Shown here: positions 1-64,000 of the stretch, piece after piece
How positions within the stretch are numbered: the stretch's first letter is position 1
Layout: every line of letters starts with the position of its first letter
Assembly: GCF_045037415.1 (NCBI RefSeq)
Contig: NZ_CP173440.1
Source: Escherichia coli
Lineage (GTDB): Bacteria; Pseudomonadota; Gammaproteobacteria; Enterobacterales; Enterobacteriaceae
DNA length: 64,000 nt
Strand: one strand, 5' to 3'
Position numbers and translations under genes: made by a program
Notes under the pieces: generated by a model
What the model was told of the DNA's origin: nothing
Database searches by the model: none
The model's input: the letters and a program-made list of their open reading frames with translations, nothing else

Positions 1-839
1 CGGAGGGTGTGCGGTGTGGCGGGCTTCGTGATGCCTGCTTGTTCTACGGCACGTTTGAAGGCGCGCTGAAAGGTCTGGTCATACATGTGATGGCGACGCA
101 CGACACCGCTCCGTGGATCGGTCGAATGCGTGTGCTGCGCAAAAACCCAGAACCACGGCCAGGAATGCCCGGCGCGCGGATACTTCCGCTCAAGGGCGTC
201 GGGAAGCGCAACGCCGCTGCGGCCCTCGGCCTGGTCCTTCAGCCACCATGCCCGTGCACGCGACAGCTGCTCGCGCAGGCTGGGTGCCAAGCTCTCGGGT
301 AACATCAAGGCCCGATCCTTGGAGCCCTTGCCCTCCCGCACGATGATCGTGCCGTGATCGAAATCCAGATCCTTGACCCGCAGTTGCAAACCCTCACTGA
401 TCCGCATGCCCGTTCCATACAGAAGCTGGGCGAACAAACGATGCTCGCCTTCCAGAAAACCGAGGATGCGAACCACTTCATCCGGGGTCAGCACCACCGG
501 CAAGCGCCGCGACGGCCGAGGTCTTCCGATCTCCTGAAGCCAGGGCAGATCCGTGCACAGCACCTTGCCGTAGAAGAACAGCAAGGCCGCCAATGCCTGA
601 CGATGCGTGGAGACCGAAACCTTGCGCTCGTTCGCCAGCCAGGACAGAAATGCCTCGACTTCGCTGCTGCCCAAGGTTGCCGGGTGACGCACACCGTGGA
701 AACGGATGAAGGCACGAACCCAGTGGACATAAGCCTGTTCGGTTCGTAAGCTGTAATGCAAGTAGCGTATGCGCTCACGCAACTGGTCCAGAACCTTGAC
801 CGAACGCAGCGGTGGTAACGGCGCAGTGGCGGTTTTCAT
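1..839 (-). CDS. intI1: Class 1 integron integrase IntI1, N-terminal ~279 codons only; gene is cut by the left window edge
   Basis: Reverse complement of 769-839 reads [24 protein letters not shown], the IntI1 N-terminus; start codon at 837-839; frame is open to position 1, so the ORF track does not list it. Canonical 5'-CS follows. Confidence 0.9.
724..752 (+). promoter_or_regulatory. Pc cassette promoter, weak variant (PcW): -35 TGGACA 724-729, 17-bp spacer, -10 TAAGCT 747-752
   Basis: Hexamers read directly inside the intI1 coding region, oriented towards the cassette. Confidence 0.7.
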
Positions 840-910
840 GGCTTGTTATGACTGTTTTTTTGTACAGTCTATGCCTCGGGCATCCAAGCAGCAAGCGCGT
901 TACGCCGTGG

Positions 911-975
911 GTCGATGTTTGATGTTATGGAGCAGCAACGATGTTACGCAGCAGGGCAGTCGCCCTAAAACAAAG
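911..975 (+). other. attI1 integron recombination site; cassette junction after G975 in caaaG/TTAaccc
   Basis: 5'-CS sequence gcagggcagtcgccctaaaacaaag immediately before the first cassette. Confidence 0.55.
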
Positions 976-994
976 TTAACCCGGAACCAAAATT

Positions 995-1468
995 GTGAAA
1001 GTATCATTAATGGCTGCAAAAGCGAAAAACGGAGTGATTGGTTGCGGTCCACACATACCCTGGTCCGCGAAAGGAGAGCAGCTACTCTTTAAAGCCTTGA
1101 CGTACAACCAGTGGCTTTTGGTGGGCCGCAAGACGTTCGAATCTATGGGAGCACTCCCTAATAGGAAATACGCGGTCGTTACTCGCTCAGCCTGGACGGC
1201 CGATAATGACAACGTAATAGTATTCCCGTCGATCGAAGAGGCCATGTACGGGCTGGCTGAACTCACCGATCACGTTATAGTGTCTGGTGGCGGGGAGATT
1301 TACAGAGAAACATTGCCCATGGCCTCTACGCTCCATATATCGACGATTGATATTGAGCCGGAAGGAGATGTTTTCTTTCCGAATATTCCCAATACCTTCG
1401 AAGTTGTTTTTGAGCAACACTTTAGCTCAAACATTAACTATTGCTATCAAATTTGGCAAAAGGGTTAA
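995..1468 (+). CDS. dfrA: Trimethoprim-resistant dihydrofolate reductase, dfrA1-group (closest to dfrA5/dfrA14), GTG start
   Basis: 157-aa product [32 protein letters not shown]...[12 protein letters not shown], typical plasmid DfrA; first cassette after attI1. Exact allele not resolvable from memory. Confidence 0.9.
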
Positions 1469-1543
1469 CAAAGCTATGCAATTGACGGTAAAAAGCTTCG
1501 TTCGCTTCGCTTGCTACGCTTCTTACCGCAATTGATAACGGCG
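1469..1543 (+). other. attC (59-be) of the dfrA cassette; 3'-CS begins at 1544
   Basis: Cassette ends ...ggcG/TTAGATgcactaagcacataattgctcacagcc, which is the start of the 3'-CS. Confidence 0.5.
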
Positions 1544-1651
1544 TTAGATGCACTAAGCACATAATTGCTCACAGCCAAACTATCAGGTCAAGTCTGCTTT
1601 TATTATTTTTAAGCGTGCATAATAAGCCCTACACAAATTGGGAGATATATC

Positions 1652-1999
1652 ATGAAAGGCTGGCTTTTTCTTGTTATCGCAATAGTTGGCGAAGTAATCG
1701 CAACATCCGCATTAAAATCTAGCGAGGGCTTTACTAAGCTTGCCCCTTCCGCCGTTGTCATAATCGGTTATGGCATCGCATTTTATTTTCTTTCTCTGGT
1801 TCTGAAATCCATCCCTGTCGGTGTTGCTTATGCAGTCTGGTCGGGACTCGGCGTCGTCATAATTACAGCCATTGCCTGGTTGCTTCATGGGCAAAAGCTT
1901 GATGCGTGGGGCTTTGTAGGTATGGGGCTCATAATTGCTGCCTTTTTGCTCGCCCGATCCCCATCGTGGAAGTCGCTGCGGAGGCCGACGCCATGGTGA
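1652..1999 (+). CDS. qacEdelta1: Truncated SMR quaternary-ammonium efflux protein QacEdelta1
   Basis: 115-aa product [27 protein letters not shown]...; standard 3'-CS position overlapping the sul1 start. Confidence 0.95.
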
Positions 2000-2832
2000 C
2001 GGTGTTCGGCATTCTGAATCTCACCGAGGACTCCTTCTTCGATGAGAGCCGGCGGCTAGACCCCGCCGGCGCTGTCACCGCGGCGATCGAAATGCTGCGA
2101 GTCGGATCAGACGTCGTGGATGTCGGACCGGCCGCCAGCCATCCGGACGCGAGGCCTGTATCGCCGGCCGATGAGATCAGACGTATTGCGCCGCTCTTAG
2201 ACGCCCTGTCCGATCAGATGCACCGTGTTTCAATCGACAGCTTCCAACCGGAAACCCAGCGCTATGCGCTCAAGCGCGGCGTGGGCTACCTGAACGATAT
2301 CCAAGGATTTCCTGACCCTGCGCTCTATCCCGATATTGCTGAGGCGGACTGCAGGCTGGTGGTTATGCACTCAGCGCAGCGGGATGGCATCGCCACCCGC
2401 ACCGGTCACCTTCGACCCGAAGACGCGCTCGACGAGATTGTGCGGTTCTTCGAGGCGCGGGTTTCCGCCTTGCGACGGAGCGGGGTCGCTGCCGACCGGC
2501 TCATCCTCGATCCGGGGATGGGATTTTTCTTGAGCCCCGCACCGGAAACATCGCTGCACGTGCTGTCGAACCTTCAAAAGCTGAAGTCGGCGTTGGGGCT
2601 TCCGCTATTGGTCTCGGTGTCGCGGAAATCCTTCTTGGGCGCCACCGTTGGCCTTCCTGTAAAGGATCTGGGTCCAGCGAGCCTTGCGGCGGAACTTCAC
2701 GCGATCGGCAATGGCGCTGACTACGTCCGCACCCACGCGCCTGGAGATCTGCGAAGCGCAATCACCTTCTCGGAAACCCTCGCGAAATTTCGCAGTCGCG
2801 ACGCCAGAGACCGAGGGTTAGATCATGCCTAG
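1993..2832 (+). CDS. sul1: Sulfonamide-resistant dihydropteroate synthase Sul1
   Basis: 279-aa product [28 protein letters not shown]...; the ORF-track entry 1906-2832 carries an N-terminal extension. Confidence 0.97.
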
Positions 2833-2959
2833 CATTCACCTTCCGGCCGCCCGCTAGCGGACCCTGGTCAGGTTCCGCGAAGGTGGGCGCAGACATGCTG
2901 GGCTCGTCAGGATCAAACTGCACTATGAGGCGGCGGTTCATACCGCGCCAGGGGAGCGA

Positions 2960-3136
2960 ATGGACAGCGAGGAGCCTCCGAACGTTCGGGTCGCCTGCTC
3001 GGGTGATATCGACGAGGTTGTGCGGCTGATGCACGACGCTGCGGCGTGGATGTCCGCCAAGGGAACGCCCGCCTGGGACGTCGCGCGGATCGACCGGACA
3101 TTCGCGGAGACCTTCGTCCTGAGATCCGAGCTCCTA
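2960..3136 (+). pseudogene. orf5: orf5 (GNAT acetyltransferase of the 3'-CS), truncated after ~58 codons at a Tn21-type IR
   Basis: MDSEEPPNVRVACSGDIDEVVRLMHDAAAWMSAKGTPAWDVARIDRTFAETFVLRSELL matches orf5, then the frame runs into IR and IS sequence. Confidence 0.7.
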
Positions 3137-3158
3137 GGGATCGCCTCAGAAAACGGAA
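3137..3158. repeat. Outer 22 bp of a Tn21-subfamily 38-bp terminal IR (gggatcgcctcagaaaacggaa), split by an IS insertion
   Basis: Together with 4486-4501 (aataaagcacgctaag) it reconstitutes a 38-bp IR, the known target of IS4321/IS5075. Confidence 0.8.
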
Positions 3159-4485
3159 TCTATGGTCACTCCCGTTTTTGCAACACCGATTTTGACGATA
3201 AATTGGCTTGCTTGAATCTATCCGGCGTCTGAATGGGATTTTATTCCCGCGCCTCGATGAGTTCCGCGCCTGATGAACCTCCAGAAAATATACGGCTTCA
3301 ATGAGCCTTTCCGTTTTACAGGTTCCTCAACAGGCCGGTGGGCCGTTAGTATCATCAATATCAGTATTCGCAAAACCAGATCAGTGATTCTTTAAACCGG
3401 TGTATTTCTGCCGTTATGCTACATAAGTTTGCTGTCGTGCCGTTAGGGCCCAGGCTATTCTGGCCAGCTTGTTTGCCAGAGCACAAGTGACGACAAAGTT
3501 GCTTTTCCTACACAGTAGATCCCTGACCCAATCGGCCAATTTGCCAGACTGGTGTTCCAGTTTTTGTATGAATACCCTGGCACATTGAACCAACAAAGTT
3601 CGGATCTTTTTGTTACCTCGCTTACTAATTCCCAGCAATGTCGTCCGACCTCCCGTGCTGTACTGTCGGGGTACCAGCCCTGTTGCCGCCGCAAAGTCAC
3701 GACTGCTGGCGTACTGCTTCCCGTCGCCAATCTCAGTTGAAATAGTACTCGCTGTCAGTGTTCCGACGCAGGGAATGCTCAGCAAGCGCTGTCCAATCTC
3801 ATCTTCGTCCAACTTTCGTTTCAACTGGGATTCCAAATCTTTAATCTGCTCAACAAGATAGTGATAATGCTGTTGTAATTTCAGCAATAACTGGCTGAGG
3901 TATAGAGGCAAACTATTGTCCTCAAGAAGGGTACTCAGTCGGCTAATAACGGCAGCTCCTCGTGGAACGCTGATGCCAAATTCCAGCAGAAAAGCATGCA
4001 TCTGATTGGTTGTTTTTACCTTATCCTGAACCAGGGATTCACGGACACGATGCAGCGCACGCATTGCCTGCTGAGATTCAGTTCTGGGCTGTACAAAACG
4101 CATAGACGGACGCGATGCAGCTTCACAAATAGCTTCGGCGTCGACAAAGTCGTTTTTGTTACTTTTAACGAATGGACGGACAAATTGTGGTGATATCAGC
4201 TTAGGAAAATGCCCCAACTCTTCCAACTTGCGTGCCATAAAGTGAGAGCCACCACAGGCTTCCATTGCGATGGTTGTAGCGGGGCATGTCGCCAAAAATT
4301 CGATTAACTTTGGCCGTGTAAATTTTTTACGGTAAACAGCCTTGCCGCGACGATCTTGGCAATGAATATGGAAAGAGTTTTTACCCAGATCGATACCAAT
4401 GAGCGCAATGTTTTCCATGATAGTTCTCCGAATGAAAGCCTATCCTCAGCATAGTACCGGGAAGGAGGGAGTGACCATCTCATTA
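3159..4485 (-). mobile_element. IS5075/IS4321-type element (IS110 family), complete, 1327 bp, inserted in a 38-bp IR
   Basis: Exactly 1327 bp between the two IR halves; contains a 334-aa IS110-family transposase. Confidence 0.85.
3414..4418 (-). CDS. IS110-family transposase (IS5075/IS4321)
   Basis: 334-aa product MENIALIGIDLGKNSFHIHCQDRRGKAVYRKKFTRPKLIEFL... Confidence 0.9.
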   Translation of the reverse strand: MENIALIGIDLGKNSFHIHCQDRRGKAVYRKKFTRPKLIEFLATCPATTIAMEACGGSHFMARKLEELGHFPKLISPQFVRPFVKSNKNDFVDAEAICEAASRPSMRFVQPRTESQQAMRALHRVRESLVQDKVKTTNQMHAFLLEFGISVPRGAAVISRLSTLLEDNSLPLYLSQLLLKLQQHYHYLVEQIKDLESQLKRKLDEDEIGQRLLSIPCVGTLTASTISTEIGDGKQYASSRDFAAATGLVPRQYSTGGRTTLLGISKRGNKKIRTLLVQCARVFIQKLEHQSGKLADWVRDLLCRKSNFVVTCALANKLARIAWALTARQQTYVA

Positions 4486-4501
4486 AATAAAGCACGCTAA
4501 G
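4486..4501. repeat. Inner 16 bp of the split 38-bp IR (aataaagcacgctaag)
   Basis: Immediately follows the IS end; continues into the chrA module. Confidence 0.75.
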
Positions 4502-4645
4502 CCGTAAGTAAGCGTGCTCCTGTGAAAGCCACAGCTAAAACTGCGTAGTACACATAGAGGTATTTTTTTCTAGATTTATATCGAATTTCGTTATCGAATT
4601 TCGCTTATTATTGATCAACTCGTTGCAGATCATGAAGGCGAAAGT

Positions 4646-5851
4646 ATGACGAATAACCCTACCGATGACAGCAGACCATGGTCGGTCTTTCTTATTTTTC
4701 TGCGGCTTGGATTGACATCTTTTGGCGGCCCCATTGCGCACTTGGGCTACTTCCGCGCCGAATTTGTCACACGGCGGCGCTGGCTCTCCGAACGGAGCTA
4801 TGCTGACTTGGTCGCGCTTTGTCAGTTCTTGCCAGGGCCTGCAAGCAGCCAGGTCGGCATAGCGGTAGGACTGTCTCGGGCTGGATACAGCGGGGCGCTG
4901 GCTGCTTGGGCTGGCTTCACGCTGCCGTCTGCCATAGCCTTGATCCTTTTTGCGCTCGGCATCTCCAGCTATGGCGATTACGTCTCGCAGGGCGCGTTGC
5001 ATGGCTTAAAAGTGGTGGCTGTGGCCGTGGTCGCTCAAGCAGTATGGGGCATGGCGCGTAACCTATGCACGGATGGGCTGCGAGTCACCATCATGGCAAT
5101 TGCTACCTGCGTCGTTTTACTTGTGCCGTCCGCGTGGGGACAGGTTGGCGTGATTGCTATCGCAGGCATCGCAGGCCGGTTATTGTTCAAGCCAGCGAAA
5201 GTTGTTGAGCATGACCCCCTACCTATCACGGTCAGTCACCGGGCCGGCGTGCTTTGGCTCTCGCTGTTCTTTGTCTTGCTGATTGGCCTGCCGGTGTTGG
5301 CCGAACTGATGCCAAGTCAAACCATGGCAATGGTGGATTCCTTCTATCGTGTCGGATCACTGGTGTTCGGCGGTGGTCACGTTGTGCTGCCATTACTGCA
5401 AGCCGAAGTGGTGCCCTCCGGCTGGGTCAACAATGAATCCTTTCTCGCGGGGTACGGGGCAGCTCAAGCGGTGCCCGGCCCTTTGTTCACGTTCGCCGCG
5501 TTTCTTGGTGCCTCGATGAACACCGCCCCGTCGGGCTGGATCGGCGGCATTGTGTGTCTGCTGGCTATCTTCGCGCCCTCGTTCTTGCTGGTCGTCGGAT
5601 CAATGCCATTTTGGGAGCGTTTGCGCCGCAATACAGGCATCCAAGCTGCGCTGGCCGGGATCAATGCCGCTGTAGTCGGCTTGCTGCTGGCCGCGCTGTA
5701 TCAGCCTGTATGGACTAGCGCCATCTTTCAGCCGCAAGACTTCGGCTTGGCATTAGTTGCCCTTGTCGCACTTATGTTCTGGAAGCTCCCGCCGTGGCTG
5801 GTTGTCCTCGGTAGCGGTGCAGCTGGGTGGCTGTTGAGCGTCGCTCTGTGA
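4646..5851 (+). CDS. chrA: Chromate ion transporter ChrA
   Basis: 401-aa polytopic membrane protein MTNNPTDDSRPWSVFLIFLRLGLTSFGGPIAHLGYFRAEF... Confidence 0.9.
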   Translation: MTNNPTDDSRPWSVFLIFLRLGLTSFGGPIAHLGYFRAEFVTRRRWLSERSYADLVALCQFLPGPASSQVGIAVGLSRAGYSGALAAWAGFTLPSAIALILFALGISSYGDYVSQGALHGLKVVAVAVVAQAVWGMARNLCTDGLRVTIMAIATCVVLLVPSAWGQVGVIAIAGIAGRLLFKPAKVVEHDPLPITVSHRAGVLWLSLFFVLLIGLPVLAELMPSQTMAMVDSFYRVGSLVFGGGHVVLPLLQAEVVPSGWVNNESFLAGYGAAQAVPGPLFTFAAFLGASMNTAPSGWIGGIVCLLAIFAPSFLLVVGSMPFWERLRRNTGIQAALAGINAAVVGLLLAALYQPVWTSAIFQPQDFGLALVALVALMFWKLPPWLVVLGSGAAGWLLSVAL

Positions 5852-5861
5852 GGCACAAAAA

Positions 5862-6167
5862 ATGACTGACAAAGACCTCTACGGCGGTTTGATCCGCCTG
5901 CACATCCTTCACCATGCAGCCGAGGAACCTGTCTTTGGGCTGGGGATCATCGAAGAGCTACGCCGACACGGCTACGAGATGAGCGCTGGCACCGTGTACC
6001 CGATGCTGCACGGCCTGGAAAAAAAAGGCTATCTGACCTCACGCCACGAACGCACCGGGCGACGTGAACGGCGTGTTTATGACATCACTGAACAAGGCAG
6101 AACTGCACTTGCTGATGCGAAAACAAAGGTCAAGGAGCTGTTCGGAGAGTTGGTAGAAGGTGGTTGA
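5862..6167 (+). CDS. padR: PadR-family transcriptional regulator (orf98 of the chrA module)
   Basis: 101-aa product with winged-helix PadR signature; directly downstream of chrA. Confidence 0.8.
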   Translation: MTDKDLYGGLIRLHILHHAAEEPVFGLGIIEELRRHGYEMSAGTVYPMLHGLEKKGYLTSRHERTGRRERRVYDITEQGRTALADAKTKVKELFGELVEGG

Positions 6168-6332
6168 GTTTTTGCTTCTATGTCAGGTTGAGCTATACCC
6201 TAACTGGATTGTCATTTTCAGAAGACGACTGCACCAGTTGATTGGGCGTAATGGCTGTTGTGCAGCCAGCTCCTGACAGTTCAATATCAGAAGTGATCTG
6301 CACCAATCTCGACTATGCTCAATACTCGTGTG

Positions 6333-7212
6333 GGCTCTGTTGCAAAAATCGTGAAGCTTGAGCATGCTTGGCGGAGATTGGACGGACGGAACGATGACGG
6401 ATTTCAAGTGGCGCCATTTCCAGGGTGATGTGATCCTGTGGGCGGTGCGCTGGTATTGTCGCTATCCGATCAGCTATCGCGACCTTGAGGAAATGCTGGC
6501 GGAACGCGGCATTTCGGTCGACCATACGACGATCTATCGCTGGGTCCAGTGCTACGCCCCGGAGATGGAGAAGCGGCTGCGCTGGTTCTGGCGGCGTGGC
6601 TTTGATCCGAGCTGGCGCCTGGATGAAACCTACGTCAAGGTGCGGGGCAAGTGGACCTACCTGTACCGGGCAGTCGACAAGCGGGGCGACACGATCGATT
6701 TCTACCTGTCGCCGACCCGCAGCGCCAAGGCAGCGAAGCGGTTCCTGGGCAAGGCCCTGCGAGGCCTGAAGCACTGGGAAAAGCCTGCCACGCTCAATAC
6801 CGACAAAGCGCCGAGCTATGGTGCAGCGATCACCGAATTGAAGCGCGAAGGAAAGCTGGACCGGGAGACGGCCCACCGGCAGGTGAAGTATCTCAATAAC
6901 GTGATCGAGGCCGATCACGGAAAGCTCAAGATACTGATCAAGCCGGTGCGCGGTTTCAAATCGATCCCCACGGCCTATGCCACGATCAAGGGATTCGAAG
7001 TCATGCGAGCCCTGCGCAAAGGACAGGCTCGCCCCTGGTGCCTGCAGCCCGGCATCAGGGGCGAGGTGCGCCTTGTGGAGAGAGCTTTTGGCATTGGGCC
7101 CTCGGCGCTGACGGAGGCCATGGGCATGCTCAACCACCATTTCGCAGCAGCCGCCTGATCGGCGCAGAGCGACAGCCTACCTCTGACTGCCGCCAATCTT
7201 TGCAACAGAGCC
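6333..7212 (+). mobile_element. IS6100 (IS6 family), 880 bp, 14-bp terminal IRs GGCTCTGTTGCAAA
   Basis: IRs read at 6333-6346 and 7199-7212; 880 bp. Confidence 0.9.
6394..7158 (+). CDS. IS6100 transposase
   Basis: [39 protein letters not shown]...; the ORF-track entry 6358-7158 has a 12-codon extension. Confidence 0.9.
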   Translation: MTDFKWRHFQGDVILWAVRWYCRYPISYRDLEEMLAERGISVDHTTIYRWVQCYAPEMEKRLRWFWRRGFDPSWRLDETYVKVRGKWTYLYRAVDKRGDTIDFYLSPTRSAKAAKRFLGKALRGLKHWEKPATLNTDKAPSYGAAITELKREGKLDRETAHRQVKYLNNVIEADHGKLKILIKPVRGFKSIPTAYATIKGFEVMRALRKGQARPWCLQPGIRGEVRLVERAFGIGPSALTEAMGMLNHHFAAAA

Positions 7213-7650
7213 CGCCGTGCTAGTCTGCTCGGTGATGGTGGAGTGAAGCCAACCCGCAATCGGGTTATGAATCTGCATCGCGATTCGCAATCAGCTGTCT
7301 CTTGAGCATGTCGAACTCCTGCGATGTTATCTCGCCGTGCTCGTGCTGCTACACCAACTTGTCCAACTCATCCGCCACACCGCTCCCCACCACCTGCGAT
7401 GGCCAGGTTGTTTGCTGGGCGCATTGGCGGAGTATCGTCTCGACCCGGGACACCCACACCGGCACAACCTTACGGGAGTGATTCACTGTCAAAGAATCGG
7501 CCCGGTGCTCTGACGCAAGTATCGGGATGGTCACCATTTGTAAGCCGTAGACCTGAGTGGTGATCAAGACTTCGATACCACCGACCGTACCGGTACTAAT
7601 CGACGACGGTCGTGTTCGTCGCCTGCCGCAGGGACTCTGCACACCTCCGT

Positions 7651-8235
7651 TTACGCATGTGCCTGGAGGAGTTGGAAATCGTCGTGTTCGGGAAACATTA
7701 AACACAGGATGGCAGCGATCTGAGCCAGCACATGATCAGCTAGCTCACCATCCGGATCGACGGCCCACTGCATCGTCGCGCCAGCGATGACCGAGTGCAG
7801 GAGCAACTCAGCTGCCGCAGGAGCACCTGGGGGCAGTCGCTTGCGGATCCCCTCCACCACCGCGCGGTTCCGCTGGATCGCAAGCGTGCGTAGCTCCGGC
7901 ACCTGGAGCTCGTACCAGGAGATGAGATAGTTCACCGAGAAGTCGTTGCGAGTGTTCATGCTCCGAACGAGCACCTGCAAAAATTCCCAGAGCCCTTGCG
8001 GCCCTGCGCCTATCGGTATCGCATTCAGGTAATGCCGCACCTGCTCGACGCCGCGCTCCATCATCCTCACCAGCAGCGTATCGCGGTTGGTGAAGCGCTG
8101 GATTAACGCTGCGCGGGAGAGCCCCACCTCCTTTGCTACTCCGCTGAGCGTGAACTCTATGGGACCGCAACGCTTCAGCACTACGGTGGCGGCCTCGAGT
8201 ACCTCGTCATCGGACTTGAGCTTGGGGCGGGGCAT
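7651..8235 (-). CDS. mphR(A): TetR-family repressor MphR(A)
   Basis: 194-aa product MPRPKLKSDDEVLEAATVVLKRCGPIEFTLSGVAKEVGLSRAALIQRF... Confidence 0.9.
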   Translation of the reverse strand: MPRPKLKSDDEVLEAATVVLKRCGPIEFTLSGVAKEVGLSRAALIQRFTNRDTLLVRMMERGVEQVRHYLNAIPIGAGPQGLWEFLQVLVRSMNTRNDFSVNYLISWYELQVPELRTLAIQRNRAVVEGIRKRLPPGAPAAAELLLHSVIAGATMQWAVDPDGELADHVLAQIAAILCLMFPEHDDFQLLQAHA

Positions 8236-9473
8236 CAGTGTTCACCTTCTGTATGGGTTGGGGCGGAGGCTGTGGCTGCCGCCGCCATTGTAGCAAATTG
8301 AAGACGGAGCGAGAGTAGAGCCACGAGCCCCGCAAACACGGCCGATACAACGAGGCCAGGGAGCGGACCAGCAAGGTCGACAAACGCGCCGGCCGCAAGC
8401 ATAACCATGGGCGAGGCTGACAGCATCACCGCCGAGACCGTGCCGAGTACCCGGCCGAGAAGTTCTGGCGGCGTGCGGTTGTAGATGGCAGCGTTGAGAA
8501 TGGGAGAGACTGAGCCGGTCAGCAGTCCCACGAGCGCGCCCAACAACATCAGCACCGGCACGCCTGGCAACTGTGAAAGCAGAAGCGAGCCCACCGCAGA
8601 GCCACAAAATGCCACCGCCAGCCAGTTCTGCGCTGATATCCGGGCGCCGACCGACGCATGAATGGCAATGCCAAGGAGACCACCAGCCCCCATCATTGAG
8701 GAGAACAGCCCGAGCTCTGCTACTTGGCGTCCTGCATCTACAAACAGCGCAGGCATGATGACGCTGCCGTTGGCGCCAACGATGCCCACGAAGATCATCA
8801 CTATACCAAAGAGAGGGCGCAGCAGGGGTTCGCTCCAGAGAAAAGCGACGCCGGCGCGCATGGAGAGAGTCGCCGTCGTGGTCATCGTCCGAGCGGCACG
8901 CGCGGGAAGCACCCACGCGCCGAGCAGACCTGCAAGGACGGAGCAGAACGCCGTCAGCCCGAGCGTTGGCGCAGCGCCAAGCAGGCCGATTGCGGCCCCC
9001 CCAAGGGCCGGGCCACCTAGAATCGCGACGTTCCCGATCACCGCTTTCAGTGACGAGACGCGCTCAACGGAGAGCCCGGCGACGTGGCCGAGTTTGGGCA
9101 GCTCACTGTCCTGCGCGGCCATACCGGGTGCGTCGAACGCGGCACCGAGCACCACGCAAGCGATCAGCCCAGTGTTCGAGAGGGCGCCAACGGCATCGAG
9201 CAGTGGGATGCTCGCCATGGCCACGCCGCCCACCACACCCGAGATCAATGCGACGGGCGCGCGCCCGAACCGATCGACGAGGCCACCACCAACCCACGCG
9301 CCGATGATGGTCGCGATGACGCTGCTAGCGGCCGTGGCGCCCGCCCAGGCCGCGCTCTTTGTATGAGACAGGACGAACCATGGAAGCGCGAGGGCCGCCA
9401 CCGCGTTGCCGATCCGGAAGAGAAAGGTCGCCGCGAACAGCGTCGCGAGCGGGCTATATCGACGTTCGCTCAT
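8235..9473 (-). CDS. mrx: MFS membrane protein Mrx of the mph(A) operon
   Basis: 412-aa hydrophobic product between mph(A) and mphR(A). Confidence 0.9.
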   Translation of the reverse strand: MSERRYSPLATLFAATFLFRIGNAVAALALPWFVLSHTKSAAWAGATAASSVIATIIGAWVGGGLVDRFGRAPVALISGVVGGVAMASIPLLDAVGALSNTGLIACVVLGAAFDAPGMAAQDSELPKLGHVAGLSVERVSSLKAVIGNVAILGGPALGGAAIGLLGAAPTLGLTAFCSVLAGLLGAWVLPARAARTMTTTATLSMRAGVAFLWSEPLLRPLFGIVMIFVGIVGANGSVIMPALFVDAGRQVAELGLFSSMMGAGGLLGIAIHASVGARISAQNWLAVAFCGSAVGSLLLSQLPGVPVLMLLGALVGLLTGSVSPILNAAIYNRTPPELLGRVLGTVSAVMLSASPMVMLAAGAFVDLAGPLPGLVVSAVFAGLVALLSLRLQFATMAAAATASAPTHTEGEH

Positions 9474-10375
9474 TCCGCTGCGGCGAGCTGCGCCTTCGCC
9501 GCAGCGAGGTACTCTTCGTTACCCGAGTCGAGGGCGAAGAGTGCGTAGGTGACCGCCCCGAACGCAAGGCGCTCCGCGATGTGGTGGGCGAGCCGCGGCC
9601 ACACCCGGCCACCGGCCGCTTCATACGTGAGGAGGAGCTTCGCGAGCCCCTCTTCACCAAAGACCATAAGGTGCGCGGCCATGTCGATGGCAGGGTCATC
9701 AACGCGGGCCTCGCTCCAGTCGATCATCCCGCTGACGCGCTCCGTGTTGTCGATGAGCACATGGCCCACGTAGAGATCGCCATGCACCACCACGGAGAAA
9801 TCTGGCCACGACGAATCGTCGTCGAGCCAGCGCTGCCACCGGTGGAGGCGCTTGTCGTTCACCACGAACTCGCGTCGGACGCGGTCAACGTCGTCGGCCA
9901 CCTTCTGACGGGCCTGCGTCGGTGTACGGATGAGCATCCCCGCATCCACGGCGGCGGAAATGGGGACGGCATGCAGGGCGGCGAGCGCGGTCGCGAAGCT
10001 CTCCGCGAAGACCTCCGAGTCCTGCGGCACGACCCAGTCGGGCGTGGACGAACCAGGCTGGATGACCATCGCAGTCGAGTCTTCGAGCATGGGATAGGCA
10101 ACGAGCTCGGCGTTGGCCACGCGCCAGTCCGGCACCGCGAACGGCAGGCGATTCTTGAGCATTGCCAGCACCCGCGCCTCTGGTTCGACCTTCGCGCTTA
10201 CCTCGGCTCGGCGCGGGATGCGCAGCACCCACCGACGTCCATCGTCGACGGTGGCGATCACGATCCTATAGTCGAGCCCAAGCTCATTGACAGTCAGCGG
10301 GCCATGGAGCTTGAGCCCATGTCGGGCTGCAAGTGCGTACAGTTGGGAGGTATCGGCGGTCGTGACTACGGTCAT
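9470..10375 (-). CDS. mph(A): Macrolide 2'-phosphotransferase Mph(A)
   Basis: 301-aa product MTVVTTADTSQLYALAARHGLKLHGPLTVNELGLDYRIVIATVDDGRRWVLRIPRR... Confidence 0.95.
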   Translation of the reverse strand: MTVVTTADTSQLYALAARHGLKLHGPLTVNELGLDYRIVIATVDDGRRWVLRIPRRAEVSAKVEPEARVLAMLKNRLPFAVPDWRVANAELVAYPMLEDSTAMVIQPGSSTPDWVVPQDSEVFAESFATALAALHAVPISAAVDAGMLIRTPTQARQKVADDVDRVRREFVVNDKRLHRWQRWLDDDSSWPDFSVVVHGDLYVGHVLIDNTERVSGMIDWSEARVDDPAIDMAAHLMVFGEEGLAKLLLTYEAAGGRVWPRLAHHIAERLAFGAVTYALFALDSGNEEYLAAAKAQLAAAE

Positions 10376-10444
10376 GATTCACTCCTGAGGGCTTGACGGG
10401 TTTAGCCACCTAAATGTAACAGTCACGTCGGTTATATTCAATCC

Positions 10445-11264
10445 GGCACTGTTGCAAAGTTAGCGATGAGGCAGCCTTTTGTCTTATTCAAAGGCCTTAC
10501 ATTTCAAAAACTCTGCTTACCAGGCGCATTTCGCCCAGGGGATCACCATAATAAAATGCTGAGGCCTGGCCTTTGCGTAGTGCACGCATCACCTCAATAC
10601 CTTTGATGGTGGCGTAAGCCGTCTTCATGGATTTAAATCCCAGCGTGGCGCCGATTATCCGTTTCAGTTTGCCATGATCGCATTCAATCACGTTGTTCCG
10701 GTACTTAATCTGTCGGTGTTCAACGTCAGACGGGCACCGGCCTTCGCGTTTGAGCAGAGCAAGCGCGCGACCATAGGCGGGCGCTTTATCCGTGTTGATG
10801 AATCGCGGGATCTGCCACTTCTTCACGTTGTTGAGGATTTTACCCAGAAACCGGTATGCAGCTTTGCTGTTACGACGGGAGGAGAGATAAAAATCGACAG
10901 TGCGGCCCCGGCTGTCGACGGCCCGGTACAGATACGCCCAGCGGCCATTGACCTTCACGTAGGTTTCATCCATGTGCCACGGGCAAAGATCGGAAGGGTT
11001 ACGCCAGTACCAGCGCAGCCGTTTTTCCATTTCAGGCGCATAACGCTGAACCCAGCGGTAAATCGTGGAGTGATCGACATTCACTCCGCGTTCAGCCAGC
11101 ATCTCCTGCAGCTCACGGTAACTGATGCCGTATTTGCAGTACCAGCGTACGGCCCACAGAATGATGTCACGCTGAAAATGCCGGCCTTTGAATGGGTTCA
11201 TGTGCAGCTCCATCAGCAAAAGGGGATGATAAGTTTATCACCACCGACTATTTGCAACAGTGCC
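10445..11264 (-). mobile_element. IS26 copy 1 (820 bp, 14-bp IRs GGCACTGTTGCAAA)
   Basis: IRs at both ends; Tnp26 ORF inside. Confidence 0.95.
10497..11219 (-). CDS. tnp26: IS26 transposase Tnp26 (ORF-track frame; native 234-aa start is 6 codons downstream)
   Basis: [41 protein letters not shown]... Confidence 0.95.
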   Translation of the reverse strand: MLMELHMNPFKGRHFQRDIILWAVRWYCKYGISYRELQEMLAERGVNVDHSTIYRWVQRYAPEMEKRLRWYWRNPSDLCPWHMDETYVKVNGRWAYLYRAVDSRGRTVDFYLSSRRNSKAAYRFLGKILNNVKKWQIPRFINTDKAPAYGRALALLKREGRCPSDVEHRQIKYRNNVIECDHGKLKRIIGATLGFKSMKTAYATIKGIEVMRALRKGQASAFYYGDPLGEMRLVSRVFEM

Positions 11265-11330
11265 GATAAAAATATATCATCATGAACAATAAAACTGTCT
11301 GCTTACATAAACAGTAATACAAGGGGTGTT

Positions 11331-12146
11331 ATGAGCCATATTCAACGGGAAACGTCTTGCTCGAGGCCGCGATTAAATTCCAACATGGATGCTGATTTAT
11401 ATGGGTATAAATGGGCTCGCGATAATGTCGGGCAATCAGGTGCGACAATCTATCGATTGTATGGGAAGCCCGATGCGCCAGAGTTGTTTCTGAAACATGG
11501 CAAAGGTAGCGTTGCCAATGATGTTACAGATGAGATGGTCAGACTAAACTGGCTGACGGAATTTATGCCTCTTCCGACCATCAAGCATTTTATCCGTACT
11601 CCTGATGATGCATGGTTACTCACCACTGCGATCCCCGGGAAAACAGCATTCCAGGTATTAGAAGAATATCCTGATTCAGGTGAAAATATTGTTGATGCGC
11701 TGGCAGTGTTCCTGCGCCGGTTGCATTCGATTCCTGTTTGTAATTGTCCTTTTAACAGTGATCGCGTATTTCGTCTCGCTCAGGCGCAATCACGAATGAA
11801 TAACGGTTTGGTTGATGCGAGTGATTTTGATGACGAGCGTAATGGCTGGCCTGTTGAACAAGTCTGGAAAGAAATGCATAAGCTTTTGCCATTCTCACCG
11901 GATTCAGTCGTCACTCATGGTGATTTCTCACTTGATAACCTTATTTTTGACGAGGGGAAATTAATAGGTTGTATTGATGTTGGACGAGTCGGAATCGCAG
12001 ACCGATACCAGGATCTTGCCATCCTATGGAACTGCCTCGGTGAGTTTTCTCCTTCATTACAGAAACGGCTTTTTCAAAAATATGGTATTGATAATCCTGA
12101 TATGAATAAATTGCAGTTTCATTTGATGCTCGATGAGTTTTTCTAA
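11331..12146 (+). CDS. aph(3')-Ia: Aminoglycoside 3'-phosphotransferase APH(3')-Ia (kanamycin/neomycin resistance)
   Basis: 271-aa product MSHIQRETSCSRPRLNSNMDADLYGYKWARDNVGQSGATIYRLYGKPDAPELFLKHG... Confidence 0.95.
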   Translation: MSHIQRETSCSRPRLNSNMDADLYGYKWARDNVGQSGATIYRLYGKPDAPELFLKHGKGSVANDVTDEMVRLNWLTEFMPLPTIKHFIRTPDDAWLLTTAIPGKTAFQVLEEYPDSGENIVDALAVFLRRLHSIPVCNCPFNSDRVFRLAQAQSRMNNGLVDASDFDDERNGWPVEQVWKEMHKLLPFSPDSVVTHGDFSLDNLIFDEGKLIGCIDVGRVGIADRYQDLAILWNCLGEFSPSLQKRLFQKYGIDNPDMNKLQFHLMLDEFF

Positions 12147-12283
12147 TCAGAATTGGTTAATTGGTTGTAACACTGGCAGAGCATTACGCTGACTTGACGG
12201 GACGGCGCTTCCCTACCCTCATGGCCGCCTCCCAGGAATCGACCCAGGTGCTTATCGTGGACATAATCCTTTACTCATAAATT

Positions 12284-13103
12284 GGCACTGTTGCAAAGTT
12301 AGCGATGAGGCAGCCTTTTGTCTTATTCAAAGGCCTTACATTTCAAAAACTCTGCTTACCAGGCGCATTTCGCCCAGGGGATCACCATAATAAAATGCTG
12401 AGGCCTGGCCTTTGCGTAGTGCACGCATCACCTCAATACCTTTGATGGTGGCGTAAGCCGTCTTCATGGATTTAAATCCCAGCGTGGCGCCGATTATCCG
12501 TTTCAGTTTGCCATGATCGCATTCAATCACGTTGTTCCGGTACTTAATCTGTCGGTGTTCAACGTCAGACGGGCACCGGCCTTCGCGTTTGAGCAGAGCA
12601 AGCGCGCGACCATAGGCGGGCGCTTTATCCGTGTTGATGAATCGCGGGATCTGCCACTTCTTCACGTTGTTGAGGATTTTACCCAGAAACCGGTATGCAG
12701 CTTTGCTGTTACGACGGGAGGAGAGATAAAAATCGACAGTGCGGCCCCGGCTGTCGACGGCCCGGTACAGATACGCCCAGCGGCCATTGACCTTCACGTA
12801 GGTTTCATCCATGTGCCACGGGCAAAGATCGGAAGGGTTACGCCAGTACCAGCGCAGCCGTTTTTCCATTTCAGGCGCATAACGCTGAACCCAGCGGTAA
12901 ATCGTGGAGTGATCGACATTCACTCCGCGTTCAGCCAGCATCTCCTGCAGCTCACGGTAACTGATGCCGTATTTGCAGTACCAGCGTACGGCCCACAGAA
13001 TGATGTCACGCTGAAAATGCCGGCCTTTGAATGGGTTCATGTGCAGCTCCATCAGCAAAAGGGGATGATAAGTTTATCACCACCGACTATTTGCAACAGT
13101 GCC
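12284..13103 (-). mobile_element. IS26 copy 2
   Basis: 820 bp with IRs; identical to copy 1. Confidence 0.95.
12336..13058 (-). CDS. tnp26: IS26 transposase Tnp26
   Basis: Identical 240-aa ORF-track product. Confidence 0.95.
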   Translation of the reverse strand: MLMELHMNPFKGRHFQRDIILWAVRWYCKYGISYRELQEMLAERGVNVDHSTIYRWVQRYAPEMEKRLRWYWRNPSDLCPWHMDETYVKVNGRWAYLYRAVDSRGRTVDFYLSSRRNSKAAYRFLGKILNNVKKWQIPRFINTDKAPAYGRALALLKREGRCPSDVEHRQIKYRNNVIECDHGKLKRIIGATLGFKSMKTAYATIKGIEVMRALRKGQASAFYYGDPLGEMRLVSRVFEM

Positions 13104-13433
13104 ATGCCGGTGAGCGCCCTGATCTGCTTCTGCACCTGTCCCGACGCCGACAGCGCCGAGCGCATCGCCACCGCGCTGGTGGCCGAGCGCCTGGCCGCCT
13201 GCGTCAACCTCCTGCCCGGCCTGCGTTCGGTCTATCGCTGGCAACGCAAGGTCGAGGCCGCGGCCGAGGTCCTGCTGCTGGTCAAGACCAGTGCCGAGGC
13301 CTACCCCGCCCTGCAGGAACGCCTGCGCCAACTGCATCCCTACGAACTCCCGGAGCTGCTCGCGGTCGAAGCCGCGTCCGGCCTGCCCGAATACCTGCAA
13401 TGGCTGGCCGCCGAGAGCCGACCGGTAAACTGA
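13104..13433 (+). CDS. cutA: Divalent-cation tolerance protein CutA, ATG directly abutting the IS26 end
   Basis: MPVSALICFCTCPDADSAERIATALVAERLAACVNLLPGLRSVYRWQRKVEAAAEVLLLVKT...HPYELPELL has the CutA signature; high GC. Confidence 0.85.
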   Translation: MPVSALICFCTCPDADSAERIATALVAERLAACVNLLPGLRSVYRWQRKVEAAAEVLLLVKTSAEAYPALQERLRQLHPYELPELLAVEAASGLPEYLQWLAAESRPVN

Positions 13434-13437
13434 GCCA

Positions 13438-14469
13438 ATGACCGCATCCACGATCCGCCTGCGCCGCTGGCTGGCCGGGCTCGCCCTGCTGCTTGCGCTG
13501 CCCGCGACCTCGGCCGTCGCCCAGGACTTCGAACTGCCGCCGGTCGACGAGGTCTTCGTCCTGTCCGCGCAGGCCACCGCGCCGGACCGCATCGAGGTGC
13601 GCTGGCGGATCGCCGACGGCTATTACCTGTACCGGCACCGCACCTCGGTCAAGGCCGATGCCGCCTTCACCGGCGCGACCATGGCGCTGCCGAAGGGCAA
13701 GGCCTACCGCGACGAATTCTTCGGCGACGTCGAAACCTACCGCAAGGAATTGCTCGGCACCCTCACCGGCACGCCCGCGGCCGGCGCGAGCGCGACCACC
13801 CTGACCGTGAAGTACCAGGGCTGCGCCGATGCCGGCGTGTGCTACCCGCCGCAGACCCGCACCCTGAAGGTCGCGTTGCCGGGCGAAGCGGGCGCTGGCG
13901 GCTTCGGCTGTAAGGCGCGCGGGCTGCATGATTATGTCGTCAAGAACGGCTCTGCCGATCATCCCAACGCCGAGGTGAAATTCGCACTGGGTGATGTGGT
14001 CAACACCATGATCGGCTGCACTAATGGTGAAACGATCATGCTGTGCCACGACACCTCGCTGCCGCGCCCCTATTCTCTCGGCTTTCGGGTGCAAGGCACC
14101 GAGGGGCTGTGGATGGACGTCAACAAGTCGATCTATCTGGAGGGCAAGAGCCCACAGCCGCACCGCTGGGAGCCTGCCGAGGGCTGGTTTGCGAAATACG
14201 ATCACCCGCTATGGAAACGCTACGCCGATCTGGCGGCAGGGGCCGGGCATGGCGGGATGGACTGGTTCGTGATCCACGCTTTTGTCGAGGCGCTGAAGGC
14301 CAAGGCCCCGATGCCAATCGACATTTACGACGCGCTGGCCTGGAGCGCGATCACGCCTCTGTCGGAACAATCGATTGCTGAGGGCAATCGCACGTTAGAT
14401 TTTCCCGACTTCACCCGAGGGCAGTGGCGCACCCGCAAGCCGATCTTTGCGCTGAACGACGCCTATTGA
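13438..14469 (+). CDS. dsbD: Fusion ORF: DsbD N-terminal domain joined in frame to the C-terminal part of a Gfo/Idh/MocA-like oxidoreductase (the 'tat'/'dsbC' ORF of blaNDM contexts)
   Basis: N-terminal half has DGYYLYR and TVKYQGCADAGVCYPP (nDsbD motifs); C-terminal half is unrelated to the DsbD membrane and thioredoxin domains; GC content drops near 13900. Confidence 0.65.
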   Translation: MTASTIRLRRWLAGLALLLALPATSAVAQDFELPPVDEVFVLSAQATAPDRIEVRWRIADGYYLYRHRTSVKADAAFTGATMALPKGKAYRDEFFGDVETYRKELLGTLTGTPAAGASATTLTVKYQGCADAGVCYPPQTRTLKVALPGEAGAGGFGCKARGLHDYVVKNGSADHPNAEVKFALGDVVNTMIGCTNGETIMLCHDTSLPRPYSLGFRVQGTEGLWMDVNKSIYLEGKSPQPHRWEPAEGWFAKYDHPLWKRYADLAAGAGHGGMDWFVIHAFVEALKAKAPMPIDIYDALAWSAITPLSEQSIAEGNRTLDFPDFTRGQWRTRKPIFALNDAY

Positions 14470-14479
14470 TCGACGCGAT

Positions 14480-15118
14480 TTAGGCCAAGCGCACCGCAAA
14501 GGCGAAATTGGTAATCTTGTCGGTATCCTTGACGCCCGGCGCGCTTTCGACGCCGCTGGAGGTATCGACCAGCGGCGCTCCGGTGCGCGCAATCGCCTCG
14601 GCAACATTCGTCGGATTTAGCCCGCCTGCCAGCCCCCACGGCAAGGCACCGCGATATCCGGCCAGCAGCGACCAGTCGAACGCCAACCCCATGCCGCCGG
14701 GCAGCGCGCCTTTGGGGGTCTTGGCGTCGAACAAGATCAAGTCCGCCGCCCCGGCATAGGCTGCGGCGCGTGCGACATCGCTGGCGCTGGCGACGGGCAG
14801 CGCCTTCCACACCGGCTTGCCAAACCGCGCGCGCAACTGGGCCACGCGTTCGGGCGATTCCGAACCGTGCAGCTGCAGCGCGTTCAGCTTGGCTGCCACC
14901 AGTGCGTCGGCGATGACAGCATCATCCGCATCGACGAACAAACCGACCATGGCGATCTGGCCAGCTGCGCGCGATGTCAAAGCGCCCGCGACATTCGACG
15001 TAACCGCACGGGGCGACGCTGGATAGAACACCAACCCGGCATAGTCCGCCCGCGCCGCGATGGTCGCATCGAGCGCCTCGGGTGTGCTGATCCCGCAAAT
15101 CTTGATTTTCGCGGGCAT
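14480..15118 (-). CDS. trpF: Phosphoribosylanthranilate isomerase TrpF
   Basis: 212-aa product MPAKIKICGISTPEALDATIAARADYAGLVFYPASPRAV... Confidence 0.9.
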   Translation of the reverse strand: MPAKIKICGISTPEALDATIAARADYAGLVFYPASPRAVTSNVAGALTSRAAGQIAMVGLFVDADDAVIADALVAAKLNALQLHGSESPERVAQLRARFGKPVWKALPVASASDVARAAAYAGAADLILFDAKTPKGALPGGMGLAFDWSLLAGYRGALPWGLAGGLNPTNVAEAIARTGAPLVDTSSGVESAPGVKDTDKITNFAFAVRLA

Positions 15119-15122
15119 GCGG

Positions 15123-15488
15123 TCAGTCGGGGTTCTGGATCAGCCGCACCAGCGTGCAGTCGGGATCGATCAGGTAGCCGATCCTCAGGCCGCTCGCCTC
15201 CAGTTGCGGAGCTTTGAAGCGCGGCCAGCCGGTGCTTTTTTCCTCGGCTCCCGCCGCGTTCACCAATGCCACCATGGCATCGAGATCATCCAACCGCAGG
15301 CAACAGCCGAACGAGCTCGTAGCTGGGTCGAGGTCAGGATAGGGGAAGAATTCGAGCTGCAAACCGCCGCGCTGCAGGATCATCCAGCCGCGATCCTTCC
15401 AACTCGTCGCAAAGCCCAGCTTCGCATAAAACGCCTCTGTCACATCGAAATCGCGCGATGGCAGATTGGGGGTGACGTGGTCAGCCAT
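15123..15488 (-). CDS. ble: Bleomycin-binding resistance protein BleMBL
   Basis: 121-aa glyoxalase/bleomycin-resistance fold protein immediately downstream of blaNDM. Confidence 0.9.
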   Translation of the reverse strand: MADHVTPNLPSRDFDVTEAFYAKLGFATSWKDRGWMILQRGGLQLEFFPYPDLDPATSSFGCCLRLDDLDAMVALVNAAGAEEKSTGWPRFKAPQLEASGLRIGYLIDPDCTLVRLIQNPD

Positions 15489-15491
15489 GGC

Positions 15492-16304
15492 TCAGCGCAG
15501 CTTGTCGGCCATGCGGGCCGTATGAGTGATTGCGGCGCGGCTATCGGGGGCGGAATGGCTCATCACGATCATGCTGGCCTTGGGGAACGCCGCACCAAAC
15601 GCGCGCGCTGACGCGGCGTAGTGCTCAGTGTCGGCATCACCGAGATTGCCGAGCGACTTGGCCTTGCTGTCCTTGATCAGGCAGCCACCAAAAGCGATGT
15701 CGGTGCCGTCGATCCCAACGGTGATATTGTCACTGGTGTGGCCGGGGCCGGGGTAAAATACCTTGAGCGGGCCAAAGTTGGGCGCGGTTGCTGGTTCGAC
15801 CCAGCCATTGGCGGCGAAAGTCAGGCTGTGTTGCGCCGCAACCATCCCCTCTTGCGGGGCAAGCTGGTTCGACAACGCATTGGCATAAGTCGCAATCCCC
15901 GCCGCATGCAGCGCGTCCATACCGCCCATCTTGTCCTGATGCGCGTGAGTCACCACCGCCAGCGCGACCGGCAGGTTGATCTCCTGCTTGATCCAGTTGA
16001 GGATCTGGGCGGTCTGGTCATCGGTCCAGGCGGTATCGACCACCAGCACGCGGCCGCCATCCCTGACGATCAAACCGTTGGAAGCGACTGCCCCGAAACC
16101 CGGCATGTCGAGATAGGAAGTGTGCTGCCAGACATTCGGTGCGAGCTGGCGGAAAACCAGATCGCCAAACCGTTGGTCGCCAGTTTCCATTTGCTGGCCA
16201 ATCGTCGGGCGGATTTCACCGGGCATGCACCCGCTCAGCATCAATGCAGCGGCTAATGCGGTGCTCAGCTTCGCGACCGGGTGCATAATATTGGGCAATT
16301 CCAT
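15492..16304 (-). CDS. blaNDM-1: New Delhi metallo-beta-lactamase NDM-1 (carbapenemase)
   Basis: [64 protein letters not shown]...MADKLR; diagnostic residues P28, V88, D95, D130, E152, M154, A233 are the NDM-1 states. The ORF-track entry carries one extra Met. Confidence 0.97.
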
Positions 16305-16379
16305 CAAGTTTTCCTTTTATTCAGCATTAAAAACCCCGCAAATGCGAGGCCTAGTAAATAGATGATCTTAATTTGGTTC

Positions 16380-16408
16380 ACTGTAGCAAAAATATGGGGC
16401 GAATTCAA
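16380..16408 (-). promoter_or_regulatory. blaNDM promoter: -35 TTGAAT (16403-16408) in the ISAba125 end, 17-bp spacer, -10 TACAGT (16380-16385)
   Basis: Hexamers read on the minus strand ~76-104 bp upstream of the blaNDM start. Confidence 0.65.
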
Positions 16409-16494
16409 ACATGAGGTGCGACAGTTTCAAAAGCCATATGATAATCAACAAGCTGAGCAAATTTCTCTAATGGTGTAAGCCAATCTAACGCCTT

Positions 16495-17630
16495 TCTAAA
16501 TAACTGATCCTAATACCGCTACACTTTAGCCAGCCCGTGTTTTCCACCGGGGAATGGGCTGACGGTATCCATAAAGTGATGAACCTTTTTCAACAGATGC
16601 CACATTGAACGGCACTGGTGATTTCGGGTTATTGTCTCATGAAGCGCCTGCCACAACCGTTCGACATGATTGACCCATGGCGAGTAAACCGGCTGATAAA
16701 TGACCCTGAACTTCTGGTTTGCTTTCAGCCAGCGCAACGTTTCACGACTTTTGTGGATAATGTAGTTATCGACAATGAGCGTAATCGTTTTTGCCCGCCG
16801 GTATGTCGCCTTAAGATGTTTTAACAGTCTGATAAATAAACATGAACCTTTACTGTTTCCACCTACGTAGCTGACTTTTCCCGTACCGCTGTGCAGCGCA
16901 CCGGCAAGATAGTACTTTTCATTCTGGCCCGGTGTGACAACACGTTTTTGCTGCCCGCGTAACTGCCAGTCAGCACCGATTTTCGGGTTGAGATGAATAT
17001 CCACTTCATCTTCGTAAAACACGGGATTTTCCGCACTGCATTTCGCCAGTGCTTCATGGATAGCAACCATTTTTTCTTCTTTGTGTGGGTCACGGATACG
17101 CAGTGTCGGCGCTGCTCTGCGCCATACCAGCCCGGCTGCAGGTAACCATCTCCGGATGGTTGAGGCATGTAGCGGACAACCGGTGACATCACGGATTTTT
17201 ATCGCCAGCAGTTCGGTACTCCAGCGGGAACGCTGATAACCGAAATCGCCGGGAGAATGCTTCACAAGCTCACGCAGCAATGCGCAAATATGTTCGAACG
17301 GCCAGCGCCTGCCACGTCCTGACGGTAATGACTTCAGGCCTTCAGCACCAGACAGAGTGAACCAGTTAATCCAGCGACCAATCGATGAGCGTGCACAGCA
17401 GAGTGTTCTGGCCACATGACTGACGCGCTCGCCCCGGTGCAACATCAGCATGGCGGTCAGTCTGCGGGCATAATTTTTATCGCGTGTTTTATGGATAGCT
17501 TTCTGCATCAGGCGTCGTTCGTCACGAGGTATTGGTGCTATGATCGACATCGCTCAGTCCGTTTGGTGATTTGTTTTGATTTGGCGATTGATCAGATCGC
17601 ACAATTCGGGCTGAGTTCCCTCAAAGTGAT
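16495..17630 (-). mobile_element. IS630-family element (ISEc33/IS630-like) inserted in ISAba125; ends approximate
   Basis: Contains a complete 343-aa IS630-type transposase; ISAba125 sequence resumes on both sides. Confidence 0.45.
16519..17550 (-). CDS. IS630-family transposase
   Basis: 343-aa product MSIIAPIPRDERRLMQKAIHKTRDKNYARRLTAMLMLHRGERVSHVARTL... Confidence 0.85.
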   Translation of the reverse strand: MSIIAPIPRDERRLMQKAIHKTRDKNYARRLTAMLMLHRGERVSHVARTLCCARSSIGRWINWFTLSGAEGLKSLPSGRGRRWPFEHICALLRELVKHSPGDFGYQRSRWSTELLAIKIRDVTGCPLHASTIRRWLPAAGLVWRRAAPTLRIRDPHKEEKMVAIHEALAKCSAENPVFYEDEVDIHLNPKIGADWQLRGQQKRVVTPGQNEKYYLAGALHSGTGKVSYVGGNSKGSCLFIRLLKHLKATYRRAKTITLIVDNYIIHKSRETLRWLKANQKFRVIYQPVYSPWVNHVERLWQALHETITRNHQCRSMWHLLKKVHHFMDTVSPFPGGKHGLAKV

Positions 17631-17646
17631 CTACTATTCTGCACAG

Positions 17647-18585
17647 CTATTTAGGACGAGTATTCAGTGACATGGCAACTTGATTTAAATAATGCTGATC
17701 TGCCTGATTTAAATCAATCCCTTTAGGTAAATATTGCCTAATTAAACCATTCATATTTTCGCATGTGCCTTTTTGCCAGGGTGAATGTGGGTCACAGAAA
17801 TATACATCTATGCCTAAATCTTCTTCGAGTATTTTATGTTCTGACATCTCACGTCCACGGTCATAGGTCAACGTTTTACGCAGTTCTGCAGGTAAATATT
17901 TCAGAGCTTCAGTTAAAGCCTTGCGCACTGATTCTGCCTTTGCATCAGGTAATGTTGCCAAGATACAGAGCCGTGTATTTCGTTCAATAAGTGTTGCTAT
18001 CGAACTTTTATTGTCTTTACCTTTAATTAAATCAGCTTCCCAATGACCCGGTATTTTTCTTTCTTGAACTTCGGCTGGGCGCTCATGAATAGTTTTAATA
18101 TCCTGTAATATAGAATCTTTTTTAGGTTCACCGTTAGCTTTTCGCTTTTTATTTTCATGACGTAGACAGGATAATAAGTCTTTTTTCAACTCACCCTTTG
18201 GTAATGCTCGTATCGTTGAATAAATCGTTGTATGGCTTACATTCATTGTTTGATCCAAATCAGGAAATGTCTTTAAACGCTTTGCTATTTGCTGAGGAGA
18301 CCATAAACAACGGATCGCTTCAACAATAAATTTCCAGAGGATTGAATCGATTTTGAGTTTTCTGTGACCACGTCTACGTCTAGCGAAGGTGTTATCAGAA
18401 GCATATCGAGCTTGATAAACGTCATTGATGCTATTTCTTTTAAGCTCACGATAGATCGTACTAGGATGTCTTTTAATGAGTTCAGCAAATTTTCTGGCTG
18501 AAAAGCCTTCTTTTCTTGACTCAAGCATTAATGCAGTACGATCTTCAAAGTTAAGATGATGGTATGACAATTTTATATACTCCAT
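17647..18585 (-). CDS. ISAba125 (IS30-family) transposase
   Basis: 312-aa product MEYIKLSYHHLNFEDRTALMLESRKEGFSARKFAELIKRHPSTIYREL... Confidence 0.85.
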   Translation of the reverse strand: MEYIKLSYHHLNFEDRTALMLESRKEGFSARKFAELIKRHPSTIYRELKRNSINDVYQARYASDNTFARRRRGHRKLKIDSILWKFIVEAIRCLWSPQQIAKRLKTFPDLDQTMNVSHTTIYSTIRALPKGELKKDLLSCLRHENKKRKANGEPKKDSILQDIKTIHERPAEVQERKIPGHWEADLIKGKDNKSSIATLIERNTRLCILATLPDAKAESVRKALTEALKYLPAELRKTLTYDRGREMSEHKILEEDLGIDVYFCDPHSPWQKGTCENMNGLIRQYLPKGIDLNQADQHYLNQVAMSLNTRPK

Positions 18586-18736
18586 AAACCCTTTAAATTA
18601 ATTAGGTGGTTTATGTCGCACTTCAAGTTTTACTCTGCCAACTTTAAATCAGTGGCTCCACTAACACTCTTCACTTATTTATTTAAAATTTAGCGACGTT
18701 AAAAGACAATTAAGTATTTTTAGATAATGCTTAGAA

Positions 18737-19516
18737 TCAATTCAATTCATCAAGTTTTAAAAAATAATTCCTTTTGTCAGGTCTATCATTTTTTAAATGC
18801 TTTAAAAATATTTTAGCAGTTTCCTCCGAGGCATCCTCTCTTAGGCAACGTTCAACAAAGGATATATCTACAAATTCATCAGCTAACCCAGCACGGCCAA
18901 GATCTAAAAAGTAAATTTCATTGAATTTATCTATAAAAATATTACTATCCGTGATATCGCCATGAGAAAAAACCAATCTTTCTTCAACACGAGTCTCAGT
19001 TAACTCATTCCATAGACTTAGGTAAGTTCTATGGTCTCCCCATAATTCAGCGTCAAAATCATCTTGATCTATATCGTCAAGGAGTTGGTTATCAATAAAA
19101 AATTTTGACTCTTTTAACCGATGATCAATGTTTGAAATAAATGGACAATCAATAATAGCAACTGAATTTAACAGATTGAGTGCCTCCTTATAGATAGCAA
19201 GCAATTCTTGGTCTGTTAAAAAAAGCGCTGAAATTGGTTTTGCATTGATCGCTTTAGTGATCATTAATTCAAACTGCTCATCCTGAAAAGTCATGATGAG
19301 TTCAGGCACCTTTAATTTCTCAGAGAGCCAACTCAACATTTTCGCTTCGCGAGAGACACTGTATGTGGTCTCTGTATATAAAGTGCTAGATCGCTTAAGA
19401 AAAAAAGTTTCATTATTTCGATTAAAAGAATAAACATCCGATGGCGACTGACCAATTTTATTTGGCTCTAAAACGCTGTTTCCAATAAATTGTTGAATAA
19501 TATTGGGCAATTCCAT
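18737..19516 (-). CDS. aph(3')-VI: Aminoglycoside 3'-phosphotransferase APH(3')-VI (amikacin/kanamycin resistance, aphA6)
   Basis: MELPNIIQQFIGNSVLEPNKIGQSPSDVYSFNRNNETFFLKRSSTLY...; shares its first six codons with blaNDM-1. Confidence 0.93.
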   Translation of the reverse strand: MELPNIIQQFIGNSVLEPNKIGQSPSDVYSFNRNNETFFLKRSSTLYTETTYSVSREAKMLSWLSEKLKVPELIMTFQDEQFELMITKAINAKPISALFLTDQELLAIYKEALNLLNSVAIIDCPFISNIDHRLKESKFFIDNQLLDDIDQDDFDAELWGDHRTYLSLWNELTETRVEERLVFSHGDITDSNIFIDKFNEIYFLDLGRAGLADEFVDISFVERCLREDASEETAKIFLKHLKNDRPDKRNYFLKLDELN

Positions 19517-19621
19517 CAAGTTTTCCTTTTATTCAGCATTAAAAACCCCGCAAATGCGAGAGAGGTGGTCCCACTTGTTTGAACAACTAAAAGCGTATTT
19601 ATAAGTGATATTCCGCTCTAG

Positions 19622-19864
19622 TTAAGCCACCTTGTTTTGTTGGGGTAGCTGATCATAGTAAAACTCATTTGGTGTCATTTTGTCTAGACTCGAATGAGGT
19701 CGTTTCAAATTATAAAACTCAAAATATGCACTTAATTGCTTTTTCGCATCTGTGACACTGCTATAAGCTTTGAGATACACCTCTTCATATTTAGGAGAGC
19801 ATGAAAAACCTCGGGGCAGCCATCGAATGATGCCATCTACAGGGGTTAAAATAACCACCATCAT
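19622..19864 (-). pseudogene. C-terminal fragment of an IS3-family transposase (ISAba14-like remnant)
   Basis: 80-aa ORF ending ...YFEFYNLKRPHSSLDKMTPNEFYYDQL, typical of an IS3 OrfB C-terminus; family assignment from context. Confidence 0.5.
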
Positions 19865-19886
19865 TTCATAACAATACCTGCTGACT

Positions 19887-20477
19887 ATGAAGATCTACGT
19901 CATCAAAATAGCAGTTCATGGAGTCAGTCCGATGGTCTGGCGTCGGCTGAGAATTGCTGCCGACACGTCACTGGCCGCGCTTCACTTCATTTTCCAGATA
20001 GTGCAGGGCTGGGGGGACGACCATCTCCATCAATTTCACATTTATGGCAAAGATTACGGTATCTCCTACGAAGGAGGCATCGGTTTTGTCGATAATCCGT
20101 TCCGGGTCGTGATTGATGATTTTGCTTTTGATGCTGGCGATCGCTTTACCTATGAATACAATTTCTTTGAGCACTGGCTTCATGACATTCGTGTTGAGGC
20201 CATTTATGAAAACTCTACGCTGAAAGCGCCGTTTTGTATAAGCGGCCATGGTATGCCCGGAGCCACAGCTGCGGATGAGTTCGATAAAACCCTGGCGTTT
20301 CTTGAAGCTATCGTTAATGCGGATGATGAAACAACGGTCGGCGAGATCCGCCCTTTTGCTGACGACCTGGATGCTGTCAGGTTCAACCGCCACAAAATCA
20401 ACCGGCAACTGAGCAGGCTCGACCTTGCATCTCCGGTACTGGAGCCTGAAGTTATCTGGCTGGGCCGTCGTCGCTGA
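19887..20477 (+). CDS. Hypothetical protein (pRiA4b ORF-3-like family), first ORF of the ISKpn19-like element
   Basis: 196-aa product MKIYVIKIAVHGVSPMVWRRLRIAADTSLAALHFIFQIVQGW... Confidence 0.45.
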   Translation: MKIYVIKIAVHGVSPMVWRRLRIAADTSLAALHFIFQIVQGWGDDHLHQFHIYGKDYGISYEGGIGFVDNPFRVVIDDFAFDAGDRFTYEYNFFEHWLHDIRVEAIYENSTLKAPFCISGHGMPGATAADEFDKTLAFLEAIVNADDETTVGEIRPFADDLDAVRFNRHKINRQLSRLDLASPVLEPEVIWLGRRR

Positions 20478-20613
20478 CTGATGTCTATAAAGGTATACGT
20501 TTTCAGCATGCCTCTCAGATCCCCGAAAAAATGTCTATAAACCTCCCTAAATCAGTGTTTATGGATTATTCTTTAAATCTCTATGATGTTTAAAGACCTT
20601 CCGGAGGTTTTGC

Positions 20614-21186
20614 GTGCAATATGCCTACATCAGGGTAAGCTCGGCCGATCAGAATACGGCCCGTCAGGAAGAGGCATTGTCAAAGGCGGGTTTTCAGCCT
20701 GATAAAATTTGTGTTGAGCATGCCAGCGCGAAGGACACAAACCGCCCGGGGTTACAGGAACTCCTGGGGCAATTACGCCCTGGTGATACGCTTCTGGTTC
20801 ATTCCATCGATCGCCTTTGCCGGAATATGTCGGATATGTGCGCTGTCACCACCCGGCTTCGTGACCAGGGCGTTACCCTTATTTTTCTGAAAGAGCAGCT
20901 GACGTTCAGCGCCGGCACAAACAATCCGATGCAGGAACTGCAGCTGCACATGATGTCGGCATTCAGCCAGTTTGAACGAGCCTTACTGAAGGAAAGGCAG
21001 GCCGACGGCATCGCCGCGAAAAAAGCACGGGGTGAAAAAACAGGGCGCCCCGGCGCCGATATCAAAAAGATCCAGGAAATTGACGCACTCAGAAGCAGAG
21101 GGGTCAGGCTCAGGATCGCCTGCGACCATGCGGGCCTTGGCGTTTCCACATATTATAAGCTTCGTCACCAGATGAACAACCAGTAG
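20614..21186 (+). CDS. Small serine recombinase (resolvase/invertase family) encoded inside the ISKpn19-like element
   Basis: N-terminal YIRVSSADQ serine-recombinase motif and C-terminal HTH. Confidence 0.6.
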   Translation: MQYAYIRVSSADQNTARQEEALSKAGFQPDKICVEHASAKDTNRPGLQELLGQLRPGDTLLVHSIDRLCRNMSDMCAVTTRLRDQGVTLIFLKEQLTFSAGTNNPMQELQLHMMSAFSQFERALLKERQADGIAAKKARGEKTGRPGADIKKIQEIDALRSRGVRLRIACDHAGLGVSTYYKLRHQMNNQ

Positions 21187-21219
21187 CCGGGAGATAGTCA
21201 TCCACCACAGCAGGAGGCA

Positions 21220-22614
21220 ATGATGCAACTGACGCTCCAGATAGTCATCACCGATGAATCAGGCTCCAGTCGAACGGAGGAACTGATGACAATCCAGAAA
21301 TCAGGGGAAACCCGGAACGACATCGGATTATCGGTGTCAGAATCCAAGCTGTTGCTGAATACGGTCCAGCAGTCGGTGGTCCAGCTGCAGGCAGACGAAT
21401 ATACTCAACACCATATCCGGTGCCCTCACTGCCTTGCTGCGCGCAGAATCAAAGGCAAACAGAAAATACGGTACCGGACGCTGTTTGGCGTTATTCCGGT
21501 ATCCGGGCTTCGGGTGTACCGGTGCCGTTGTGAAGAGAGTGATACAAAGACAGTCAGTTTGCTCAGCGACTGGGCCGGCGATTATTCTCACCCGGCACTG
21601 AAATATATTGAAACCCGCTGGGCCTCGATGATCTCCTATGAAATGACGACTCGTCTGCTGAAAGATATTCTGCCGGTGGGCCACAGCCTGAATGCCTCAA
21701 CGGTGAGGAATCATTTATGCCAGGTGGCGCAGCGTCTTGACGCTGAGGCTGAAGCTCATTCAGGTTTTCTTTCCGGCTGCCCCCGCGACTGGGGGAACCT
21801 GCCCAGGCCAGGAAAACCGCTTGTGGTGGGTATAGATGGTGGTTATGTTCGCGATCGGGATGACAAAAAGCGTAATTTTGAAATTATTGCCGGGAAGTCT
21901 TTTTCCGTTGGTGCGCCTGCTGACACCCGCCGCTTCGGTTTTGTTCAGAAGGATGACTGTCATCCGGAACGCAGGCTCATGACCCACCTTTCAGCGCAGG
22001 GAATGCAGGCCAACCAGCAGATATTTTTTCTGTCCGACGGCGCGGATAATCTCAGGGACCTCCAGTTCGGTATGTACCCTGAGTCAACGCATGTGCTGGA
22101 CTGGTTTCATATCACCATGAGGCTGAAGGTGCTCATGCAATATGCCCGGGGACTGCTGGTATCAGATCCAGAGGCGGGGAGTAAAGTTCTGGCACTGCTG
22201 GAAAGCATTAAACGATATCTCTGGCATGGCAATGTTGTCGCTGCGCTGGAACATATTGATAATTGCGTTATGTATTGCGATGACCCTGAACTCAGCTATC
22301 CTAGCCTGAAATCCCTGCAAAAACATCTGGATGAAATGTATACCTACATCCGGAATAATAAGATGATGATCCCAAACTACGGCGAAATGCGTCGGTACGG
22401 AGAGCCGGTATCAACCGCGTTTGTGGAATCCACGATCAATGAAGTGATCGCCAGACGAATGGCCAAAAAGCAGCAGATGCAGTGGAGCAGAAAAGGGGCT
22501 CATTATTTGTTACAGACCCGGACCGCCGTTTTGAATAACGAACTGCAGGATAAATTTGTCTGCTGGTATCCGGGTTTTCAAAGTGACGGGAAGGGACCAG
22601 CGATGGCAGCATAG
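21220..22614 (+). CDS. ISKra4-family transposase (ISKpn19-like)
   Basis: 464-aa product; assignment from recalled family features and the ISKpn19-tnpR fragment-qnrS1 context. Confidence 0.7.
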   Translation: MMQLTLQIVITDESGSSRTEELMTIQKSGETRNDIGLSVSESKLLLNTVQQSVVQLQADEYTQHHIRCPHCLAARRIKGKQKIRYRTLFGVIPVSGLRVYRCRCEESDTKTVSLLSDWAGDYSHPALKYIETRWASMISYEMTTRLLKDILPVGHSLNASTVRNHLCQVAQRLDAEAEAHSGFLSGCPRDWGNLPRPGKPLVVGIDGGYVRDRDDKKRNFEIIAGKSFSVGAPADTRRFGFVQKDDCHPERRLMTHLSAQGMQANQQIFFLSDGADNLRDLQFGMYPESTHVLDWFHITMRLKVLMQYARGLLVSDPEAGSKVLALLESIKRYLWHGNVVAALEHIDNCVMYCDDPELSYPSLKSLQKHLDEMYTYIRNNKMMIPNYGEMRRYGEPVSTAFVESTINEVIARRMAKKQQMQWSRKGAHYLLQTRTAVLNNELQDKFVCWYPGFQSDGKGPAMAA

Positions 22615-22616
22615 CT

Positions 22617-23075
22617 CACGCTGCCCCAATATTTTTTATGCTCTCGGTCGTATGGAAGCTGGACCGCCTCGGTCGTGATCTTCGTCATCTCATTAATACA
22701 GTGCACGACCTGACCGCGAGGGGGACCGGTCTGAAAGTGCTGACCGGTCACGGGGCGACTATCGACACAACAACGGCCGCTGGCAAGCTTGTCTTCGGTA
22801 TCTTTGCCGCACTGGCGGAGTTTGAGCGCGAACTGATTGCTGAAAGAACGACTGCAGGTCTGGCATCAGCAAGAGCCCGTGGGCGGAACGGCGGCCGACC
22901 TTATAAAATGACGCCAGTCAAACTGCGACTGGCAATGGCATCAATGGGACAATCAGAAACAAAGGTCAGTACGCTATGCCAGGAACTTGGGATAACCCGG
23001 CAAACTTTGTACAGGCATATTTCCCCTGTTGGTCAACTGCGGGCGGACGGGATCAAGCTGCTCAACCGTGGATAA
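22617..23075 (+). pseudogene. tnpR: Tn3-family resolvase TnpR, 5'-truncated (lacks the catalytic Ser region)
   Basis: Product starts at ...KLDRLGRDLRHLINTVHDL, about residue 60 of resolvases. Confidence 0.7.
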
Positions 23076-23393
23076 TTTGAACGGACGGAAAAATCTGGGG
23101 TTCCGGCGTAGTACCCCTATCACCTCCACATTTTTGCAACAGTGCCTTATAAATGGCAGCCTTATGTTTACTTGCCAAGATGGGCTACCATATGATGTTT
23201 TATACTGAGCAATATTAATATTATCTTTAATGGAAAAATTAAGCCCACTAAGTGACCCACTGCTATATGGCTCTATTGTGAAGACGCCTGAGGGTAAAAA
23301 TTTATACATGGTTGTCCCTATGTCTATTATTGCAAGGTTGACAATATTATTCGTTTTATAAATTTGAGCGTTTAAAATCACACATCAAAGCAA

Positions 23394-24050
23394 TTAGTCA
23401 GGATAAACAACAATACCCAGTGCTTCGAGAATCAGTTCTTGCTGCCAGGCTGCAATTTTGATACCTGATGTATCGACTTTGCGGGGATCTAAACCGTCGA
23501 GTTCGGCGTGGCATAAATTGGCACCCTGTAGGCTAAATTGCCCCCAGACATCTTCGGAAAAAACACCTCGACTTAAGTCTGACTCTTTCAGTGATGCACC
23601 CGCTAGGTTCGTTCCTATCCAGCGATTTTCAAACAACTCACATTTTTCTAAACAAACCCTCTCCATATTGGCATAGGAAAGATTACATCCAGAAATAAAT
23701 GCTGAGCAAAAGTACATACGATTACTCACTTGATGGGCAAAGTTTGTTCGGGAAAAGTTGGCACCTTTTAAATCACACGCACGGAACTCTATACCGTAGC
23801 AATTGGCATTACTGAAGTTTGCCATCGCAAGTTGGCATTGTTGGAAACTTGCATCACGAAGATCTGCGACATCAAAGTGGCAGCCTTCGATATCACCCTG
23901 TTCAATGAACTTGCAGTTGACGAATGTCGTATCACGCAAGTTAGCACGTCGAAAGTCGCTGCGAATGAATGTGCAAGCGGTGAAGGTGAGATCACTTAAG
24001 TCTTTATGTGAAAAGTTGTGGTGCCGATATGTATGATTGTAGGTTTCCAT
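23394..24050 (-). CDS. qnrS1: Quinolone-resistance pentapeptide-repeat protein QnrS1
   Basis: 218-aa product METYNHTYRHHNFSHKDLSDLTFTACTFIRSDFRRANLRDTTFVNCKF... Confidence 0.95.
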   Translation of the reverse strand: METYNHTYRHHNFSHKDLSDLTFTACTFIRSDFRRANLRDTTFVNCKFIEQGDIEGCHFDVADLRDASFQQCQLAMANFSNANCYGIEFRACDLKGANFSRTNFAHQVSNRMYFCSAFISGCNLSYANMERVCLEKCELFENRWIGTNLAGASLKESDLSRGVFSEDVWGQFSLQGANLCHAELDGLDPRKVDTSGIKIAAWQQELILEALGIVVYPD

Positions 24051-24417
24051 GAGTACTCCTTGTTGAAAGGAGGGCTAGACTACCATTATACATATGCCAA
24101 GACATTAAAATAAAAGCCTGTTACATCAACACATTACAACCCCTCAATTTACCTGTTTTAAGTGGTCAAATTGGCGCGTAGAGCGCCTATCGCTCTTGCA
24201 TTGGCACGCGGCCCTGTTGAAAAAAGTTATTCGCTTTAGATAGGGTTAGGAGAGCCGTGCTTCGCCGGTAAAAAATCGGACTATCCGACGCAGGGCGGAC
24301 TCATCGGCGGAGAAGCAAACTTTGACTATATCTCCCTACACTTGGAAGAGGGCTAGACTGGCCCCATAGATCACCAGACACTTCGACTCTCTTAAAATAA
24401 GAGGTAGTCTTGGAACT

Positions 24418-24813
24418 ATGTTTAATACCAGTCAGAACGATAAGATGGTTGAAGTGTTATCAGGACCTGAGCGGCGTCGGCGTCGTACACCGCAGGAAAA
24501 AATTGCCATTATTCAGCAGACTATGGAGCCCGGTATGACCGTGTCTCATGTCGCGCGCCTGCATGGCATCAATGCAAACCAGATATTCAAATGGCGCAAG
24601 CAATATTAAGACGGTTCACTGACGGCTGTTGCATCGGGCGAGGAAGTGGTGCCGGCCTCCGAACTCGCTGCCGCCAATAAGCAAATTCGCGAACTCCAGC
24701 GCCTTCTGGGCAAAAAGACGATGGAAGCCGAGATACTCAAAGAGGCCGTGGAGTTCGGCCGGGCAAAAAAATGGATTGCGCATGCGCCCTCGTTGCCTGG
24801 GAACGACGAATAA
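24418..24813 (+). pseudogene. orfA of an IS2-group (IS3-family) element with an in-frame TAA at 24607-24609
   Basis: Frame reads ...QIFKWRKQY[64 protein letters not shown], colinear with IS2 OrfA. Confidence 0.6.
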
Positions 24814-25469
24814 GCGACGTTTGCAGAAGTCTTGGCGTGTCGCGTGCGCAGTTGAGCATTCGGGTTCACCGGCCATCTGACTGACAGGATCGCAGACGGC
24901 AGCCCCGTTCTGACGATACCACCGTATTGTCCCGGATAAACATGGCGGTGGCTGACCTGCCGACGTATGGTTATCGCCGTGTGTGGGCGCTGCTGCGACG
25001 GGAGTCGGAGCGGGACGGCCTGCCTGTGGTTAATGCAAAGCGGGTGTATCGCATTATGAGAACGCATAATCTGCTTCTTGAACGTAAACCCGCTGATCCT
25101 TGCCGTAAGCGGGCCCATAAGGGGCGCGTAGCAGTAGCGGAAAGTAACCGGCGCTGGTGCTCAGATGGCTTTGAGTTCCGCTGTGATAATGGCGAAAAGC
25201 TGCGGGTGACCTTCGCGCAGGACTGCTGCGACAGGGAGATCATTGACTGGGCAGCGAGCACCGGAGGCTATGACAAAGAAACGGTGCAGGATGTCATGCT
25301 GGGTGCGGTGGAAAAACGCTTCGGAAGGCAGTTGCCAACAGTGCCGGCGTTCGCCCGGTTGCTGGGACTGGAGCCTTGTACGACAGCAGTGCGAAGCCCG
25401 GAAAGCAATGGCATAGCAGAAAGCTTCGTGATGACGATAAAACGGGACTACATCAGCATCAGGATTTTA
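24800..25469 (+). pseudogene. orfB of the IS2-group element, internally deleted and 3'-truncated where the Tn3 IR begins
   Basis: ORF-track product 24927-25478 matches IS2 InsD in blocks ([36 protein letters not shown]) with a gap and a premature end. Confidence 0.55.
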
Positions 25470-25507
25470 GGGGTCTGACGCTCAGTGGAACGAAAACTCA
25501 CGTTAAG
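25470..25507. repeat. Tn3-type 38-bp terminal inverted repeat (GGGGTCTGACGCTCAGTGGAACGAAAACTCACGTTAAG)
   Basis: Read directly; overlaps the tnpA stop as in Tn3/Tn2. Confidence 0.85.
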
Positions 25508-27709
25508 CAACGTTTTCTGCCTCTGACGCCTCTTTTAATGGTCTCAGATGTCCTTTGGTCACCAGTTCTGCCAGCGTGAAGGAATAATGGCCGAGCATAT
25601 TGATATGTCCGTGGCAAAGCGGGGAGAGGCGTGCGATATCTTCATCATTCAGTGTTTCACCCTGCGCCCGGAGATGATCCAGGGCTGCCTGCATATAAAT
25701 AGTGTTCCATAACACGACGGCGTTAGTGACCAGCCCCAGTGTGCCCAGTTGATCTTCCTGACCGTCGGTATATCGTTTTCTTATCTCACCTTTTTGACCG
25801 TGACAGATGGCTCTGGCAACGGCATGGCGACTTTCTCCCCGATTAAGCTGGGTCAGAATGCGCCGGCGGTAATCTTCATCATCAATATAATTAAGCAGAT
25901 ACAGCGTTTTGTTGATGCGCCCCACTTCAATGATTGCCTGAGTCAGTCCGGAAGGACGTTCACTTTTCAGCAATGAACGGACCAGCACTGAAACCTGTAC
26001 TTTGCCCAGCTTCAGGGAGCCAGCGGTCCGGATCATTTCGTCCCACTGAAGGACTATTTTTCGGGGATCTGATTGCCCTCTGGCAATATCATTCAGCACG
26101 CCATAGTCGGCATCATGGTCCATTCGCCAGAAAACCGAAGCACCGGCATCAGCCAGGCGTGGAGAAAACTGGTATCCCAGCAGCCAGAAAAGGCCAAAGA
26201 CAAGTTCGCTGGCACCTGCTGTATCGGTCATAATTTCGGTTGGATTCAGCCCGGTTCCTGTTCCAGAAGACCTTCCAGCACAAAGATAGAGTCCCTCAGC
26301 GTCCCCGGTATAACGATGCCATGAAAGCCGGAATACTGATCGGACACAAAGTTGTACCAGGTGATCCCTCTGTTATTACCAAAGTATTTGCGGTTCGGTC
26401 CGGCATTGATTGTTCTGACTGGCGTAACAAAGCGCATTCCATCTGCAGATGCCACTTCTCCTCCACCCCATATCTGTGCCAGTGGCAGCGTTGCCTGAAA
26501 ATCAACCAGTCTGGCATTAGCGCTGGTGATAGTTTCAGCCCGCAGATAGTTCGCTTTTGTCCAGTTCAGCCGGTGTCGGGTCAGTGCAGGAACATTTGAT
26601 CTGATCAGTGGTTCCAGACCGATATTGCAGGCTTCAGCCATCAGCACGGCGCTGATGCTGACGGGCAGATCATCAACTCTGGCACTGGCTTCACTAGCAT
26701 GGAAAAACTCATCAGCAAATCCGGTATGGGCGTTAATTTCGAGCAGCAACTCCGTTAAATCCACCGGAGGGAGTAGATCACTGATCATTTTGCTCAGTCG
26801 TTTCAGACTGTCCGGCTCATCAAGACTGGCGAGGGGAGAAATTGTCAACCGGGGCTTCGGGCCAGAAACATCGAGTTCGACAGCCTCATTTTCGCAAAGA
26901 CGTGCAGCAACCTGTCTGTAACGACTATCAAGCTGATGACCCAGAGATTTTATTGCTTCCTGCGGGTCTGTCGGGTGCCCCAAAGAACGATAAACCTTAA
27001 TCCGGTTTGCCTGCCAGTCAGCACCCTGTAGTAATCTTGCACGAGGATCTCCCCACCGGTTACTGCCGGTAACGTAGACATCCCTCCGCCTCAGACTATC
27101 CTGCAGTTTACTGAGAAAGCAGAGCGTGTATCCCCTGCGGGTGATATGTTTTTCCTTGTTAATCACCAGCCGTTTCCATGACCGACTGATAATTTCCGTT
27201 GGTGCGTCGTCAAAAAACTGCCGCCGTGAGCTGAACTCCCGGCTGAGGTAGTCACAGGCATTCAGAGTGGTAACCCCGGCAGGTGCGGATGAAAATTTAA
27301 CGGTATTCAGCAGATGGGGCAGGAAACGACGAACGCGCCCGTACTGCTCCACCATTTCTTCATGAAAATTATCGTCTGAGGGCCGGGCAATTTCACGGAC
27401 AAGCGTGATGATTTCAGCCAGCTTTTGCCTTGGGATGTAGCTGAACACCTCAGCACGAATCGATTCGTCCGGTGTTTCTTCTTTCAGCAGGTACGAACAT
27501 GCGCTGGCGAGCGCCAATGCAGATTTATCCAGATCCTTCAGCGAGCGGAGCCGTTTTTTCTGCCCAATCTTTCTGGCGTCACGGATGATAACGGCCAGCA
27601 TGGCGTCCAGAACGTCCAATGCATCATCCAGCGCCAGCGTTTCCCATGCAAGGACAAAGGCAACCAGAACCGCCATCCTTTTCTGCGGTGACATCCTGGC
27701 AATATTGAA
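25503..27709 (-). pseudogene. tnpA: Tn3/Tn2-type transposase tnpA, 5'-truncated by IS26 (first ~280 codons missing) with a frameshift near 26231-26246
   Basis: ORF-track products 26246-27694 and 25503-26231 are colinear with TnpA but in different frames; the reading frame runs up to the IS26 boundary. Confidence 0.85.
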
Positions 27710-28529
27710 GGCACTGTTGCAAAGTTAGCGATGAGGCAGCCTTTTGTCTTATTCAAAGGCCTTACATTTCAAAAACTCTGCTTACCAGGCGCATTTCGCC
27801 CAGGGGATCACCATAATAAAATGCTGAGGCCTGGCCTTTGCGTAGTGCACGCATCACCTCAATACCTTTGATGGTGGCGTAAGCCGTCTTCATGGATTTA
27901 AATCCCAGCGTGGCGTTGATTATCCGTTTCAGTTTGCCATGATCGCATTCAATCACGTTGTTCCGGTACTTAATCTGTCGGTGTTCAACGTCAGACGGGC
28001 ACCGGCCTTCGCGTTTGAGCAGAGCAAGCGCGCGACCATAGGCGGGCGCTTTATCCGTGTTGATGAATCGCGGGATCTGCCACTTCTTCACGTTGTTGAG
28101 GATTTTACCCAGAAACCGGTATGCAGCTTTGCTGTTACGACGGGAGGAGAGATAAAAATCGACAGTGCGGCCCCGGCTGTCGACGGCCAGGTACAGATAC
28201 GCCCAGCGGCCATTGACCTTCACGTAGGTTTCATCCATGTGCCACGGGCAAAGATCGGAAGGGTTACGCCAGTACCAGCGCAGCCGTTTTTCCATTTCAG
28301 GCGCATAACGCTGAACCCAGCGGTAAATCGTGGAGTGATCGACATTCACTCCGCGTTCAGCCAGCATCTCCTGCAGCTCACGGTAACTGATGCCGTATTT
28401 GCAGTACCAGCGTACGGCCCACAGAATGATGTCACGCTGAAAATGCCGGCCTTTGAATGGGTTCATGTGCAGCTCCATCAGCAAAAGGGGATGATAAGTT
28501 TATCACCACCGACTATTTGCAACAGTGCC
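27710..28529 (-). mobile_element. IS26 copy 3, variant encoding Tnp26 with G184N and R93L
   Basis: 820 bp with IRs; nucleotide differences from the other copies are cag vs ccg at ~28189 and tt vs cc at ~27916-27917. Confidence 0.95.
27762..28484 (-). CDS. tnp26: IS26-variant transposase (G184N, R93L in the 234-aa numbering)
   Basis: Product has AYLYLAVDS and KRIINATLGF where the other four copies have AYLYRAVDS and [10 protein letters not shown]. Confidence 0.9.
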   Translation of the reverse strand: MLMELHMNPFKGRHFQRDIILWAVRWYCKYGISYRELQEMLAERGVNVDHSTIYRWVQRYAPEMEKRLRWYWRNPSDLCPWHMDETYVKVNGRWAYLYLAVDSRGRTVDFYLSSRRNSKAAYRFLGKILNNVKKWQIPRFINTDKAPAYGRALALLKREGRCPSDVEHRQIKYRNNVIECDHGKLKRIINATLGFKSMKTAYATIKGIEVMRALRKGQASAFYYGDPLGEMRLVSRVFEM

Positions 28530-29284
28530 GTGTACATCGAAATACGGCTTATCAGGCGTTAAAAGATGCTTGCGATGACTTGTTTGCAAGACAATTCAGT
28601 TATCAGAGTCTTAGTGAAAAAGGTAACACTATTAATCACAAATCAAGATGGGTGAGCGAGGTGGCTTATATTGATAATGAAGCTGTCGTTAGACTTATTT
28701 TTGCCCCTGCTATTGTGCCTTTAATTACTAGGTTAGAAGAACAATTTACAAAGTATGAAATACAACAAATAAGTAATTTAACAAGTGCTTATGCTGTTCG
28801 TTTATATGAAATATTGATTGCATGGCGTAGTACTGGAAAAACGCCTCTCATAACTATGTATGATTTTAGACAAAAAATAGGTGTACTCGAGACTGAATAC
28901 AAACGAATGTATGATTTTAAAAAATATGTTTTAGACATTGCATTAAAACAAGTAAATGAACATACCGATATTATTGTCAAAGTTGAACAGCATAAAACAG
29001 GTAGATCTATTACTGGTTTTTCATTTAGCTTTAAACAGAAAAAATCAGCCACGCATTCAGTCGAATCTAAAAGAGATCCGAATACATTAGACCTCTTTTC
29101 AAAAATAACAGATAAACAACGCCATCTATTCGCCAACAAGCTCTCAGAGCTTCCTGAGATGAGTAAATATTCACAAGGCACAGAAAGCTATCAGCAGTTT
29201 GCTGTACGTATAGCTGCCATGCTGCAAGATGCAGAGAAATTTAAGGAATTACTTCCTTTACTCAGAAAATTAGGATTTCAATGA
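28530..29284 (+). pseudogene. Rep_3-family plasmid replication initiator, 5'-truncated by IS26 (Acinetobacter-type, as in Tn1548)
   Basis: C-terminal region ...LYEILIAWRSTGKTPLITMYDFRQKIGVLETEYKRMYDFKKYVLDIALKQVNEH...; low GC. Confidence 0.6.
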
Positions 29285-29350
29285 CATTGTTAATTGAAAT
29301 TGTTAAGTTAACAGTCAGGTATTAACACAAGTTGAAAACTGGTTTACATA

Positions 29351-29893
29351 ATGAAAAAACTGTCAGTTTCAGAGTTAGCTAAGCTTTATGGATATTCAAG
29401 ACAAGCCATATATGCACATATAAACAAAGGAAATTTATCTAAAGGATCTGATGGATTAATTGACTTTTCAGAGGCCCTAAGAGTTTTTGGGGAACCACAA
29501 AAAAAAGAGGATACAGTCAATCAAAGTCAATCAATTAACAGTCAAAACTTGACAGAAGTTGACTTACTAAAACGTCAAGTTGACATACTGGAAAAACAAT
29601 TAAATCAGGCAATACAGAGAGAAAATCAATCTTTAGAACGTGAATCGTTTTATCAAGAACAGATTGAAGCTATGCAGCGCTTACTAGAAGCACCAAAAGC
29701 CAATATGACTACCTTTACCGATCAGAGCTTTAAACAGGATATAGCAACGGATCCTCGGTCGGAACTAGCAACGAACTATGACGAATTGACTACTCCTCAG
29801 CAAGACAATAAGCGTATTCCTATCCCGGAGCATGTTGAACCAGAACAGAAGAAGAGAGGCTTCCTAAGCCGCTTTTTCCTTCCATATGGTTAG
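29351..29893 (+). CDS. Hypothetical HTH DNA-binding protein downstream of the rep fragment
   Basis: 180-aa product with N-terminal HTH-like segment (LSVSELAKLYGYSRQAIYAHINKG) and a coiled-coil middle. Confidence 0.45.
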   Translation: MKKLSVSELAKLYGYSRQAIYAHINKGNLSKGSDGLIDFSEALRVFGEPQKKEDTVNQSQSINSQNLTEVDLLKRQVDILEKQLNQAIQRENQSLERESFYQEQIEAMQRLLEAPKANMTTFTDQSFKQDIATDPRSELATNYDELTTPQQDNKRIPIPEHVEPEQKKRGFLSRFFLPYG

Positions 29894-30251
29894 CCAAGAC
29901 TCCAGTTTTTTGAAGAGCCAATTTCAGTGCAAGCACTTGAAATAATGACTCCTCAAAAAACCGGATGATGTTTATTAAAACTGAATAAAACCGTGGAACA
30001 TCGCTCAATTAGTGATCGTGGAACATGAATAATCAATAAAAAGCCGTTCTGGTGCCCTATACTCCAGAACGGCTTACGTTAATATAATGATATTTAAAGA
30101 GAAATATCAAGCATTTCGTATAAGAAATTTTATGTTAAATGATTGTTAGAAATGCCCCTTGATCGAGGCATTTTCTATAAAGAATACTAAAAACTAATTA
30201 AAGCCAACCAAGTTTCAAAACAAGGCAGTTCTCAGCAATCATATTTTTAAA

Positions 30252-31136
30252 TTATATAACTCCCAACTGAGCTTTTGCTCCAACGATAAGGCTTTCATTT
30301 TGAGTTTCTAAGGCAAATAAACCATACATCAAAGGAGAGGCCGCTGCTCTTTCTAAAGTCTGTTCATATAGTTTATTCCAAACTTTACCCCCTAGTTTTT
30401 CATACTCGATGATTAGAGTTTTGAGGCTTTCTTCTCCAAACAAAGTTACATGCCCAGCAAAATCAATCGCTGGGTCATCTATATGGGCTGTTGACCAATC
30501 AATAACGCCTGAAACAGCTCCATCCTTTGAAGCTAGTACATGCCCAGCATATAAATCGCCATGTATAAATTGGGTGAAATCTGCCCATAGAACATCATTA
30601 TCCAACCATTTTCTGTAGCGGGTTTCCAATTGCTCACTTATACCAATTTCAGATTTTACTAACTGCAAATTGTTTGCTATTTCAGGTCTTAAATCTGAAG
30701 GTTTCATAATTTTCAAATCATTTTCCCGAACTTCTTTTTCAGGAATACTATGGATTTCAAATAAGGTTTTTGCCAAAGATGTTATGTATTTCGGGCTATC
30801 TTTGTCCATATTCCAAATTATTTCATAGGTTTCAGCATCCAAATTTAAAACAGGATTATCTTTAAGTATGGGATAAGCCACTAATTCTGTAGATGAAATT
30901 CTCCAATCAGGAACCTCTACAGAAAGATGTTTTTTTACCAATTCTAAAATGCGTTTTTCTTTCTTGATTTGTTCCCTCATGCCATCACGACGAGGAATAC
31001 GCAGCAACCATTGTTGCCCCTTTGTATCAAGAGCAAAAACGACCTTAAAATCAATGCCCATTTCATTGAAATTCATTTTGTCCGTAAGCAACAAGCCGTG
31101 TGCTTCAGCAAGTGATTGAATATCTTGAATTGTCAT
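30252..31136 (-). CDS. mph(E): Macrolide 2'-phosphotransferase Mph(E)
   Basis: 294-aa product MTIQDIQSLAEAHGLLLTDKMNFNEMGIDFKVVFALDTKGQQWLLRIPRR... Confidence 0.95.
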   Translation of the reverse strand: MTIQDIQSLAEAHGLLLTDKMNFNEMGIDFKVVFALDTKGQQWLLRIPRRDGMREQIKKEKRILELVKKHLSVEVPDWRISSTELVAYPILKDNPVLNLDAETYEIIWNMDKDSPKYITSLAKTLFEIHSIPEKEVRENDLKIMKPSDLRPEIANNLQLVKSEIGISEQLETRYRKWLDNDVLWADFTQFIHGDLYAGHVLASKDGAVSGVIDWSTAHIDDPAIDFAGHVTLFGEESLKTLIIEYEKLGGKVWNKLYEQTLERAAASPLMYGLFALETQNESLIVGAKAQLGVI

Positions 31137-31191
31137 TTTTAATTTCCTTTAAAGAGTTCAATAATTAATGTTCGGATTAGATTGGCTATCA

Positions 31192-32667
31192 TTAACAATC
31201 TCTCTCAAAAGTCTTGATGATTTTGTGGTCTTTGATCTCGTAGATAATGTCAGCAATATTATCGACCAATTGCTTGTCATGAGATACGAAGATAATAGTT
31301 CCTGCATAGGACTTCATCATTGTTTCTAATGCGGCAATACTTTTTAGGTCAAGATAGTTTCCTGGTTCATCCATAAGCAAAATATTATATTTTCCTAAAA
31401 GCATTTTGGATAAAAGCAGTTTGATGATTTCACCTCCCGATAAGTCGGATAAGTTTTTTTGAATATCATTCGCTCCGATCCCCATTGAAGCCAATACTGC
31501 ACGAATTTCCGCAACTGTGTACTCGCACTCTTCCTGCATAAAGGAGAGCACAGATTTATGCGTGTTAAATTTATATCCTGTTTGTGTAAAGTAGCCAATT
31601 TCAGCTTTTGGAGATATGGTTAATCCATCAGCACGTTCTGATATCATTTTTAACAAGGACGTTTTCCCTGTTCCATTCGATCCAGTTATAGCGACTTTAG
31701 CGCCAAGCGGTATTATAAAGTTAGCGTCATCAAAGATAGTACGGCTACCAAATTTTAAGCTCAGACCATCTGCCGTAATCGGGAACTTATTGTGCAGTTC
31801 TAGGGCTGAACTTTGACGAAAACGAATAGAACGCAAATGCTCTGGTGCTTGAATATCTTCTAATGCAGCCAAACGCTTTTCCATACTCTTAGCTGCCTGA
31901 TACAGTTTTCTTTGCTTGGTGCCAGTCATTTTTGCATGCCCAAGTCGTCCAGCACTTTCGGTAGAGTTTTTGGATTTTTCTCCTTTTTTCTTATTGTCTA
32001 ATCGATTAGCTTGCTGGCGTTTTTCTTGCACAGCAGATTCTAATCGCTCCCGTTCCTTCATCATCAGCTCATATTCTACGGCTTGGTGTTGTCGCTCTTC
32101 TTCTTTTTGACGCAAGTAATCCGAGTAACCACCCCAATATTCCGTAATTTTACCGTCTTTTAACTCCCATATCTTGTCTACAACCATATCAAGAAAATAT
32201 CGGTCATGACTGATAACAAGTAATGCTCCATCAAATGCTTTAAGTTGACCAATAAGTAGATCTATTCCATTGAGATCAAGGTGGCTGGTTGGTTCATCCG
32301 CTAGAATGCCATGTACTTGTTGGGAAAATGCGGCAGCAATTTTTGCACGAGTTTCCTCTCCGCCACTCATTGTGTCGTTTTGTACATTGGAAACACCAAG
32401 GCGAGATAACATTGCCCGGTCTTCGACCGTTTCTATTTCGATTCCGCCCAGTTGGCTGATATGTGCAAAATCACCAAAACGCTGTAATGTCGCTTCGGCT
32501 AAAACAATTTCGCCATTAAGTACTTTGAGTAAACTACTCTTTCCTGCTCCGTTATCACCCACAAGACCAATACGGTCATAAGAGTGAATTTCCAATTCAT
32601 CAATATCCAAAACATCACGCCCAGCATAATCCAAGCGTATGTTTCTCGCTTTAATAATTAAACTCAT
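31192..32667 (-). CDS. msr(E): ABC-F ribosomal protection protein Msr(E) (macrolide resistance)
   Basis: 491-aa product with two ABC domains, [48 protein letters not shown]... Confidence 0.95.
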
Positions 32668-33065
32668 TTTTATTTACTCCTGTTTAGCTCTTGAAATTTT
32701 TTATGCAGCAAACAGGATTTAGGTGAAAACAAAAGCTAGCATCACAGTGTCCTCCCAAAAAAAAAGCTATTCATCCACAGGGTGGACAAATAGCTAGTCA
32801 ATTAAGTTATAACTGGAAACTATGCACTAAAAGCATACTTATAAATTAAGCATACTTTTACTTTATATATCCGCATATATTCTTAAAGACACAACAAAAG
32901 CCCACCATTATAAAATAGTGTCACTATGCAAATAGTTGTGTCTTAACGAATGCGGATAGAATGCATAAACTTACCTAAAAAATAAAATTCAGTTTTATGA
33001 TAACTTTACTGTTAAAAGAAGTCTAGACAACCTGAGGGATCCCCACAAAATTTCCATTCATACAA

Positions 33066-34250
33066 TCAGCTATCAGCCTGTTTGATTACTGCCCAGTCCC
33101 ACTGAACCACCCACTGTAGTATTTGTTTAAGTCCCTGCTGATAATATTGCCTGCGTATTCGCTGTTTGGGTTCTTTGCAAAGTAATATCCCAAGGAAATT
33201 CAGGGCCAATACCCGCCTATTTTTAACGGTGTTAGCTTGATAACGCAGGTGCAAACCCGCTTTCTCCGCTGCGCTACCTAGCAGGTAATGAAACCAATTA
33301 ACCAATGCGGCCAGTAGTAGCAGTATCTCTAAGCGAGATTTCTTCTTGGTACCATGCAAATCGCTACCCAGGCCATAGCGGTGACTTTTCTGATCACGGA
33401 AGCTTTCTTCAATTTGCATTCGGCTACTGTAGCACTTAGCAATTTTATCCGCATACCCATGGCAGTCAGCTAAGGATGACACCAACAACCATGGTTCCTT
33501 ATACGTCTTATTTTTATCGCGTTTCAATAGCTTATAACCTTTGCCAACCAGGACGGCCTGCGTTTCATAGTGTTGTGTTTGGGCAAGCATGATTTTTCCT
33601 ACACTTTTTGGATCCTTCTTCGCTTGCCGATAAAGCTGATTAACACTGATAAACTTGTCCTGCTCTGCCAATTTAAGCTTCACATTGCCTCGAACTCTAG
33701 CTACATAATGCCATCCCAGCTTACGCACTTGTTTCAGCCATGGAACTTTAAACCCCGCGTCAGTGACAATTACGGGCTTACAGTCCTTGGGTAGCATGGC
33801 TTTAAGCTGCTTTAAAAACGCCCCGTGTAGGTGTGGGCAGGTATAATCTTCTGCGGCGGCAATCTTCTGTAGCAGAGTCAACGCTCTACCGTCAGCGGCA
33901 ATGCTGGCACGCAGGATAAAGTGTCGCTTGGCAGTATCGGCATTGCTCCAGTCAACCAAAATCATCGGCTTAGTTTTATGGCCAACAATAGAAGCCGTCA
34001 GCGCAGCATAAATCAATGGCAGCTCTCGTTGCAGGTTAGGATTATTGAGTAGACGATCTGCCCGTTTGATACTGACCTTATCTGAAGAGCCAGGCATCGC
34101 CCGGCCAATCGCAGTAACGGTGCAACACGCATCCTTTGCCAGGGCGGTTACCGCATCTAGCAAAACCGAAAATCGGGCTTTATGCATTGATTTTGGCGTG
34201 ACAAAGGTGAGGAAATCAGCGAGCATAGCTTTTACATTCATGGTGAGCAT
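33066..34250 (-). CDS. IS4-family transposase (ISEc29-like)
   Basis: 394-aa product; position between armA and msr(E) as in Tn1548. Confidence 0.75.
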   Translation of the reverse strand: MLTMNVKAMLADFLTFVTPKSMHKARFSVLLDAVTALAKDACCTVTAIGRAMPGSSDKVSIKRADRLLNNPNLQRELPLIYAALTASIVGHKTKPMILVDWSNADTAKRHFILRASIAADGRALTLLQKIAAAEDYTCPHLHGAFLKQLKAMLPKDCKPVIVTDAGFKVPWLKQVRKLGWHYVARVRGNVKLKLAEQDKFISVNQLYRQAKKDPKSVGKIMLAQTQHYETQAVLVGKGYKLLKRDKNKTYKEPWLLVSSLADCHGYADKIAKCYSSRMQIEESFRDQKSHRYGLGSDLHGTKKKSRLEILLLLAALVNWFHYLLGSAAEKAGLHLRYQANTVKNRRVLALNFLGILLCKEPKQRIRRQYYQQGLKQILQWVVQWDWAVIKQADS

Positions 34251-34965
34251 CCGCGGTGTGGGAGTTTTGGCGAATGATCAGATCAGGAACCGCCATGAAT
34301 GTTCCCCAATCAACTAACATTTTATTTTAACTACAGAATTTCTGGGGATACCTCAGGTGGTTTGCAACTCTTTGGTTTAATTGGTTTGATTTATGGGCCA
34401 ATTATTTTTGCGTTAACCATGGTGCTGTTACGGCTTTATACTATTGAGTTTAAAGATTTTCTGGAACGCCAAGACAATAGCTAACAATAAGATTGTTGTA
34501 CTTTAGCGCTTCGCCCTGCCCATATCGGTATACAGTGCATTTACGGGAGAAAAAACGGCTCAAACAGGAAAAAATGAAATGACTGAGTCAGCCGAGAAGA
34601 ATTTCCCCGCTTATTCGCACCTTCCCTAGATTGCTTTTGAGCCATGCATGCATTTGTTTTTAACCTTCTAAACTGTAGTTGAAACCTATCTTTTCCTCAA
34701 AATATCCTCTATGTTGTCCAAGGAAAAGATAATCCAAAACTTTGGAAAAACATAGTAAGTGTTTCAGAATTGCACTTGATAAACGAAACTTCATTACTTA
34801 ATAATAACTATACAGCATCTATCCGTTATAGAAGTCAGGATACACCAGTAAAAGTAACCCAGAATGAAAATGGATATATATTTGAATTTTCTGCACCACA
34901 ATGGGCTCCAGCCGTTGGACAGAGTTTAGTACTTTTCCAAGAAAATGAGTGCCTTGGAGGCGGAG

Positions 34966-35739
34966 TTATTTCTGAAATCCACTAGTAATATATACTAACT
35001 CATTCCCTATAACCTTCGAATCAAGGATTTTTATCCAACCTTTTGTAAAAGATTCAAACCATAGCTGGTAATTCTCTTCCATTCCCTTCTCCTTTCCAGA
35101 TAAAGACTTTATTGGAAAAGATATTACAAAGTTTTGAGTATGAAAAAGCTGTAGGAAATCCAAGATATTTACATCTTGCTGTTTTAGCACAGGAAGCATC
35201 TTTAAAAGGAATACTACATCATAAGTACCTTTGTAGACATCACTCTCTTTATTCAAAAACCTATACTTTATCGTCGTCTTTAACTTCCCAATAATGCTAC
35301 TCAAAAAAGCTATCTCAGCTCTATCAATATCGTATGCATGATATATTATTTTTTCATTTTCATTCCATTGGTATAAAGCTAATGGATTGAAGCCACAACC
35401 AAAATCTAAAATAGATGAGACATGTTTGATATTTCCAAATACATAAGTGTAAAAGTCATTTAATGTTGCGACTCTTTCATTCGTCGAAGAATGAATCTTT
35501 AGTAAATCTTCTATTGATAACTGCCCCTGATTGTACTTTTTTAATAATTTATCCCAATTAGGATAGGCAGAATAGTAAGACCCCCATATTTGATGCAATT
35601 TCTTTTTAGAATAATTCTCAACTTCCTTTAATTTATATTTCTTCTCAGAAATGGAAACAACCTTTTCAACAATATCTGAATCAAGGTTTTCGTACTTTTT
35701 TGATTCAAGTATCTTCTTAACAACATCATTCTTATCCAT
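34966..35739 (-). CDS. armA: 16S rRNA (guanine1405-N7)-methyltransferase ArmA (pan-aminoglycoside resistance)
   Basis: 257-aa product MDKNDVVKKILESKKYENLDSDIVEKVVSISEKKYKLKEV...; the ORF-track entry 34966-35808 has an N-terminal extension. Confidence 0.95.
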   Translation of the reverse strand: MDKNDVVKKILESKKYENLDSDIVEKVVSISEKKYKLKEVENYSKKKLHQIWGSYYSAYPNWDKLLKKYNQGQLSIEDLLKIHSSTNERVATLNDFYTYVFGNIKHVSSILDFGCGFNPLALYQWNENEKIIYHAYDIDRAEIAFLSSIIGKLKTTIKYRFLNKESDVYKGTYDVVFLLKMLPVLKQQDVNILDFLQLFHTQNFVISFPIKSLSGKEKGMEENYQLWFESFTKGWIKILDSKVIGNELVYITSGFQK

Positions 35740-35952
35740 TTGAAAGAACCTACAAGTTAAGTATTTGATAGGAACTGTCATTTCGGGTTTTTTGCGGTTT
35801 CGGGTCAAAATTCGGTTTTTCCCCCAAACTACGACTGTTTTCGCACCCCGAACAACTAATCCAATCAGAATTTTCCGGCAACGCCGACTCTAAGAAGTGT
35901 AATTCCAGTCCATTTCTGCCGTCAACCCCTGATTCGCGTTAATGCGACAAAG
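35740..35952 (-). mobile_element. Remnant upstream of armA (ISEc28-type end expected from Tn1548 context), truncated by IS26
   Basis: Non-coding ~210 bp between armA and the IS26 IR; identity inferred from context only. Confidence 0.35.
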
Positions 35953-36772
35953 GGCACTGTTGCAAATAGTCGGTGGTGATAAACTTATCATCCCCTTTTG
36001 CTGATGGAGCTGCACATGAACCCATTCAAAGGCCGGCATTTTCAGCGTGACATCATTCTGTGGGCCGTACGCTGGTACTGCAAATACGGCATCAGTTACC
36101 GTGAGCTGCAGGAGATGCTGGCTGAACGCGGAGTGAATGTCGATCACTCCACGATTTACCGCTGGGTTCAGCGTTATGCGCCTGAAATGGAAAAACGGCT
36201 GCGCTGGTACTGGCGTAACCCTTCCGATCTTTGCCCGTGGCACATGGATGAAACCTACGTGAAGGTCAATGGCCGCTGGGCGTATCTGTACCGGGCCGTC
36301 GACAGCCGGGGCCGCACTGTCGATTTTTATCTCTCCTCCCGTCGTAACAGCAAAGCTGCATACCGGTTTCTGGGTAAAATCCTCAACAACGTGAAGAAGT
36401 GGCAGATCCCGCGATTCATCAACACGGATAAAGCGCCCGCCTATGGTCGCGCGCTTGCTCTGCTCAAACGCGAAGGCCGGTGCCCGTCTGACGTTGAACA
36501 CCGACAGATTAAGTACCGGAACAACGTGATTGAATGCGATCATGGCAAACTGAAACGGATAATCGGCGCCACGCTGGGATTTAAATCCATGAAGACGGCT
36601 TACGCCACCATCAAAGGTATTGAGGTGATGCGTGCACTACGCAAAGGCCAGGCCTCAGCATTTTATTATGGTGATCCCCTGGGCGAAATGCGCCTGGTAA
36701 GCAGAGTTTTTGAAATGTAAGGCCTTTGAATAAGACAAAAGGCTGCCTCATCGCTAACTTTGCAACAGTGCC
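35953..36772 (+). mobile_element. IS26 copy 4 (opposite orientation to copies 1-3 and 5)
   Basis: 820 bp with IRs. Confidence 0.95.
35998..36720 (+). CDS. tnp26: IS26 transposase Tnp26
   Basis: Identical to the copy 1 product. Confidence 0.95.
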   Translation: MLMELHMNPFKGRHFQRDIILWAVRWYCKYGISYRELQEMLAERGVNVDHSTIYRWVQRYAPEMEKRLRWYWRNPSDLCPWHMDETYVKVNGRWAYLYRAVDSRGRTVDFYLSSRRNSKAAYRFLGKILNNVKKWQIPRFINTDKAPAYGRALALLKREGRCPSDVEHRQIKYRNNVIECDHGKLKRIIGATLGFKSMKTAYATIKGIEVMRALRKGQASAFYYGDPLGEMRLVSRVFEM

Positions 36773-37788
36773 GTTAAAAGCAACAAAAATGACTTCGTTG
36801 ATGCTGAAGCTATCTGTGAAGCAGCATCACGTCCATCTATGCGTTTCGTGCAGCCCAGAACCGAATCTCAGCAGGCAATGCGAGCTCTGCTCTGCATCGT
36901 GTCCGTGAATCCCTGGTTCAGGATAAGGTGAAAACAACTAATCAGATGCATGCTTTTCTGCTGGAATTTGGTATCAGCGTTCCGCGAGGTGCTGCCGTTA
37001 TTAGTCGACTGAGTACCCTTCTTGAGGACAGTAGTTTGCCTCTTTATCTCAGCCAGTTACTGCTGAAATTACAACAGCATTATCACTATCTTGTTGAGCA
37101 GATTAAAGATCTGGAATCTCAGTTGAAACGAAAGTTGGACGAAGATGAGGTTGGACAGCGCTTGCTGAGTATTCCCTGCGTTGGAACGCTGACTGCCAGT
37201 ACTATTTCAACTGAGATTGGCGACGGGAAGCAGTACGCCAGCAGCCGTGACTTTGCGGCGGCAACAGGGCTGGTACCCCGACAGTACAGCACGGGAGGTC
37301 GGACGACATTGTTAGGGATTAGCAAGCGGGGCAACAAAAAGATCCGAACTTTGTTGGTTCAGTGTGCCAGGGTATTCATACAAAAACTGGAACACCAGTC
37401 TGGCAAGTTGGCCGACTGGGTCAGGGAGTTGTTGTGTCGGAAAAGCAACTTTGTCGTCACCTGTGCTCTGGCAAACAAGCTGGCCAGAATAGCCTGGGCA
37501 CTGACGGCGCGACAGCAAACTTACGAAGCATAAAGGCAGAAATACACCAGTTTAAACAATCATTCATCTGGTTTTGCGAATACTGATATTGATGATACTA
37601 ACGGCCCACCGGCCTGTTGAGGAACCTGTAAAACGGAAAGGCTCATTGAAGCCGTATATTTTCTGGAGGTTCATCAGGCGCGGAACTCATCGAGGCGCGG
37701 GAATAAAATCCCATTCAGACGCCGGATAGATTCAAGCAAGCCAACTTGTCGTCAAAATCGGTGTTGCAAAAACGGGAGTGACCATAGA
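36773..37788 (+). mobile_element. IS4321/IS5075-type element, 5'-truncated by IS26 (3' ~1.0 kb retained); a distinct variant of the copy at 3159-4485
   Basis: Transposase C-terminal part present (ORF track 36928-37533) with 4 aa differences from the complete copy (D/S, I/V, D/E, V/E); element end ...agtgaccataga at 37788. Confidence 0.8.
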
Positions 37789-37811
37789 TTCCGTTTTCTG
37801 AGGCGACCCCC
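37789..37811. repeat. Outer part of a second Tn21-type 38-bp IR (reverse complement GGGGGTCGCCTCAGAAAACGGAA) adjoining the IS4321-like end
   Basis: Read directly; the remainder of the transposon it belonged to is absent. Confidence 0.7.
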
Positions 37812-37891
37812 ACATAGAGACCTTCCCGGTCATTCACTTTGTAGAGTTTGTCCCTGGGCTTGAGATTGCGCAGCTTGGTATCGGTCAGCAT
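37812..37891 (-). pseudogene. int: First 27 codons of a P4-type tyrosine integrase, interrupted by the Tn21-type IR
   Basis: Reverse complement reads MLTDTKLRNLKPRDKLYKVNDREGLYV, the conserved N-terminus of P4-like integrases, then runs into IR sequence. Confidence 0.5.
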
Positions 37892-38220
37892 GTACCTTGT
37901 CCTTCTTCGTCTCCGATACCCACTCTATTGTAAACAAGACATTTTTATCTTTTATATTCAATGGCTTATTTTTCTGCTAATTGGTAATACCATGAAAAAT
38001 ACCATGCTCAGAAAAGGCTTAACAATATTTTGAAAAATTGCCTACTGAGCGCTGCCGCACAGCTCCATAGGCCGCTTTCCTGGCTTTGCTTCCAGATGTA
38101 TGCTATTCTGCTCCTGCAGCTAATGGATCACCGCAAACAGGTTACTCGCCTGGGGATTCCCTTTCGACCCGAGCATCCGTATGAGACTCATGCTCGATTA
38201 TTATTATTATAGAAGCCCCC

Positions 38221-39036
38221 ATGAATAAATCGCTCATCATTTTCGGCATCGTCAACATAACCTCGGACAGTTTCTCCGATGGAGGCCGGTATCTGGCGCC
38301 AGACGCAGCCATTGCGCAGGCGCGTAAGCTGATGGCCGAGGGGGCAGATGTGATCGACCTCGGTCCGGCATCCAGCAATCCCGACGCCGCGCCTGTTTCG
38401 TCCGACACAGAAATCGCGCGTATCGCGCCGGTGCTGGACGCGCTCAAGGCAGATGGCATTCCCGTCTCGCTCGACAGTTATCAACCCGCGACGCAAGCCT
38501 ATGCCTTGTCGCGTGGTGTGGCCTATCTCAATGATATTCGCGGTTTTCCAGACGCTGCGTTCTATCCGCAATTGGCGAAATCATCTGCCAAACTCGTCGT
38601 TATGCATTCGGTGCAAGACGGGCAGGCAGATCGGCGCGAGGCACCCGCTGGCGACATCATGGATCACATTGCGGCGTTCTTTGACGCGCGCATCGCGGCG
38701 CTGACGGGTGCCGGTATCAAACGCAACCGCCTTGTCCTTGATCCCGGCATGGGGTTTTTTCTGGGGGCTGCTCCCGAAACCTCGCTCTCGGTGCTGGCGC
38801 GGTTCGATGAATTGCGGCTGCGCTTCGATTTGCCGGTGCTTCTGTCTGTTTCGCGCAAATCCTTTCTGCGCGCGCTCACAGGCCGTGGTCCGGGGGATGT
38901 CGGGGCCGCGACACTCGCTGCAGAGCTTGCCGCCGCCGCAGGTGGAGCTGACTTCATCCGCACACACGAGCCGCGCCCCTTGCGCGACGGGCTGGCGGTA
39001 TTGGCGGCGCTGAAAGAAACCGCAAGAATTCGTTAA
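38221..39036 (+). CDS. sul2: Sulfonamide-resistant dihydropteroate synthase Sul2
   Basis: 271-aa product MNKSLIIFGIVNITSDSFSDGGRYLAPDAAIAQARKLMAEGADVIDLGPASSNPDAAP... Confidence 0.97.
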   Translation: MNKSLIIFGIVNITSDSFSDGGRYLAPDAAIAQARKLMAEGADVIDLGPASSNPDAAPVSSDTEIARIAPVLDALKADGIPVSLDSYQPATQAYALSRGVAYLNDIRGFPDAAFYPQLAKSSAKLVVMHSVQDGQADRREAPAGDIMDHIAAFFDARIAALTGAGIKRNRLVLDPGMGFFLGAAPETSLSVLARFDELRLRFDLPVLLSVSRKSFLRALTGRGPGDVGAATLAAELAAAAGGADFIRTHEPRPLRDGLAVLAALKETARIR

Positions 39037-39122
39037 CTGCACATTCGGGATATTTCTCTATATTCGCGGTTCAGCAGGCATGTCCCCTTTGAGGGCGACC
39101 CGACGACAGGATAATCGACCTT

Positions 39123-39425
39123 ATGGTGCGCAAATATTTCGGCACAGACGGTATTCGTGGCAAAGCCAACGAAGGCGCGATGACGGCGGAAACCGCCTTG
39201 CGCGTCGGCATGGCGGCTGGCCGTGTCTTTCGTCGCGGTGACCACCGCCATCGTGTCGTGATCGGCAAGGATACGCGCCTGTCGGGCTATATGCTTGAAC
39301 CCGCGCTCACAGCCGGTTTCACCTCGATGGGCATGGACGTATTCCTTTTTGGCCCGCTGCCGACAACGTATAGGAAGAATAAACGCCCTTTTCACCCAAG
39401 TCCAACAGCTTTGGACCGCAGTTGA
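39123..39425 (+). pseudogene. glmM: Phosphoglucosamine mutase glmM, 5' fragment (the usual sul2-linked remnant)
   Basis: [36 protein letters not shown]... then loss of similarity. Confidence 0.8.
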
Positions 39426-39559
39426 CTCTTTCGACACCCCTGCGATGCAACCCAATCCGGCTGACGGGGAGCCAGCAACGCTGAAAATTTACCCTCCTCT
39501 TTCCCACTAGCGGCTCCTTTTCCGACAACCAGCACGGCGGATCCCTGCCGCGGCGCTGT

Positions 39560-41200
39560 GAACGCAGCATTTTGATTGGTATCGTTGGCCTTCAGGCTCG
39601 TCAGTCAAACAGACCCAGGAGCAGCTCAGCCGGTGGCGCCCGGCTTTCGGGTAACGCCCTGGTCCCGCTGGTTTCGGCTTTGTGCTTCAGGTGATCAAGG
39701 ATCTGCTTGATCACTATAGGGTCTTCAATGCAGGCGATGACTTTCATGGCGCCGCCGCAGCCGCTGCAGGTCTCGATGTCGATATTGAAAACACGCTTGA
39801 GCCGTTGCGCCCATGTCATCGACGCTCGCCGTTGTGCTGGTGTTGCCGGTTCATCAGCCACCCTGACCTTGTTGCCCCTGCCCCGTTTTGCCGGCGTGAC
39901 CAACGCCCGGTGCCGACTGTTGGGTGCGAACACCCCGTGGAAGCGGGTTAGGTTGACTCTGGGCTTCGGTACCAGGGCGGCCAGCCTTGCAATGAAATCC
40001 AATGGTTCGAAAATGACGTGCGTGGTGCCGTCCCGGTACGGCGTCTTGAGCTGGTAGCGCACGTTGCCGCCTCGTGTTAACGACAGCCGCTTCTCGGATA
40101 CCGCCGGGCGGCTGATGTACCGGCACAGCCGTTCGAGCTTCTTGCGTTCATCGGCCCTGGCCGCCACGCCGGCGTGCAGGCTGGACCCGGCTACCTTGCC
40201 AATCCCGTCACCGAACGGATCACCACTGGTCGGCAGAGTTTGCAAAGTGAACACCTTTCGCCCCGCCTGTGAACCGACAGCGATACGGTAAGTGATCGAG
40301 TGCCCCAGCAGGGGTGTCATCGGGTCGTCATCCACCGCATCCGAGGCCAGATAGCTGTTTTCGACATCCCGTTCCAGCAGGCCTTGCCGTTCCAGATAGC
40401 GACCCACCCGGTGGGCGATGGTGTGCGTCAGCTGGGTGAGCTCTGGGCTGGTCGGCGCCTTGACCCAGCGGAAACGCGCTGAGCCGTGGGATTGCTCGAC
40501 ATACACACCGTCGAGAAACAGCATGTGGAAGTGAACATTCAGATTGAGCGCCGATCCAAAACGCTGGATCAGGGTGACCGCGCCCGTCTTGGCCACTTGG
40601 TGGGTATGGCCCGCTTTCTTGACCAGGTGCGTGGCAATGACGCGGTAAACGATGCCCAGCACCCACCCCATGATCTCGGGCCGGCTGGCAAACAGGAAAC
40701 GCAGCTGAAACGGGAAGCTCAACACCCACTGACGCATGGGTTGTTCAGGCAGTACTTCATCAACCAGCAAGGCGGCACTTTCGGCCATCCGCCGCGCCCC
40801 ACAGCTCGGGCAGAAACCGCGACGCTTACAGCTGAAAGCGACCAGGTGCTCGGCGTGGCAAGACTCGCAGCGAACCCGTAGAAAGCCATGCTCCAGCCGC
40901 CCGCATTGGAGAAATTCTTCAAATTCCCGTTGCACATAGCCCGGCAATTCCTTTCCCTGCTCTGCCATAAGCGCAGCGAATGCCGGGTAATACTCGTCAA
41001 CGATCTGATAGAGAAGGGTTTGCTCGGGTCGGTGGCTCTGGTAACGACCAGTATCCCGATCCCGGCTGGCCGTCCTGGCCGCCACATGAGGCATGTTCCG
41101 CGTCCTTGCAATACTGTGTTTACATACAGTCTATCGCTTAGCGGAAAGTTCTTTTACCCTCAGCCGAAATGCCTGCCGTTGCTAGACATTGCCAGCCAGT
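39560..41200 (-). mobile_element. ISCR2 (IS91-like rolling-circle element); oriIS side towards the glmM fragment; ends approximate
   Basis: Contains the 497-aa Rcr2 transposase; canonical sul2-glmM fragment-ISCR2 arrangement. Confidence 0.7.
39601..41094 (-). CDS. rcr2: ISCR2 rolling-circle transposase (Rcr2)
   Basis: 497-aa product MPHVAARTASRDRDTGRYQSHRPEQTLLYQIVDEYYPAFAALMAEQGKELPGYVQREF... Confidence 0.9.
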   Translation of the reverse strand: MPHVAARTASRDRDTGRYQSHRPEQTLLYQIVDEYYPAFAALMAEQGKELPGYVQREFEEFLQCGRLEHGFLRVRCESCHAEHLVAFSCKRRGFCPSCGARRMAESAALLVDEVLPEQPMRQWVLSFPFQLRFLFASRPEIMGWVLGIVYRVIATHLVKKAGHTHQVAKTGAVTLIQRFGSALNLNVHFHMLFLDGVYVEQSHGSARFRWVKAPTSPELTQLTHTIAHRVGRYLERQGLLERDVENSYLASDAVDDDPMTPLLGHSITYRIAVGSQAGRKVFTLQTLPTSGDPFGDGIGKVAGSSLHAGVAARADERKKLERLCRYISRPAVSEKRLSLTRGGNVRYQLKTPYRDGTTHVIFEPLDFIARLAALVPKPRVNLTRFHGVFAPNSRHRALVTPAKRGRGNKVRVADEPATPAQRRASMTWAQRLKRVFNIDIETCSGCGGAMKVIACIEDPIVIKQILDHLKHKAETSGTRALPESRAPPAELLLGLFD

Positions 41201-41304
41201 GCCCGTCACTCCCACTCGATTGTAAACAAGCACACAAAACCCTTTAGTGACAACAATTTGCAAGAACTATCAGGCTCAGTGCCATGAAAAATACCATGAC
41301 CAGA

Positions 41305-41529
41305 TCATGAGGTTGAACACGGCTTGCGCCGGCAGCGTTCACGCTCCTGGTCGGCGATCTCGCCCGGCTGCAATGCTAGCTCAGCATCGGTCATGCGCTC
41401 CAGCACGTCGCGTAGGCGGATGGTGCAAGGAATGGGCGGCAGCTCGAACTCATAGCCGCCGGCGATCATTTCGGCCGCAATCTCCTCGGTGATGAAAAAC
41501 GGCTCGTCGTCTTGGTTCGGCTTCTTCAT
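41305..41529 (-). CDS. Small hypothetical protein between resG and ISCR2
   Basis: 74-aa ORF whose start overlaps the resG stop by 4 bp (41526-41529). Confidence 0.4.
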   Translation of the reverse strand: MKKPNQDDEPFFITEEIAAEMIAGGYEFELPPIPCTIRLRDVLERMTDAELALQPGEIADQERERCRRKPCSTS

Positions 41530-42263
41530 GCCCTTTCCTCCTGGCGCTCATCCTGGCCGACAGCGGCCAGGGCATCGGCTTCCGTCAATGCGTCCTCCAC
41601 GAACGCGCCGTGCTGCTTCGCTTCGGCCTGGCTGACCTCGGCCCATATCCGTTTCACCTGGGCCGCACTGTACCCGGCCAGCTCGGCGGTCTTGTTGATG
41701 CTGTAGCCGGACTTGCGCAGCGCGACAACTTGGGCGCGGCGCTTCGGATCAGCACGGCGGCCCTTGTACCGCCCGGCCTGGCGGGCCAACTCAATGCCTT
41801 GGCGCTGGCGTTCGCGCCTGTCCTCGTAGTCGTCGCGGGCCATCTGCAAGGCCAGGCGAAAAAGCATGATCTGCACGGCTTCCAGCACGATCTTGGCGAC
41901 GCCCTGGGCCTCGGCCGCCAGGTCGGATAGATCGACCACGCCAGGGACGGCCAGGCTTGCGCCTTTGGCCTGTATCGAGGCCACCAGGCGCTCGGCCTCG
42001 GGCAAAGGTAGGCGGCTGATGCGGTCGATCTTCTCGGCAATGACCACCTCGCCGGGCTGTAGGTCGCCGATCATGCGCAGCAGCTCAGGCCGGTCGGCGC
42101 GTGCGCCGGATGCCTTCTCACGGTAGATGCCGGCGACGTAGTAGCCGGCGGCCTTCGCGGCCGTAGTGATCGCCTCTTGGCGTTCCAAGTCCTGCGCGTC
42201 GGTGCTGACGCGCAGATAGACCCGCGCCACCATCGGCGCGGCTACTGGCTTCGTCCTGCGCAT
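41526..42263 (-). CDS. resG: Serine recombinase/resolvase (ResG-like, as found next to ISCR2 in GIsul2-derived regions)
   Basis: 245-aa product with N-terminal YLRVSTDAQDLERQ serine-recombinase motif. Confidence 0.75.
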   Translation of the reverse strand: MRRTKPVAAPMVARVYLRVSTDAQDLERQEAITTAAKAAGYYVAGIYREKASGARADRPELLRMIGDLQPGEVVIAEKIDRISRLPLPEAERLVASIQAKGASLAVPGVVDLSDLAAEAQGVAKIVLEAVQIMLFRLALQMARDDYEDRRERQRQGIELARQAGRYKGRRADPKRRAQVVALRKSGYSINKTAELAGYSAAQVKRIWAEVSQAEAKQHGAFVEDALTEADALAAVGQDERQEERA

Positions 42264-42387
42264 ACTTGCGGGCTCCTTTGGGCATACGCAAAGTGTCCGG
42301 TCATGCTACCCCCGGCCAAAAAGGCCGTCATGCGATTTATCTTGGCCGGGTCGTTATTGGCGGGTCTAAATGGCCGCTCCGTGGATC

Positions 42388-42600
42388 TCATCGCCAGAAA
42401 TGGCGATGCGAGATCCAGGGCAGGGCGGCCGCCATCGTCAGACCTGGCGATGGTCGACGCCGGCGCGCATCGTCGGATGTGGCGATGCGAGCTCGAGGTC
42501 GGTGGCCACCGCCGGCGACCTGGTGCCATCGTCGGCAATGGCGATGCTGCAGCTCGACGTGCGCGGCCTGGTCGTCTCGGCATCGTCGGATGCGGCGATG
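42388..42600. repeat. Array of five 20-bp palindromic sites, consensus CATCGYC-N6-GRCGATG, 125-340 bp upstream of resG
   Basis: Sites read at 42388-42407, 42433-42452, 42468-42487, 42527-42546 and 42581-42600. Confidence 0.75.
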
Positions 42601-42842
42601 CTCGAGCGAGGCGAAAAAAAACCGCCTCGGGGTGTCCGAGGCGGCAAGTCTGCATGCGGTTCAGGGAGGAAGAAACCGCGCCGGCGATCAGGGAGGAAAA
42701 CCGCGCGGCCTGATGTGCAGCTCGGCCACTTTAGCCGGATTTTTCGACTTATCCGATGCGAGCGGCCCGCCGTGGGCGCTGCTCGATCTGCTGTTGCTTT
42801 TTCTCGACGTGCTTCTGCTCCTGGTGCTGCTGCTCGTCGCGC

Positions 42843-43662
42843 GGCACTGTTGCAAAGTTAGCGATGAGGCAGCCTTTTGTCTTATTCAAAGGCCTTACAT
42901 TTCAAAAACTCTGCTTACCAGGCGCATTTCGCCCAGGGGATCACCATAATAAAATGCTGAGGCCTGGCCTTTGCGTAGTGCACGCATCACCTCAATACCT
43001 TTGATGGTGGCGTAAGCCGTCTTCATGGATTTAAATCCCAGCGTGGCGCCGATTATCCGTTTCAGTTTGCCATGATCGCATTCAATCACGTTGTTCCGGT
43101 ACTTAATCTGTCGGTGTTCAACGTCAGACGGGCACCGGCCTTCGCGTTTGAGCAGAGCAAGCGCGCGACCATAGGCGGGCGCTTTATCCGTGTTGATGAA
43201 TCGCGGGATCTGCCACTTCTTCACGTTGTTGAGGATTTTACCCAGAAACCGGTATGCAGCTTTGCTGTTACGACGGGAGGAGAGATAAAAATCGACAGTG
43301 CGGCCCCGGCTGTCGACGGCCCGGTACAGATACGCCCAGCGGCCATTGACCTTCACGTAGGTTTCATCCATGTGCCACGGGCAAAGATCGGAAGGGTTAC
43401 GCCAGTACCAGCGCAGCCGTTTTTCCATTTCAGGCGCATAACGCTGAACCCAGCGGTAAATCGTGGAGTGATCGACATTCACTCCGCGTTCAGCCAGCAT
43501 CTCCTGCAGCTCACGGTAACTGATGCCGTATTTGCAGTACCAGCGTACGGCCCACAGAATGATGTCACGCTGAAAATGCCGGCCTTTGAATGGGTTCATG
43601 TGCAGCTCCATCAGCAAAAGGGGATGATAAGTTTATCACCACCGACTATTTGCAACAGTGCC
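42843..43662 (-). mobile_element. IS26 copy 5
   Basis: 820 bp with IRs. Confidence 0.95.
42895..43617 (-). CDS. tnp26: IS26 transposase Tnp26
   Basis: Identical to the copy 1 product. Confidence 0.95.
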
Positions 43663-45180
43663 CTTTCGACTACCTCCCCTCAAAGCCATATCACGTACGT
43701 TAATCCTGACTTCATTAAAATCAGTGGTTTCACTGAGGAAGAACTATTAGGCCAGCCTCACAACATCGTAAGACACCCAGATATGCCGCCTGCTGCATTT
43801 GAGCATATGTGGAGTACATTAAAATCTGGCCGCTCATGGATGGGGCTAGTAAAAAATCGCTGTAAAAATGGCGACCACTATTGGGTAAGTGCTTATGTAA
43901 CGCCAATAGCTAAGAATGGTTCGATTGTTGAATACCAGTCTGTAAGGACCAAGCCTGAACCTGAGCAGGTTTTGGCTGCGGAAAAATTATATGCTCAATT
44001 GAGAAGCGGGAAGGCCGCGAGGCCGAAATTGGCTGCTAGCTTTTCCGTGAAAATACTCTTGCTCATATGGGGTAGTATTATATCAAGCGCAATGGCTGCC
44101 GGCATGCTTACTGATACATCAATAAGCAGCTTATTGTTAGCCACTTTAATGTCAGGAAGCTTAAGCTCTGTTAGTGTTTTGGCTATTCTCTCTCCTCTTG
44201 GAAGACTGGTTGAAAGAGCCAGGAATATTTCCAATAACCCATTAAGTCAATCCCTCTACACTGGGCGCACCGATGAGTTTGGCCAAATAGAGTTTGCTTT
44301 ACGAATGATGCAAGCTGAAACAGGCGCCATAGTAGGTCGCATAGGTGATGCATCAAATCGGCTTAGCGAACACACCCGAGGCCTACTAAAGGATATTGAG
44401 TCAAGCAATGTACTTACAGTTGAGCAGCAGGCAGAGACAGATCAAATAGCAACGGCAGTAAACCAAATGGTGGCAAGCATTCAAGAGGTTGCGAGCAATG
44501 CACAGCATGCTGCAGATGCGGCCGGAAGAGCAGACACTGAGACGGCATCTGGCCAGCGTCTGGTAGCCCACACAAGCCAGTCAATCACTGCCCTTGAAGG
44601 TGAAATTAGGCAAGCCACTCAGGTTATTCATGAGCTTGAAGGTCAAAGTAACGAGATATCAAAAGTTCTTGACGTTATACGAGGGATCGCCGAGCAAACG
44701 AATTTGTTGGCACTCAACGCAGCAATTGAGGCCGCGCGTGCTGGTGAGCAGGGGCGTGGTTTTGCTGTTGTCGCCGATGAGGTTCGCAGTCTTGCTGCTC
44801 GCACACAGCAATCGACAACGGATATTCAAAGCATGATCAGCGCTCTACAAGAGCGAGCGCAATCCGCTGTTACAGTCATGGAGCAAAGTAGTCGGCAAGC
44901 GCACACGAGTGTAGCTCACGCAGAGGAAGCAGCTACAGCTCTTGATGGAATTGGCCAACGCGTTAACGAAATTACCGACATGAACGCGCAAATAGCGACT
45001 GCGGTCGAGCAGCAGGGAGCAGTAAGTGAAGACATAAACCGCAGTATTATCAATATACGCGATGCTGCTGATACCAATGTACAGACCGGGCAGAATAATT
45101 TGCAAAGTGCGAAATCTGTCGCTCAGTTAACTAGCGCTCTGAGCGAACTGGCAAAACAGTTTTGGGAAAAACGAGGATAA
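43663..45180 (+). pseudogene. Methyl-accepting chemotaxis protein with PAS domain (Aer-like), 5'-truncated by IS26
   Basis: After the IS26 end the frame reads a PAS-like segment ([41 protein letters not shown]), two TM helices, then an MCP signalling domain ([35 protein letters not shown]). Confidence 0.75.
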
Positions 45181-45450
45181 CGCTTTTCAGTATCTCGACA
45201 GGGATAACTTACTTTACCATCGGTTATCCCTTTTAGCCGCACAAATTTTAGCCATGGCTTTTCAGGAAGTCAGGGCTATCAGAATGGCCTTAGAAAGCCT
45301 AGTCAAAGAGCTGTCACGAGAACACCGTTAGCTTAGCGTACGATTTTTTCCGAATTCTGCGGTTCCCCCTTTCATGGCTTTTCAGCTGAGTAATTCTCTC
45401 AATAAGCCATCTGAAATTACTGTATGACATTCTATCCTCTACAAGACATT

Positions 45451-46446
45451 TTAATCATTTGTGTTTGGTAATAAATTTAAAAGTTCGCCAGGTAATGTCT
45501 CGTCTTCTAGTAGCATAAAGTTCCCATCCAGAAACTCTAAGTTAATATATTCTCTGTATAGTTGAATATACTGATTAATGGTGTAACATAAGTTATTACA
45601 GATGATGCTACAGTTTTCTCCCCATAAGTCGTGCTCTTTCTGAAGGTTTTCATGCATTTCATAGGGTTCATTTTTTTTCCAGCTTTTTAAAACCATATAT
45701 CCTCTTCGCCCCATTTCCATATATCTAAACTCCATGAAATGTTTTTCAAGAGCAAGAATCCATGGGTACATTGCTTCAATTGCTTCTTTAAAACCCGGAA
45801 TATCATACGTTTGTTGATTACAAATGCCGACAATTTTCCTCAAATCCCTTAAAGTATCAGCTTCAATATAATTGGCAGACAAATTAGTGACAAAGAGGCC
45901 TGGCTGATCTAAAGGTAAATGCCTGACTAGGTAGTTATGTATAACCATTTCTTTCTTATATGAGGGCGTCTCGACATTCAAAAATGTTTTTAACTTTGAT
46001 GCTGGTAATTTCATTGCTAAACGGTGAAGGCTCGAAGAGCTGAAAACATCTGCGTGTTCTAACTTATAATCTTCTTTAATTTTCGCAAGAGTGGTATATA
46101 TCTCTTTTGGAAACCCCTGTTCTTTATCATTGATAACCGCATAAAAAACTTTAAACTCGCAAGACTCATTCCATGATTCTTTTATTTTTTCAACATCTGC
46201 TTTCATTTTTTTTATTGCAAATTTTATTGTTTCGCGATTTAATTCCTCCGGAGCGTATACTTGATAATATTCCCCTCGCTCTGGAATATAACCATCGTTA
46301 CCGCCATCACCTTTTCTTCCCCAAGGTTTGACCTTCCTGAATTTTTCAGGGTAAGATAACTCCATTACGGTTTCAAATAGTCTTTGATATTCTACACCGT
46401 TGCTACGGAGTATTTCTAAACGCATACGTGCCCAAAAATCTGACAT
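45451..46446 (-). CDS. Hypothetical protein with an N-terminal Mrr-type nuclease-like motif (WGRKGDGGNDGYI); AT-rich gene
   Basis: 331-aa ORF; G-D-G-G-x-D-G motif resembles the Mrr catalytic domain, but the usual (E/Q)-x-K lysine is not evident (YQVY). Confidence 0.5.
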   Translation of the reverse strand: MSDFWARMRLEILRSNGVEYQRLFETVMELSYPEKFRKVKPWGRKGDGGNDGYIPERGEYYQVYAPEELNRETIKFAIKKMKADVEKIKESWNESCEFKVFYAVINDKEQGFPKEIYTTLAKIKEDYKLEHADVFSSSSLHRLAMKLPASKLKTFLNVETPSYKKEMVIHNYLVRHLPLDQPGLFVTNLSANYIEADTLRDLRKIVGICNQQTYDIPGFKEAIEAMYPWILALEKHFMEFRYMEMGRRGYMVLKSWKKNEPYEMHENLQKEHDLWGENCSIICNNLCYTINQYIQLYREYINLEFLDGNFMLLEDETLPGELLNLLPNTND

Positions 46447-46707
46447 ATAAAAATTTCCTCGAAAATAGCAGATCTCTAATGTTTATCTATTCCTTATCAT
46501 CTTTTATTGGGAAAAACAACCTCAACGCATTAACTACCGAAAGTAAGCTTAAACGGGTGTGAAGGCCGTAACCATTTCCATCCAGATATAGCGAGACCAT
46601 TGTTCACATCCCACAACTGAACGAGGCCCAATTTAGCAATCCACCACGCAGAGAAAGTAAAGGAATCTTATGGCATAGATGCACGTAAGTGGTAAGGTAC
46701 TGGGCAT

Positions 46708-47625
46708 CTACAAAACCTTATTTCTAAGCCATCGAGCCAGTCCGGTGTCCAGTATGAGTTCGGCAAGCCTGATGGGGCCAATCATAGTGACTCCTTCAGC
46801 ACGAAGGTCCTCACTCAATGTCCCTCGATGCCAGACAAAGAACATTCGAGCATAGCTGTCACTGGTCTGGAACAGTGACAGATACTCAGAGAATACAGAC
46901 GGGTCAGCAACAGACTTCACTTGCACAAATGCCCGTTCGCCGGTAGTGGGCAGTTCAAGCTCAATGTCTACGGTCTTCTGTGTCCTCCCAAGGCACCCGG
47001 TTCTTCTCCATCCGCTGGCGGAAAAAATCAGATCTACCAGCAATTCAAAGTCCTGCCAGGTAAGTAAACTACACAGCCTCGTAATAGCCTTAAGGTACTG
47101 AGCTTCAGCAATATCCGCGTCTTTGATTTCCGGCGATTGCTCGTCGTTAATTTTCCGCAGGGCGTAATCGGCCAAACGCACATCGCAGATGGTACCCCGG
47201 TAACTCTGTGTAGCGAGCAAAGCACCGCTAAGGACGCTGTGGGAGAGAAGGTTTCCGGCCAGACTATGGTTGTGCCATCCGTTCACAGTGGGGCGGATCC
47301 TGCTGCCATCATCCAGTTCTGTGACTTCCCCGGAAGGCTGACACCAATACAATAATCCCTGGCTGAAAGTTATGAACAGCATATCGGGGGTGGCTGTGTA
47401 AAATGTCCTTATCTGCCTGACATCACTGGTGGCAGTGGACTGGTTATATTTCCTCTCTTCTAACCAGACTTTATTGACTTCTTCCCACTTTCCCTCAAGA
47501 CACATCTGATGGGGTGTTTTGTCGTAACCAAACCTAATAATGCCAGATGTCAGGCACTCACGTTCCCATTCGCCTCCCTCTCCCAGCTTGATGTATTTAA
47601 CTGCAGTAGCCCGAATCTTTTCCAA
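46708..47625 (-). CDS. Hypothetical protein with a C-terminal PD-(D/E)xK restriction-endonuclease-like domain
   Basis: 305-aa ORF; C-terminal FELLVDLIFSASGW...VDIELELPTTGERAFVQVK fits a D...E...QxK nuclease core; N-terminal ~190 aa unassigned. Confidence 0.5.
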   Translation of the reverse strand: MEKIRATAVKYIKLGEGGEWERECLTSGIIRFGYDKTPHQMCLEGKWEEVNKVWLEERKYNQSTATSDVRQIRTFYTATPDMLFITFSQGLLYWCQPSGEVTELDDGSRIRPTVNGWHNHSLAGNLLSHSVLSGALLATQSYRGTICDVRLADYALRKINDEQSPEIKDADIAEAQYLKAITRLCSLLTWQDFELLVDLIFSASGWRRTGCLGRTQKTVDIELELPTTGERAFVQVKSVADPSVFSEYLSLFQTSDSYARMFFVWHRGTLSEDLRAEGVTMIGPIRLAELILDTGLARWLRNKVL

Positions 47626-47713
47626 AATACAATCACTCCGTTAAACGAATATCCAGACAGAATAGGAGGTTCTGTCCAGCGCCCACAAAAAAGCCACTTT
47701 CGCGGGGTGTGTC

Positions 47714-48046
47714 TTATTTTTTCGCGACCAGATGAACACCTTCCGCTTTATCGGCGGCCAGCTGAATAAGCCCATCATACTCTTCAATCACATGATCATG
47801 ACCATGTACGGACCACTCACAGCTCTGACATTTAATCCCAAACCGCACCTCTCCGGAGTCGCAGCTCACTACTATAACCTTTGACAGACACCCACTGGGT
47901 TTCACGTTGTACTGAAGCTCGGCGTTCATATCAAACCAAACTTTATCGATACGAGTCTGTAGCTTCGCCTGAAAATCCGGGCGTGTTTCCGCCATCCTGA
48001 CGGCTTCAACAGATAATACCTTATATTTGCCCTGCTGAAGTGGCAC
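47714..48046 (-). CDS. Small hypothetical Cys/His-rich protein
   Basis: 110-aa ORF with CxxxxxxxC and CQSCEWSVHGHDH motifs suggesting metal binding. Confidence 0.4.
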   Translation of the reverse strand: MPLQQGKYKVLSVEAVRMAETRPDFQAKLQTRIDKVWFDMNAELQYNVKPSGCLSKVIVVSCDSGEVRFGIKCQSCEWSVHGHDHVIEEYDGLIQLAADKAEGVHLVAKK

Positions 48047-49109
48047 GCCAGGCCAGCGGCGTATGGCGGTGTCTGTCCAGAGACGGGAGTTCTTAAGTTG
48101 GTAGACGGTGATCCATTTTTCTGACCATTCATAAAATTTCTGGCATAGCAGCTTCTACAGCAAACTTTCGGTCACCAATTAAATCCCCTGGATTTTACCC
48201 ATACCTGCTCTTCCCTGGAATGTCGTTAATATCCACGGTATCAGGTCAGAGCTGTAACGACCAGCAGCGCCAGTGGAAATAGTCCGGCCAGTACCGGCTC
48301 CTTACCCCGGATTGATGTCTACTGTATGCGATAAATTTGGGAAAAACTGGCGATGGCCATTCTTCTGATTCTGATCGCCGGCAAGCGTGTCAGGTAGCAA
48401 AAGAGCGAACGTAAGACAACATACCCTTGAGGGTCCTGACCTTCAACGTGCCCGACCCGGCCCCCGCCGCGCGGACGAAAAAAAGAGAAAAAATAAAAAA
48501 AAAGAAAAAAAGAATATGCCGAAAATGTGCACAGTCGCGACCCACGCAGAGCGTGGCGCTCCGGGGCAAAGGCTTTGCAGGACTATAAGGCATGTTGTCT
48601 TACGTTTTGAGTGTGATGGTTACGAGCCCACCAGCTTTCATGAATTGTCCCGCCGGGTGGACTGCTATAAAGTGCATACCAGCACTGCAGCCCCTGCCGG
48701 TGATGAAGAATAATTCCGTTCAGGCGAGTATTGAGCAAGACCTTTACTACGTATTAAAACCTGGTACTCCGGGATGACGATGCCTGAGGTGCTTACCACC
48801 GGGAGAAGCAATTCGTTTATGGCGCCAGCAGCTGGTACCTGGCAGAGTTAAGTTCTTATCGCAAAGGATGATAAAAATGAGCCATGGCAAATGTGAGCCG
48901 ACAAACACGAATGCCGCCGATTACAAGCTGTACGCGCGATTCGATGCTGGTGAAACGCTTGAAAGCGTTTTAGCCTCTCCTCCGACCACGAAGCACAATA
49001 AAGTAACTTCTGAAGGAAACATCAGGACTGAACACAGAATGTGGATAGCGTGGAGAAAGAAGCATCCCAGACCACTCTGATTATCAGTGACGATTAATAA
49101 GGATAAAAC

Positions 49110-49424
49110 ATGCGAACGACAAGTATCACCCTGTGTCTGGTTTTGGCGAGTTTTGGTGTATCCGCTAAAATCCTTGCAGACCCAGACCTTACTTACCAGG
49201 CAAATAAAACGTGTGCTAAACGAGATGAACTGGAACTGAAAGTCCCTTTAGAAGCCAATAATCCCTACTCTCCCACATGGGGTTTGGACAAGGGCATGGT
49301 GCAGGCCACAATTGACGCACTGAAAGAAAATCCAGACATCGCCCCGACTGACTCTGTAGCCTGCCAACAGGCTGCAATAAAACAGTATCGGGCTGGGCAA
49401 AAACACTACAGTAAGCTCAGGTAG
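49110..49424 (+). CDS. Small hypothetical secreted protein (predicted signal peptide)
   Basis: 104-aa ORF with N-terminal MRTTSITLCLVLASFGVSA followed by a polar mature region. Confidence 0.4.
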   Translation: MRTTSITLCLVLASFGVSAKILADPDLTYQANKTCAKRDELELKVPLEANNPYSPTWGLDKGMVQATIDALKENPDIAPTDSVACQQAAIKQYRAGQKHYSKLR

Positions 49425-49628
49425 CTGCCGTGATGCCCACCAGCTGAAACCTGTGTGTGGTATAAAAACCCCGTAGCGCTGGTGCAAAACAGACCAGCGC
49501 ATTCCAGTTCTCAATCCCCTTCTGTGATGTAGGCCCCTGTCGCATTCAGACCTGAATAACCGTGCAGGGAAACATGTCAGTAAGCCATCTGGATACAAAA
49601 ACTGGTGGTATAGCCACTTTAGCTTAAA

Positions 49629-49649
49629 GCTAATGTATGCGTACATTAG
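49629..49649. repeat. 21-bp palindrome gCTAATGTAtgcgTACATTAGt followed by a T-run; partner of 50172-50192
   Basis: Read directly; the site at 50172-50192 is its exact inverse (centre cgca versus tgcg). Confidence 0.75.
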
Positions 49650-49666
49650 TTTTAAGTTTATGTTAT

Positions 49667-50149
49667 TTACCCTTCTCCCTTCCTGGATGCCTTAACCTGG
49701 GTCTGATAGTTGCGCTTTACCCGCTCAATTTCCGCCAGAGTTGCCGCCCAGTGCAGCCCTGCGGCGTGACGATATCTGGTTGCCATTTTTTCAACGGCCT
49801 CCGGAGTGCTGTCATCGCTGCGGTGCTGCCGTCCCTTCACCCCGAAAATTTCCACTATAAGCCACTGGCTACCGGTTCTGCCGAACAAGGCCTGACACAG
49901 CCGCCTCACGGCAAGCGGGGTCAGATCCGGGTCGGGATCATACGCGATGGTGGCAAAAATAAAACGCAGCATCTCAGAGGTTTTGTAGCGTTTTACCGCT
50001 GCCGCCAGCCGGGCAGCTCTTTGCGGCGCTTCCCAGCGGTCGTCGCTGTAACCTGCCACTTCAGAGAGATAGTCCTTCTCGAGTTGTTTAGCCGTGTAGC
50101 AACGTCCCCCCAAAAACATCCGCATAGCTTCTTTCGTTTCAGCTCTCAC
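49667..50149 (-). CDS. Hypothetical protein bracketed by the two palindromes
   Basis: 160-aa ORF MRAETKEAMRMFLGGRCYTAKQLEKDYLSEVAGYSDDRWEAPQRAARLAAAVKRYK...; no family recognised. Confidence 0.45.
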   Translation of the reverse strand: MRAETKEAMRMFLGGRCYTAKQLEKDYLSEVAGYSDDRWEAPQRAARLAAAVKRYKTSEMLRFIFATIAYDPDPDLTPLAVRRLCQALFGRTGSQWLIVEIFGVKGRQHRSDDSTPEAVEKMATRYRHAAGLHWAATLAEIERVKRNYQTQVKASRKGEG

Positions 50150-50171
50150 GAATCTTGTCCTCAGCCAAAGC

Positions 50172-50192
50172 TAATGTACGCATACATTAGCA
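50172..50192. repeat. 21-bp palindrome gCTAATGTAcgcaTACATTAGc, 23 bp upstream of the 49667-50149 start codon
   Basis: Read directly. Confidence 0.75.
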
Positions 50193-51095
50193 TTAAGTAT
50201 CCGGTTCAACAAAAATCAGGAAACCGATCTGATTTAGTGCATGTGGCTGTCTCTTTTGGATTATCGCTTTTGCGTTATGGTATACAGGTTACCCCTCCCC
50301 CTCTTTTCCCGCTGGTCTACTGTAGTCGACACAAAAGACAGGAACTGCGGTATGTCCTGATAATATTGTTTGAGTTTTAATCACGAAGCAGAGGGTATCG
50401 CATACAGTAGACACAACGCAGCCAGAATAACGCTCGATGTAAAATTTAGATCGTTGTCGCCTGCAGTAGACATTCCTGGTATCGACTCTGGTGCATCCAA
50501 TACTGACCCGTTCCCGGATCATGGCAGAGCATCCAGTAGACACGGTATGGAAGGACGTCAGTCCTCACCTTTCCGTCTGTTTTGACTGTGTCGGAGACGA
50601 CGGTTGCGGTTATTGTTGATGCCTTTGGCCGTCAGGTGAATACCTGTCAGTCAGGTAACTCTGTCGTTACATTTGATGCCCGAAAATCATAATTACCACA
50701 TATTAATCCGGGCATTCCGGAAAATTGTACCTGCCTGAAGAGTATCAAACGATACCTGTCTCCCCTCCTCTGAATTATCTGCTCAGTCGAGAACCTTGAC
50801 GATCGGGTGATTCAGTTTCGGCAAATGGCAGCATGATAATGTCAGCCAACAGCGTGCTGGTGAATTTATTGTCGGGCCAGACGAATTCTGTTTGTCACTG
50901 CATACTGCATGCCGGGCAGAGGAGTGAACAACGATCGAACTGAAACAGTTGCAGCGTCGTATGGAGAAAGAATGGGTTGGTTTCAGGCGGTGCTTCGGTC
51001 GGTTTCAAACAGTGTCTGACCGACTTCTGGTAAGTTTCTCCCTTGCTGTCTGGTGATTCTGTCTTGCCCGGATTGTTGACTATTGATGATGGTGT

Positions 51096-51104
51096 TTATC
51101 CACA
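51096..51104. promoter_or_regulatory. DnaA box (TTATCCACA) followed by an AT-rich tract, upstream of the repA iterons
   Basis: Consensus 9-mer read directly; AT-rich 51110-51180. Confidence 0.55.
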
Positions 51105-51214
51105 GCTTAGAATAATAACAGAAGCTTAACTAAAGCTAAGAAAAGGACAAAAAAGACTAATAAAAGAATAACGTTTTAGTGAGGCCTTGAACTACGGGGC
51201 TCTCAGGCCATCTC

Positions 51215-51346
51215 TGTCAACGCTGGCGGGTATTCTATCATTGCTGGCGGGTGAACCATCATCGCCAGAGGGTATACCATCAACGCTAACGGGGCAATTA
51301 TCATCGCCAGAGGGTAGATTTTATCAACGCCAGCGGGTAATCTGGT
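51215..51346. repeat. Origin iterons (about six ~22-bp repeats with core CAACGCTGGCGGGTA) immediately upstream of repA
   Basis: tcaacgctggcgggtattcta / tcattgctggcgggtgaacca / tcatcgccagagggtataccat / ... / tcaacgccagcgggtaatctgg. Confidence 0.65.
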
Positions 51347-51375
51347 AAAAATATCCACATCCGGGATTTTATAAA

Positions 51376-52260
51376 ATGGCCAATGATAACAATCAGTTAG
51401 CGCTAATTATCACTGAGCAAGATAAAAGTTCTGGTGAAGTTATACATTTGGTTCCTAACTCAAAACAGAGTATTCAACCTAAATCGCTACTGCGATTGGG
51501 GGTCTTTGTTCCGACAGTCAAGGATGGCAGCGACCCTATGGCACGAGGTCATGTCATCGATGCAACGACTGAGTTGTGTCGTCTTTCTTCTATCGCTGGA
51601 GAGGGGTACGAAAAGATTAGTATTTTTGGGCCCAGGCTTGATATGGATACGGATTTCAAAGTCTGGCTAGGGATCGTGGACACACTCGCCAACACGTTTC
51701 TTGAGCCTGATGGGACTGTTAGGGTCAATTTTATTGATTTTGCTTTCAGTTGTGGGCTTGCTACAAAACGAGTTGATTCAAGGTTAAGGAAACGTTTTAG
51801 CGACTCACTGACACGGATCCAGCACACCCATTTCCAGTTCATCAAAAACTCAACAGTAGAAGGGAAAAAAGTAAAGATCGACATGAGCCTGGTGTCTACT
51901 TCTTACTATGATGAGGGAACCGATGAGGTCATTATCAGGCCAAATCCGGATTTGAATACTCTGTATCGTGTCGACGGGAAGACCCGACTTTACTTAAAAA
52001 TATTGAAGACCCTGTCTCGAAAAGAATCAGCCCAGGCACTGTATCTTTATCTAGTTGAATTACCTGACCATTTTTATCGCATTGGATTCGACCGCTTAAG
52101 AGAACGGTTGCAGCTGACTTCACACAAAGGTGCTCAGAATGCGACGATAAAAAAAGCGTTAGAGCAACTGGATGAAGCTGGTTTTTTAAAATACACGATA
52201 GAAAAAAATCGTGGGGATTATGTACTGGTCATTCTTAGTCGAAACAAAAAAGTTACCTGA
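51376..52260 (+). CDS. repA: Iteron-binding replication initiator RepA (P1 RepA / RepFIB family)
   Basis: 294-aa product with LLRLGVFVPT, GPRLDMDTDFKVWLG, RKESAQALYLY and KKALEQLDEAGFL blocks shared with P1/RepFIB RepA. Confidence 0.8.
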   Translation: MANDNNQLALIITEQDKSSGEVIHLVPNSKQSIQPKSLLRLGVFVPTVKDGSDPMARGHVIDATTELCRLSSIAGEGYEKISIFGPRLDMDTDFKVWLGIVDTLANTFLEPDGTVRVNFIDFAFSCGLATKRVDSRLRKRFSDSLTRIQHTHFQFIKNSTVEGKKVKIDMSLVSTSYYDEGTDEVIIRPNPDLNTLYRVDGKTRLYLKILKTLSRKESAQALYLYLVELPDHFYRIGFDRLRERLQLTSHKGAQNATIKKALEQLDEAGFLKYTIEKNRGDYVLVILSRNKKVT

Positions 52261-52399
52261 GTTATTTAGGTAAAATCAGTCATTTACATTACACACTGAC
52301 TCCAGAGTGTAGTTTCAAGAGTTCGGGTTTTTAGCTAACGCAGCAAACCGCACCAGGTAATTACCCTCCAGGGATGAGGCTTTACACCAGCAGCACCCT

Positions 52400-53520
52400 G
52401 TTTACCCGCCAGCGTTGAGGATGACCACCAGCAGCGACCACGCTTACCCGTCAGCGTTGAGGATGGTCACTGGTATCGCCCCTGTTTACCCGCCAGCGTT
52501 GACGGTGACCACCGACAGCGGCCACGCTTACCCGCCAGCGTTGAGGATGACTACCGGCAGCGGTCCCGTTTACCCGCCAGCGTTGAGGATGACTACCGGC
52601 AGCGGTCCCGTTTACCCGCCAGCGTTGAGGATAGCCACCGTCAGCGGCCACGTTTACCCGCCAGCGTTGAGGATAGCCACCGTCAGCGGCCCCGTTTGCC
52701 CGCCAGCGTTGAGGATGAGCACCGGCAGCGGCCACGTTTACCCGCCAGCGTTGAGGATAGCCACCGTCAGCGGCCACGCTTACCCGCCAGCGTTGAGGAT
52801 AGCTACCGTCAGCGGCCACGCTTACCCGCCAGCGTTGAGGATAGCCACCGTCAGCGGCCACGTTTACCCGCCAGCGTTGAGGATAGCCACCTTCAGCGGC
52901 CACGTTTACCCGCCAGCGTTGAGGATGAGCACCGTCAGCAGCCCCGCTTACCCGCCAGCGTTGAGGATAGCCACCGTCAGCGGCCCCGTTTGCCCGCCAG
53001 CGTTGAGGATGAGCACCTGCAGCGGCCCCGCTTACCCGCCAGCGTTGAGGATGAGCACCGTCAGCAGCCCCGCTTACCCGCCAACGTTGAGGATAAGCAC
53101 CGTCAGCGCCCCCGTTTGCCCGCCAGCGTTGAGGATGAGCACCGGTAGCGGATCCGTTCACCCGCCAGCGTTGAGGATAAGCACCGTCAGCGGTCACGTT
53201 TACCCGCCAGCGTTGAGGATAAGCACCGTCAGCGGTCACGTTTACCCGCCAGCGTTGAGGATGAGCGCCGTCAGTGGATCCGTTTACCCGCCAGCGTTGA
53301 GGATAAGCACCGTCAGCGGTCACGTTTAACCGCCAGCGTTGAGGATGAGCGCCGTCAGTGGATCCGTTTACCCGCCAGCGTTGAGGATAAGCACCGTCAG
53401 CGGTCACGTTTAACCGCCAGCGTTGAGGATGAGCACCGGCAGCGGCCCTGTTTGCCCGCCAGCGTTGAGGATGAGCACCGGTAGCGGATCCGTTTACCCG
53501 CCAGCGTTGAGAATGATTCC
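52400..53520. repeat. Tandem array of ~26 imperfect 42-bp repeats (TTACCCGCCAGCGTTGAGGAT + variable 21 bp); core is the inverse of the origin iteron
   Basis: Periodicity and unit read directly; CCCGCCAGCGTTGA is the reverse complement of the upstream iteron core TCAACGCTGGCGGG. Confidence 0.85.
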
Positions 53521-53702
53521 CCTCCACCGACCCCGGTTACACGCCAGCTTTGACACTACCAGCGACTACAGTCGACATTAAAATCGCCGTGACCTGCTGC
53601 AGCGCGATATACGCCCGGCTGGCATCAAAAGAATTTTAACCAAACAGCACACATCCAGCGGTACAGGAGGCCAGGTTTAACCCGGGGCAGAAACAGATTG
53701 AT

Positions 53703-54770
53703 CTATAGCGACTTGTTAGGATCATTTAGCAAAAACCAATCCCGAAAGGCCTGCTTGCTATCGAAGGTGGGAAGGTTATGTATGGACAAGTTCCAGTTAA
53801 TGATTTTCACTATAAAAGACAAAAATTCAATTTCAGCCTCATTCAGTACACCCTCTCCTTTTTTCCGTATATAGAAGTCATACCATCGTTCGTAGGCGGC
53901 AACATTGATAGATTCAGATGCTTCCAGAAGCCGGGGGATATAATAAACCAGTTCTTCAAAGGCAATACTGCCTTGAGGGATATCAGAACGGCTCAGGCGA
54001 CAAAGAAGGTTAATCGTGGCTCGAAGGTGATGCCACTGCTGTGCCGGGGAGGATGGGAGGGCGTTCATGCTTATCGGAAGTTCATGAGGAATTAAAGCAA
54101 GGATCTGATTTCCACTGGTAGACAGCTCACGCCGGTACTGGTGTAGAGTATGGTGTTTAACCTTCTTCATCATAGGATGGTAGATCCATTTTTTCGCTTC
54201 CTCAGAAACGAAAAGTAACTTTTCTATCGCATCCATCATCTTTATGCCTTCTCCACTCTCACGATATGGAGCGATGATACTTTCAATCCGAACGGCATCG
54301 ATCTCCACCAGCGCCAGCTGGTCTGTTTGCGCTAACAGGTCTGGATTGGGCTGGATATCCTCCGACGTATCATTAATAAATATCCCGATTGTCGTATCGT
54401 TACATATCCCTGTGAGGTCAGCATTAAGGCCACAAACAATCCCACCACCAGCGAGATTTTTGAGGTTAACTATCCCTTTCTCCTTACCCTGCAGAAGATG
54501 AGGGAGAGCAAGGTATTTTTTTTCCTGTATTTTCACCTTTATGTATTTTTTTATATGTTGTAGTGTGAGCTCACTACAAACCCCTTTTACTTCTGTGCTG
54601 TGGCTAAAATGCCATTTTTTATTTTGACCCTGTTTGGCAATCAGGGAGGTCCCACAGATGAGGCAGATACAGTTACACGAAAGCCCATTTTCAACGCTGG
54701 CGATATCAACAATTTTATTTGAATCCGTATCAAATCCAAACGGGATCCATTTTTGTGCATTACGTCGCAT
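53703..54770 (-). CDS. Hypothetical protein with CoiA-like N-terminal zinc-finger/nuclease-related motif
   Basis: 355-aa ORF; N-terminus LSCNCICLICGTSLIAKQGQNKKWHFSHS resembles the CoiA family CxxC...HFxH signature. Confidence 0.45.
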   Translation of the reverse strand: MRRNAQKWIPFGFDTDSNKIVDIASVENGLSCNCICLICGTSLIAKQGQNKKWHFSHSTEVKGVCSELTLQHIKKYIKVKIQEKKYLALPHLLQGKEKGIVNLKNLAGGGIVCGLNADLTGICNDTTIGIFINDTSEDIQPNPDLLAQTDQLALVEIDAVRIESIIAPYRESGEGIKMMDAIEKLLFVSEEAKKWIYHPMMKKVKHHTLHQYRRELSTSGNQILALIPHELPISMNALPSSPAQQWHHLRATINLLCRLSRSDIPQGSIAFEELVYYIPRLLEASESINVAAYERWYDFYIRKKGEGVLNEAEIEFLSFIVKIINWNLSIHNLPTFDSKQAFRDWFLLNDPNKSL

Positions 54771-54855
54771 GTATATTCCTCGTTAAAAATGAGTAAAGGA
54801 ATTCTACATCATCCGTTTTTATCAAACCTGGAATAACAGCGTCTAATTACATTAT

Positions 54856-55110
54856 TCATATCTCATCGGGGATGAGATGCCACATGGAAGCAGGTATTTT
54901 GTCATAGTTTTTTTTCATGTAGATCTCAGCCCTGCGGTGATCATAAGCTCCGTTCAGGCTGGTTATCTTATTCATATCCCCACCTTCATCATTTAATTTA
55001 TCCAGGATACGCTCAAACACTCGGTCAAGGGTTTCAGTCGTACTGCACTTTCTGAACTTCAGGAGATAGGTTTCTCTCAGGCTACTGTGCGCATTTGGGC
55101 TTTTCAACAA
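54856..55110 (-). CDS. Small hypothetical protein
   Basis: 84-aa ORF, no recognisable family. Confidence 0.35.
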   Translation of the reverse strand: MLKSPNAHSSLRETYLLKFRKCSTTETLDRVFERILDKLNDEGGDMNKITSLNGAYDHRRAEIYMKKNYDKIPASMWHLIPDEI

Positions 55111-55259
55111 CGACGCTCCGGGGCATGTTCAAAAACACTGGCTATTTTCGAAAACAGTAAACGAAGTTCCACGCACAGGCAAGAGAAGCCATTTGATTAA
55201 TTCACGTTCTGCCTGGATTTGAAAAAAAACAATGTTACTATACTGGCTATAAAAACAGT

Positions 55260-57190
55260 GTGCGCCGGGGAACCGGTTAGAGATCAAGGGGTGAAAGTCC
55301 CCGACCATTGAAGGACCAGCAATCCACAAGGTCCCCGAGTCATGCGTTGCATACCGCGAGGTATGGGGCGAAGCGTTGACAGGGGTGTTGACAGGCCAGC
55401 CATTGAGCCACGAAATGTATATTAAATTACCGGGTGCCGACGTTGTACTGTTAACGGAAGGCAACATCATAGGGTGCGATACTGCGAGTGCCACATGGAC
55501 CCGGCGGGGTCTGAGACCCTGGCATGTCAATACGATCTCTACGCGGGAACCGGGAGATCTCCCCTCTGACCATCTGCCAGTGTCGGAGATGGCCCGCACC
55601 GGGAAGACGAGGAGTCATAGCCGGTGATGTACGGAGAGGAGAAGTCGGACTCGCTCATAGTAGCGGCGAAGCAGGCGAACAACCCGAAAGGAGCGGAGTC
55701 AGTGGAGCGAAGGAGCGGGGCCAAGGGGAACGCGGAACAGCCACACATGCGCCGGACACAGAGCCGGGAAAGCATGTCACAGAGGCTGTCACGCGTGCGG
55801 GAAGCTGCGAAGCAGCGGAAGAAAGAACGGTTTACAGCATTGTTCCACCTGCTGACAGTCGAAGCACTGGAAGCCGCATTCCTCTCCCTGAGCAGGAAAG
55901 CGGCCGCCGGAGTGGATGGCATCAGGTGGATGGACTACGCCGGAAACATGAAGAACAACATAACAGATCTGCACCGGAGGCTACATCAGGGCAGCTACAG
56001 GGCGCAGCCCGGCAGGCGTCACTACATCCCAAAAGCGGATGGAAAACAACGCCCGCTCGGCATCGCCTCGCTGGAGGACAAGATCGTCCAGTATGCGCTG
56101 GTGAAAATCCTGAACGCAGTCTATGAAAACGACTTTATGGGGTTCTCATACGGGTTCAGACCCGGGCGAAGCCAGCACGATGCACTGGACGCACTGGCCA
56201 CAGGGCTGGTACGCACTAACGTAAACTGGGTACTGGATGCCGACATCAGTCAGTTCTTCGACAGGGTGAGCCACGAATGGCTGATCAGGTTCACAGAGCA
56301 TCGGATCGGCGACCGGAGGGTAATCAGGCTCATACGTAAGTGGCTCACAGCCGGGACGTCGGAGGAGGGTCAATGGCGAGCAACGGAGGAAGGCACCCCA
56401 CAGGGTGCGGTCATCTCACCGCTGCTGGCAAACATATACCTCCACTACGTCTTCGATCTGTGGGCGCATCAGTGGCGACGTCGCTATGCCACAGGCAATG
56501 TGGTAATGGTCAGATACGCCGATGACATCGTCATCGGGTTCGACAAACGATACGATGCCCGGCGCTTCCGTATAGCCATGCAGCGCAAACTGAGGGAGTT
56601 CGGACTCACGGTTCACCCGGAGAAAACCCGTCTGATGGAGTTCGGCCGCTTCGCTGCCGAAAACCGTGCCATCAGGGGAAAAGGCAAACCAGAAACGTTC
56701 AACTTCCTCGGGTTCACGCACATCAGCGGGAAAGATCGCAACGGCAGGTTCATGCTGATACGAAAGACCCGCCGGGATCGGATGACGGCAACTCTGAAAG
56801 CCATCAAAGACGGTCTGCGAAGGCGCTGGCATTACTCAATCCCCGAACAGGGAAAATGGCTCAGGAGAGTGGTTCAGGGATACCTGAACTATCACTCGGT
56901 ACCGGGCAACTTCCCCACCATGCAGAAGTTCAGGACACACGTAACAAACCTCTGGCGCCGGGCGCTCAGGCGCAGGAGCCAGAAGGATGATACGACCTGG
57001 ACGAAAGCAAACAAACTGGCAGCCGCATGGCTACCAAGGGTTCGGGTTCTTCATCCATGGCCTGTGGAGCGGTTCACCGCCAGACACCCGAGGCAGGAGC
57101 CCGGTGCGTAAATCGCGCACGCCGGGATCTGTGCGGGGGGTATCCGGTAACGGGTATCCCTACCGCGACATCAGTGAAAAGACATGAGAT
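55260..57190 (+). mobile_element. Group II intron (starts GTGCGCC) encoding an RT/maturase; 3' end approximate (within ~30 bp)
   Basis: 5' GTGCGCC at 55260; intron-encoded protein with RT domains 0-7 and X; ~80 nt follow the RT stop, as expected for domains V-VI. Confidence 0.7.
55624..57111 (+). CDS. Group II intron-encoded reverse transcriptase/maturase, no endonuclease domain; N-terminal start uncertain
   Basis: AAGVDG, PLGIASLEDKIVQ, SYGFRPGRSQHDAL, DADISQFFDRVSHEWL, PQGAVISPLLANIYL and YADDIVI motifs. Confidence 0.9.
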   Translation: MMYGEEKSDSLIVAAKQANNPKGAESVERRSGAKGNAEQPHMRRTQSRESMSQRLSRVREAAKQRKKERFTALFHLLTVEALEAAFLSLSRKAAAGVDGIRWMDYAGNMKNNITDLHRRLHQGSYRAQPGRRHYIPKADGKQRPLGIASLEDKIVQYALVKILNAVYENDFMGFSYGFRPGRSQHDALDALATGLVRTNVNWVLDADISQFFDRVSHEWLIRFTEHRIGDRRVIRLIRKWLTAGTSEEGQWRATEEGTPQGAVISPLLANIYLHYVFDLWAHQWRRRYATGNVVMVRYADDIVIGFDKRYDARRFRIAMQRKLREFGLTVHPEKTRLMEFGRFAAENRAIRGKGKPETFNFLGFTHISGKDRNGRFMLIRKTRRDRMTATLKAIKDGLRRRWHYSIPEQGKWLRRVVQGYLNYHSVPGNFPTMQKFRTHVTNLWRRALRRRSQKDDTTWTKANKLAAAWLPRVRVLHPWPVERFTARHPRQEPGA

Positions 57191-57196
57191 CTTCCC

Positions 57197-58333
57197 ATGA
57201 CAGATAAAACCAAACTGGTTGCTATCTCACGAACCGATGACATAAGTGCTCTGGATGCACTCAAGCTGTTGCGGTTTCGCCGGTACAATACGGCCAGAAG
57301 TCAGTTAAGGGTCACGAGTGTCTGGTCTGCATGGTGCGCCAGGCACGGTCTGACCCCCTTCCCGGTCACAGCGGTTGATGTCGAGCGCTATATTAATGGG
57401 CTGAATGGATCCGTTAAAATGGCGACTATCTCTCATTTTATTGCATGCCTTTCAAGCGTTAACAGCAGCCTGGGTTTTCCAGACTTCCGCAACGTTCTGA
57501 TAAAAGCACTGGTTCAGGTATGGCGGGCGCGGGAGAATGAGAAAAAAATCGTCACCGGTCAGGCCCTTCCATTTCTTATATCCGATCTCAATATTCTTCG
57601 CCGGTCGCTGCATAAAAGCGACGACCTGAGAGACATACGGGACCTTGCAATGATATGGGTTGGGTTTGAAACCCTGCTGCGTAACGTGGAAATTCGAAGG
57701 ATTAAAACCGGCGACCTGAAATGGCAAAATGACACGTCCTGTTACCTTCTGGATGTCATGCGGACCAAGACAAGCCTTTCAAGTAACCTGACATTTCAGC
57801 TCTCACCACAATGCAGTCAGCATGTCAGACGGTTGATTGAGACGGTGGAATACACCGATACCGAAACCTTCGGGCACCGTTTTCTTTTTCAGCCTGTAAA
57901 CATCCATACGAACCGATATTTCCCGTCCACCAGCAGTAAGCTATCCCGGGGTAAATCCATAGACAGGATGCTGGTCAAAGCAGGATTCAGTGAGGGGTTA
58001 CTGACGCAGTTACAGAATGAATCAAAGGTATCACGGGAAGATGTTGGAATGCTGTCCTCTAATTCACTGAACCAGGCATTTGCACGCCTCTGGGGGATTG
58101 CCGGGAAGGTCAGCGACAGTAACCGACAGTCCGGGCGGTACCGGACATGGACAGGACACAGTGTGCGTGTGGGGGGAGCCATAGAGCTGTTTAAGGCCGG
58201 GTACTCACTGGAAAAGATTACCGAGATGGGGAACTGGTCTGATCCAAAGATGGTCTTCCGTTATATCCGTGGATATCTTGCCAGTGAAAAAGCCATGGTA
58301 AGCTTTATGCGTAATCATCTGGACGACATATAG
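57197..58333 (+). CDS. Cre-like tyrosine site-specific recombinase
   Basis: 378-aa product; C-terminus GHSVRVGGAIELFKAGYSLEKITEMGNWSDPKMVFRYIR parallels the Cre catalytic H-x-x-R...W...Y region. Confidence 0.6.
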   Translation: MTDKTKLVAISRTDDISALDALKLLRFRRYNTARSQLRVTSVWSAWCARHGLTPFPVTAVDVERYINGLNGSVKMATISHFIACLSSVNSSLGFPDFRNVLIKALVQVWRARENEKKIVTGQALPFLISDLNILRRSLHKSDDLRDIRDLAMIWVGFETLLRNVEIRRIKTGDLKWQNDTSCYLLDVMRTKTSLSSNLTFQLSPQCSQHVRRLIETVEYTDTETFGHRFLFQPVNIHTNRYFPSTSSKLSRGKSIDRMLVKAGFSEGLLTQLQNESKVSREDVGMLSSNSLNQAFARLWGIAGKVSDSNRQSGRYRTWTGHSVRVGGAIELFKAGYSLEKITEMGNWSDPKMVFRYIRGYLASEKAMVSFMRNHLDDI

Positions 58334-58398
58334 ATTTTACTGAGAGAAACGCCAGCACTCAGCAACATGTTTCTGAGCGCTGGTCACTTATGAACTTT

Positions 58399-58716
58399 TC
58401 AGATATTCAGTTCTTTCAAATCTGTCACAACAAAATCCCCTTTTCCTGAAAGACTGTCAAAATCATCGAGTGTAAATTCATGGGTGTGATACCAAATGAC
58501 CCTGCATGTGGGGCAGGTAACAGGTAACAAATCTTCCGCTAACTTTTCGCTGTTATGGATAACCTCACCCATCTCGTTATGTTCGACAATATAACCACTT
58601 ATGCAAAGGGTTTCGTACCCATGAGCACCGGTAACAATATGGGTTGCTGTTCTCTCACGAATTTCCCCATTAATTTTAATCTGCTCTCGAGTGGTAATCG
58701 TTCTTTTATTATTCAT
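58399..58716 (-). CDS. Hypothetical protein (105 aa, CPTC motif)
   Basis: ORF only. Confidence 0.35.
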   Translation of the reverse strand: MNNKRTITTREQIKINGEIRERTATHIVTGAHGYETLCISGYIVEHNEMGEVIHNSEKLAEDLLPVTCPTCRVIWYHTHEFTLDDFDSLSGKGDFVVTDLKELNI

Positions 58717-58867
58717 GAAAACTCCGGATGATATTTAAAAACGGCTGACATTGCTCCCTGCTTCGGAATAATTGTGAAGGCAGCCAGGAAACCTGAAAAT
58801 ATGTTACCCTGTGCCTGAATCAGTTCTGGTGCGTCTCACGAATGAAAATGAGAGGCGATATCATGGA

Positions 58868-59191
58868 TTATCCTTTTTGAGCAGCTTTTTCTTCTTTTCT
58901 TTGTTTTTTTAATCTCCGTTTTGCCCGGAAATTTGCAACGGTATAGAGAGTGACAGATGCAATGAAATTCACCAGTGCAGCAAACTCTACTGCCAGATTG
59001 ATCACGGCAGGTTTGACAGGAAGCCAGAGTGAGACAAGGAGAAGGAGGAACGATGTGATACACCGTAAGGCGTGTACATTAGAGCCTCCACTCTGGTTAA
59101 TCATACCCGTACCGGAACAGATTTTGTTTGTCAGATAATTTAATCCGAATGCACAAACAGCAGTTACTAACAAGAAAATAGCGTAAGTCAT
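58868..59191 (-). CDS. Hypothetical small membrane protein (2-3 predicted TM helices, basic C-terminus)
   Basis: Hydrophobic segments in the ORF translation. Confidence 0.4.
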   Translation of the reverse strand: MTYAIFLLVTAVCAFGLNYLTNKICSGTGMINQSGGSNVHALRCITSFLLLLVSLWLPVKPAVINLAVEFAALVNFIASVTLYTVANFRAKRRLKKQRKEEKAAQKG

Positions 59192-59946
59192 TTTTCCTCC
59201 AGAGGCTTTAATCTTAATTTGACCACGTTAACCAGTTTCATTACTCCCGCCTCATCCGGTACGAAAATGTAACGACATCTCGGCCATGTCGCGTGTGTAA
59301 ATATCTTACCAGCGGTGTTGATATTCAGAGGCATAAGCCTTTCAGTCTTACTCAACGGCATTTTCTCTATCGGGATCAACCCTGACTTAAAACTTTTTAT
59401 CATTAAGTCGAGAGGGGTTTTACAATCTTTATTGCTCATCGTTTCTGTGTAACGGATCATCCCGGCAATCGTTACCTGTATCGTTCCTATATCAGATTCG
59501 AATTTCGGCAGCACCGGCCAGTAAGGAATTTCAAAATCCACACTGGTAAGCGCCTGTTCGTAACCCTGCTCATTTGTTTCTGCAACCGTTTTAAGGCCTG
59601 GAAACCGGGCGTGCATAAATTTGATAATCTTTACCACATTGGGCGTGCTGGCCTGACGCTGATATATCTCTGGCAGCCATGTGGACGTGGTGGCCCATGT
59701 CGTGGTGCATGCATAAGTTTTTTGCTCCATATGCCATAAAATAGAGGTGTCAGCCAGGAAGTGATGAACAGTCAACAGCTCGGCCAGCAGCCGATCTTCA
59801 TCTGGATGTGTTATGGCATTTTTGAAACAGACCTGTACACGAAAACGTTCTTTTGCAGACAGAAAAGTGTTTCCCCTACTGACGGCCACTTTGTATAACC
59901 TCCTGGCCGGATCAGCTTCACAAATCCCGGTTAAAATCCGGCTCAT
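59188..59946 (-). CDS. Hypothetical protein (252 aa), translationally coupled to the upstream gene
   Basis: Start overlaps the stop of 59943-60902 by 4 bp. Confidence 0.45.
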   Translation of the reverse strand: MSRILTGICEADPARRLYKVAVSRGNTFLSAKERFRVQVCFKNAITHPDEDRLLAELLTVHHFLADTSILWHMEQKTYACTTTWATTSTWLPEIYQRQASTPNVVKIIKFMHARFPGLKTVAETNEQGYEQALTSVDFEIPYWPVLPKFESDIGTIQVTIAGMIRYTETMSNKDCKTPLDLMIKSFKSGLIPIEKMPLSKTERLMPLNINTAGKIFTHATWPRCRYIFVPDEAGVMKLVNVVKLRLKPLEEK

Positions 59947-60902
59947 TTTGACTCCCTGATGACTTCCACCAGCCCTATACGGGGCAGGACAGAACGATAT
60001 TTTTCATTAAAATCGCCGCGCTTCTGCCTTTCACCTTTTACGTAATTTTTTAACGGATTAAACCGGCCCGGTTCGCTGAACAAAATTAATGGTAAAGGCG
60101 CGCGAAAGTTGAGTTTGTACGGCCCATGAACATCATCTGGATCTTCAGGACTGGTGTACCGGATATTGACGTTAACAGCCGGAAAGTTACTTTCCCGGAT
60201 AAGCCGAAATTTTCTCAAATTTTCATCGTCATGACTCACTTCATCATTGAGCAACGACAGCATCATGATTTCTTCGGTTCGTTCCTGTTTCAGCCGTTTA
60301 ACATCCTGTTTTGTCAGACTGATATCCGGCTGGAGCTCAGTTATCTCCCTGCGTAAGCGGTCGATAACCGTTTCCAGCCGGGTAAATTTATGAATGACAG
60401 GGATTTGCCAGGTGAACCCCAGGGAGCGAATTTGCTCAGTAACGATCCGGATATTACGGGACACCTGTAAAGTCACCAGCCACGGGTAAACCTGGTGCAG
60501 AATTTCTGACCGGGAGTCCTGGTAATGAGTGATAGCTTTTACAGCATCAGCAAATTTGTCACGAAGCCGGTTGATTTCACCCACCAGCGACATCACCTGA
60601 TCATGATTGTTTCTGACCACAACGAACCCGGGGTATTTTCGGGTGATTTTGGTTGAATAATGCTCATCCCTGACATGGACTTTATCAACCCGCTGCTGCC
60701 GGTAAATATCCACCAGGGTGTCGACGTCGGGTACCGAATGAGTCACATTGATTTCCTGTGGCGGATTCAACTCCTCAACACTACGGGGCTCCGGGAGCGA
60801 GGCAAGGTAAGATGAGCCGATATCGCTGTGACGGAGTAAACTGTGCAGCTCACCGAGTTTGCGTAGTTGCTCTTCGTTGTAATGGGCAAAGTCAGTATTC
60901 AT
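59943..60902 (-). CDS. Hypothetical protein with weak Tus-like (replication terminus-binding) similarity
   Basis: 319-aa product; C-terminal blocks APLPLILFSE and YRSVLPRIGLVEV resemble Tus PTPLIALIN and LRLIIPRLHLY; from memory, not searched. Confidence 0.4.
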   Translation of the reverse strand: MNTDFAHYNEEQLRKLGELHSLLRHSDIGSSYLASLPEPRSVEELNPPQEINVTHSVPDVDTLVDIYRQQRVDKVHVRDEHYSTKITRKYPGFVVVRNNHDQVMSLVGEINRLRDKFADAVKAITHYQDSRSEILHQVYPWLVTLQVSRNIRIVTEQIRSLGFTWQIPVIHKFTRLETVIDRLRREITELQPDISLTKQDVKRLKQERTEEIMMLSLLNDEVSHDDENLRKFRLIRESNFPAVNVNIRYTSPEDPDDVHGPYKLNFRAPLPLILFSEPGRFNPLKNYVKGERQKRGDFNEKYRSVLPRIGLVEVIRESK

Positions 60903-60944
60903 ATCGTCTCCCGTATCGTATTCCTGAACGTGCGACGGTAATCG

Positions 60945-61352
60945 TTAAACAAACTCTGGTAAAGACTTAAACGTCAGCCATACAGGCTGGCGTCGCCCGT
61001 CCCTGCATACTCTGACGAGGCGATAACGGTTTTTCTCCATCGTGACCAGCCAGTACCCATCGGAGACAGGGCGATCGAGAGTGAACAGTTTTAACCCGTA
61101 AAAACCCATCGAGGTAAACAGACGCCCTTCCCGCTCCCGGAAAGAGACCGTAAAGGACGGGAACAGAAGCCAGAATGCAGTGAAGAAAACATACCAGGTA
61201 TACGGAACAGTCAGTTGTAGAATTTCATAGTTCCTGACGGTAGCTGTGACCAGGCCAAGGCTGAATACAGCAGCAATGCTGGCATATACTTTGAAAGACG
61301 CGCTATCGGAGTTTTTCCAGGTAATACCACTAATACAATGCACTTTGCTCAT
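60945..61352 (-). CDS. Hypothetical membrane protein (135 aa)
   Basis: Hydrophobic segments AAVFSLGLVTATV and WYVFFTAFWLLFPSF. Confidence 0.4.
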   Translation of the reverse strand: MSKVHCISGITWKNSDSASFKVYASIAAVFSLGLVTATVRNYEILQLTVPYTWYVFFTAFWLLFPSFTVSFREREGRLFTSMGFYGLKLFTLDRPVSDGYWLVTMEKNRYRLVRVCRDGRRQPVWLTFKSLPEFV

Positions 61353-61361
61353 CGCCTTGCC

Positions 61362-61826
61362 TCAATGTAGTTGTCTGCGCACTTTCATCCGGGGAAGAAT
61401 TTCTTTCTCCCACAGAGACCTTGCATTCCCATGCCCCCCCAGGAGTTGCATAGCACAAACCCTGTTAAACACAGTTACTTCTTTCCTGATTGCCTGGGTT
61501 TGGCTGTCTGTGAGCTCAATGCATTCCGGTACCAACTGCATAACACCGTTCATCATTTCGGCCTTTATGAGGCCTGGACCGTCTTTTGGGTCGGCCTCAC
61601 AGGATTCCTTTACATTAAACCCGAATGAACAAAGAAGCTGGCCCTGTGCCTTAGGCCCCATCTGGACCCCCCGGCTATCGACGGTAAAGCGGACGATCGC
61701 GTAATCCCCTCCCTGATCGCTGGTTATGTTTCTTACCAGCATGCTGACCGGAGTCATATGAAGCCAGCTGTAGATACCCAAAACAATTTCTTCTTTTAAA
61801 ATCATATTCAATTTACTGGTTCTCAT
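61362..61826 (-). CDS. Hypothetical protein (154 aa)
   Basis: ORF only. Confidence 0.35.
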   Translation of the reverse strand: MRTSKLNMILKEEIVLGIYSWLHMTPVSMLVRNITSDQGGDYAIVRFTVDSRGVQMGPKAQGQLLCSFGFNVKESCEADPKDGPGLIKAEMMNGVMQLVPECIELTDSQTQAIRKEVTVFNRVCAMQLLGGHGNARSLWEKEILPRMKVRRQLH

Positions 61827-61873
61827 TTTCTAATTTATGAATATGAAAACATAAAAAAAAGCTCTGTAAAGCC

Positions 61874-62116
61874 CTAATCTGTAGAAAGCAAAGGTTTGGT
61901 GGCTTTTAACTTGTACTCAATAAAAATTCCGGCTGCATCTGCAGCTGTTATTTCAGACAATATGGCATCAATGATTTCCGGCTCCGTGATGTTATTGAAC
62001 CCCTGCTTACGAACCATCTCTTTAACGCACTCAAAACGTCGGGCTGTTGCCGGGTCGATGACAAATGTATTTAGATGCACATCTTCGCATACGCCAGACG
62101 TCTCATTTAGTTTCAT
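61874..62116 (-). CDS. Hypothetical protein (~80 aa from the internal Met; ORF-track entry extends to 62179)
   Basis: ORF only; the shorter start avoids a long overlap with the upstream gene. Confidence 0.3.
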   Translation of the reverse strand: MKLNETSGVCEDVHLNTFVIDPATARRFECVKEMVRKQGFNNITEPEIIDAILSEITAADAAGIFIEYKLKATKPLLSTD

Positions 62117-62711
62117 GTTCACTCTCCAGATCAGGGATGAAGTCAAAGTTGTACGCAATCGCTTTTTCAGGTGATTCACCCGCGATGAGTTTTAACCAGG
62201 AGTAAGAGTCTTGCTGGTTAAGAAAAATAACGAGATACCCTTCATCTGCACTGTTTCGCTGTTTAATGAATTCAATCTCATTATCCATTACGAAACCAAA
62301 TGGCCCATGTATAACACGCGACTGCTCTGGAAGCATTGAGCTGAACATTGATACCACGACTTCCCTCAGCTCCAAATTTTGGTGCGCAATAAAAGCCACT
62401 CTTTTACCTTCCTTAACGGAAGCTACAATTCGTTTAACACTCGACTTCACGTTATAGCGATACACAATCAACCGGAGCCGGGTCATGCAGAGGAAAATAA
62501 TACATACGCAACTGACAAGAGCCCCATAAGCTGAGCCTTCAATGAACCAGTTAAGGAATCCCAAAACAACCAGTCCCAAAAAAGTGAATATACTCAACAG
62601 GAAAATATAAAAGTTAATTTTACGGTCTTTTGGATACCAGGTTGATGCAACGGCTATGATAGCCATTACGCCGACTAATGCATACATTGAAAGATCAAAC
62701 GGGTTACTCAT
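62103..62711 (-). CDS. Hypothetical protein with N-terminal transmembrane region and ~120-aa cytoplasmic domain
   Basis: 202-aa product; three hydrophobic helices in the first 80 residues. Confidence 0.45.
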   Translation of the reverse strand: MSNPFDLSMYALVGVMAIIAVASTWYPKDRKINFYIFLLSIFTFLGLVVLGFLNWFIEGSAYGALVSCVCIIFLCMTRLRLIVYRYNVKSSVKRIVASVKEGKRVAFIAHQNLELREVVVSMFSSMLPEQSRVIHGPFGFVMDNEIEFIKQRNSADEGYLVIFLNQQDSYSWLKLIAGESPEKAIAYNFDFIPDLESEHETK

Positions 62712-62925
62712 CGATAGTCTCGCAATCGTGCCCAGGGCAGCCCTTGACAGGTGAAAATTCAGGGCATTCTTGAGTAGTTATAAGTCGCTCACCGGCGTTA
62801 AAACGTATTTGTAAGTCACTACGTAAAGCTTCTGCATTCTCCCCCCCCAAAAGGTAGAGCAGAAACTCATCATCAGCCAAAAGTAACTTTTCCAGGTCAT
62901 AGCACTCGTGTTTGTAGTCCATCAT
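62704..62925 (-). CDS. Small hypothetical protein (73 aa)
   Basis: ORF only; start overlaps the downstream gene by 8 bp. Confidence 0.3.
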   Translation of the reverse strand: MMDYKHECYDLEKLLLADDEFLLYLLGGENAEALRSDLQIRFNAGERLITTQECPEFSPVKGCPGHDCETIDE

Positions 62926-63066
62926 TCCTCCTTGAGACTATTAAATCACAGAGGAAAGACAAATTTTCTGTACTAAAGGGCTAAATCTGGAAGATCAAGT
63001 AAATTTTTTGGCAAAAAAAAAGCGCATAAAATATGCGCTCTTTTTTTAATAGACAACAATGGGTAA

Positions 63067-63327
63067 TTAGTTCATACGGAGCATATGGTTCTCAACTCTT
63101 GCTATGAAGTTACTCATTGAGGGAAGGTTTAACTCGTCTCCTATGCGTTTACAGTCAAAAAGTGACTTTGCAGGGGAAAAGTTAAAGCCTTTATTATTAA
63201 CAAACTCTAAAATCTCTTTCAGATAGGAGTTTTTACTTCCGGCACTGAAGGAGTTGAGTAAAGGCCCACGATCTAAAAGTTCACCTGCTGCTTTTTTGGT
63301 CAACTTAATACCTTGTTTACTTATCAT
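63067..63327 (-). CDS. Small hypothetical protein (86 aa)
   Basis: ORF only. Confidence 0.3.
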   Translation of the reverse strand: MISKQGIKLTKKAAGELLDRGPLLNSFSAGSKNSYLKEILEFVNNKGFNFSPAKSLFDCKRIGDELNLPSMSNFIARVENHMLRMN

Positions 63328-63368
63328 CTTACAATGATAGTACTCAAAGCTTTCACTACCTTCCCAGT

Positions 63369-63605
63369 CTAGAACCTGGAGGAGTGAAACTCAGAAAGCA
63401 AAAGCAACATTGTGCCATGATCACGAACAACATATAAAAATTCAAAATTACCATTTATCAACGCTTGCTTAACTAAGCGCAAATCTATCTCTATGTCGTA
63501 GTCATACCAGGGGCTATTAACGAGAGAAGCGGAATGCTTCAGAATGAAGTGTTCCTTAACCCAGTTAAAAACCGATTCGATATCATAATCATAATAAACG
63601 TTCAT
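63369..63605 (-). CDS. Small hypothetical protein (78 aa)
   Basis: ORF only. Confidence 0.3.
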   Translation of the reverse strand: MNVYYDYDIESVFNWVKEHFILKHSASLVNSPWYDYDIEIDLRLVKQALINGNFEFLYVVRDHGTMLLLLSEFHSSRF

Positions 63606-63673
63606 AATTAGCTCTCCTAAAGTAAAAAAGGGAGAGCCCCACAGGGAGCACTCTCCCTGTATGGGTTATGAAA

Positions 63674-64000
63674 TTATTTAATCAAGTCAAAAAATCTTTC
63701 TTCCAGTTTGCCTGGGAAAGCTTCATGACCCTTGAGCATTAATACATCATTCCAATCGACACCTTTCGCACCATCAGGTATATCCAGTTCAGGCAAATGA
63801 ATCTCAACCCGGACTGTTGCTTCAGGATAGCGTTCAGCAAGTAAGGGCTCCATACGGCTCTTGAGAACACGTGCAGCAGACTCACCAGCTGAATTACCGG
63901 TGTTTGGATTTACCCGATCTTTATCTGCCCAAATCGACAATTCAATAAATTGGCAATCAGAAGGTGGCATTAAATACTCAGGTATTTCCAGCATTTCCAT
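63674..64000 (-). CDS. Hypothetical protein (108 aa); start codon is the last three bases of the window
   Basis: ORF-track product MEMLEIPEYLMPPSDCQFIELSIWADKDRVNPNTG... Confidence 0.35.
   Translation of the reverse strand: MEMLEIPEYLMPPSDCQFIELSIWADKDRVNPNTGNSAGESAARVLKSRMEPLLAERYPEATVRVEIHLPELDIPDGAKGVDWNDVLMLKGHEAFPGKLEERFFDLIK

Follow-up and report, generated by a model that had tools for sequence, protein, structure and literature searches.

A 38-nt purine tract at the centre of an ancient cis-acting element, possibly a replication terminus, of IncHI-family plasmid backbones

Why a large plasmid should keep a stretch of DNA made almost entirely of A is the question raised by one locus in the window, the 64,000-nt stretch analysed here, which is near-identical to pKpvST101_5, a Klebsiella pneumoniae IncHI1B/IncFIB-type megaplasmid (210 kb). 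We found cgGACGAAAAAAAGAGAAAAAATAAAAAAAAAGAAAAAAAGAAtatg at 48472-48515, where an earlier note had reported an A-dominated purine tract, and confirmed it as the window's most A-rich stretch: its best 40-nt count is 33 A, the next best A or T window has 27, and over 200 block shuffles the count averaged 24.3 and never exceeded 27. The tract itself occupies 48477-48514 on the plus strand (T-rich on the minus strand) and comprises 32 A, 5 G and 1 T in 38 nt. It consists of purine runs of 17 nt (48477-48493) and 20 nt (48495-48514) separated by a T at 48494; among all purine runs of the 64-kb window, these halves rank first and second in length. The extreme low complexity that the earlier note described is therefore genuine, but its picture of an isolated run is not, since the tract lies at the centre of a conserved 199-bp unit. 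The pair of 18-nt inverted repeats around the tract, at 48408-48425 and 48589-48606, had been overlooked.

The unit (48408-48606) is non-coding and ends in these inverted repeats, with 163 nt between them. The left arm (48408-48425) reads AACGTAAGACAACATACC, or GGTATGTTGTCTTACGTT outward on the minus strand, and the right arm (48589-48606), its inverted repeat, reads GGCATGTTGTCTTACGTT; the 12-mer ATGTTGTCTTAC forms exactly one inverted pair in each clade-A (IncHI1B/IncHI5-type) locus fetched. Between the left arm and the tract lies a G+C-rich, more variable segment (48426-48476) that holds the palindrome CCGCGCGG (48467-48474). Adjoining the tract on its other side is a conserved core (48515-48560) with the palindromes TGTGCACA (48526-48533) and GTCGCGAC (48534-48541) and a hairpin or palindrome, CCACGC-AGA-GCGTGG (48542-48556). 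Between this core and the right arm, a variable segment (48561-48588) contains GCAAAGGCTTTGC, a small palindrome at 48566-48578, together with the arm's inner extension. The only annotation at the unit is a doubtful 67-aa ORF in one GenBank record. No relevant Rfam family was found at E up to 1 in the 9 kb around the tract (44000-53000), a promoter and terminator scan found neither a sigma-70-like promoter nor a terminator inside the unit, and, in the library searched, no relevant paper turned up for the arms or tracts of either clade. The unit is apparently a so far undescribed non-coding element of 199 bp. The nuclease-like genes said to flank the tract are only partly borne out: on the left, the best that the 305-aa ORF shows is a sub-threshold match to Mrr_cat (E 0.0023, 18.5 bits; cut-off 21).

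A 251-nt query retrieved the unit from 1278 plasmid records at 1281 places, nearly all in Klebsiella or Raoultella, and it is single copy per plasmid in ~1,280 IncHI1B/IncHI5-type plasmids. In E. coli genomes it was found on plasmids only and on no chromosome, and the arm-spacer-arm pattern had two matches among 100,044 species-representative genomes. The weakest and most divergent BLAST matches span exactly arm to arm, with unalignable flanks outside; judged by these alignments, the unit is discrete and its limits are the arms. One 4.9-kb contig labelled as a Bacillota bacterium MAG (JAEYMU010000032.1) carries the Klebsiella-plasmid unit with its flanks and is probably mis-binned.

We compared the window with IncHI5, the most divergent lineage, segment by segment. 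The tract is identical at 38/38 positions, the left and right arms at 16/18 and 17/18, and the adjacent core at 43/46; identity falls to 30/51 in the G+C-rich segment and 20/28 in 48561-48588. Mean identity of the tract over 11 diverse copies is 97%, and in the most distant close relatives neighbouring parts of the unit drop to 59-71% where the tract stays 38/38. This contrast indicates that the tract is under selection rather than a neutral simple repeat and, on these comparisons, is the most strongly selected part of the unit. The earlier note had suggested a slippage-prone tract and proposed looking for length variation among related plasmids. Such variation exists: in a 15-sequence sample picked to span the diversity, we observed changes of -1, -2, -3 and +1 nt and one 19-nt tandem duplication. 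Frequent change does not, as length variants are rare and most copies identical. Since the indel sizes are not multiples of three, a coding role of tract or unit is ruled out on either strand. Non-coding indels of these sizes among mostly identical copies do not match the pattern of a contingency locus, and the tract is best described from this record as a selected sequence with occasional slippage, not a contingency tract. The largest variant seen is that of pC3001-3 (NZ_CP039793.1, 3010-3260), where AAAAAAAGAGAAAAAATAA is repeated. In pK185_rmpA2 (NZ_MK347226.1, 3100-3340), a 34-nt tract alone is reverse-complemented, without flanking repeats and with the rest of the unit unchanged; this sole such record in the sample is either an assembly artefact or a genuine micro-inversion.

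In IncHI5 plasmids (L004 and L005), the segment between the arms is reversed, and both flanks are homologous, up to the arms, to those of the window and of locus L003. An orientation census with native and in-silico flipped queries found the native arrangement in 1129/1280 plasmids and no genuinely flipped one, whereas the IncHI5 arrangement occurs in 83 plasmids (82 at >=99% identity) and is inverted in all 83. Uniform orientation within each lineage implies one old inversion, not an active switch; an actively invertible switch is contradicted by this census. The tract is still identical after the inversion (38/38), and the comparison points to a single old event, fixed per lineage, after which selection on the tract continued. 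As the inverted unit is still selected, its function is independent of orientation relative to the neighbouring genes, which argues for action at the level of double-stranded DNA. The precise inversion between the arms did occur in evolution, and a tyrosine recombinase gene (57197-58333, plus strand; Pfam Phage_integrase, E 2.5e-11), beside hha in all IncHI backbones, lies 8.6 kb from the unit. Its product is an alternative candidate partner of the arms, which would be its crossover or binding sites; the unit would be an invertible switch or resolution-type site and the A-tract would bend or stiffen the segment. In IncHI5, the unit sits between divergently oriented genes, as would suit such a switch. 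Against this reading, orientation is fixed in all the lineages counted (including 1399/1452 plasmids of the sister clade described below), the promoter scan found nothing inside the unit, and the arms are 163-219 bp apart rather than two half-sites around a short spacer. We regard it as distinctly unlikely.

A homologous unit exists in more distant plasmids. Iterons aside, the longest inverted repeat with a spacer in a complete IncHI2 plasmid is a perfect pair of 19 nt, 219 nt apart, with the pyrimidine tract AACTTTTTGTTTTCTTTTTATTTTCTCC at its centre. This sister unit was found in 1452 records at 1452 places, again single copy, in IncHI2, IncHI1 and a Pantoea plasmid. Gene order is shared between the window and the IncHI2 plasmid (hha, a 355-aa gene, a 158/160-aa gene at 47% identity, then the unit), and in MAFFT alignments the IncHI2 unit aligns with the reverse strand of the window unit. 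The tract core TTTTTATTTT is invariant across IncHI1, IncHI2 and IncHI1B/HI5, the CGCGG..GGGCAC motifs of the G+C-rich segment are common to both units, and the hairpin is at the same position. The earlier note had also raised curved DNA or an H-NS site. The spacing of A-runs is ~9 bp in the window tract and ~5.5 bp in the IncHI2 homologue, a difference that argues, from sequence, against a conserved phased bend. Counting both unit types, ~2,700 large resistance and virulence plasmids of the IncHI family hold one copy of the element. It is an ancient cis-acting part of their backbones, with the tract at its centre. In one member of the sister clade, IncHI1 pS164-CMY-227k, a 31-nt imperfect inverted repeat (28877-28907 and 29430-29460) brackets the 158-aa gene, which is opposite in orientation, relative to the 355-aa gene, to that of the window; this region may be a second inverted segment of the neighbourhood.

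The arms differ between clades (GCATGTCCTCATCCC versus GTAAGACAACATGCC) yet remain complementary. Six of 15 arm pairs and two of six hairpin pairs (8/21 in total) changed on both sides between clades, and 99.1% of arm and hairpin cells pair across clades, compared with at most 47% when the 3' partner was slid by 1-3 columns as a control. One hairpin pair change arose independently in the L003 lineage and in clade B (IncHI1/IncHI2). This pattern is what a structured RNA or single-stranded DNA would leave, with the arms as a long closing stem, short G+C-rich hairpins and a 35-nt unpaired loop, rich in U (or A), for protein binding or as a template. Folding agrees (minus strand -81.8 kcal/mol, z = -6.0; plus strand -70.2, z = -3.9), as does an RNAalifold covariation term of -4.39 across clades, with the tract always unpaired. 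Within the clade, however, covariation is negligible (-0.57), the arms complement each other almost perfectly, G-U versus A-C showing no consistent preference for either strand, and the IncHI5 inversion, still selected, would swap an RNA for its complement. The Rfam, promoter and terminator searches likewise gave such a transcript no backing, and the flanks are unconserved. Pair counts, moreover, cannot tell base pairing from two co-evolving protein sites. On balance, we consider a structured nucleic acid unlikely. A template RNA of retron or DRT type was rejected, with no reverse transcriptase gene adjacent in any locus examined.

The cross-clade homology also bears on whether the tract has any function. 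The tract might be a simple repeat prone to slippage, what is left of an RNA-derived insertion, or a MITE fragment, and the length variants, the terminal inverted repeats and a group II intron reverse transcriptase gene nearby could be cited in favour. That gene does lie 7 kb away, as the earlier note had stated (55624-57111, plus strand; RVT_1, E 7e-47), between hha and the recombinase gene. In IncHI5 pA324-IMP and in metagenome contigs, hha and the recombinase gene adjoin each other and the intron is missing, which marks it as a lineage-specific insertion; pKpvST101_5 has another copy of the reverse transcriptase ORF elsewhere. The proposed link between tract and intron fails because the tract is identical in intron-less pA324-IMP, and the search for target-site duplications came back empty, with no direct repeats flanking the tract or the unit ends. 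A retroelement poly(A) insertion is rejected on the same grounds and by the tract's presence in the IncHI1/IncHI2 homologues, and a MITE or other transposable element by the lack of end duplications, the single copy per plasmid and the absence from E. coli chromosomes. The tract is moreover the best conserved part of the unit, homologous across clades whose Tus proteins are ~25% identical, and the rarity of the pattern among species-representative genomes does not suit a mobile repeat. Cross-clade homology, as read from the alignments, excludes recent common ancestry as the source of the conservation. A functionless tract is thus very improbable. Of the readings that the earlier note offered, most are not supported.

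The unit keeps its synteny with hha in all clades, and IncHI plasmids code for proteins of the H-NS family. The unit also holds several short, conserved, operator-like palindromes, and its function is independent of orientation. These features suit a platform for nucleoid-associated or regulatory proteins (H-NS/Hha or another regulator), in which poly(dA:dT) nucleates or excludes binding and so controls the neighbours or repB. The neighbouring genes vary by lineage, however, so there is no constant regulatory target, and the platform leaves unexplained why 18-nt arms are kept as inverted repeats ~200 bp apart. Poly(A) without TpA steps is also not known as a typical high-affinity H-NS site. 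We judge this explanation improbable. Separately, the 16-nt motif TCGCATACAGTAGACA occurs in five copies with <=3 mismatches (0.36 expected), at 48316-48331 and 50314-50329 on the minus strand and at 50398-50413, 50457-50472 and 50527-50542 on the plus strand. One copy lies upstream of the small gene left of the unit and is conserved in IncHI5; the motif may be an operator for some regulator. At 48183-48206 (minus strand), an ORF stops after 7 codons (ATG GGT AAA ATC CAG GGG ATT TAA) where IncHI5 and p_b127b_NDM1 have a 113-aa gene, and it is probably a pseudogene in the window plasmid.

A pair of co-evolving protein sites requires a protein, and the window encodes a candidate. An ORF of 319 aa (59943-60902, minus strand), 11.4 kb from the unit, is a full-length homologue of Tus, matching Pfam PF05472 (Ter) over profile positions 10-293/296 with E 5.5e-23 and 81.9 bits (cut-off 22). 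It is 23% identical to E. coli Tus by BLASTP, with K89 and H144 aligned and identical; the E. coli query agrees with PDB 1ECR at 694 bits. The gene sits in a conserved block with ORFs of 135, 252 and ~107 aa that is syntenic in IncHI1, HI2, HI1B and HI5. Tus at >=80% identity was found in ~1310 plasmids, compared with ~1280 carrying the unit, and the distant Tus clade in ~1433, compared with 1452 carrying the sister unit, and the host-genus distributions of both Tus clades match those of both unit types. Such co-distribution is expected of any two backbone features and is not independent evidence; the neighbouring tyrosine recombinase is as co-distributed with the unit as tus. Plasmid-borne tus genes are known, and their Ter sites have not been described (PMC6549158).

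Read outward, the arms are GG(T/C)ATGTTGTCTTACG, i.e. GG(T/C)ATGTTGT. In the E. coli Ter core, GTATGTTGTAACTA, this equals G6 and the stretch from position 8 to 14; the non-permissive end of Ter is at positions 4-6 (PMC4499146). When the arms are aligned to Ter through ATGTTGT, which is an assumed alignment, the G6 (non-permissive) ends of both face the interior. The full Ter consensus (a G-C at position 6 and the core (A)TGTTGTAACTA) is not reproduced: Ter positions 15-19 (AACTA) find no match in the arms, and the strictly conserved GTTGTAACTA is absent from the arms, which are CTTAC-type there. In IncHI1/IncHI2, the arms share only GGNATG with the Ter-like motif. With Ter half-matched in one clade and so little shared in the other, the likeness could be due to chance. 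Besides the two arms, the 210-kb plasmid has no exact copy of the motif, and further Ter-like sites were limited to near matches at chance level; a search for GNRNGTTGTAACKA with <=2 mismatches gave nothing above chance, and no Ter-like site was found upstream of tus. Shewanella pSx1 has no comparable unit within 20 kb of its tus. A word-indexed search for intermediate Tus relatives returned only sequences at >=75% identity, on contigs that ended before the expected position of the unit.

Taken together, we tentatively favour, at a little short of an even chance, the reading that the unit is a plasmid replication fork trap and a new variant of Tus-Ter. We infer that Tus binds the arms and that forks stop there. 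The unit would be the plasmid's replication terminus, with each arm an asymmetric, polar binding site for the plasmid-encoded Tus homologue, so that forks could enter the 163-bp interior from either side and could not leave, an arrangement shared with the R6K terminus and the chromosomal Tus-Ter trap. A symmetric arm pair would make inversion of the whole unit neutral, as seen in IncHI5, and would also account for the ~200 bp arm spacing. Two sites co-evolving with one protein would diverge between clades and yet stay inverted repeats, as the arms have done. Within the trap, the tract and palindromes would, we infer, serve as a stiff, easily melted, priming-poor spacer or pause zone, or as a site for a further protein. 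Known Ter biology leaves the conserved tract, the 46-nt core and the co-varying internal hairpin unexplained. That the unit is the cognate terminus of the plasmid-borne Tus with an interior that itself functions in termination, unlike chromosomal Ter sites, is possible but doubtful.

The position of the unit relative to replication origins can be set against the fork-trap reading. The nearest origin, 2.6 kb from the unit, is that of repB (Rep_3 family; gene at 51376-52260 on the plus strand, region 51213-52600), which has iterons on both sides: 21-nt iterons upstream (51213-51340) and six iterons spaced 42 nt apart downstream (52356-52600). As the iterons flank repB itself, 2.6 kb away, the unit was rejected as oriV. 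The window's second most A-rich 40-mer (27 A), at ~51132 just upstream of the repB iterons, may be the unwinding region of that origin. A trap 1.3-2.8 kb from repB would make that replicon effectively unidirectional, as in R1 and R6K. Cumulative GC skew of pKpvST101_5 changes sign a few kb from the unit: it has its maximum at ~4.9 kb, with the unit at 8.2 kb, and a minimum plateau that ends at 113 kb, at the second rep gene; this first profile used a partly chimeric reconstruction. For the IncHI2 plasmid, cumulative skew is lowest at the RepB gene, and the terminus plateau includes the unit. With a resolution of tens of kb in mosaic plasmids and a chance expectation of ~0.3 per plasmid, GC skew is weakly consistent with a terminus at the unit. 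The unit is at 0.50 of the circle from the second rep gene in the 210-kb plasmid and at 0.27-0.31 in larger relatives, and a location diametrically opposite that gene is therefore weak as a rule. An origin of transfer was also considered: a virulence-plasmid oriT identical to that of an IncF helper plasmid has been reported (PMC8299605). In IncHI2 NZ_MF344580.1 (143276-143358), mobI is preceded at a distance of ~330 bp by an inverted repeat of 16 nt, AAAAGTGACCCTATGA / TCATAGGGTCACTTTT, which appears a likelier oriT than the unit.

Several known systems resemble the unit in part. The R6K terminus described by Horiuchi and Hidaka in 1988 reportedly consists of two inverted Ter sites of 20 bp, to which the host's Tus binds and which both act as polar barriers. 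As in R6K, inverted repeats of ~18-20 bp form a closely spaced pair at an asymmetric position near an origin, and the plasmid is an iteron plasmid of Rep_3 type. The unit differs in that its candidate Tus is plasmid-encoded and 23% identical to that of E. coli, that its arms match only Ter G6 and positions 8-14 and are 163-219 bp apart, and that its interior is strongly conserved, with a 38-nt purine tract and palindromes. Some details of the R6K terminus are given in PMC10331603, which also covers plasmid R1, where Ter sites beside oriR make replication run one way. A putative barrier near the origin would do the same here. With chromosomal Tus-Ter, the unit has in common a Tus-family protein with H144 and K89 conserved, and G6 and ATGTTGT in the sites; unlike chromosomal Tus-Ter and R1, it lacks the canonical GTTGTAACTA core and has only two sites per replicon. 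Like fimS and Bacteroides invertons, it is a segment of ~160-300 bp between inverted repeats that exists in nature in both orientations. It departs from them in keeping one orientation in each lineage, in showing no promoter and in having no recombinase gene next to it.

Among the IncHI-family megaplasmids are the hybrid virulence and carbapenemase plasmids of Klebsiella. On IncHI2 plasmids mcr genes are found as well, and the IncHI1 type is that of typhoid Salmonella. A Tus homologue is encoded by all of them, and no DNA target has so far been named for it. The candidate target proposed here, two arms of known sequence in two co-diverged versions, offers a directly testable plasmid-Tus system and is relevant to the idea that chromosomal Tus-Ter is a domesticated plasmid system. 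Should the fork-trap model prove wrong, the conservation of a non-coding element of ~200 bp in all IncHI clades would still need explaining; if the model is true, the element would explain how termination is coordinated in multi-replicon megaplasmids.

Follow-up and report, generated by a model that had tools for sequence, protein, structure and literature searches.

The lac (O1/O2) and gal (OE/OI) repressor systems each combine an operator at the promoter with an auxiliary operator. Among plasmids, IncP replicons have KorA/KorB with the OA/OB sites, and in par2 of pB171 the operon is flanked by parC1 and parC2. REPtrons consist of a RAYT transposase gene located between inverted REP palindromes, with REPs being dispersed at the 3' ends of genes. 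The dif modules of Acinetobacter sit between inversely oriented pdif sites, each of these being a 28-bp asymmetric site in which 11-bp XerC and XerD arms are separated by a 6-bp spacer (…ATAA-N6-TTATGTTAA…) (PMC13141974). The locus described here consists of a gene with a short site on each flank; this gene-dyad module is widespread and unstudied, and its pair of cis-elements was previously undescribed.

The gene encodes a 160-aa protein and lies in a 64-kb stretch of Escherichia coli DNA, which was analysed as a whole and is referred to as the window. The downstream (3') core, CTAATGTA-TGCG-TACATTAG, is located at 49630-49649 (49629-49649 with its 5' G), and the upstream (5') core reads CTAATGTA-CGCA-TACATTAG on the plus strand at 50171-50190, being part of a perfect 22-nt palindrome, GCTAATGTACGCATACATTAGC, at 50170-50191. 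As the ORF is on the minus strand, the copy at 50171 is 5' of the gene and the copy at 49630 is 3' of it, the upstream core being separated from the GTG (50149) by 21 nt and the downstream core from the stop codon by 17 nt. The initial annotation had described two palindromes at these flanks, and both are present, the first exactly at the coordinates given and the second shifted by 1-2 nt from the 50172-50192 proposed. When up to three mismatches were permitted, the window held two dyad matches in all, compared to 0.12 expected from 100 shuffles, none of which (0/100) contained two or more; the palindrome pair is not due to chance. The centres TGCG and CGCA are reverse complements, yet they are mismatched at just two of four positions, and the two sites of the window match at 28/32 positions as a direct repeat and at 29/31 as an inverted repeat. 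Because each site is itself a palindrome, the two copies are equally direct and inverted repeats. Regarding their folding, the downstream copy forms a 16-bp stem (-10.3 kcal/mol, z -4.8) and the upstream copy a 9-bp stem (z -4.0), and single-stranded dyad sites in general outfold shuffled sequences, with z ranging from -4 to -9. The features of the locus are collected in Table 1.

Table 1. Positions of the module's features in the window, followed by the contexts of related loci.
Feature	Position	Strand	Description
Downstream dyad copy	49622..49657	none (.)	Extended 16-bp arms GCTTAAAGCTAATGTA / TACATTAGTTTTAAGT; -35 absent
Upstream dyad copy, putative operator	50163..50198	none (.)	Core on the gene strand CTAATGTA-TGCG-TACATTAG
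160-aa CDS, 'YadA'/'cytoplasmic protein' family, WP_004210306.1	49667..50149	-	ORF and annotation; GTG start
Shine-Dalgarno GAGGA	50158..50162	-	8 nt before GTG; homologues have a purine-rich box at the equivalent place
Predicted -35 hexamer TTGTTG	50207..50212	-	Just outside the dyad; 17-nt spacer to the predicted -10
Predicted -10 hexamer TAATGT	50184..50189	-	Left arm of the upstream dyad; preceded by TGC (extended -10 TGn)
Predicted transcription start A	50177	-	7 nt past the predicted -10, right arm of the dyad; 28-nt leader
Locus context, IncFII plasmid			Beside repA, yacAB and exonuclease
Locus context, IncI plasmid			Behind a Tn3-family transposon
Locus context, leading regions			Beside hok and psiAB
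Locus context, Salmonella Dublin plasmid			Beside an annotated DNA-binding protein gene
Locus context, IncHI1B plasmid			

In this region the window matches pR48_1, an IncFIB/IncHI1B plasmid of Klebsiella pneumoniae, with 100% identity, and the region is common to more than 1100 Klebsiella plasmids. By tblastn, the protein was found at 47-100% identity in 3266 PLSDB plasmids, about 4.5% of the 72,556 present, and the carriers of the module include Klebsiella virulence/resistance plasmids, R100-type IncF plasmids, IncI plasmids and Salmonella virulence plasmids. Six loci with 47-82% protein identity were retrieved for comparison; their neighbour genes are unrelated, and similarity among them ends just outside the palindromes. 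The dyad is present on both flanks of homologues of 47-99% identity in IncF, IncI, IncHI1B, IncHI2-size and pSLT-type plasmids, and when metagenomes and one genome per species were scanned, around 45 further paired modules were obtained. The start-to-start spacing of the two dyads is mostly 540-546 bp, with outliers of 514 and 555 bp, the upstream dyad being kept at 17-21 nt from the start codon throughout the family and the downstream dyad 14-43 nt past the stop codon in homologous modules. Many metagenome matches to the 16-base core were discarded as fortuitous or as belonging to unrelated repeats, for example a 541-bp insect-like tandem repeat in termite-gut contigs. At another locus, a decayed yadA pseudogene was seen from which the palindromes are absent.

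The dyad has a consensus of about 32 bp, TAATGC-TAATGT-A-YGCR-T-ACATTA-GCATTA, that is, two direct TAATGY hexamers followed by their mirror image. Among 96 unique sites, positions 3-11 and 13-16 from the centre are near-invariant, and the dyad core remains so while the protein-coding sequence diverged to 47% identity. The centre is mostly non-complementary in its Y and R, and 70 of the 96 sites have TGCG (equivalent to CGCA). At positions 17-18 the sequence of the same sites varies freely, with a complementarity about twice that expected by chance, and some sites have their own compensated changes, as in TATCAATG..CATTGATA and TATTGATG..CATCAATA, which are found at the two ends of one module; the paired but variable positions 17-18 fit a hairpin/cruciform or template-switch correction better than recognition by a dimer. 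The initial annotation had also regarded the two sites as mutually inverted, which is true for the centres in the window, but this relation varies among 17 independent pairs: six are inverted, four are direct and seven have at least one symmetric centre. Thus, the inverse centres of the window represent one state among several that are interchangeable, and not a designed property of the module.

In 5426 complete E. coli genomes, a fifth of which contain the dyad, it was located at 3790 plasmid places versus 39 chromosomal ones, being 99% plasmid-borne, and consequently it is not the operator of a host regulon. Its one consistent companion gene is yadA. A likeness to Xer, Ter, Fur, LexA or CRP sites was ruled out by spacing, sequence and the near-absence of the dyad from E. 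coli chromosomes. A Rep-iteron origin was also considered, as one half of the palindrome resembles nearby CTACTGTATGCG repeats, and was rejected, the rep iterons being a different 21-bp unit and the palindrome being found with replicons that are unrelated.

For the upstream copy, 19 non-redundant contexts were aligned on the palindrome. A TTG located 16-18 nt before the TAATGT of the left arm was noticed in 17 of them, compared to one of 19 on their opposite strand, none of 22 downstream copies on the gene strand and one of 22 on the opposite strand of these. This trinucleotide, 22-23 nt 5' of the core, is the sole conserved feature beyond the palindrome in the 19 upstream contexts, and because of its spacing the upstream copy overlaps the predicted -10 and start site, whereas the downstream copies, with no TTG at the -35 distance, carry no promoter. 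The sigma-70 consensus is well established, and on that basis TAATGT, which retains the three most critical -10 positions (T1, A2 and T6), can be assigned as the putative -10 element, the conservation of its position having been computed. The predicted start was placed by promoter geometry, and the centre of the dyad would then fall at about -4 relative to it, the classic place for a repressor that excludes RNA polymerase. A consensus promoter scanner run on the window did not report a yadA promoter, because both hexamers score just 3/6; the support for this promoter is comparative. Both the overlap with the predicted core promoter and a conserved, sequence-specific dyad symmetry are found at the upstream copy, as in operators that overlap promoters, and it is very probable that this dyad overlaps the -10 and the start of the gene's promoter in an operator-on-promoter geometry.

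The 160-aa protein is named hypothetical, "YadA" or "cytoplasmic protein" in databases, and it gave no matches in Pfam, NCBIfam, PHROG, PADLOC or PDB sequences. Its AF2 model (pLDDT 89) is all-alpha, with six helices, and comparison of this predicted structure with known structures returned no fold relative. Neither a recombinase domain or fold, including the HUH, serine and tyrosine types (Pfam, NCBIfam and fold search), nor a recognisable DNA-binding domain or fold (domain and fold searches) was found in it. A dimer modelled as a tandem fusion in AF2 was not confident (pTM 0.47). In the family alignment, the invariant residues are mostly arginine and lysine (R44, R47, K53, K56, R83, R91, R107, R110 and K145), and these invariant Arg/Lys are placed on the long helices. 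The net charge of the family spans +8 to -1 and is not uniformly positive, a range that, like the unrecognised DNA-binding fold, speaks against autoregulation. A full-text literature search with the half-site strings of the dyad and the protein accessions returned nothing relevant, and searches for yadA with yacA/yacB or R100/IncFII gave plasmid-annotation mentions only, for example in a figure legend.

Very distant members of the family, with profile E values from 1e-20 to 1e-11, are also accompanied by palindromes. At locus L030 the sites on the two sides of the gene are nearly identical, and a terminator, a G+C-rich hairpin with a T-run that is distinct from the dyad, follows the stop codon ahead of the downstream site. 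In L032, TAATGGATA|TATCCATTA is located 17 nt before the ATG and CTAATGTATA|TATCCATTAG downstream, with a separate hairpin, A+T-rich in this case, again placed between the stop codon and the downstream palindrome. L162 has three downstream copies with CATA or TATA as the centre, L159 has a different palindrome, TTGCTCAGRGATAT|ATCTYC..AGCAA, on each flank, and L160 has AGCTAAAACATAT|ATATGTTTTAGCT once upstream and twice downstream. Judged from these sequences, the site diverges in step with the protein, as a cognate protein-DNA pair would predict. In addition, since separate hairpins precede the downstream site in L030 and L032, the dyad probably acts as DNA rather than as a part of the mRNA.

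The palindromes can then be read as cis-acting sites of a self-contained and portable plasmid module of about 600 bp, in which a -35 TTG would be followed, after 17 nt, by the dyad with the -10, a 28-nt leader with the Shine-Dalgarno sequence, the yadA-family gene and the second dyad. The dyad itself is a 32-bp element of four TAATGY hexamers, two direct and two inverted, around YGCR. A protein on the upstream copy, which would cover the -10 and the start of a sigma-70 promoter, would exclude RNA polymerase, and the likeliest binder is the product of the bracketed gene, possibly as a dimer or tetramer, so that binding by its own product would result in negative autoregulation of the module. 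As for the promoterless downstream copy, it would most likely be a second binding site reinforcing repression by looping, or alternatively it may wall the module off from the transcription of the host plasmid. An autoregulatory operator pair was among the proposals of the initial annotation and is the best-supported reading, considering the promoter overlap in 17/19 contexts and a dyad that follows the gene through deep divergence, although the binder itself is one that we infer. The whole explanation is given about an even chance, and for the narrower claim, that the gene's own product binds the dyad and thereby regulates itself, we also consider the arguments for and against to be in balance. 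The module often adjoins genes of replication, of toxin-antitoxin systems or of the leading region, a location that suggests a part in maintenance or regulation.

The dyad is found in 4216 PLSDB records compared to 3266 for the gene, and nine distinct stand-alone contexts were recognized, including plasmids without the gene (such as IncX4 and IncFII(K)). These copies usually lie 15-260 bp past the stop codon of another gene, and the genes ahead of them include toxin-antitoxin pairs, an SOS-response-associated peptidase gene and a FinO-like gene. The -35 is missing at the stand-alone dyads in at least eight contexts, the exception being locus L068, where the -35-bearing flank was kept. L068 equals L089 minus yadA and one dyad, with flanks that are 96-97% identical and a junction within the dyad, and it is a deletion scar that was left by precise gene loss through a crossover within the palindromes; as the two dyads are direct repeats of each other as well, recombination between them removes exactly the gene, with one dyad remaining. 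Stand-alone dyads without a -35 or a gene are left unexplained by pure autoregulation.

These copies bear on a second explanation, in which the palindromes are recombination or attachment sites, or recombination hotspots, delimiting mobile cassettes of one or more genes plus a palindrome that would come and go at palindromes, comparable to integron cassettes, the dif modules of Acinetobacter or REP/RAYT systems, with the yadA product or another enzyme acting on extruded hairpins and the stand-alone copies representing empty or dispersed sites. The precise presence/absence polymorphism of L068 and L089 and the nine stand-alone contexts would be expected from it, as would the arm complementarity held at the variable positions and the stability of the single-strand hairpins. 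Moreover, homology between plasmids repeatedly ends at a dyad or no more than about 12 nt from one: the left-hand context of L126 switches about 10 nt outside it, and a 1.18-kb indel relative to the common IncX4 plasmids is made up of a relE-type toxin-antitoxin pair and the dyad, which lies 12 nt from the right end. However, this toxin-antitoxin indel has no dyad at its left end, the indel between L009 and L036 lies about 30 bp from a stand-alone dyad and thus gives no support to a site-specific crossover, and the one precise indel is accounted for by ordinary deletion between the two copies, which are direct repeats of 32-42 bp at a distance of about 550 bp. The -35, which lies outside the dyad, accompanies the gene in 17/19 contexts, which is unexpected if crossovers in the dyad had spread the gene, and most stand-alone sites are without it. 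The dyad also has neither conserved polarity nor Xer-type arms, and the protein lacks the domain or fold of an HUH protein or of a serine or tyrosine recombinase. On this evidence, mobile cassettes are an unlikely explanation. Empty sites were also sought in the Klebsiella lineage, where the homology breakpoints fall at positions 341, 406, 1163 and 1412 of the query and not at the palindromes.

A third explanation separates the dyad from yadA, which would merely be its commonest neighbour, the dyad being the site of another plasmid or host protein, or else a structural element, such as a hairpin at the 5' or 3' end of RNA, a weak bidirectional terminator or a portable extended -10 promoter. 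It would account for the stand-alone copies on yadA-less plasmids, which commonly follow other genes directly after their stop codons, and every copy has an extended -10 motif, TGC-TAATGT, on each of its strands. It also finds some support in the window, where the downstream copy is terminator-like on the plus strand, opposite to the gene. This is the sole terminator-like call and it is variant-specific: the T-run past 49650 on the plus strand, which the initial annotation had pointed out, is real but is confined to this plasmid variant, close relatives being without it. On the gene strand, no lineage compared has a T-run after the downstream copy, the stem of which is A+T-rich, and a U-tract is not conserved in the family. 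Given this and the separate hairpins of L030 and L032, termination is not the conserved role of the dyad, which counts against the initial suggestion of a terminator plus operator. A further point against this third explanation is that the sequence, and not just the pairing, is conserved over 32 bp; Rfam gave no match to the dyad, and only half of the upstream dyad would be transcribed, as the predicted start falls inside it. The stand-alone copies share no recurrent gene other than yadA, and the dyad is near-absent from E. coli chromosomes and diverges with the protein in distant homologues. A dyad independent of yadA is thus considered improbable.

It may also be imagined that the YadA family comprises unrecognised all-helical proteins that maintain, copy or recombine their own extruded palindrome hairpins, as a plasmid analogue of REP/RAYT or dif modules that would shuffle cargo, which we regard as quite doubtful; the cargo would be yadA itself, toxin-antitoxin pairs and other genes ending in the palindrome, among enterobacterial plasmids.

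The initial annotation had further proposed a recombinase-invertible segment and a search of other plasmids for both of its orientations. In this comparison, 1124 of 1191 related plasmids were collinear with the window on one strand over at least 80% of the query, and 60 rows sampled evenly down the ranking were all collinear, 59 as single pieces and one as two pieces across an IS5 insertion, so that none was inverted among more than 1100. The idea that the 540-bp segment is a switch, inverted by a site-specific recombinase acting on two mutually inverted sites, is therefore largely refuted and hardly credible, despite the reverse-complementary TGCG and CGCA in the window and a tyrosine recombinase gene about 5 kb away, since this gene is outside the conserved module and missing from most of its other contexts, the centres are of mixed orientation in the 17 pairs, the protein is without a recombinase domain or fold, and the sites of L020 and L024 retain distinct self-complementary outer arms that inversion would scramble.

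Regarding its significance, the family gains a defined cis-element, a predicted promoter and start and a testable hypothesis of an autoregulated DNA-binding protein, one whose fold would be new and whose sites would each comprise four hexamers over about 32 bp. If the protein binds the dyad, its fold would be new among DNA-binding proteins and its role probably one in plasmid maintenance or regulation; if the palindromes are instead recombination sites, they would account for some of the mosaic reshuffling of plasmid backbones in enterobacteria. For annotation, the dyad can be used as a marker of module boundaries and deletion scars.

Comparing the module with the known systems, the Hin, Gin and Fim switches differ from it, because in these both orientations occur, an asymmetric core fixes the inverted orientation and the recombinase is in or beside the segment, whereas here the relatives are collinear, the pairs are mixed and the neighbouring integrase is outside the conserved module. 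An intrinsic terminator has a G+C-rich stem and a U-tract at the 3' end, unlike the dyad. The dif modules are likewise small and discrete, often carry toxin-antitoxin genes, turn up on plasmids in many contexts and have short conserved sites as their boundaries; recurring contexts and crossover inside the sites are found here as well, but this is a resemblance of behaviour only. The dyad, TTAATGCTAATGTA-YGCR-TACATTAGCATTAA, has a 4-bp centre and no conserved polarity, lacks both Xer arms and the ATAA-N6-TTAT core, and belongs to Enterobacterales as the host group. As in REPtrons, a small gene lies between hairpin palindromes whose arm pairing is kept, and stand-alone copies are scattered past other genes. 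However, the protein is all-helical rather than an HUH/Y1 (PF01797-like) enzyme, with no His-hydrophobic-His in its conserved columns, and the palindrome copies are on plasmids instead of chromosomes, number 1-4 per replicon and not hundreds, and include an upstream copy that is built into a promoter.

In its additional sites across plasmids, the module is akin to KorA/KorB and centromere-type systems, which also have plasmid-specific palindromes, on and off promoters, clustered at the gene of their binder and with extra copies elsewhere. Meanwhile, this single small gene comes with no ParA/ParB-type partner, HTH or CTPase domain; ParB/parS and KorB/OB depend on an HTH protein and a partner ATPase, and here neither such a domain nor a conserved neighbour is found. 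Its half-sites, GCTAA...TTAGC, are also in the opposite order to TTTAGC-S-GCTAAA. Differences from the lac and gal operators are that the DNA-binding fold is unrecognised, the site is an unusually long one of 32 bp and four hexamers with binding that is predicted, and the second site lies past the stop codon, so that the pair brackets the gene and the unit is portable between plasmids. In common with them, a dyad site is placed over the putative -10 and start, with an identical second site a few hundred base pairs downstream, and the same logic of looping or roadblock would hold. By this analogy, the module would work most like an autoregulated repressor gene with an operator at its promoter and an auxiliary operator downstream.

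Two loci, L068 and L089, are 96-97% identical on both sides, dyads aside; L068 carries one hybrid dyad (1485-1521) where L089 has two (5844-5881 and 6400-6437) flanking the yadA-family gene, a natural event in which the gene was precisely lost (or gained). Perfect copies of the palindrome also stand alone on plasmids without a yadA-family gene; typically, the stop codon directly before such a copy ends a toxin-antitoxin pair or an SOS-response-associated peptidase gene. Compared with the common mcr-1-type backbone, the IncX4 plasmid shows an indel of 1.18 kb made up of the toxin-antitoxin pair and the dyad.

Regarding the palindrome itself, approximately 73% of the unique sites, including both window copies (49638-49641 and 50179-50182), have an asymmetric centre, either TGCG or CGCA, which is more often than an independent Y/R choice would allow. 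Because symmetric centres would create the hexamers ATGCAT or ACGCGT, this excess possibly reflects avoidance of 6-bp palindromic restriction sites. In the upstream dyads of the Salmonella-virulence-plasmid-type clade (L006, L012, L023, L045, L051 and L152), the gene-proximal arm is stably TACGTTAG and the distal arm is unchanged, CTAATGTA. The persistence of this one-arm change throughout the clade shows that perfect arm complementarity in the core is not strictly enforced.

Features of the window and stand-alone dyads at other loci
Feature	Locus	Coordinates	Strand
Stand-alone dyad	L010, IncX4 pE110019_33	2001-2038	
Stand-alone dyads	L035/L036/L037, IncFII(K)	about 2520-2560	
Stand-alone dyad	L029, Photorhabdus	7091-7126	
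Long spurious ORF seeded by dyad ATG	window	49637-50380	+
Long spurious ORF seeded by dyad ATG	window	49248-49646	-
9-mer TGTCTACTG	window	48316-48324	+
9-mer variant GTCTACTG	window	50315-50323	+
9-mer TGTCTACTG	window	50405-50413	-
9-mer TGTCTACTG	window	50464-50472	-
9-mer TGTCTACTG	window	50534-50542	-
About five 21-bp iteron-like repeats, ahead of initiator gene	window	51222-51345	
RepB-family initiator gene	window	51376-52260	
42-bp unit array (26.6 repeats, 87% matches), after initiator gene	window	52400-53516	
Long ORF over 42-bp array	window	52415-53329	+
Long ORF over 42-bp array	window	52451-53527	-

The dyad has an ATG on both strands (ATGCGTACATTAG..., read as M-R-T-L...), seeding long spurious ORFs that run antisense across the real gene; dyads of other loci give rise to this artefact as well ('MHTLAL', 'MYAYIS'). 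The long ORFs on both strands of the 42-bp array are probably repeat artefacts. In addition, the 16-base core pattern matches TCGGAAAGTACTAATGTAAAAGTACATTAGATTCAACACT, a repeat lying within a tandem unit of ~541 bp that carries insect-like ORF fragments, on termite-gut metagenome contigs (L131 7468-8228; L038, L039, L069, L073, L090 and L103). These were rejected as yadA modules, being an unrelated repeat with no yadA homologue found on those contigs, and the ~541-bp spacing shared with the module is a coincidence.

Around the module and in the 1.2-kb gap ahead of the rep gene, the 9-mer TGTCTACTG occurs in 4-5 copies, against 0.2 expected by shuffling. One copy, CTACTGTATGCG, resembles half of the dyad palindrome. 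Three copies lie on the minus strand, spaced by 59-70 bp, and the 9-mers may belong to the neighbouring replicon, as origin or regulatory repeats.

Follow-up and report, generated by a model that had tools for sequence, protein, structure and literature searches.

In replicons of the P1, F and RepFIB type, the textbook position of the origin iterons is between the DnaA box and rep. The P1 replicon has origin iterons (incC) and a control array further downstream (incA), nine iterons in total. RepFIB of plasmids F and P307 has a Rep_3-family RepA with repeat elements on both sides. When cloned, the iterons of P1, F, R6K and RK2 act as incompatibility determinants. IncF-type plasmids are known for mosaic replicons and for the exchange of replicon cassettes.

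The window, i.e., the whole 64-kb stretch of DNA that was analyzed, belongs to a large Klebsiella IncFIB/IncHI1B plasmid. MOB-suite types these plasmids as IncFIB. Upstream of the replicon is a short repeat, and its copies are probably orphan iterons of a sister RepFIB-like replicon, left behind at a replicon-exchange junction. The core of the repeat, CAGTAGACA, is found as an exact match on the (+) strand at positions 50405–50413, 50464–50472 and 50534–50542. These positions are in a stretch (50150–51375) with no annotated gene in the 25 matching plasmid records listed. The three copies had been reported by a sequence-only reading, in which the first two positions and the spacing of 59 bp are correct; the third copy starts at 50534 and not at 50535, and the second start-to-start spacing is 70 bp and not 71 bp. 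Overlooked by that reading were an exact inverted CAGTAGACA at positions 48316–48324 (- strand) and an inverted copy that matches at eight of nine positions, CAGTAGACC (50314–50322), found by a search with one mismatch. The repeats are real and non-random, as that reading had it: there are four exact copies in 64 kb vs. 0.26 expected, and none of 100 shuffles reached four. A similar density elsewhere, which that reading had named as grounds for refutation, is not seen in the window; all exact copies are confined to positions 48316–50542. The true repeat unit is approximately 19–23 nt and not 9 nt, with the consensus GTCGCATACAGTAGACA. The three direct copies have a 16-nt register in common (TCGCATACAGTAGACA, TCGCCTGCAGTAGACA and GAGCATCCAGTAGACA), and positions 48311–48328 represent an exact inverted match of 18 nt to the first of them (copy 1).

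The same motif is abundant in related Klebsiella plasmids, for example pKP118 (L002) and pBio19 (L003), whose replicon is here termed the sister replicon. With at most one mismatch there are 37 matches in pKP118 and 39 in pBio19 vs. approximately 2.6 expected. The pKP118 origin has five copies with a spacing of 21 bp, situated between a DnaA box (TTTTCCACA) with a GATC-rich stretch and the rep ATG. On the strand of rep, these copies are where origin iterons canonically lie. Past the point where homology to the window ends, both plasmids have a 1.2-kb array of about 24 copies, in which two subtypes alternate in a double unit of about 118 bp. The array is followed by a DUF6710 gene, six more copies, a RepB-family rep (WP_004026560.1) and then the five copies upstream of rep. 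Beyond the origin copies, the sister replicon has about 30 further copies downstream. The sister RepB is above the Pfam cut-off for both Rep3_N (WH1) and Rep3_C (WH2), and some records annotate its gene as 'RepFIB replication protein A'. Judged by sequence, the window repeats are iterons of a Rep_3-family initiator, a known kind of element in an informative position.

In plasmid pE17KP0019-1 (L004), an array of about 35 copies is found beside a RepB-family rep, and there is no annotated DUF6710 gene; therefore the repeats follow rep and not DUF6710. The size of the array is variable between plasmids, i.e., it is fluid. A search of 100,044 species-representative genomes with TCGCATACAGTAGAC gave only isolated matches, 45 in all, from unrelated taxa; arrays were absent, and none of the matches was in Klebsiella. 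The sister replicon is absent from that collection.

A 23-nt weight matrix for the sister iteron was made from 32 pKP118 iterons, taken solely from the part of pKP118 without homology to the window. The training iterons score between 20.6 and 33.1 bits, and 20 shuffles reached at most 17.7 bits. The matrix finds exactly five sites in the 64-kb window, and the next best match has 10.1 bits. The outlying iteron, TTTATCGCATACAGTAGACATCA (positions 48313–48335, - strand), has the top score of the window, 29.8 bits. It is 2.06 kb to the left of the other four and is also present in pKP118 (L002 6356). Copy 0, TGTGTCGACTACAGTAGACCAGC (50311–50333, - strand), is inverted and partly degenerate, with 17.1 bits; it is invariant in 11 of 11 aligned plasmids and contributes to two inverted-repeat pairs in a repeat search of the window. 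The three direct copies are copy 1, GGTATCGCATACAGTAGACACAA (50394–50416, + strand, 28.6 bits, within the training range), copy 2, GTTGTCGCCTGCAGTAGACATTC (50453–50475, + strand, 24.6 bits), and copy 3, GGCAGAGCATCCAGTAGACACGG (50523–50545, + strand, 16.4 bits), which has a degenerate left half. The outlying iteron and copies 1 and 2 are inside the training range and represent full-quality iterons. Copies 0 and 3 are half-degenerate with the cores kept. Their scores are lower than those of bona fide iterons and near the shuffle maximum, and their putative status as iterons rests on the cores and on clustering.

All five copies represent a repeated sequence of 17–23 bp with a common consensus. 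A phased cluster with a period of about 21–22 bp at the DnaA box and rep is found in pKP118, whereas the window copies do not form one; their spacings are 59 and 70 bp, and the resident DnaA box is at a distance of about 550 bp. Abutting copy 1 is CAGAGGGTAT (positions 50389–50398), a 10-mer that two resident origin iterons (51266 and 51308) have as their core. It was rejected as a resident-type iteron, as the resident matrix gives it at most 0 bits and as it is also present in pKP118 and pBio19, which are without the resident Rep; the identity is probably due to chance.

A BLAST comparison of window positions 44000–58000 with pKP118 shows 94.3% identity over 2640 nt at positions 47942–50540. 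This left module is in common with plasmids that carry the sister replicon, and it holds all five orphan iterons. Positions 50541–53710 show nothing in common with pKP118 other than 75 nt inside rep, in the inverted orientation, and homology resumes from position 53711 with 87.6% identity. The homology to both pKP118 and pBio19 ends at about 50540, which is the 3' edge of copy 3 and the left edge of the resident cassette. In a distant search, the homology of related plasmids breaks at a few fixed points, and the end of copy 3 is one of them. Copy 3 is degenerate in pKP118 (CCAATAGAAATAG) and has a perfect core in the window, where 15 nt (GCATCCAGTAGACAC) equal the pKP118 array units. Such a difference could stem from an earlier deletion between iterons, either before the exchange or in the course of it. 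An identical junction is present in 712 PLSDB records, including an ST23 hypervirulence plasmid with the resident rep annotated as truncated, which indicates that the exchange was a single ancestral event.

The left module also has an ORF of 104 aa (positions 49110–49424) and a 160-aa gene (49667–50149, - strand) with no Pfam match. The latter is bracketed by two copies of a palindrome of about 30 bp (AAAGCTAATGTA-N4-TACATTAG...), at 49626–49657 and 50167–50198, with the central 4 bp inverted between the copies (TGCG and CGCA). The DNA of the 160-aa gene, together with a part of the right palindrome, is found with approximately 79% identity in many E. coli and Salmonella plasmids. To the right of the cassette, at the start of a tyrosine-recombinase gene, the window has about 1.9 kb (55260–57169) that is extra relative to pKP118 (L002 14222/14223 corresponds to window 55259/57170). 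This suggests two tandem recombinase paralogues in the window vs. one, possibly hybrid, in pKP118.

The resident replicon cassette (positions 50541–53710) is non-homologous to the sister replicon, and its orientation is the opposite one. A lineage-specific spacer (50543–51095) is followed by the DnaA box TTATCCACA (51096–51104), an AT-rich stretch, six origin iterons of the type TCAACGCTGGCGGGTA (51217–51343), repA (51376–52260), and a downstream array of about 27 iterons with a period of 42 bp (about 52357–53527). The resident RepA (WP_004186900.1) is above the Pfam cut-off for Rep3_N (WH1), and its match to Rep3_C (WH2) is weak (16.9 bits vs. a cut-off of 21.1). The unit of the downstream array is TCAACGCTGGCGGGTAAAC; its period equals 14 codons and yields repeat-driven ORFs of 304 and 358 aa. 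RefSeq has a 'hypothetical protein' CDS on part of this array (WP_158003453.1 in pKp_Goe_026-1), and similar CDSs are found in L006–L011. These are almost certainly mis-annotated non-coding iterons. In the ST23 hypervirulence plasmid pDHQP1701672_hv (L009 3491–4075), the resident-type rep is annotated as a shortened CDS of 585 nt, and in another record (L008) it is split into two CDSs. Some lineages that have kept the orphan iterons may therefore have an inactive resident replicon. A possible sixth copy, ACCAGCGACTACAGTCGACATTA (53558–53580), is found after the resident array and before the homology to pKP118 resumes; it has CGACTACAGT in common with copy 0. Its score of 8.2 bits is at chance level and short-word BLAST gives E = 0.18; a sister-type iteron that has decayed, at the right cassette edge, would be one explanation, and a chance match the other.

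A tblastn search of the window with the sister RepB found the resident repA as the sole rep homologue, and the window copies are without a cognate initiator gene in cis. Resident ori and rep are present in 946 PLSDB records and sister ori and rep in 260, and the union, obtained with a concatenated query, is 1203 records. Both replicons are present in only about 3 of the 1203. In this respect the replicons resemble alternative cassettes for a single locus of the backbone. There is no cognate rep in the window and the two replicons are almost never found together; the five sites are therefore termed orphan.

What was observed is the motif identity, the junction, that a cognate rep is missing and that the two replicons exclude each other almost completely; these observations are joined here in a proposed sequence of events. 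In sister plasmids, the outlying copy, copies 0, 1 and 2, and the degenerate copy 3 would make up the periphery of a very large field of iterons, with about 24 copies in the array, six behind rep and five at the origin. By analogy with known systems, the origin iterons of this field of about 37 presumably serve in initiation, and the extra clusters presumably control copy number by titration or handcuffing. In the window lineage, everything to the right of copy 3 would have been replaced by an oppositely oriented Rep_3 replicon with unrelated iterons, and five orphan sites would have been left behind. The direction of the exchange, i.e., which replicon came first, is one that we infer. The sites are most likely inert relics in cis, without a cognate initiator on the plasmid, because no plasmid-encoded protein is expected to bind them. 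Were a sister-type plasmid to enter the cell, the sites could bind its RepB, in trans only, and the bound sites could contribute a little to incompatibility through titration or handcuffing. Rep binding and the effects in trans are predicted from the architecture of P1, F and RepFIB-type replicons. Literature searches on iterons in connection with pNDM-MAR, pLVPK, IncHI1B or RepFIB gave no description of these sites, and the 9-mer was found only in primer lists.

An alternative, which is unlikely, is that the orphan iterons are selected as a decoy or incompatibility determinant, which would bind incoming sister RepB, lower the replication of the rival and exclude it. All five sites are kept, with the cores mostly intact, in every window-type plasmid sampled, and cloned iterons are generally known to exert incompatibility, as noted above for P1, F, R6K and RK2. 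However, on a low-copy plasmid five sites would be a small addition to the approximately 37 that the sister plasmid already has. A comparison of eight window-type plasmids shows weakly lower variability inside the sites, where 4 of 92 columns vary vs. 90 of 805 in the sequence around them (p = 0.047). Indels and the ends of the alignments inflate the latter count, and the conservation signal is not robust. Among relatives, the sites themselves have point changes, such as a C-to-T change in the copy 1 core and a G-to-A change in copy 2. The window-type plasmids diverge by no more than 5% in the iteron stretch, and neutral persistence suffices at this level of divergence. The scarcity of records with both replicons agrees with a decoy, but is equally expected for alleles of one backbone locus, and exclusivity per record is uninformative on separate plasmids that reside together in one cell.

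More broadly, there is a small chance that the orphan iterons are not passive, and are either retained decoys or part of iteron fields that serve as preferred breakpoints for cassette exchange. In the decoy version, binding of the sister initiator would set incompatibility among the large Klebsiella IncFIB/IncHI1B resistance and virulence plasmids. In the breakpoint version, Rep-bound or handcuffed DNA would let whole replicon cassettes swap at one set position of the backbone. A general rule that breakpoints fall at iterons was rejected: the homology of pE17KP0019-1 stops approximately 12–24 bp past copy 0 and not at the edge of copy 0, and the pattern is anecdotal. In the same plasmid the omptin protease gene kop (L004 7392–8327) is present in place of copies 1–3, between copy 0 and the array. 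This position of kop is another rearrangement within the iteron field.

It is very unlikely that the repeats are auxiliary sites of the resident RepA, which would regulate the adjacent origin by cross-recognition. The resident RepA is homologous to the sister RepB (40% identity), with the C-terminal stretch that has the WH2 match among the better conserved parts, and the sites are about 550–800 bp upstream of the resident origin. However, the resident iteron consensus TCAACGCTGGCGGGTA has no detectable similarity to GTCGCATACAGTAGACA, and the resident-iteron matrix gives nothing above 0 bits near the repeats. Distant resident-type replicons are similar to the window only from the DnaA box onward, and the sites with the same flanks occur in plasmids without the resident Rep. 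The suggestion of the sequence-only reading that the repeats are regulator binding sites is borne out in kind, in that they have the sequence of Rep_3-family iterons; as sites of the adjacent replicon, which has its own iterons, they do not hold up. The predicted binder is probably a pKP118-type RepB and not the neighbouring RepA.

The same reading had also suggested an unannotated small RNA locus, and a location of the repeats inside a gene for a small RNA or a small protein is highly improbable, for although the stretch is without annotation, is spanned by mechanical ORFs of 84 aa (positions 50289–50543, - strand) and 71 aa (50370–50585, + strand) and has a weak promoter-like match at 50335–50364, the best Rfam match is a chance one on the opposite strand (E = 0.68), a terminator is absent, the promoter-like matches reach only 9/12, the 71-aa ORF has the three copies in different reading frames, related plasmids have 5-bp and 10-bp indels in the stretch, the frame of one or both ORFs is broken by indels of 10, 5 and 4 bp in close relatives, and an iteron fully accounts for the motif.

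Two further candidates were rejected. Multi-repeat transposon ends of the Tn402/Tn5053 TniA or Tn7 TnsB type were the first lead, from a resemblance to TGTCGTTTTCAGAAGACGG. The extended motif TGTCGCCTGCAGTAGACA has a likeness to the Tn402 inverted repeat, but the pKP118 origin and arrays explain the motif instead; the flanking duplication is unmatched (ATTGA vs. CGGTA), and the orientations are inconsistent with two ends. A likeness to a serine-resolvase half-site (TGTCYNNTA) is not accompanied by paired half-sites in the sequence. Elsewhere in the window, positions 6205–6229 (TGTCATTTTCAGAAGACGACTGCAC) represent an exact terminal inverted repeat of the Tn402/class 1 integron type. It points to a remnant of an integron or of Tn402 in the resistance region, and its likeness to the iteron motif is coincidental.

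The reading of the repeats as orphan iterons of the sister replicon accounts for a repeat cluster without annotation in about 700 sequenced plasmids of Klebsiella, among them pNDM-MAR-like resistance plasmids and a hypervirulence plasmid of ST23. It places the left breakpoint of the replicon exchange within a few bases, and two replicons that are both typed as IncFIB become alternative cassettes at one backbone locus. The junction is usable as a marker of plasmid ancestry, and a residual incompatibility between the two plasmid types is predicted. The kind of element is already known; it is the orphan state of these iterons that pinpoints the exchange in a clinically important plasmid group.

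Compared with P1, both the sister and the resident replicon have a DnaA box, a GATC-rich or AT-rich stretch and five to six iterons of about 19 bp (spacing about 21 bp) before rep, and a second iteron cluster downstream of rep. The likeness is one of layout, and the Rep proteins here are assigned to Pfam Rep_3. The arrays differ from P1 in size, with about 27 to 35 copies vs. nine iterons. The sister iteron field also encloses genes, and the window copies are detached from any cognate rep or origin. RepFIB of F and P307, as generally known, is similar in its iteron-regulated Rep_3 initiator and in the repeats on both sides of rep, but differs in iteron sequence, and the window copies are orphans beside a non-cognate replicon. 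The locus is similar to the mosaic IncF plasmids in that identity drops sharply from 94% to none at a module boundary and that alternative, mutually exclusive replicons are found at one backbone position. It differs from them in the breakpoint, which coincides with an iteron's 3' edge, and in the orientation of the incoming cassette, which is inverted.

Follow-up and report, generated by a model that had tools for sequence, protein, structure and literature searches.

A tandem array of 42-bp iteron units downstream of repB in an Escherichia coli plasmid replicon, a probable control locus of the incA/incC type

Introduction

The incA locus of P1 and the incC locus of F are negative-control clusters of iterons, which act by titration and handcuffing. 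The clusters contain nine iteron sites in P1 incA and five in F incC, and the sites are irregularly spaced. Partition centromeres are also composed of repeated units: sopC of F consists of 12 units of 43 bp, and centromere units bear an inverted repeat for ParB/SopB and adjoin parAB. References for these control loci are Chattoraj 2000 (Mol Microbiol 37:467) and Paulsson & Chattoraj 2006, which PMC8957301 and PMC9602619 cite.

Several larger repeat blocks have been described in other plasmids. The "iteron-1" region of IncHI1B contains 10 repeats of 34 nt and occurs in one to three block copies (PMC9602619), and the 37-bp "Iterons I" of IncN are present in five copies (PMC6288184). In addition, an R46-type IncN iteron was found as 30.6 repeats without its rep gene, that is, as an orphan array (PMC4048246). 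The parC of IncFIB plasmids is made up of 43-bp tandem repeats, with 8 to 23 copies (PMC8957301).

In the present study, a 64,000-nucleotide stretch of Escherichia coli DNA (assembly GCF_045037415.1, contig NZ_CP173440.1), hereafter called the window, was analyzed with regard to a 42-bp tandem array downstream of its rep gene. Like P1 incA and F incC, the array is a second cluster of origin iterons situated just downstream of rep and outside the origin, and the initiator is of the Rep_3/winged-helix type. It differs from these two loci in several respects: its 27 consensus sites are repeated in tandem at a strict 42-bp period, the spacer between them varies, the number of sites is highly polymorphic, and its function is proposed computationally. 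The nearest Rep relatives have homologous Rep proteins (60% and 41–43% identity) and their own iteron is likewise repeated downstream, but as about 7–15 irregular sites, often in both orientations, with no 42-bp tandem array. The IncHI1B and IncN blocks resemble the present array in being large, tandem and length-polymorphic iteron arrays by a rep gene or left from one, and the IncN orphan array has a parallel in the arrays that stand here beside a repB gene lacking its WH2 domain; however, neither block is related to the present array in iteron sequence, unit length or Rep protein. The sopC and parC centromeres share tandem units of 42–43 bp and a copy number variable between plasmids, whereas the 42-bp units here carry a Rep iteron and have neither an inverted repeat nor nearby par genes. 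A full-text literature search, with the original pNDM-MAR and pLVPK papers outside its coverage, found no description of the 42-bp array. The array appears to be new, or at least undescribed, among the known incA/incC-type loci, an earlier description being possible.

Results and Discussion

Structure of the 42-bp Array

The coordinates of the array and its neighbours are collected in Table 1. In the TRF analysis the array had a period of 42, 26.6 copies, 87% matches and a score of 1499, and no other tandem array with a score of at least 80 occurred in the 64-kb window. The core was counted as the 15-mer ACCCGCCAGCGTTGA, which is the reverse complement of the origin iteron, with at most one mismatch. 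Across the whole window, 27 sites were obtained on the + strand, from 52404 to 53496 and spaced by exactly 42 bp, and a single site on the − strand, at 51217 in the origin. The chance expectation for such sites was 0.01, and none of 100 shuffles reached 28. All 27 array cores lie 144–1236 bp beyond the rep stop, and every one is inverted relative to the origin iterons. The results were in agreement with the preliminary description of this DNA, in which about 26 imperfect 42-bp units had been seen downstream of the rep gene. Its further statement, that the units carry the inverted core of the origin iterons, held for the array side, with 27 sites at no more than one mismatch, but has to be narrowed on the origin side: the exact core occurs in one upstream iteron only, the other five differ from it by at least two bases, and four of the six are within three mismatches.

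Table 1. Features of the origin, the repB gene, the array and the downstream region (positions in the window).
Feature	Position	Strand	Details
Perfect DnaA box TTATCCACA, outer edge of origin	51096..51104	+	
AT-rich stretch, ~68–70% A+T	51105..51190	.	40-nt windows
Six origin iterons, 21–22 bp spacing	51214..51345	+	consensus yATCAaCGCtgGcGGGTa
DnaA-box-like ATATCCACA, between iterons and repB start	51351..51359	+	1 mismatch
repB, 294 aa, Rep_3-type dual winged-helix initiator	51376..52260	+	ATG at 51376
Degenerate proximal unit	52359..52399	+	core 52363–52377, 3 mismatches; PWM 14.2 bits
42-bp tandem array, 26.6 units	52400..53516	+	TRF, PWM, 15-mer count
304-aa ORF, judged spurious	52415..53329	+	TTG start, no SD
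358-aa ORF, judged spurious	52451..53527	−	GTG start, no SD
Degenerate distal iteron	53535..53556	+	core 53539–53553, 2 mismatches; PWM 8.3 bits
355-aa protein	53703–54770	−	weak CoiA_N match only (E 2e-5)
Hha/YmoA-family gene	54856–55110	−	
Tyrosine recombinase	57197–58333	+	

Each array unit consists of an inverted consensus iteron with no or one mismatch and a variable spacer of 19–23 bp. Among the 26 full units, positions 7–23 (CCGCCAGCGTTGAGGAT) were almost invariant and positions 24–42 held most of the substitutions, in which a period-3 pattern was not clear. This conservation pattern is that of a protein-binding site and a spacer, and is unlike that of codons. The sites were also scored with a weight matrix (PWM) derived from the six origin iterons only. 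Read on the − strand, the 27 array sites had 13.6–28 bits, compared with a 99.9th percentile of 3.0 bits for the window. Moreover, the iteron consensus fits most array sites better than it fits five of the six origin iterons. The array is flanked by a degenerate unit on the proximal side and by a degenerate iteron on the distal side, the latter 43 bp past the last full array site.

A model with two sites per unit, about 53 sites in total, was considered and rejected; the second half of the units scored at most 3.6 bits with the origin-iteron PWM, and in four units only. A direct repeat inside the unit, at offsets of 20 and 22, is weak (16/42 matches), and it might be speculated that the unit descended from a pair of 21-bp iterons. 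The spacer variant GGATAAG, present in five units at 53088–53390 (− strand), makes TTATCCTCA, which differs from a DnaA box at a single position, and this match is probably a coincidental by-product of the variant. An Rfam search of 50500–54200 with a permissive E-value gave matches at chance level only (E 0.47 and 0.63).

The Origin and the RepB Initiator

The layout of the origin is canonical, with a DnaA box, an AT-rich stretch, six iterons, a DnaA-like box and the rep start following one another (Table 1). The AT-rich stretch is presumed to be the origin unwinding region. The cores of the six iterons start at 51217, 51238, 51259, 51280, 51302 and 51324, and a promoter-like match is located within the iterons at 51214–51241. 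The scan for promoters and terminators gave counts at the shuffled expectation (for promoters, 2 found against 2.1 expected) and was uninformative on autoregulation.

The product of the rep gene was 100% identical to WP_004186900.1, which is annotated in RefSeq as "RepB family plasmid replication initiator protein". The name repA used in the preliminary description was replaced by repB, since the public records assign the protein to the RepB family. Against Pfam, RepB matched Rep3_N (WH1) with an E-value of 2e-8 and Rep3_C weakly (E 0.027), and it matched PHROG 775 with an E-value of 4e-88. The AlphaFold model of RepB had a mean pLDDT of 70.6 and was matched by Foldseek to RctB domains 2–3 (E 6e-8) and to DNA-bound RepE (2z9o, E 3e-6). 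Sequence and profile searches of the PDB gave no match for RepB, and NCBIfam contained no family for RepB, for its 355-aa neighbour or for a 160-aa neighbour. Together, these matches identify RepB as a dual winged-helix initiator of the iteron type. A Rep_3 fold was found together with iterons, an AT-rich region and DnaA boxes directly upstream of rep, the features of an iteron-controlled theta replicon.

A further group of repeats was observed between the origin and the 160-aa ORF, which is conserved (49667–50149, −). The cluster extends over 50315–50543 and contains three direct copies of TCGC-N3-CAGTAGACA at 50398, 50457 and 50527, with spacings of 59 and 70 bp, and an inverted copy at 50315–50332. 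The 10-mer of the cluster was marginally over chance in the window (6 against 2.1 expected). The copies may represent an operator or some other cluster of binding sites.

Plasmid Context

Over a 25-kb stretch, the window aligned at 99.5% identity and 92% coverage with plasmids of K. pneumoniae that MOB-suite types as IncFIB/IncHI1B, such as pKP97_virNDM5 from an ST147 NDM-5 K. pneumoniae strain. The coverage by the closest plasmid (locus L007) was 92% because a group II intron of the window is absent from it. The intron encodes a reverse transcriptase/maturase of 495 aa (55624–57111, +; flanks at about 55130–57200; ltrA in locus L001) and its insertion separates the hha-like gene from that of the tyrosine recombinase. 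The order of the 355-aa protein, the Hha/YmoA-family gene and the tyrosine recombinase downstream of the array was kept in both RepB lineages with a 42-bp array. The counterpart of 59943–60902 (−), about 6–7 kb past the array, is annotated in the closest plasmid as "DNA replication terminus site-binding protein", a Tus homologue. In the closest plasmid, the annotation of about 12 kb to each side of the array contains no ParA or ParB gene. Besides this replicon, the relatives examined bear another one, of type IncHI1B or IncU, and the share of the present replicon in copy control is therefore uncertain.

Comparison across Rep Lineages

The array was compared with the corresponding loci of related replicons. 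In the sister lineage, represented by loci L005, L006, L008 and L017 from K. variicola, Raoultella and E. cloacae, RepB showed 87% amino acid identity and about 75% identity in DNA. The array of this lineage has the same 42-bp period, with 18 to about 29 units, and the core is kept (TTTACCCGCCAGCGaTGA), while the spacer is different. In the lineage with RepB of 60% amino acid identity (L009 and L011; plasmids pKP14812-MCR-1 and pTB211, L011 being E. coli pTB211), the origin has a distinct iteron, TCCACTATACCGGGT. Downstream of rep, 9–15 irregularly spaced copies of this same iteron were found, most of those in L009 being inverted and those in L011 pointing both ways. In pTB211 the downstream cluster (L011 4486–4902) forms a higher-order repeat of 110 bp in 3.7 copies, with a divergent iteron pair per unit, an arrangement suggesting that a locus of this kind became tandemised independently. 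At 41–43% Rep identity, about 13 downstream sites were found in Y. pestis pMT1 and about 7 in IncFIB(K). The 42-bp array was absent from pMT1, IncFIB(K) and E. coli RepFIB, and the motif chosen for RepFIB was uninformative. The origin iterons of the nearest Rep relatives are spaced by 21 bp.

These comparisons indicate that a downstream cluster of the replicon's own iterons is ancestral in this Rep family, and that the 42-bp array is an expanded, tandemised form of it. Among the arguments for RepB as the putative ligand of the array, the strongest is that the origin and downstream iterons covary across the Rep lineages.

The assignment to a classical RepFIB or IncFIB(K) replicon was also considered. 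It was rejected, because RepB is only 41–42% identical to the Rep proteins of E. coli RepFIB and IncFIB(K), the iterons differ, and these replicons have no 42-bp array. Although MOB-suite types it as "IncFIB", the replicon is by its sequence distinct from RepFIB/IncFIB(K) and belongs to the same superfamily.

Variation of Array Length

The two unique flanks of the array, 1024 bp each, were used as the BLAST query, and the number of units was obtained from the span between them. In PLSDB, 1279 plasmid records matched the flanks, and 819 of them had both. The plasmids with an intact repB (a spread sample, n = 20) contained 5.6–25.6 units, with 13 of the 20 at 21.6–25.6, and the virulence-type plasmids (n = 14) contained 11.3–29.7 units. 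TRF on individual loci gave 27.8, 12.6, 11.8, 2.4 and 6.8 units, and locus L015 had 29 cores. The array with 6.8 units belongs to L016, a natural plasmid with an intact repB, the typed relatives of which bear a second replicon (IncHI1B or IncU). Thus the comparison across related plasmids that the preliminary description had called for revealed a highly polymorphic array, ranging from 2.4 to about 30 units, or about 12-fold, in near-identical replicons. With 26.6 units, the array of the window is near the upper end yet typical for its replicon family. The claim of an unusually large array is valid with respect to relatives outside the lineage, which have about 7–15 sites, but not inside the family, where many plasmids have 22–26 units and some about 30.

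When unit types were written as letters, the window had the string ABCDEFGHFIJKLMNOPQRSTSUSVQWX and its closest relative (99.5% identical) had ABCDEFGHFIJKLMNOPQRSTSVQWX. The window contains one additional block of 84 bp, "US". Unit U joins the head of V to the tail of T, a hybrid structure that marks the 84-bp duplication as the product of an unequal crossover. The proximal units ABCD were common to the window and to the plasmid with 12.6 units, indicating that units turn over mainly in the interior and the distal part of the array.

In many K. pneumoniae plasmids of the hypervirulence type (L003, at 3277–3861, L004 and L015), repB has an in-frame deletion of 300 bp. The deletion corresponds to 51927–52226 of the window and to residues 185–284, the entire WH2 domain, and the product has 194 aa and WH1 only. 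These plasmids retain the origin iterons and 2.4–30 array units. In L015, units of irregular length (60, 39 and 26 bp) were present.

Coding Potential of the Array

Both ORFs on the array begin with start codons (TTG or GTG) lacking an SD sequence (Table 1), and the array contains no ATG preceded by one, so the absence of start and RBS context recorded in the preliminary description was borne out. The same description held both strands to be open across the array. This was correct for the − ORF, which spans nearly the whole array, but the + ORF covers about 80% of it. The consensus unit is free of stops in three of its six frames, which is sufficient to explain long ORFs on the array. In the PGAP/RefSeq records, one to three "hypothetical protein" CDSs are placed on the array, with strand and extent differing by record (for instance L007 13423–14331, L015 1207–2429 and L017 1030–1884). 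These CDSs are very likely artefacts of the stop-free repeat.

The possibility that the array encodes a repeat protein, which had been kept as a live option, can draw on the long ORFs of both strands (304 aa and 358 aa), on the CDSs that PGAP calls in many records, and on one + frame that varies most at third positions (50, 35 and 23 substitutions, in the order third > first > second). This codon-position bias was rejected as coding evidence, because the frame is open for 150 aa only and the bias comes from about eight variable columns. Furthermore, close relatives do not share the reading frames. Although L005 and L017 encode the same RepB, the − ORF of the window stays open in L017 and is closed (at most 35 aa) in L005, where a 34-bp unit also shifts the + frame; the units of 26, 39 and 60 bp in L015 also speak against a frame maintained over the repeat, as does the disagreement of the annotated CDSs among records. 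Neither a start codon with an RBS nor a frame kept between relatives was found for the array. With such starts and frames, a repeat protein is now very unlikely, and we give it hardly any credence.

Proposed Function and Alternative Explanations

The origin's own iterons are clustered outside the minimal origin and downstream of rep, as in incA and incC. All the computational tests agree with and support a reading in which the units are putative iterons for the initiator, grouped downstream of rep in a cluster of the control type. We consider it likely that the array is a non-coding cluster of RepB iterons, serving as an incA/incC-type locus for the control of copy number and incompatibility, with RepB binding and its effects as predicted components. 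Following the mechanism of P1 incA and F incC, RepB monomers on the array would sequester the initiator (titration), and array-bound RepB would pair with origin-bound RepB, either in cis or between plasmid copies (handcuffing). By blocking initiation, such pairing and titration would keep the copy number of this large plasmid very low, and the array would also serve as a strong incompatibility determinant. With 27 near-consensus sites against six weaker sites in the origin, the array would be a strong brake, as would suit a plasmid larger than 300 kb. Its length changes fast and in whole units, by unequal recombination or slippage. In an analogous case, that of the repA of IncHI1B, another replicon of related virulence plasmids, duplication of the downstream block of 34-nt iterons was reported with a lower copy number, 2.43 vs 1.33 (PMC9602619). 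The large size of the present array is perhaps not strongly selected, because its length ranges about 12-fold and arrays of 11–30 units occur beside a WH2-deleted repB.

The main rival explanation treats the array as a satellite, neutral for the most part, which arose from the ancestral iteron cluster and expands and contracts; RepB may bind to it, but the number of units would drift and be of slight adaptive significance, which implies no size-tuned "very tight" control. The 2.4–30 units in near-identical replicons, the 84-bp block by which very close relatives differ, the 11–30 units beside a RepB without WH2 (one of these arrays being irregular, with units of 60, 39 and 26 bp) and the second replicon on the plasmids are all consistent with drift. 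However, the cores are near-perfect in 27 units although the spacers vary, two diverged lineages both hold strict 42-bp arrays of up to about 25–30 units, and the plasmids with an intact repB cluster at 22–26 units in a small sample. On the whole, we regard a neutral satellite as unlikely. The array might also be a selfish device for incompatibility or exclusion, that is, a high-capacity sink which would strip RepB from incoming plasmids of the same type. This would explain why 11–30 near-consensus sites are found on hypervirulence plasmids that have a WH2-deleted repB and replicate from IncHI1B, and we hold it to be a distinctly unlikely role.

Two further explanations concern functions other than initiation control. 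In unit length and tandem layout the array is similar to the centromeres sopC of F and parC of IncFIB; as a centromere, it would have a ParB-type protein as its ligand in place of RepB. The reported parC copy numbers of 8–23 (PMC8957301) are in line with a centromere, and so is an array of 43 bp in 9.3 copies beside sopAB in the IncFIB(K) plasmid L013, which we read as sopC by analogy; the L013 array is unrelated in sequence to the 42-bp array. A partition centromere is nevertheless very improbable here, since the consensus of the tandem unit has no inverted repeat of at least 6 bp, no ParA/ParB gene is annotated within the 12 kb mentioned above for the closest plasmid, and the conserved block is the origin iteron, which covaries with the origin across the Rep lineages. 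A RepB-coated array could also act mainly as a replication-fork barrier or terminus together with the plasmid Tus homologue. All array sites have one orientation, opposite to that of the origin iterons, and the gene annotated as a terminus site-binding protein is situated about 6–7 kb downstream. The relatives L011 and L012, however, have irregular clusters of mixed orientation, and nothing ties Tus to the array units, so that we attach next to no probability to a fork barrier.

Conclusions

The 42-bp array, a probable RepB iteron cluster of the incA/incC type, represents a familiar kind of element at an unusually large size, and it is common and size-variable in more than 800 sequenced plasmids. 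It is routinely mis-annotated as genes for "hypothetical proteins", and its length is an easy and informative marker in long-read assemblies. In addition, the array is a possible tool for plasmid curing based on incompatibility. The replicon is found on large IncFIB/IncHI1B (MOB-suite) hybrid plasmids and on hypervirulence plasmids of K. pneumoniae, with NDM-type carbapenemase genes and virulence loci. If the array sets the copy number, its fast expansion and contraction would alter the dosage of resistance and virulence genes, and would also influence which plasmids coexist or fuse.

Follow-up and report, generated by a model that had tools for sequence, protein, structure and literature searches.

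The window, a stretch of 64,000 nucleotides, belongs to a Klebsiella pneumoniae IncHI1B(pNDM-MAR)/IncFIB-type conjugative plasmid; across bases 53500 to 55300, it is 99.9% identical to pEBSI041-1 and to many similar records. We consider here a gene for a 355-residue protein, called orf355 below, and the 84-codon ORF upstream of it on the same strand (Table 1). An earlier note had placed both ORFs between an iteron array and an intron, and the locus was found to be built in this way: both ORFs are annotated identically in RefSeq, in records 99.9% identical to the window, with an array of 26.6 copies of a 42-bp repeat on one side and a group II intron on the other. The intron lies between the integrase gene and hha, with 27 nt separating it from the ATG of the former.

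Table 1. Features of the orf355 locus in window coordinates
Feature	Position	Strand	Remarks
repA	51376-52260	convergent with orf355	Rep3 family; three 21-bp repeats upstream
42-bp x 26.6 iteron-like array	52400-53516		downstream of repA, downstream of orf355
orf355	53703-54770	minus	355 aa, ATG start; RefSeq WP_032720864, "hypothetical protein"
Helical C-terminal domain	53706-54158	minus	residues 205-355; AF2 pLDDT ~55; no family match
Restriction-endonuclease-like core	54171-54575	minus	residues 66-200; predicted
Recombination breakpoint in orf355	54230-54260		near codon 177; relative to K. pneumoniae p607-1
IPFG β-hairpin and zinc finger	54576-54746	minus	residues 9-65; AF2 pLDDT >90
hha-orf355 spacer	54771-54855	minus	85 nt; includes ribosome-binding site
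hha (WP_004186931)	54856-55110	minus	84 aa, TTG start; Hha/YmoA family nucleoid-associated regulatory protein
hha upstream remainder	55111-55259	minus	149 nt; hha-proximal part of divergent integrase-hha intergenic region
Group II intron	55260-57169	plus	1910 nt; ltrA 55624-57111; limits from intron-less relatives
Tyrosine recombinase	57197-58333	plus	divergent from hha; equivalent of R27 R0183
Tus-like replication-terminus-binding protein gene	59943-60902	minus	outer end of tus-x-x-int-hha-orf block

The ATG of orf355 has a ribosome-binding site, GAGGAA, 7 nt upstream. The gene is real and evolves under purifying selection: dN/dS is 0.065 to 0.22 against alleles with 82 to 83% protein identity and 0.10 between IncHI1-type alleles. 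A tblastn search of the 72,556 plasmids in PLSDB found it in 2805, with coverage of at least 80% in 2502 of these. The carriers include IncHI1B/pNDM-MAR hybrid resistance plasmids, pLVPK-like Klebsiella plasmids, IncHI2 carriers of mcr-1, and the IncHI1 plasmids R27 and pHCM1 of Salmonella Typhi. Close Klebsiella alleles were the sole matches in word-index protein searches; the orthologs in IncHI2 and IncHI1 plasmids, R27 and pHCM1 among them, are full-length and 32 to 35% identical. In R27, the ortholog is R0176. It and its IncHI2 equivalent (WP_001232452, WP_001232449; "hypothetical") share the domain order of the orf355 protein and the int-hha-orf context. As an accessory gene, orf355 is conserved in the backbone of IncHI-type conjugative resistance plasmids, and it is annotated as hypothetical on all of the plasmids that carry it.

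The 84-residue product, left unnamed in the earlier note, belongs to the Hha/YmoA family, matching Pfam HHA over residues 18 to 78 (52.6 bits; cut-off, 25). Its score against the NCBIfam Hha subfamily (59.8) is under the cut-off of 90, and we therefore regard it as a family member and not as an Hha equivalog; it is 50% identical to the Hha of IncHI2. A literature search on IncHI1B and Hha brought up no study of function. No site resembling a promoter or a terminator was detected in the 85-nt spacer between hha and orf355, and the length of this spacer is constant across three diverged Klebsiella/Enterobacter lineages. From this layout, orf355 is probably cotranscribed with hha in the window plasmid. 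The cotranscription reading is weakened by the other IncHI types, in which the spacer either is 360 nt long (IncHI2) or is interrupted by an IS1-RepFIA-IS1 block (R27-like plasmids). In having a small Hha-family gene next to another gene in the same orientation, the locus recalls the chromosomal hha/YmoA and TomB/YmoB unit. However, TomB is encoded upstream of hha, whereas orf355 lies downstream and encodes an unrelated zinc-finger protein of 355 residues.

A zinc finger followed by a nuclease-like core

The N terminus of the orf355 protein carries the motif C36-L-I-C39...H54-F-S-H57, with C32, C34, and C65 close by; C36, C39, H57, and C65 are invariant across 110 relatives. Pfam CoiA_N (PF25164) matches residues 33 to 59 with an E value of 9.8e-6 and 25.4 bits, 0.9 bit short of its cut-off of 26.3. 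This is the sole library match, with none in NCBIfam, PADLOC, or PHROGs. CoiA_N also matched 32 of 32 relatives (E ≤ 0.01; best, 8.7e-10); of 10 relatives scanned separately, 6 scored above its cut-off. Judged from these sequence matches, the CxxC...HFxH motif that had been called CoiA-type is a genuine CoiA_N-type zinc finger, beyond chance.

What follows the finger was modeled with AF2 on the 110-sequence alignment (single-sequence AF2 gave a pLDDT of only 37). Residues 1 to 210 have a pLDDT of >90, and the model contains the zinc-finger hairpins, a helix at residues 69 to 84, strands within residues 86 to 133 and at 152 to 158, helices at 159 to 187, and a strand at 193 to 197. In the predicted core, the first helix is followed by strands at 86 to 89, at 119 to 123 (after D118), at 126 to 133, and at 152 to 158, and the core closes with a W195-x-Y-H198-P199 motif. 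The C-terminal domain is modeled with low confidence (pLDDT, ~55). In the IncHI proteins, these ~150 helical residues form an orphan domain, which takes the place of the zinc ribbon of the wider family; when the C-terminal domains of four relatives were scanned on their own, Pfam returned no match.

A minority of relatives keep a full nuclease signature, namely E..H in the first helix, E, "PD", "IEIxVTH", and K. In hhalign, the IncHI group matched these intact-motif relatives over residues 9 to 207 (probability, 99.9%; E, 3.6e-33), and the homology therefore runs through the nuclease core. When a profile of the intact-motif relatives was compared with the PDB, the top two matches were Bax1 endonucleases; both were nonsignificant (E, 0.19 and 0.39), although they were aligned on the catalytic signature. 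One relative matches NCBIfam Bax1 (3.6e-4). A Foldseek search of BFVD with the orf355 model gave five matches with E values between 1e-6 and 4e-4, among them a "Competence protein"; PD-(D/E)xK, RecB, VRR-NUC, and RecU entries ranked below these. Against the PDB, nearly all of the best 50 Foldseek matches were PD-(D/E)xK nucleases, Bax1 included, none of them significant (E > 0.2). Searches of PDB sequences with orf355, the 110-sequence profile, and the intact-motif profile found nothing significant. Taken as sequence homology and a predicted fold, these results support the view that the ~140 residues after the finger are a PD-(D/E)xK core. The absence of any such structural similarity was to have counted against the earlier note's reading; both hhalign and Foldseek found the resemblance, and the reading therefore is not overturned on that ground.

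The resemblance is to the fold more than to the active site. While the α-β-β-β-α-β core is recognizable in the orf355 protein by homology and by fold, D118 alone is retained of the catalytic signature E...PD...(D/E)xK. All eight IncHI-type proteins have F131 where the β3 glutamate would be expected; among 102 wider-family sequences, this column holds Y or F in 73 and E in only 12. The wider family conserves D118, R137, K193, H198, and R200, with W195 and P199 also conserved family-wide; of the first five, orf355 keeps D118, K193, and H198. R137 and R200 are lost in the IncHI subgroup, though R137 is kept in five of the eight IncHI-group sequences. The window protein has N133 and E137 where relatives carry D and R, whereas the R27 and IncHI2 ortholog alleles keep D133 and R137. 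In P0023, a close relative, even D118 is changed, to Pro. Because the β3 glutamate is replaced by Phe and other signature residues are missing, the label "nuclease" is doubtful for orf355. Most of the residues of the cutting site are lost in the alignment, and the protein would be expected to be noncatalytic.

How close is this protein to CoiA? In Bacillota, CoiA acts as a single-stranded DNA endonuclease in the resolution of transformation D-loops, and its active site is defined by an Asp in β2 and a Glu in β3 (bioRxiv 10.1101/2024.02.06.579203). In orf355, D118 occupies the "PD" position, and F131 stands in place of the β3 Glu. The CoiA nuclease domain, PF06054, did not match orf355 (E ≤ 1), any of 32 relatives (E ≤ 0.01), or any of 10 intact-motif relatives (E ≤ 0.1). 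Bona fide CoiA proteins have an "ES..H...K" helix after the finger, plus an "ExQ" strand. The two proteins are alike in having a CoiA_N-type C/H finger, then a restriction-endonuclease-like core, and then a C-terminal extension without a signature, and the "Competence protein" among the significant structural matches is viral. They differ in that orf355 lacks a PF06054 match and the β3 catalytic Glu, has an unrelated C-terminal domain, and is found on an enterobacterial plasmid, outside a competence regulon. By these sequence comparisons, the orf355 protein falls outside the CoiA family. The description of orf355 as a CoiA-like nuclease-family gene thus holds for the zinc finger and for homology to a PD-(D/E)xK core, but not for the CoiA nuclease domain or the β3 glutamate. 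As the earlier note already doubted, a competence role is not expected for this gene. On one IncHI2 plasmid, PGAP does label a gene "competence protein CoiA family protein"; that entry is an IS100-truncated N-terminal fragment of the orf355 ortholog, and the name is therefore not independent evidence. Intact-motif relatives align with Bax1 (PDB 6p66, 6p4o, and 8gy8) on the "PD...IEI...K" catalytic segment. Unlike Bax1, which is XPB associated, orf355 has neither the motif nor an XPB partner, and even the relatives' scores are nonsignificant (E, 0.2 to 0.4).

The wider family and its neighbors

An exhaustive HMMER search collected 1794 cluster representatives at E ≤ 1e-3. These proteins are ~270 to 320 residues long and share the first ~210 residues with orf355: the IPFG, the C32/C34/C36/C39/H54/H57/C65 cluster, P90, D118, and K-x-W-x-Y-H-P at 193 to 199. 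Pfam DUF7828 and DUF7830 match them weakly. Unlike orf355, most end in a zinc ribbon of the Top1/ligase type. They are found mostly in defense islands of marine Gammaproteobacteria, whereas the IncHI form has its helical C terminus and a fixed context in the plasmid backbone.

In a scan of representative genomes, we examined the ORFs within 3 kb of 49 wider-family loci, mostly from marine Gammaproteobacteria. Defense-island genes predominate at the 35 chromosomal or MAG loci, with counts of 8 for ResIII, 5 for the AEP-TOTE helicase, 4 each for HipA, SNF2, SMC_N, and AAA_21, and 2 each for GmrSD, NERD, ThsB TIR, and HsdM; the ResIII count omits two more, one type III Res with a RE_endonuc domain and one AEP-TOTE. 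A Fic gene is also among the neighbors. In five Vibrionaceae loci, the AEP-TOTE primase-helicase is divergent from the family gene at a constant distance of 151 nt, and in one type III restriction-modification island, an SMC-like ATPase gene lies directly upstream. The neighbors of plasmid-borne family genes are more maintenance-like: a tyrosine recombinase gene directly upstream on Shewanella MOBH plasmids and on Vibrio coralliilyticus p380, an adjoining rep gene on Arsenophonus and Flagellatimonas plasmids, and H-NS and ParAB on a Photobacterium plasmid. On a Serratia plasmid, the neighbors are Abi, TrlF, and UvrD-type genes.

One can envision from such surroundings that the orf355 protein is a sensor or a working nuclease engaged in conflict, whether in defense against phages or other plasmids or in counterdefense, and that D118, K193, and H198 form a noncanonical active site. 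The predominance of defense genes at the chromosomal loci, the SMC-like ATPase, and the Serratia neighbors are consistent with this, as is the family-wide conservation of D118, K193, W195, H198, and P199; in IncHI2, moreover, the gene abuts the TerY/kinase/phosphatase and ter cluster. We nevertheless consider a conflict role rather unlikely. PADLOC 2.0 matched neither orf355 nor the hha ORF, and its only signals were weak DruB matches in 5 of 32 relatives (best, 8.5e-4). No homolog was found in the 50,697 phage records of INPHARED. The neighbors vary, without a fixed partner, and location in defense islands may reflect only regions of mobile-element cargo. The changes at R137 and R200 in the IncHI subgroup and at D118 in one member also speak against a conserved active site.

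Backbone order, the adjacent replicon, and the R27 ortholog

The order of genes around orf355 is conserved across IncHI types. In IncHI1, IncHI2, and IncHI1B, the block consists of tus, two or three small ORFs, a tyrosine recombinase gene, a divergent hha, and then orf355 or its ortholog. The divergent int, hha, and orf are found in this order in IncHI2, in IncHI1/R27, and in IncHI1B with and without the intron; the intron-less Klebsiella and Enterobacter relatives have the same tus-int-hha-orf block and the same 85-nt spacer. A metagenomic relative likewise has hha and then the orf. Two relatives with the helical C terminus have no hha nearby. One, P0010, is on a metagenomic contig with an integrase close by, and the other, P0023, is on a Salmonella MOBF plasmid, behind a string of resolvase, 552-aa ORF, NTPase, and DUF6933. 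Since these two share the C-terminal domain without hha, the linkage to hha may be mere backbone synteny.

The neighboring replicon is far less constant. The earlier note suggested that orf355, immediately after the iteron array, may act on plasmid replication, and a role in replicating the plasmid or controlling its copy number, exerted at the neighboring RepHI1B replicon and its array, would fit the RepB-family replicon that borders the gene in three Klebsiella/Enterobacter lineages, as well as the rep genes next to relatives on the Arsenophonus and Flagellatimonas plasmids. The repA-array-orf arrangement is indeed kept in the Klebsiella/Enterobacter IncHI1B-type lineages. However, it is kept only there: it is absent from IncHI1 and IncHI2, where the orthologs have no native replicon adjoining, and the only replicon near the R27-like IncHI1 genes is the IS1-borne RepFIA. 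Even among the lineages that have it, two differ in the orientation of the replicon module: in the window, orf355 is turned toward the 42-bp array, and in p607-1, toward the 21-bp origin-type repeats.

The C-terminal half of the protein does diverge in step with Rep, a further point in favor of a replication role. Between 55200 and ~54250, the window matches K. pneumoniae p607-1 at 100% identity, which then drops sharply to ~62% for the remainder of the ORF and past its end. At the protein level, identity to p607-1 is 99% for the N-terminal 177 residues, 67% for the C-terminal half, and 40% for Rep; for pNDM-1-EC12, the values are 87% for the N-terminal half, 78% for the C-terminal half, and 87% for Rep. 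This codivergence is accounted for by one crossover within the gene and physical linkage to the replicon, and the mosaicism by itself does not show functional coupling to replication.

Published experiments bear on the ortholog in R27. The ortholog lies at 154290 to 155363 and was identified as R0176 from its coordinates and from the gene order insB/insA (R0177/R0178), RepFIA (R0179), hha (R0182), and recombinase (R0183; 159617 to 160798). In the R27 transcriptome, R0176 rises from 154 at 25°C to 807 at 37°C (−5.24-fold), among the strongest 37°C-biased genes of the plasmid, and hha R0182 changes by −2.47-fold between these temperatures (PMC7366339). When R27 was deleted systematically, deletion 16 alone destabilized the plasmid, an effect traced to the RepFIA incC repeats; single deletions of the eight deletion 16 ORFs, hha and R0183 included, did not explain the instability, and deletion 15, which spans R0176, left stability in E. 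coli unchanged (PMC4853401). R0176 is therefore 37°C biased and dispensable for stability. The deletion effect on plasmid stability proposed as a check of the earlier note was not seen for the ortholog, and this result, together with a context of hha, recombinase, and tus, argues against action on replication. Given also the inverted module and the missing replicons, we consider such a role very improbable; orf355 reads as an ordinary uncharacterized gene rather than as a replication factor.

Is the recombinase a better candidate for a partner? The orf355 protein could be an accessory DNA-binding factor for the neighboring tyrosine recombinase, in a module for terminus function or multimer resolution with Tus. 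The recombinase gene is a fixed neighbor in all IncHI lineages, with tus in the same block; relatives lie directly downstream of such genes on the Shewanella plasmids and p380, and the string of genes at the Salmonella plasmid relative begins with a serine resolvase. One relative has an RstB-like C-terminal domain (phrog_929, 2.5e-9), which may also be read in this direction. A general association of the wider family with integrases was considered and rejected; it is true on several plasmids, but Phage_integrase ORFs make up just 2 of 146 neighbors at the chromosomal loci. In R27, neither deletion 15 nor the single deletions of R0183 or hha affected stability, as described above. We consider it very improbable that orf355 serves the recombinase.

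A possible role for the orf355 product

On the evidence above, the orf355 product descends from nucleases that combine a zinc finger with a PD-(D/E)xK core and share the architecture of CoiA. Its catalytic signature has decayed, leaving D118, and where the family usually has a C-terminal zinc ribbon, orf355 has a helical domain of its own. Most probably, the finger together with the dead fold would recognize DNA or a DNA structure without cutting it, while the C-terminal domain would contact a partner. With the expression pattern of R0176, orf355 would belong to the 37°C-expressed, nonconjugative part of the plasmid program. Our preferred reading, held tentatively and with somewhat less than even confidence, is thus of a noncatalytic nuclease derivative that binds DNA or a DNA structure and has an accessory role, being expressed together with hha, biased to 37°C, and dispensable for stability in the laboratory. 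The parts of this proposal that we infer are the lack of catalysis, DNA binding, transcription as one operon with hha, and any link in function to silencing by Hha and H-NS. Against it, the conserved D118, K193, and H198 could form a noncanonical active site.

A more specific proposal would make orf355 a dedicated partner of Hha, a third, DNA-targeting part of the IncHI system of Hha/H-NS silencing and thermoregulation, with an exchangeable C-terminal domain that adapts it to its own replicon or partners. We think it improbable that so much is true.

Compared with known proteins that join a zinc finger to a PD-(D/E)xK fold, what is new in orf355 is the decayed site and the new C-terminal domain. 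The wider family, with ~1,800 representatives, is itself uncharacterized. Our analysis corrects two tempting labels for orf355, "competence nuclease" and "replication factor." For a gene carried as hypothetical by so many resistance plasmids, a decayed CoiA/Bax1-like identity beside hha offers a concrete starting hypothesis, that of a protein that may bind DNA and whose expression may be biased to 37°C.

Recombination within orf355 and orientation of the replicon module

Compared with the Klebsiella pneumoniae plasmid p607-1 (L027), nucleotide identity shifts sharply at a recombination breakpoint within orf355, from 100% on the hha side to about 62% on the replicon side. Because the breakpoint falls inside the gene, the protein allele is chimeric, with 99% identity to its p607-1 counterpart in the N-terminal half and 67% in the C-terminal half. 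These two Klebsiella plasmid lineages carry their RepB-family replicon module, made up of origin repeats, rep, and a large repeat array, in opposite orientations relative to the hha-orf355 pair, and their Rep proteins are only 40% identical.

Several reading frames stay open through the iteron-like array, giving ORFs of 304, 358, and 150 aa, and in plasmid pEBSI041-1 a RefSeq "hypothetical protein" (WP_164484378) is annotated across it. There is little doubt that this annotation is a false gene call on repeats. Just upstream of the repA region, at window positions 49100-50600, long ORFs overlap on both strands and their translations are odd and of low complexity; the region may be noncoding or specify a structured RNA.

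Features of the window and of related plasmids
Feature	Sequence	Coordinates	Remarks
Replicon module segments compared	window	51222-51282 and 52400-53516	
Replicon module segments compared	L027	7243-7343 and 10010-11095	
42-bp x 26.6 iteron-like array	window	52400-53516	ORFs across 52415-53527
Recombination breakpoint	window	54230-54260	inside orf355; sharp identity shift vs p607-1 (L027)
Group II intron	window	55260-57169	integrase strand; limits exact, from comparison with intron-less plasmids
IS1-flanked RepFIA insertion	L021 (R27)	3174-7001	also in L003
Ortholog truncated by IS100	L005 (IncHI2 plasmid)	5001-5543	

Insertions around hha and the orf355 orthologs

The group II intron is inserted in the intergenic region between the divergent integrase and hha genes, 27 nt upstream of the integrase ATG and 149 nt from the hha start. 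Given this position, part of the original hha promoter may now lie on the far side of the intron, and integrase expression may depend on splicing. In R27-like IncHI1 plasmids, an IS1-flanked RepFIA (repE/incC) block separates hha from the orf355 ortholog R0176. On one IncHI2 plasmid, the ortholog is truncated by IS100, and it is the N-terminal fragment that PGAP names "competence protein CoiA family protein"; thus, the annotation depends on truncation.

Neighbors and a C-terminal domain in the wider family

Among the CoiA_N-containing relatives of orf355, P0126, which retains the full nuclease signature, carries a C-terminal domain (residues 246-320) resembling RstB of CTX phage (phrog_929, 2.5e-9); its match to Pfam CTX_RstB, at 23.5 bits, is under the Pfam cut-off. 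On Shewanella, Serratia, and Photobacterium plasmids (L015, L017, and L023), a DUF2913-family gene repeatedly lies within about 2 kb of the family gene, with Tus or H-NS genes close by at two of the three loci.

At five Vibrionaceae loci (L035, L037, L043, L052, and L057), the family gene is divergent from a gene for an AEP-TOTE primase-helicase of about 780 aa, at a constant spacing of about 151 nt (range, 151 to 166 nt). The pair may form a two-gene conflict module.
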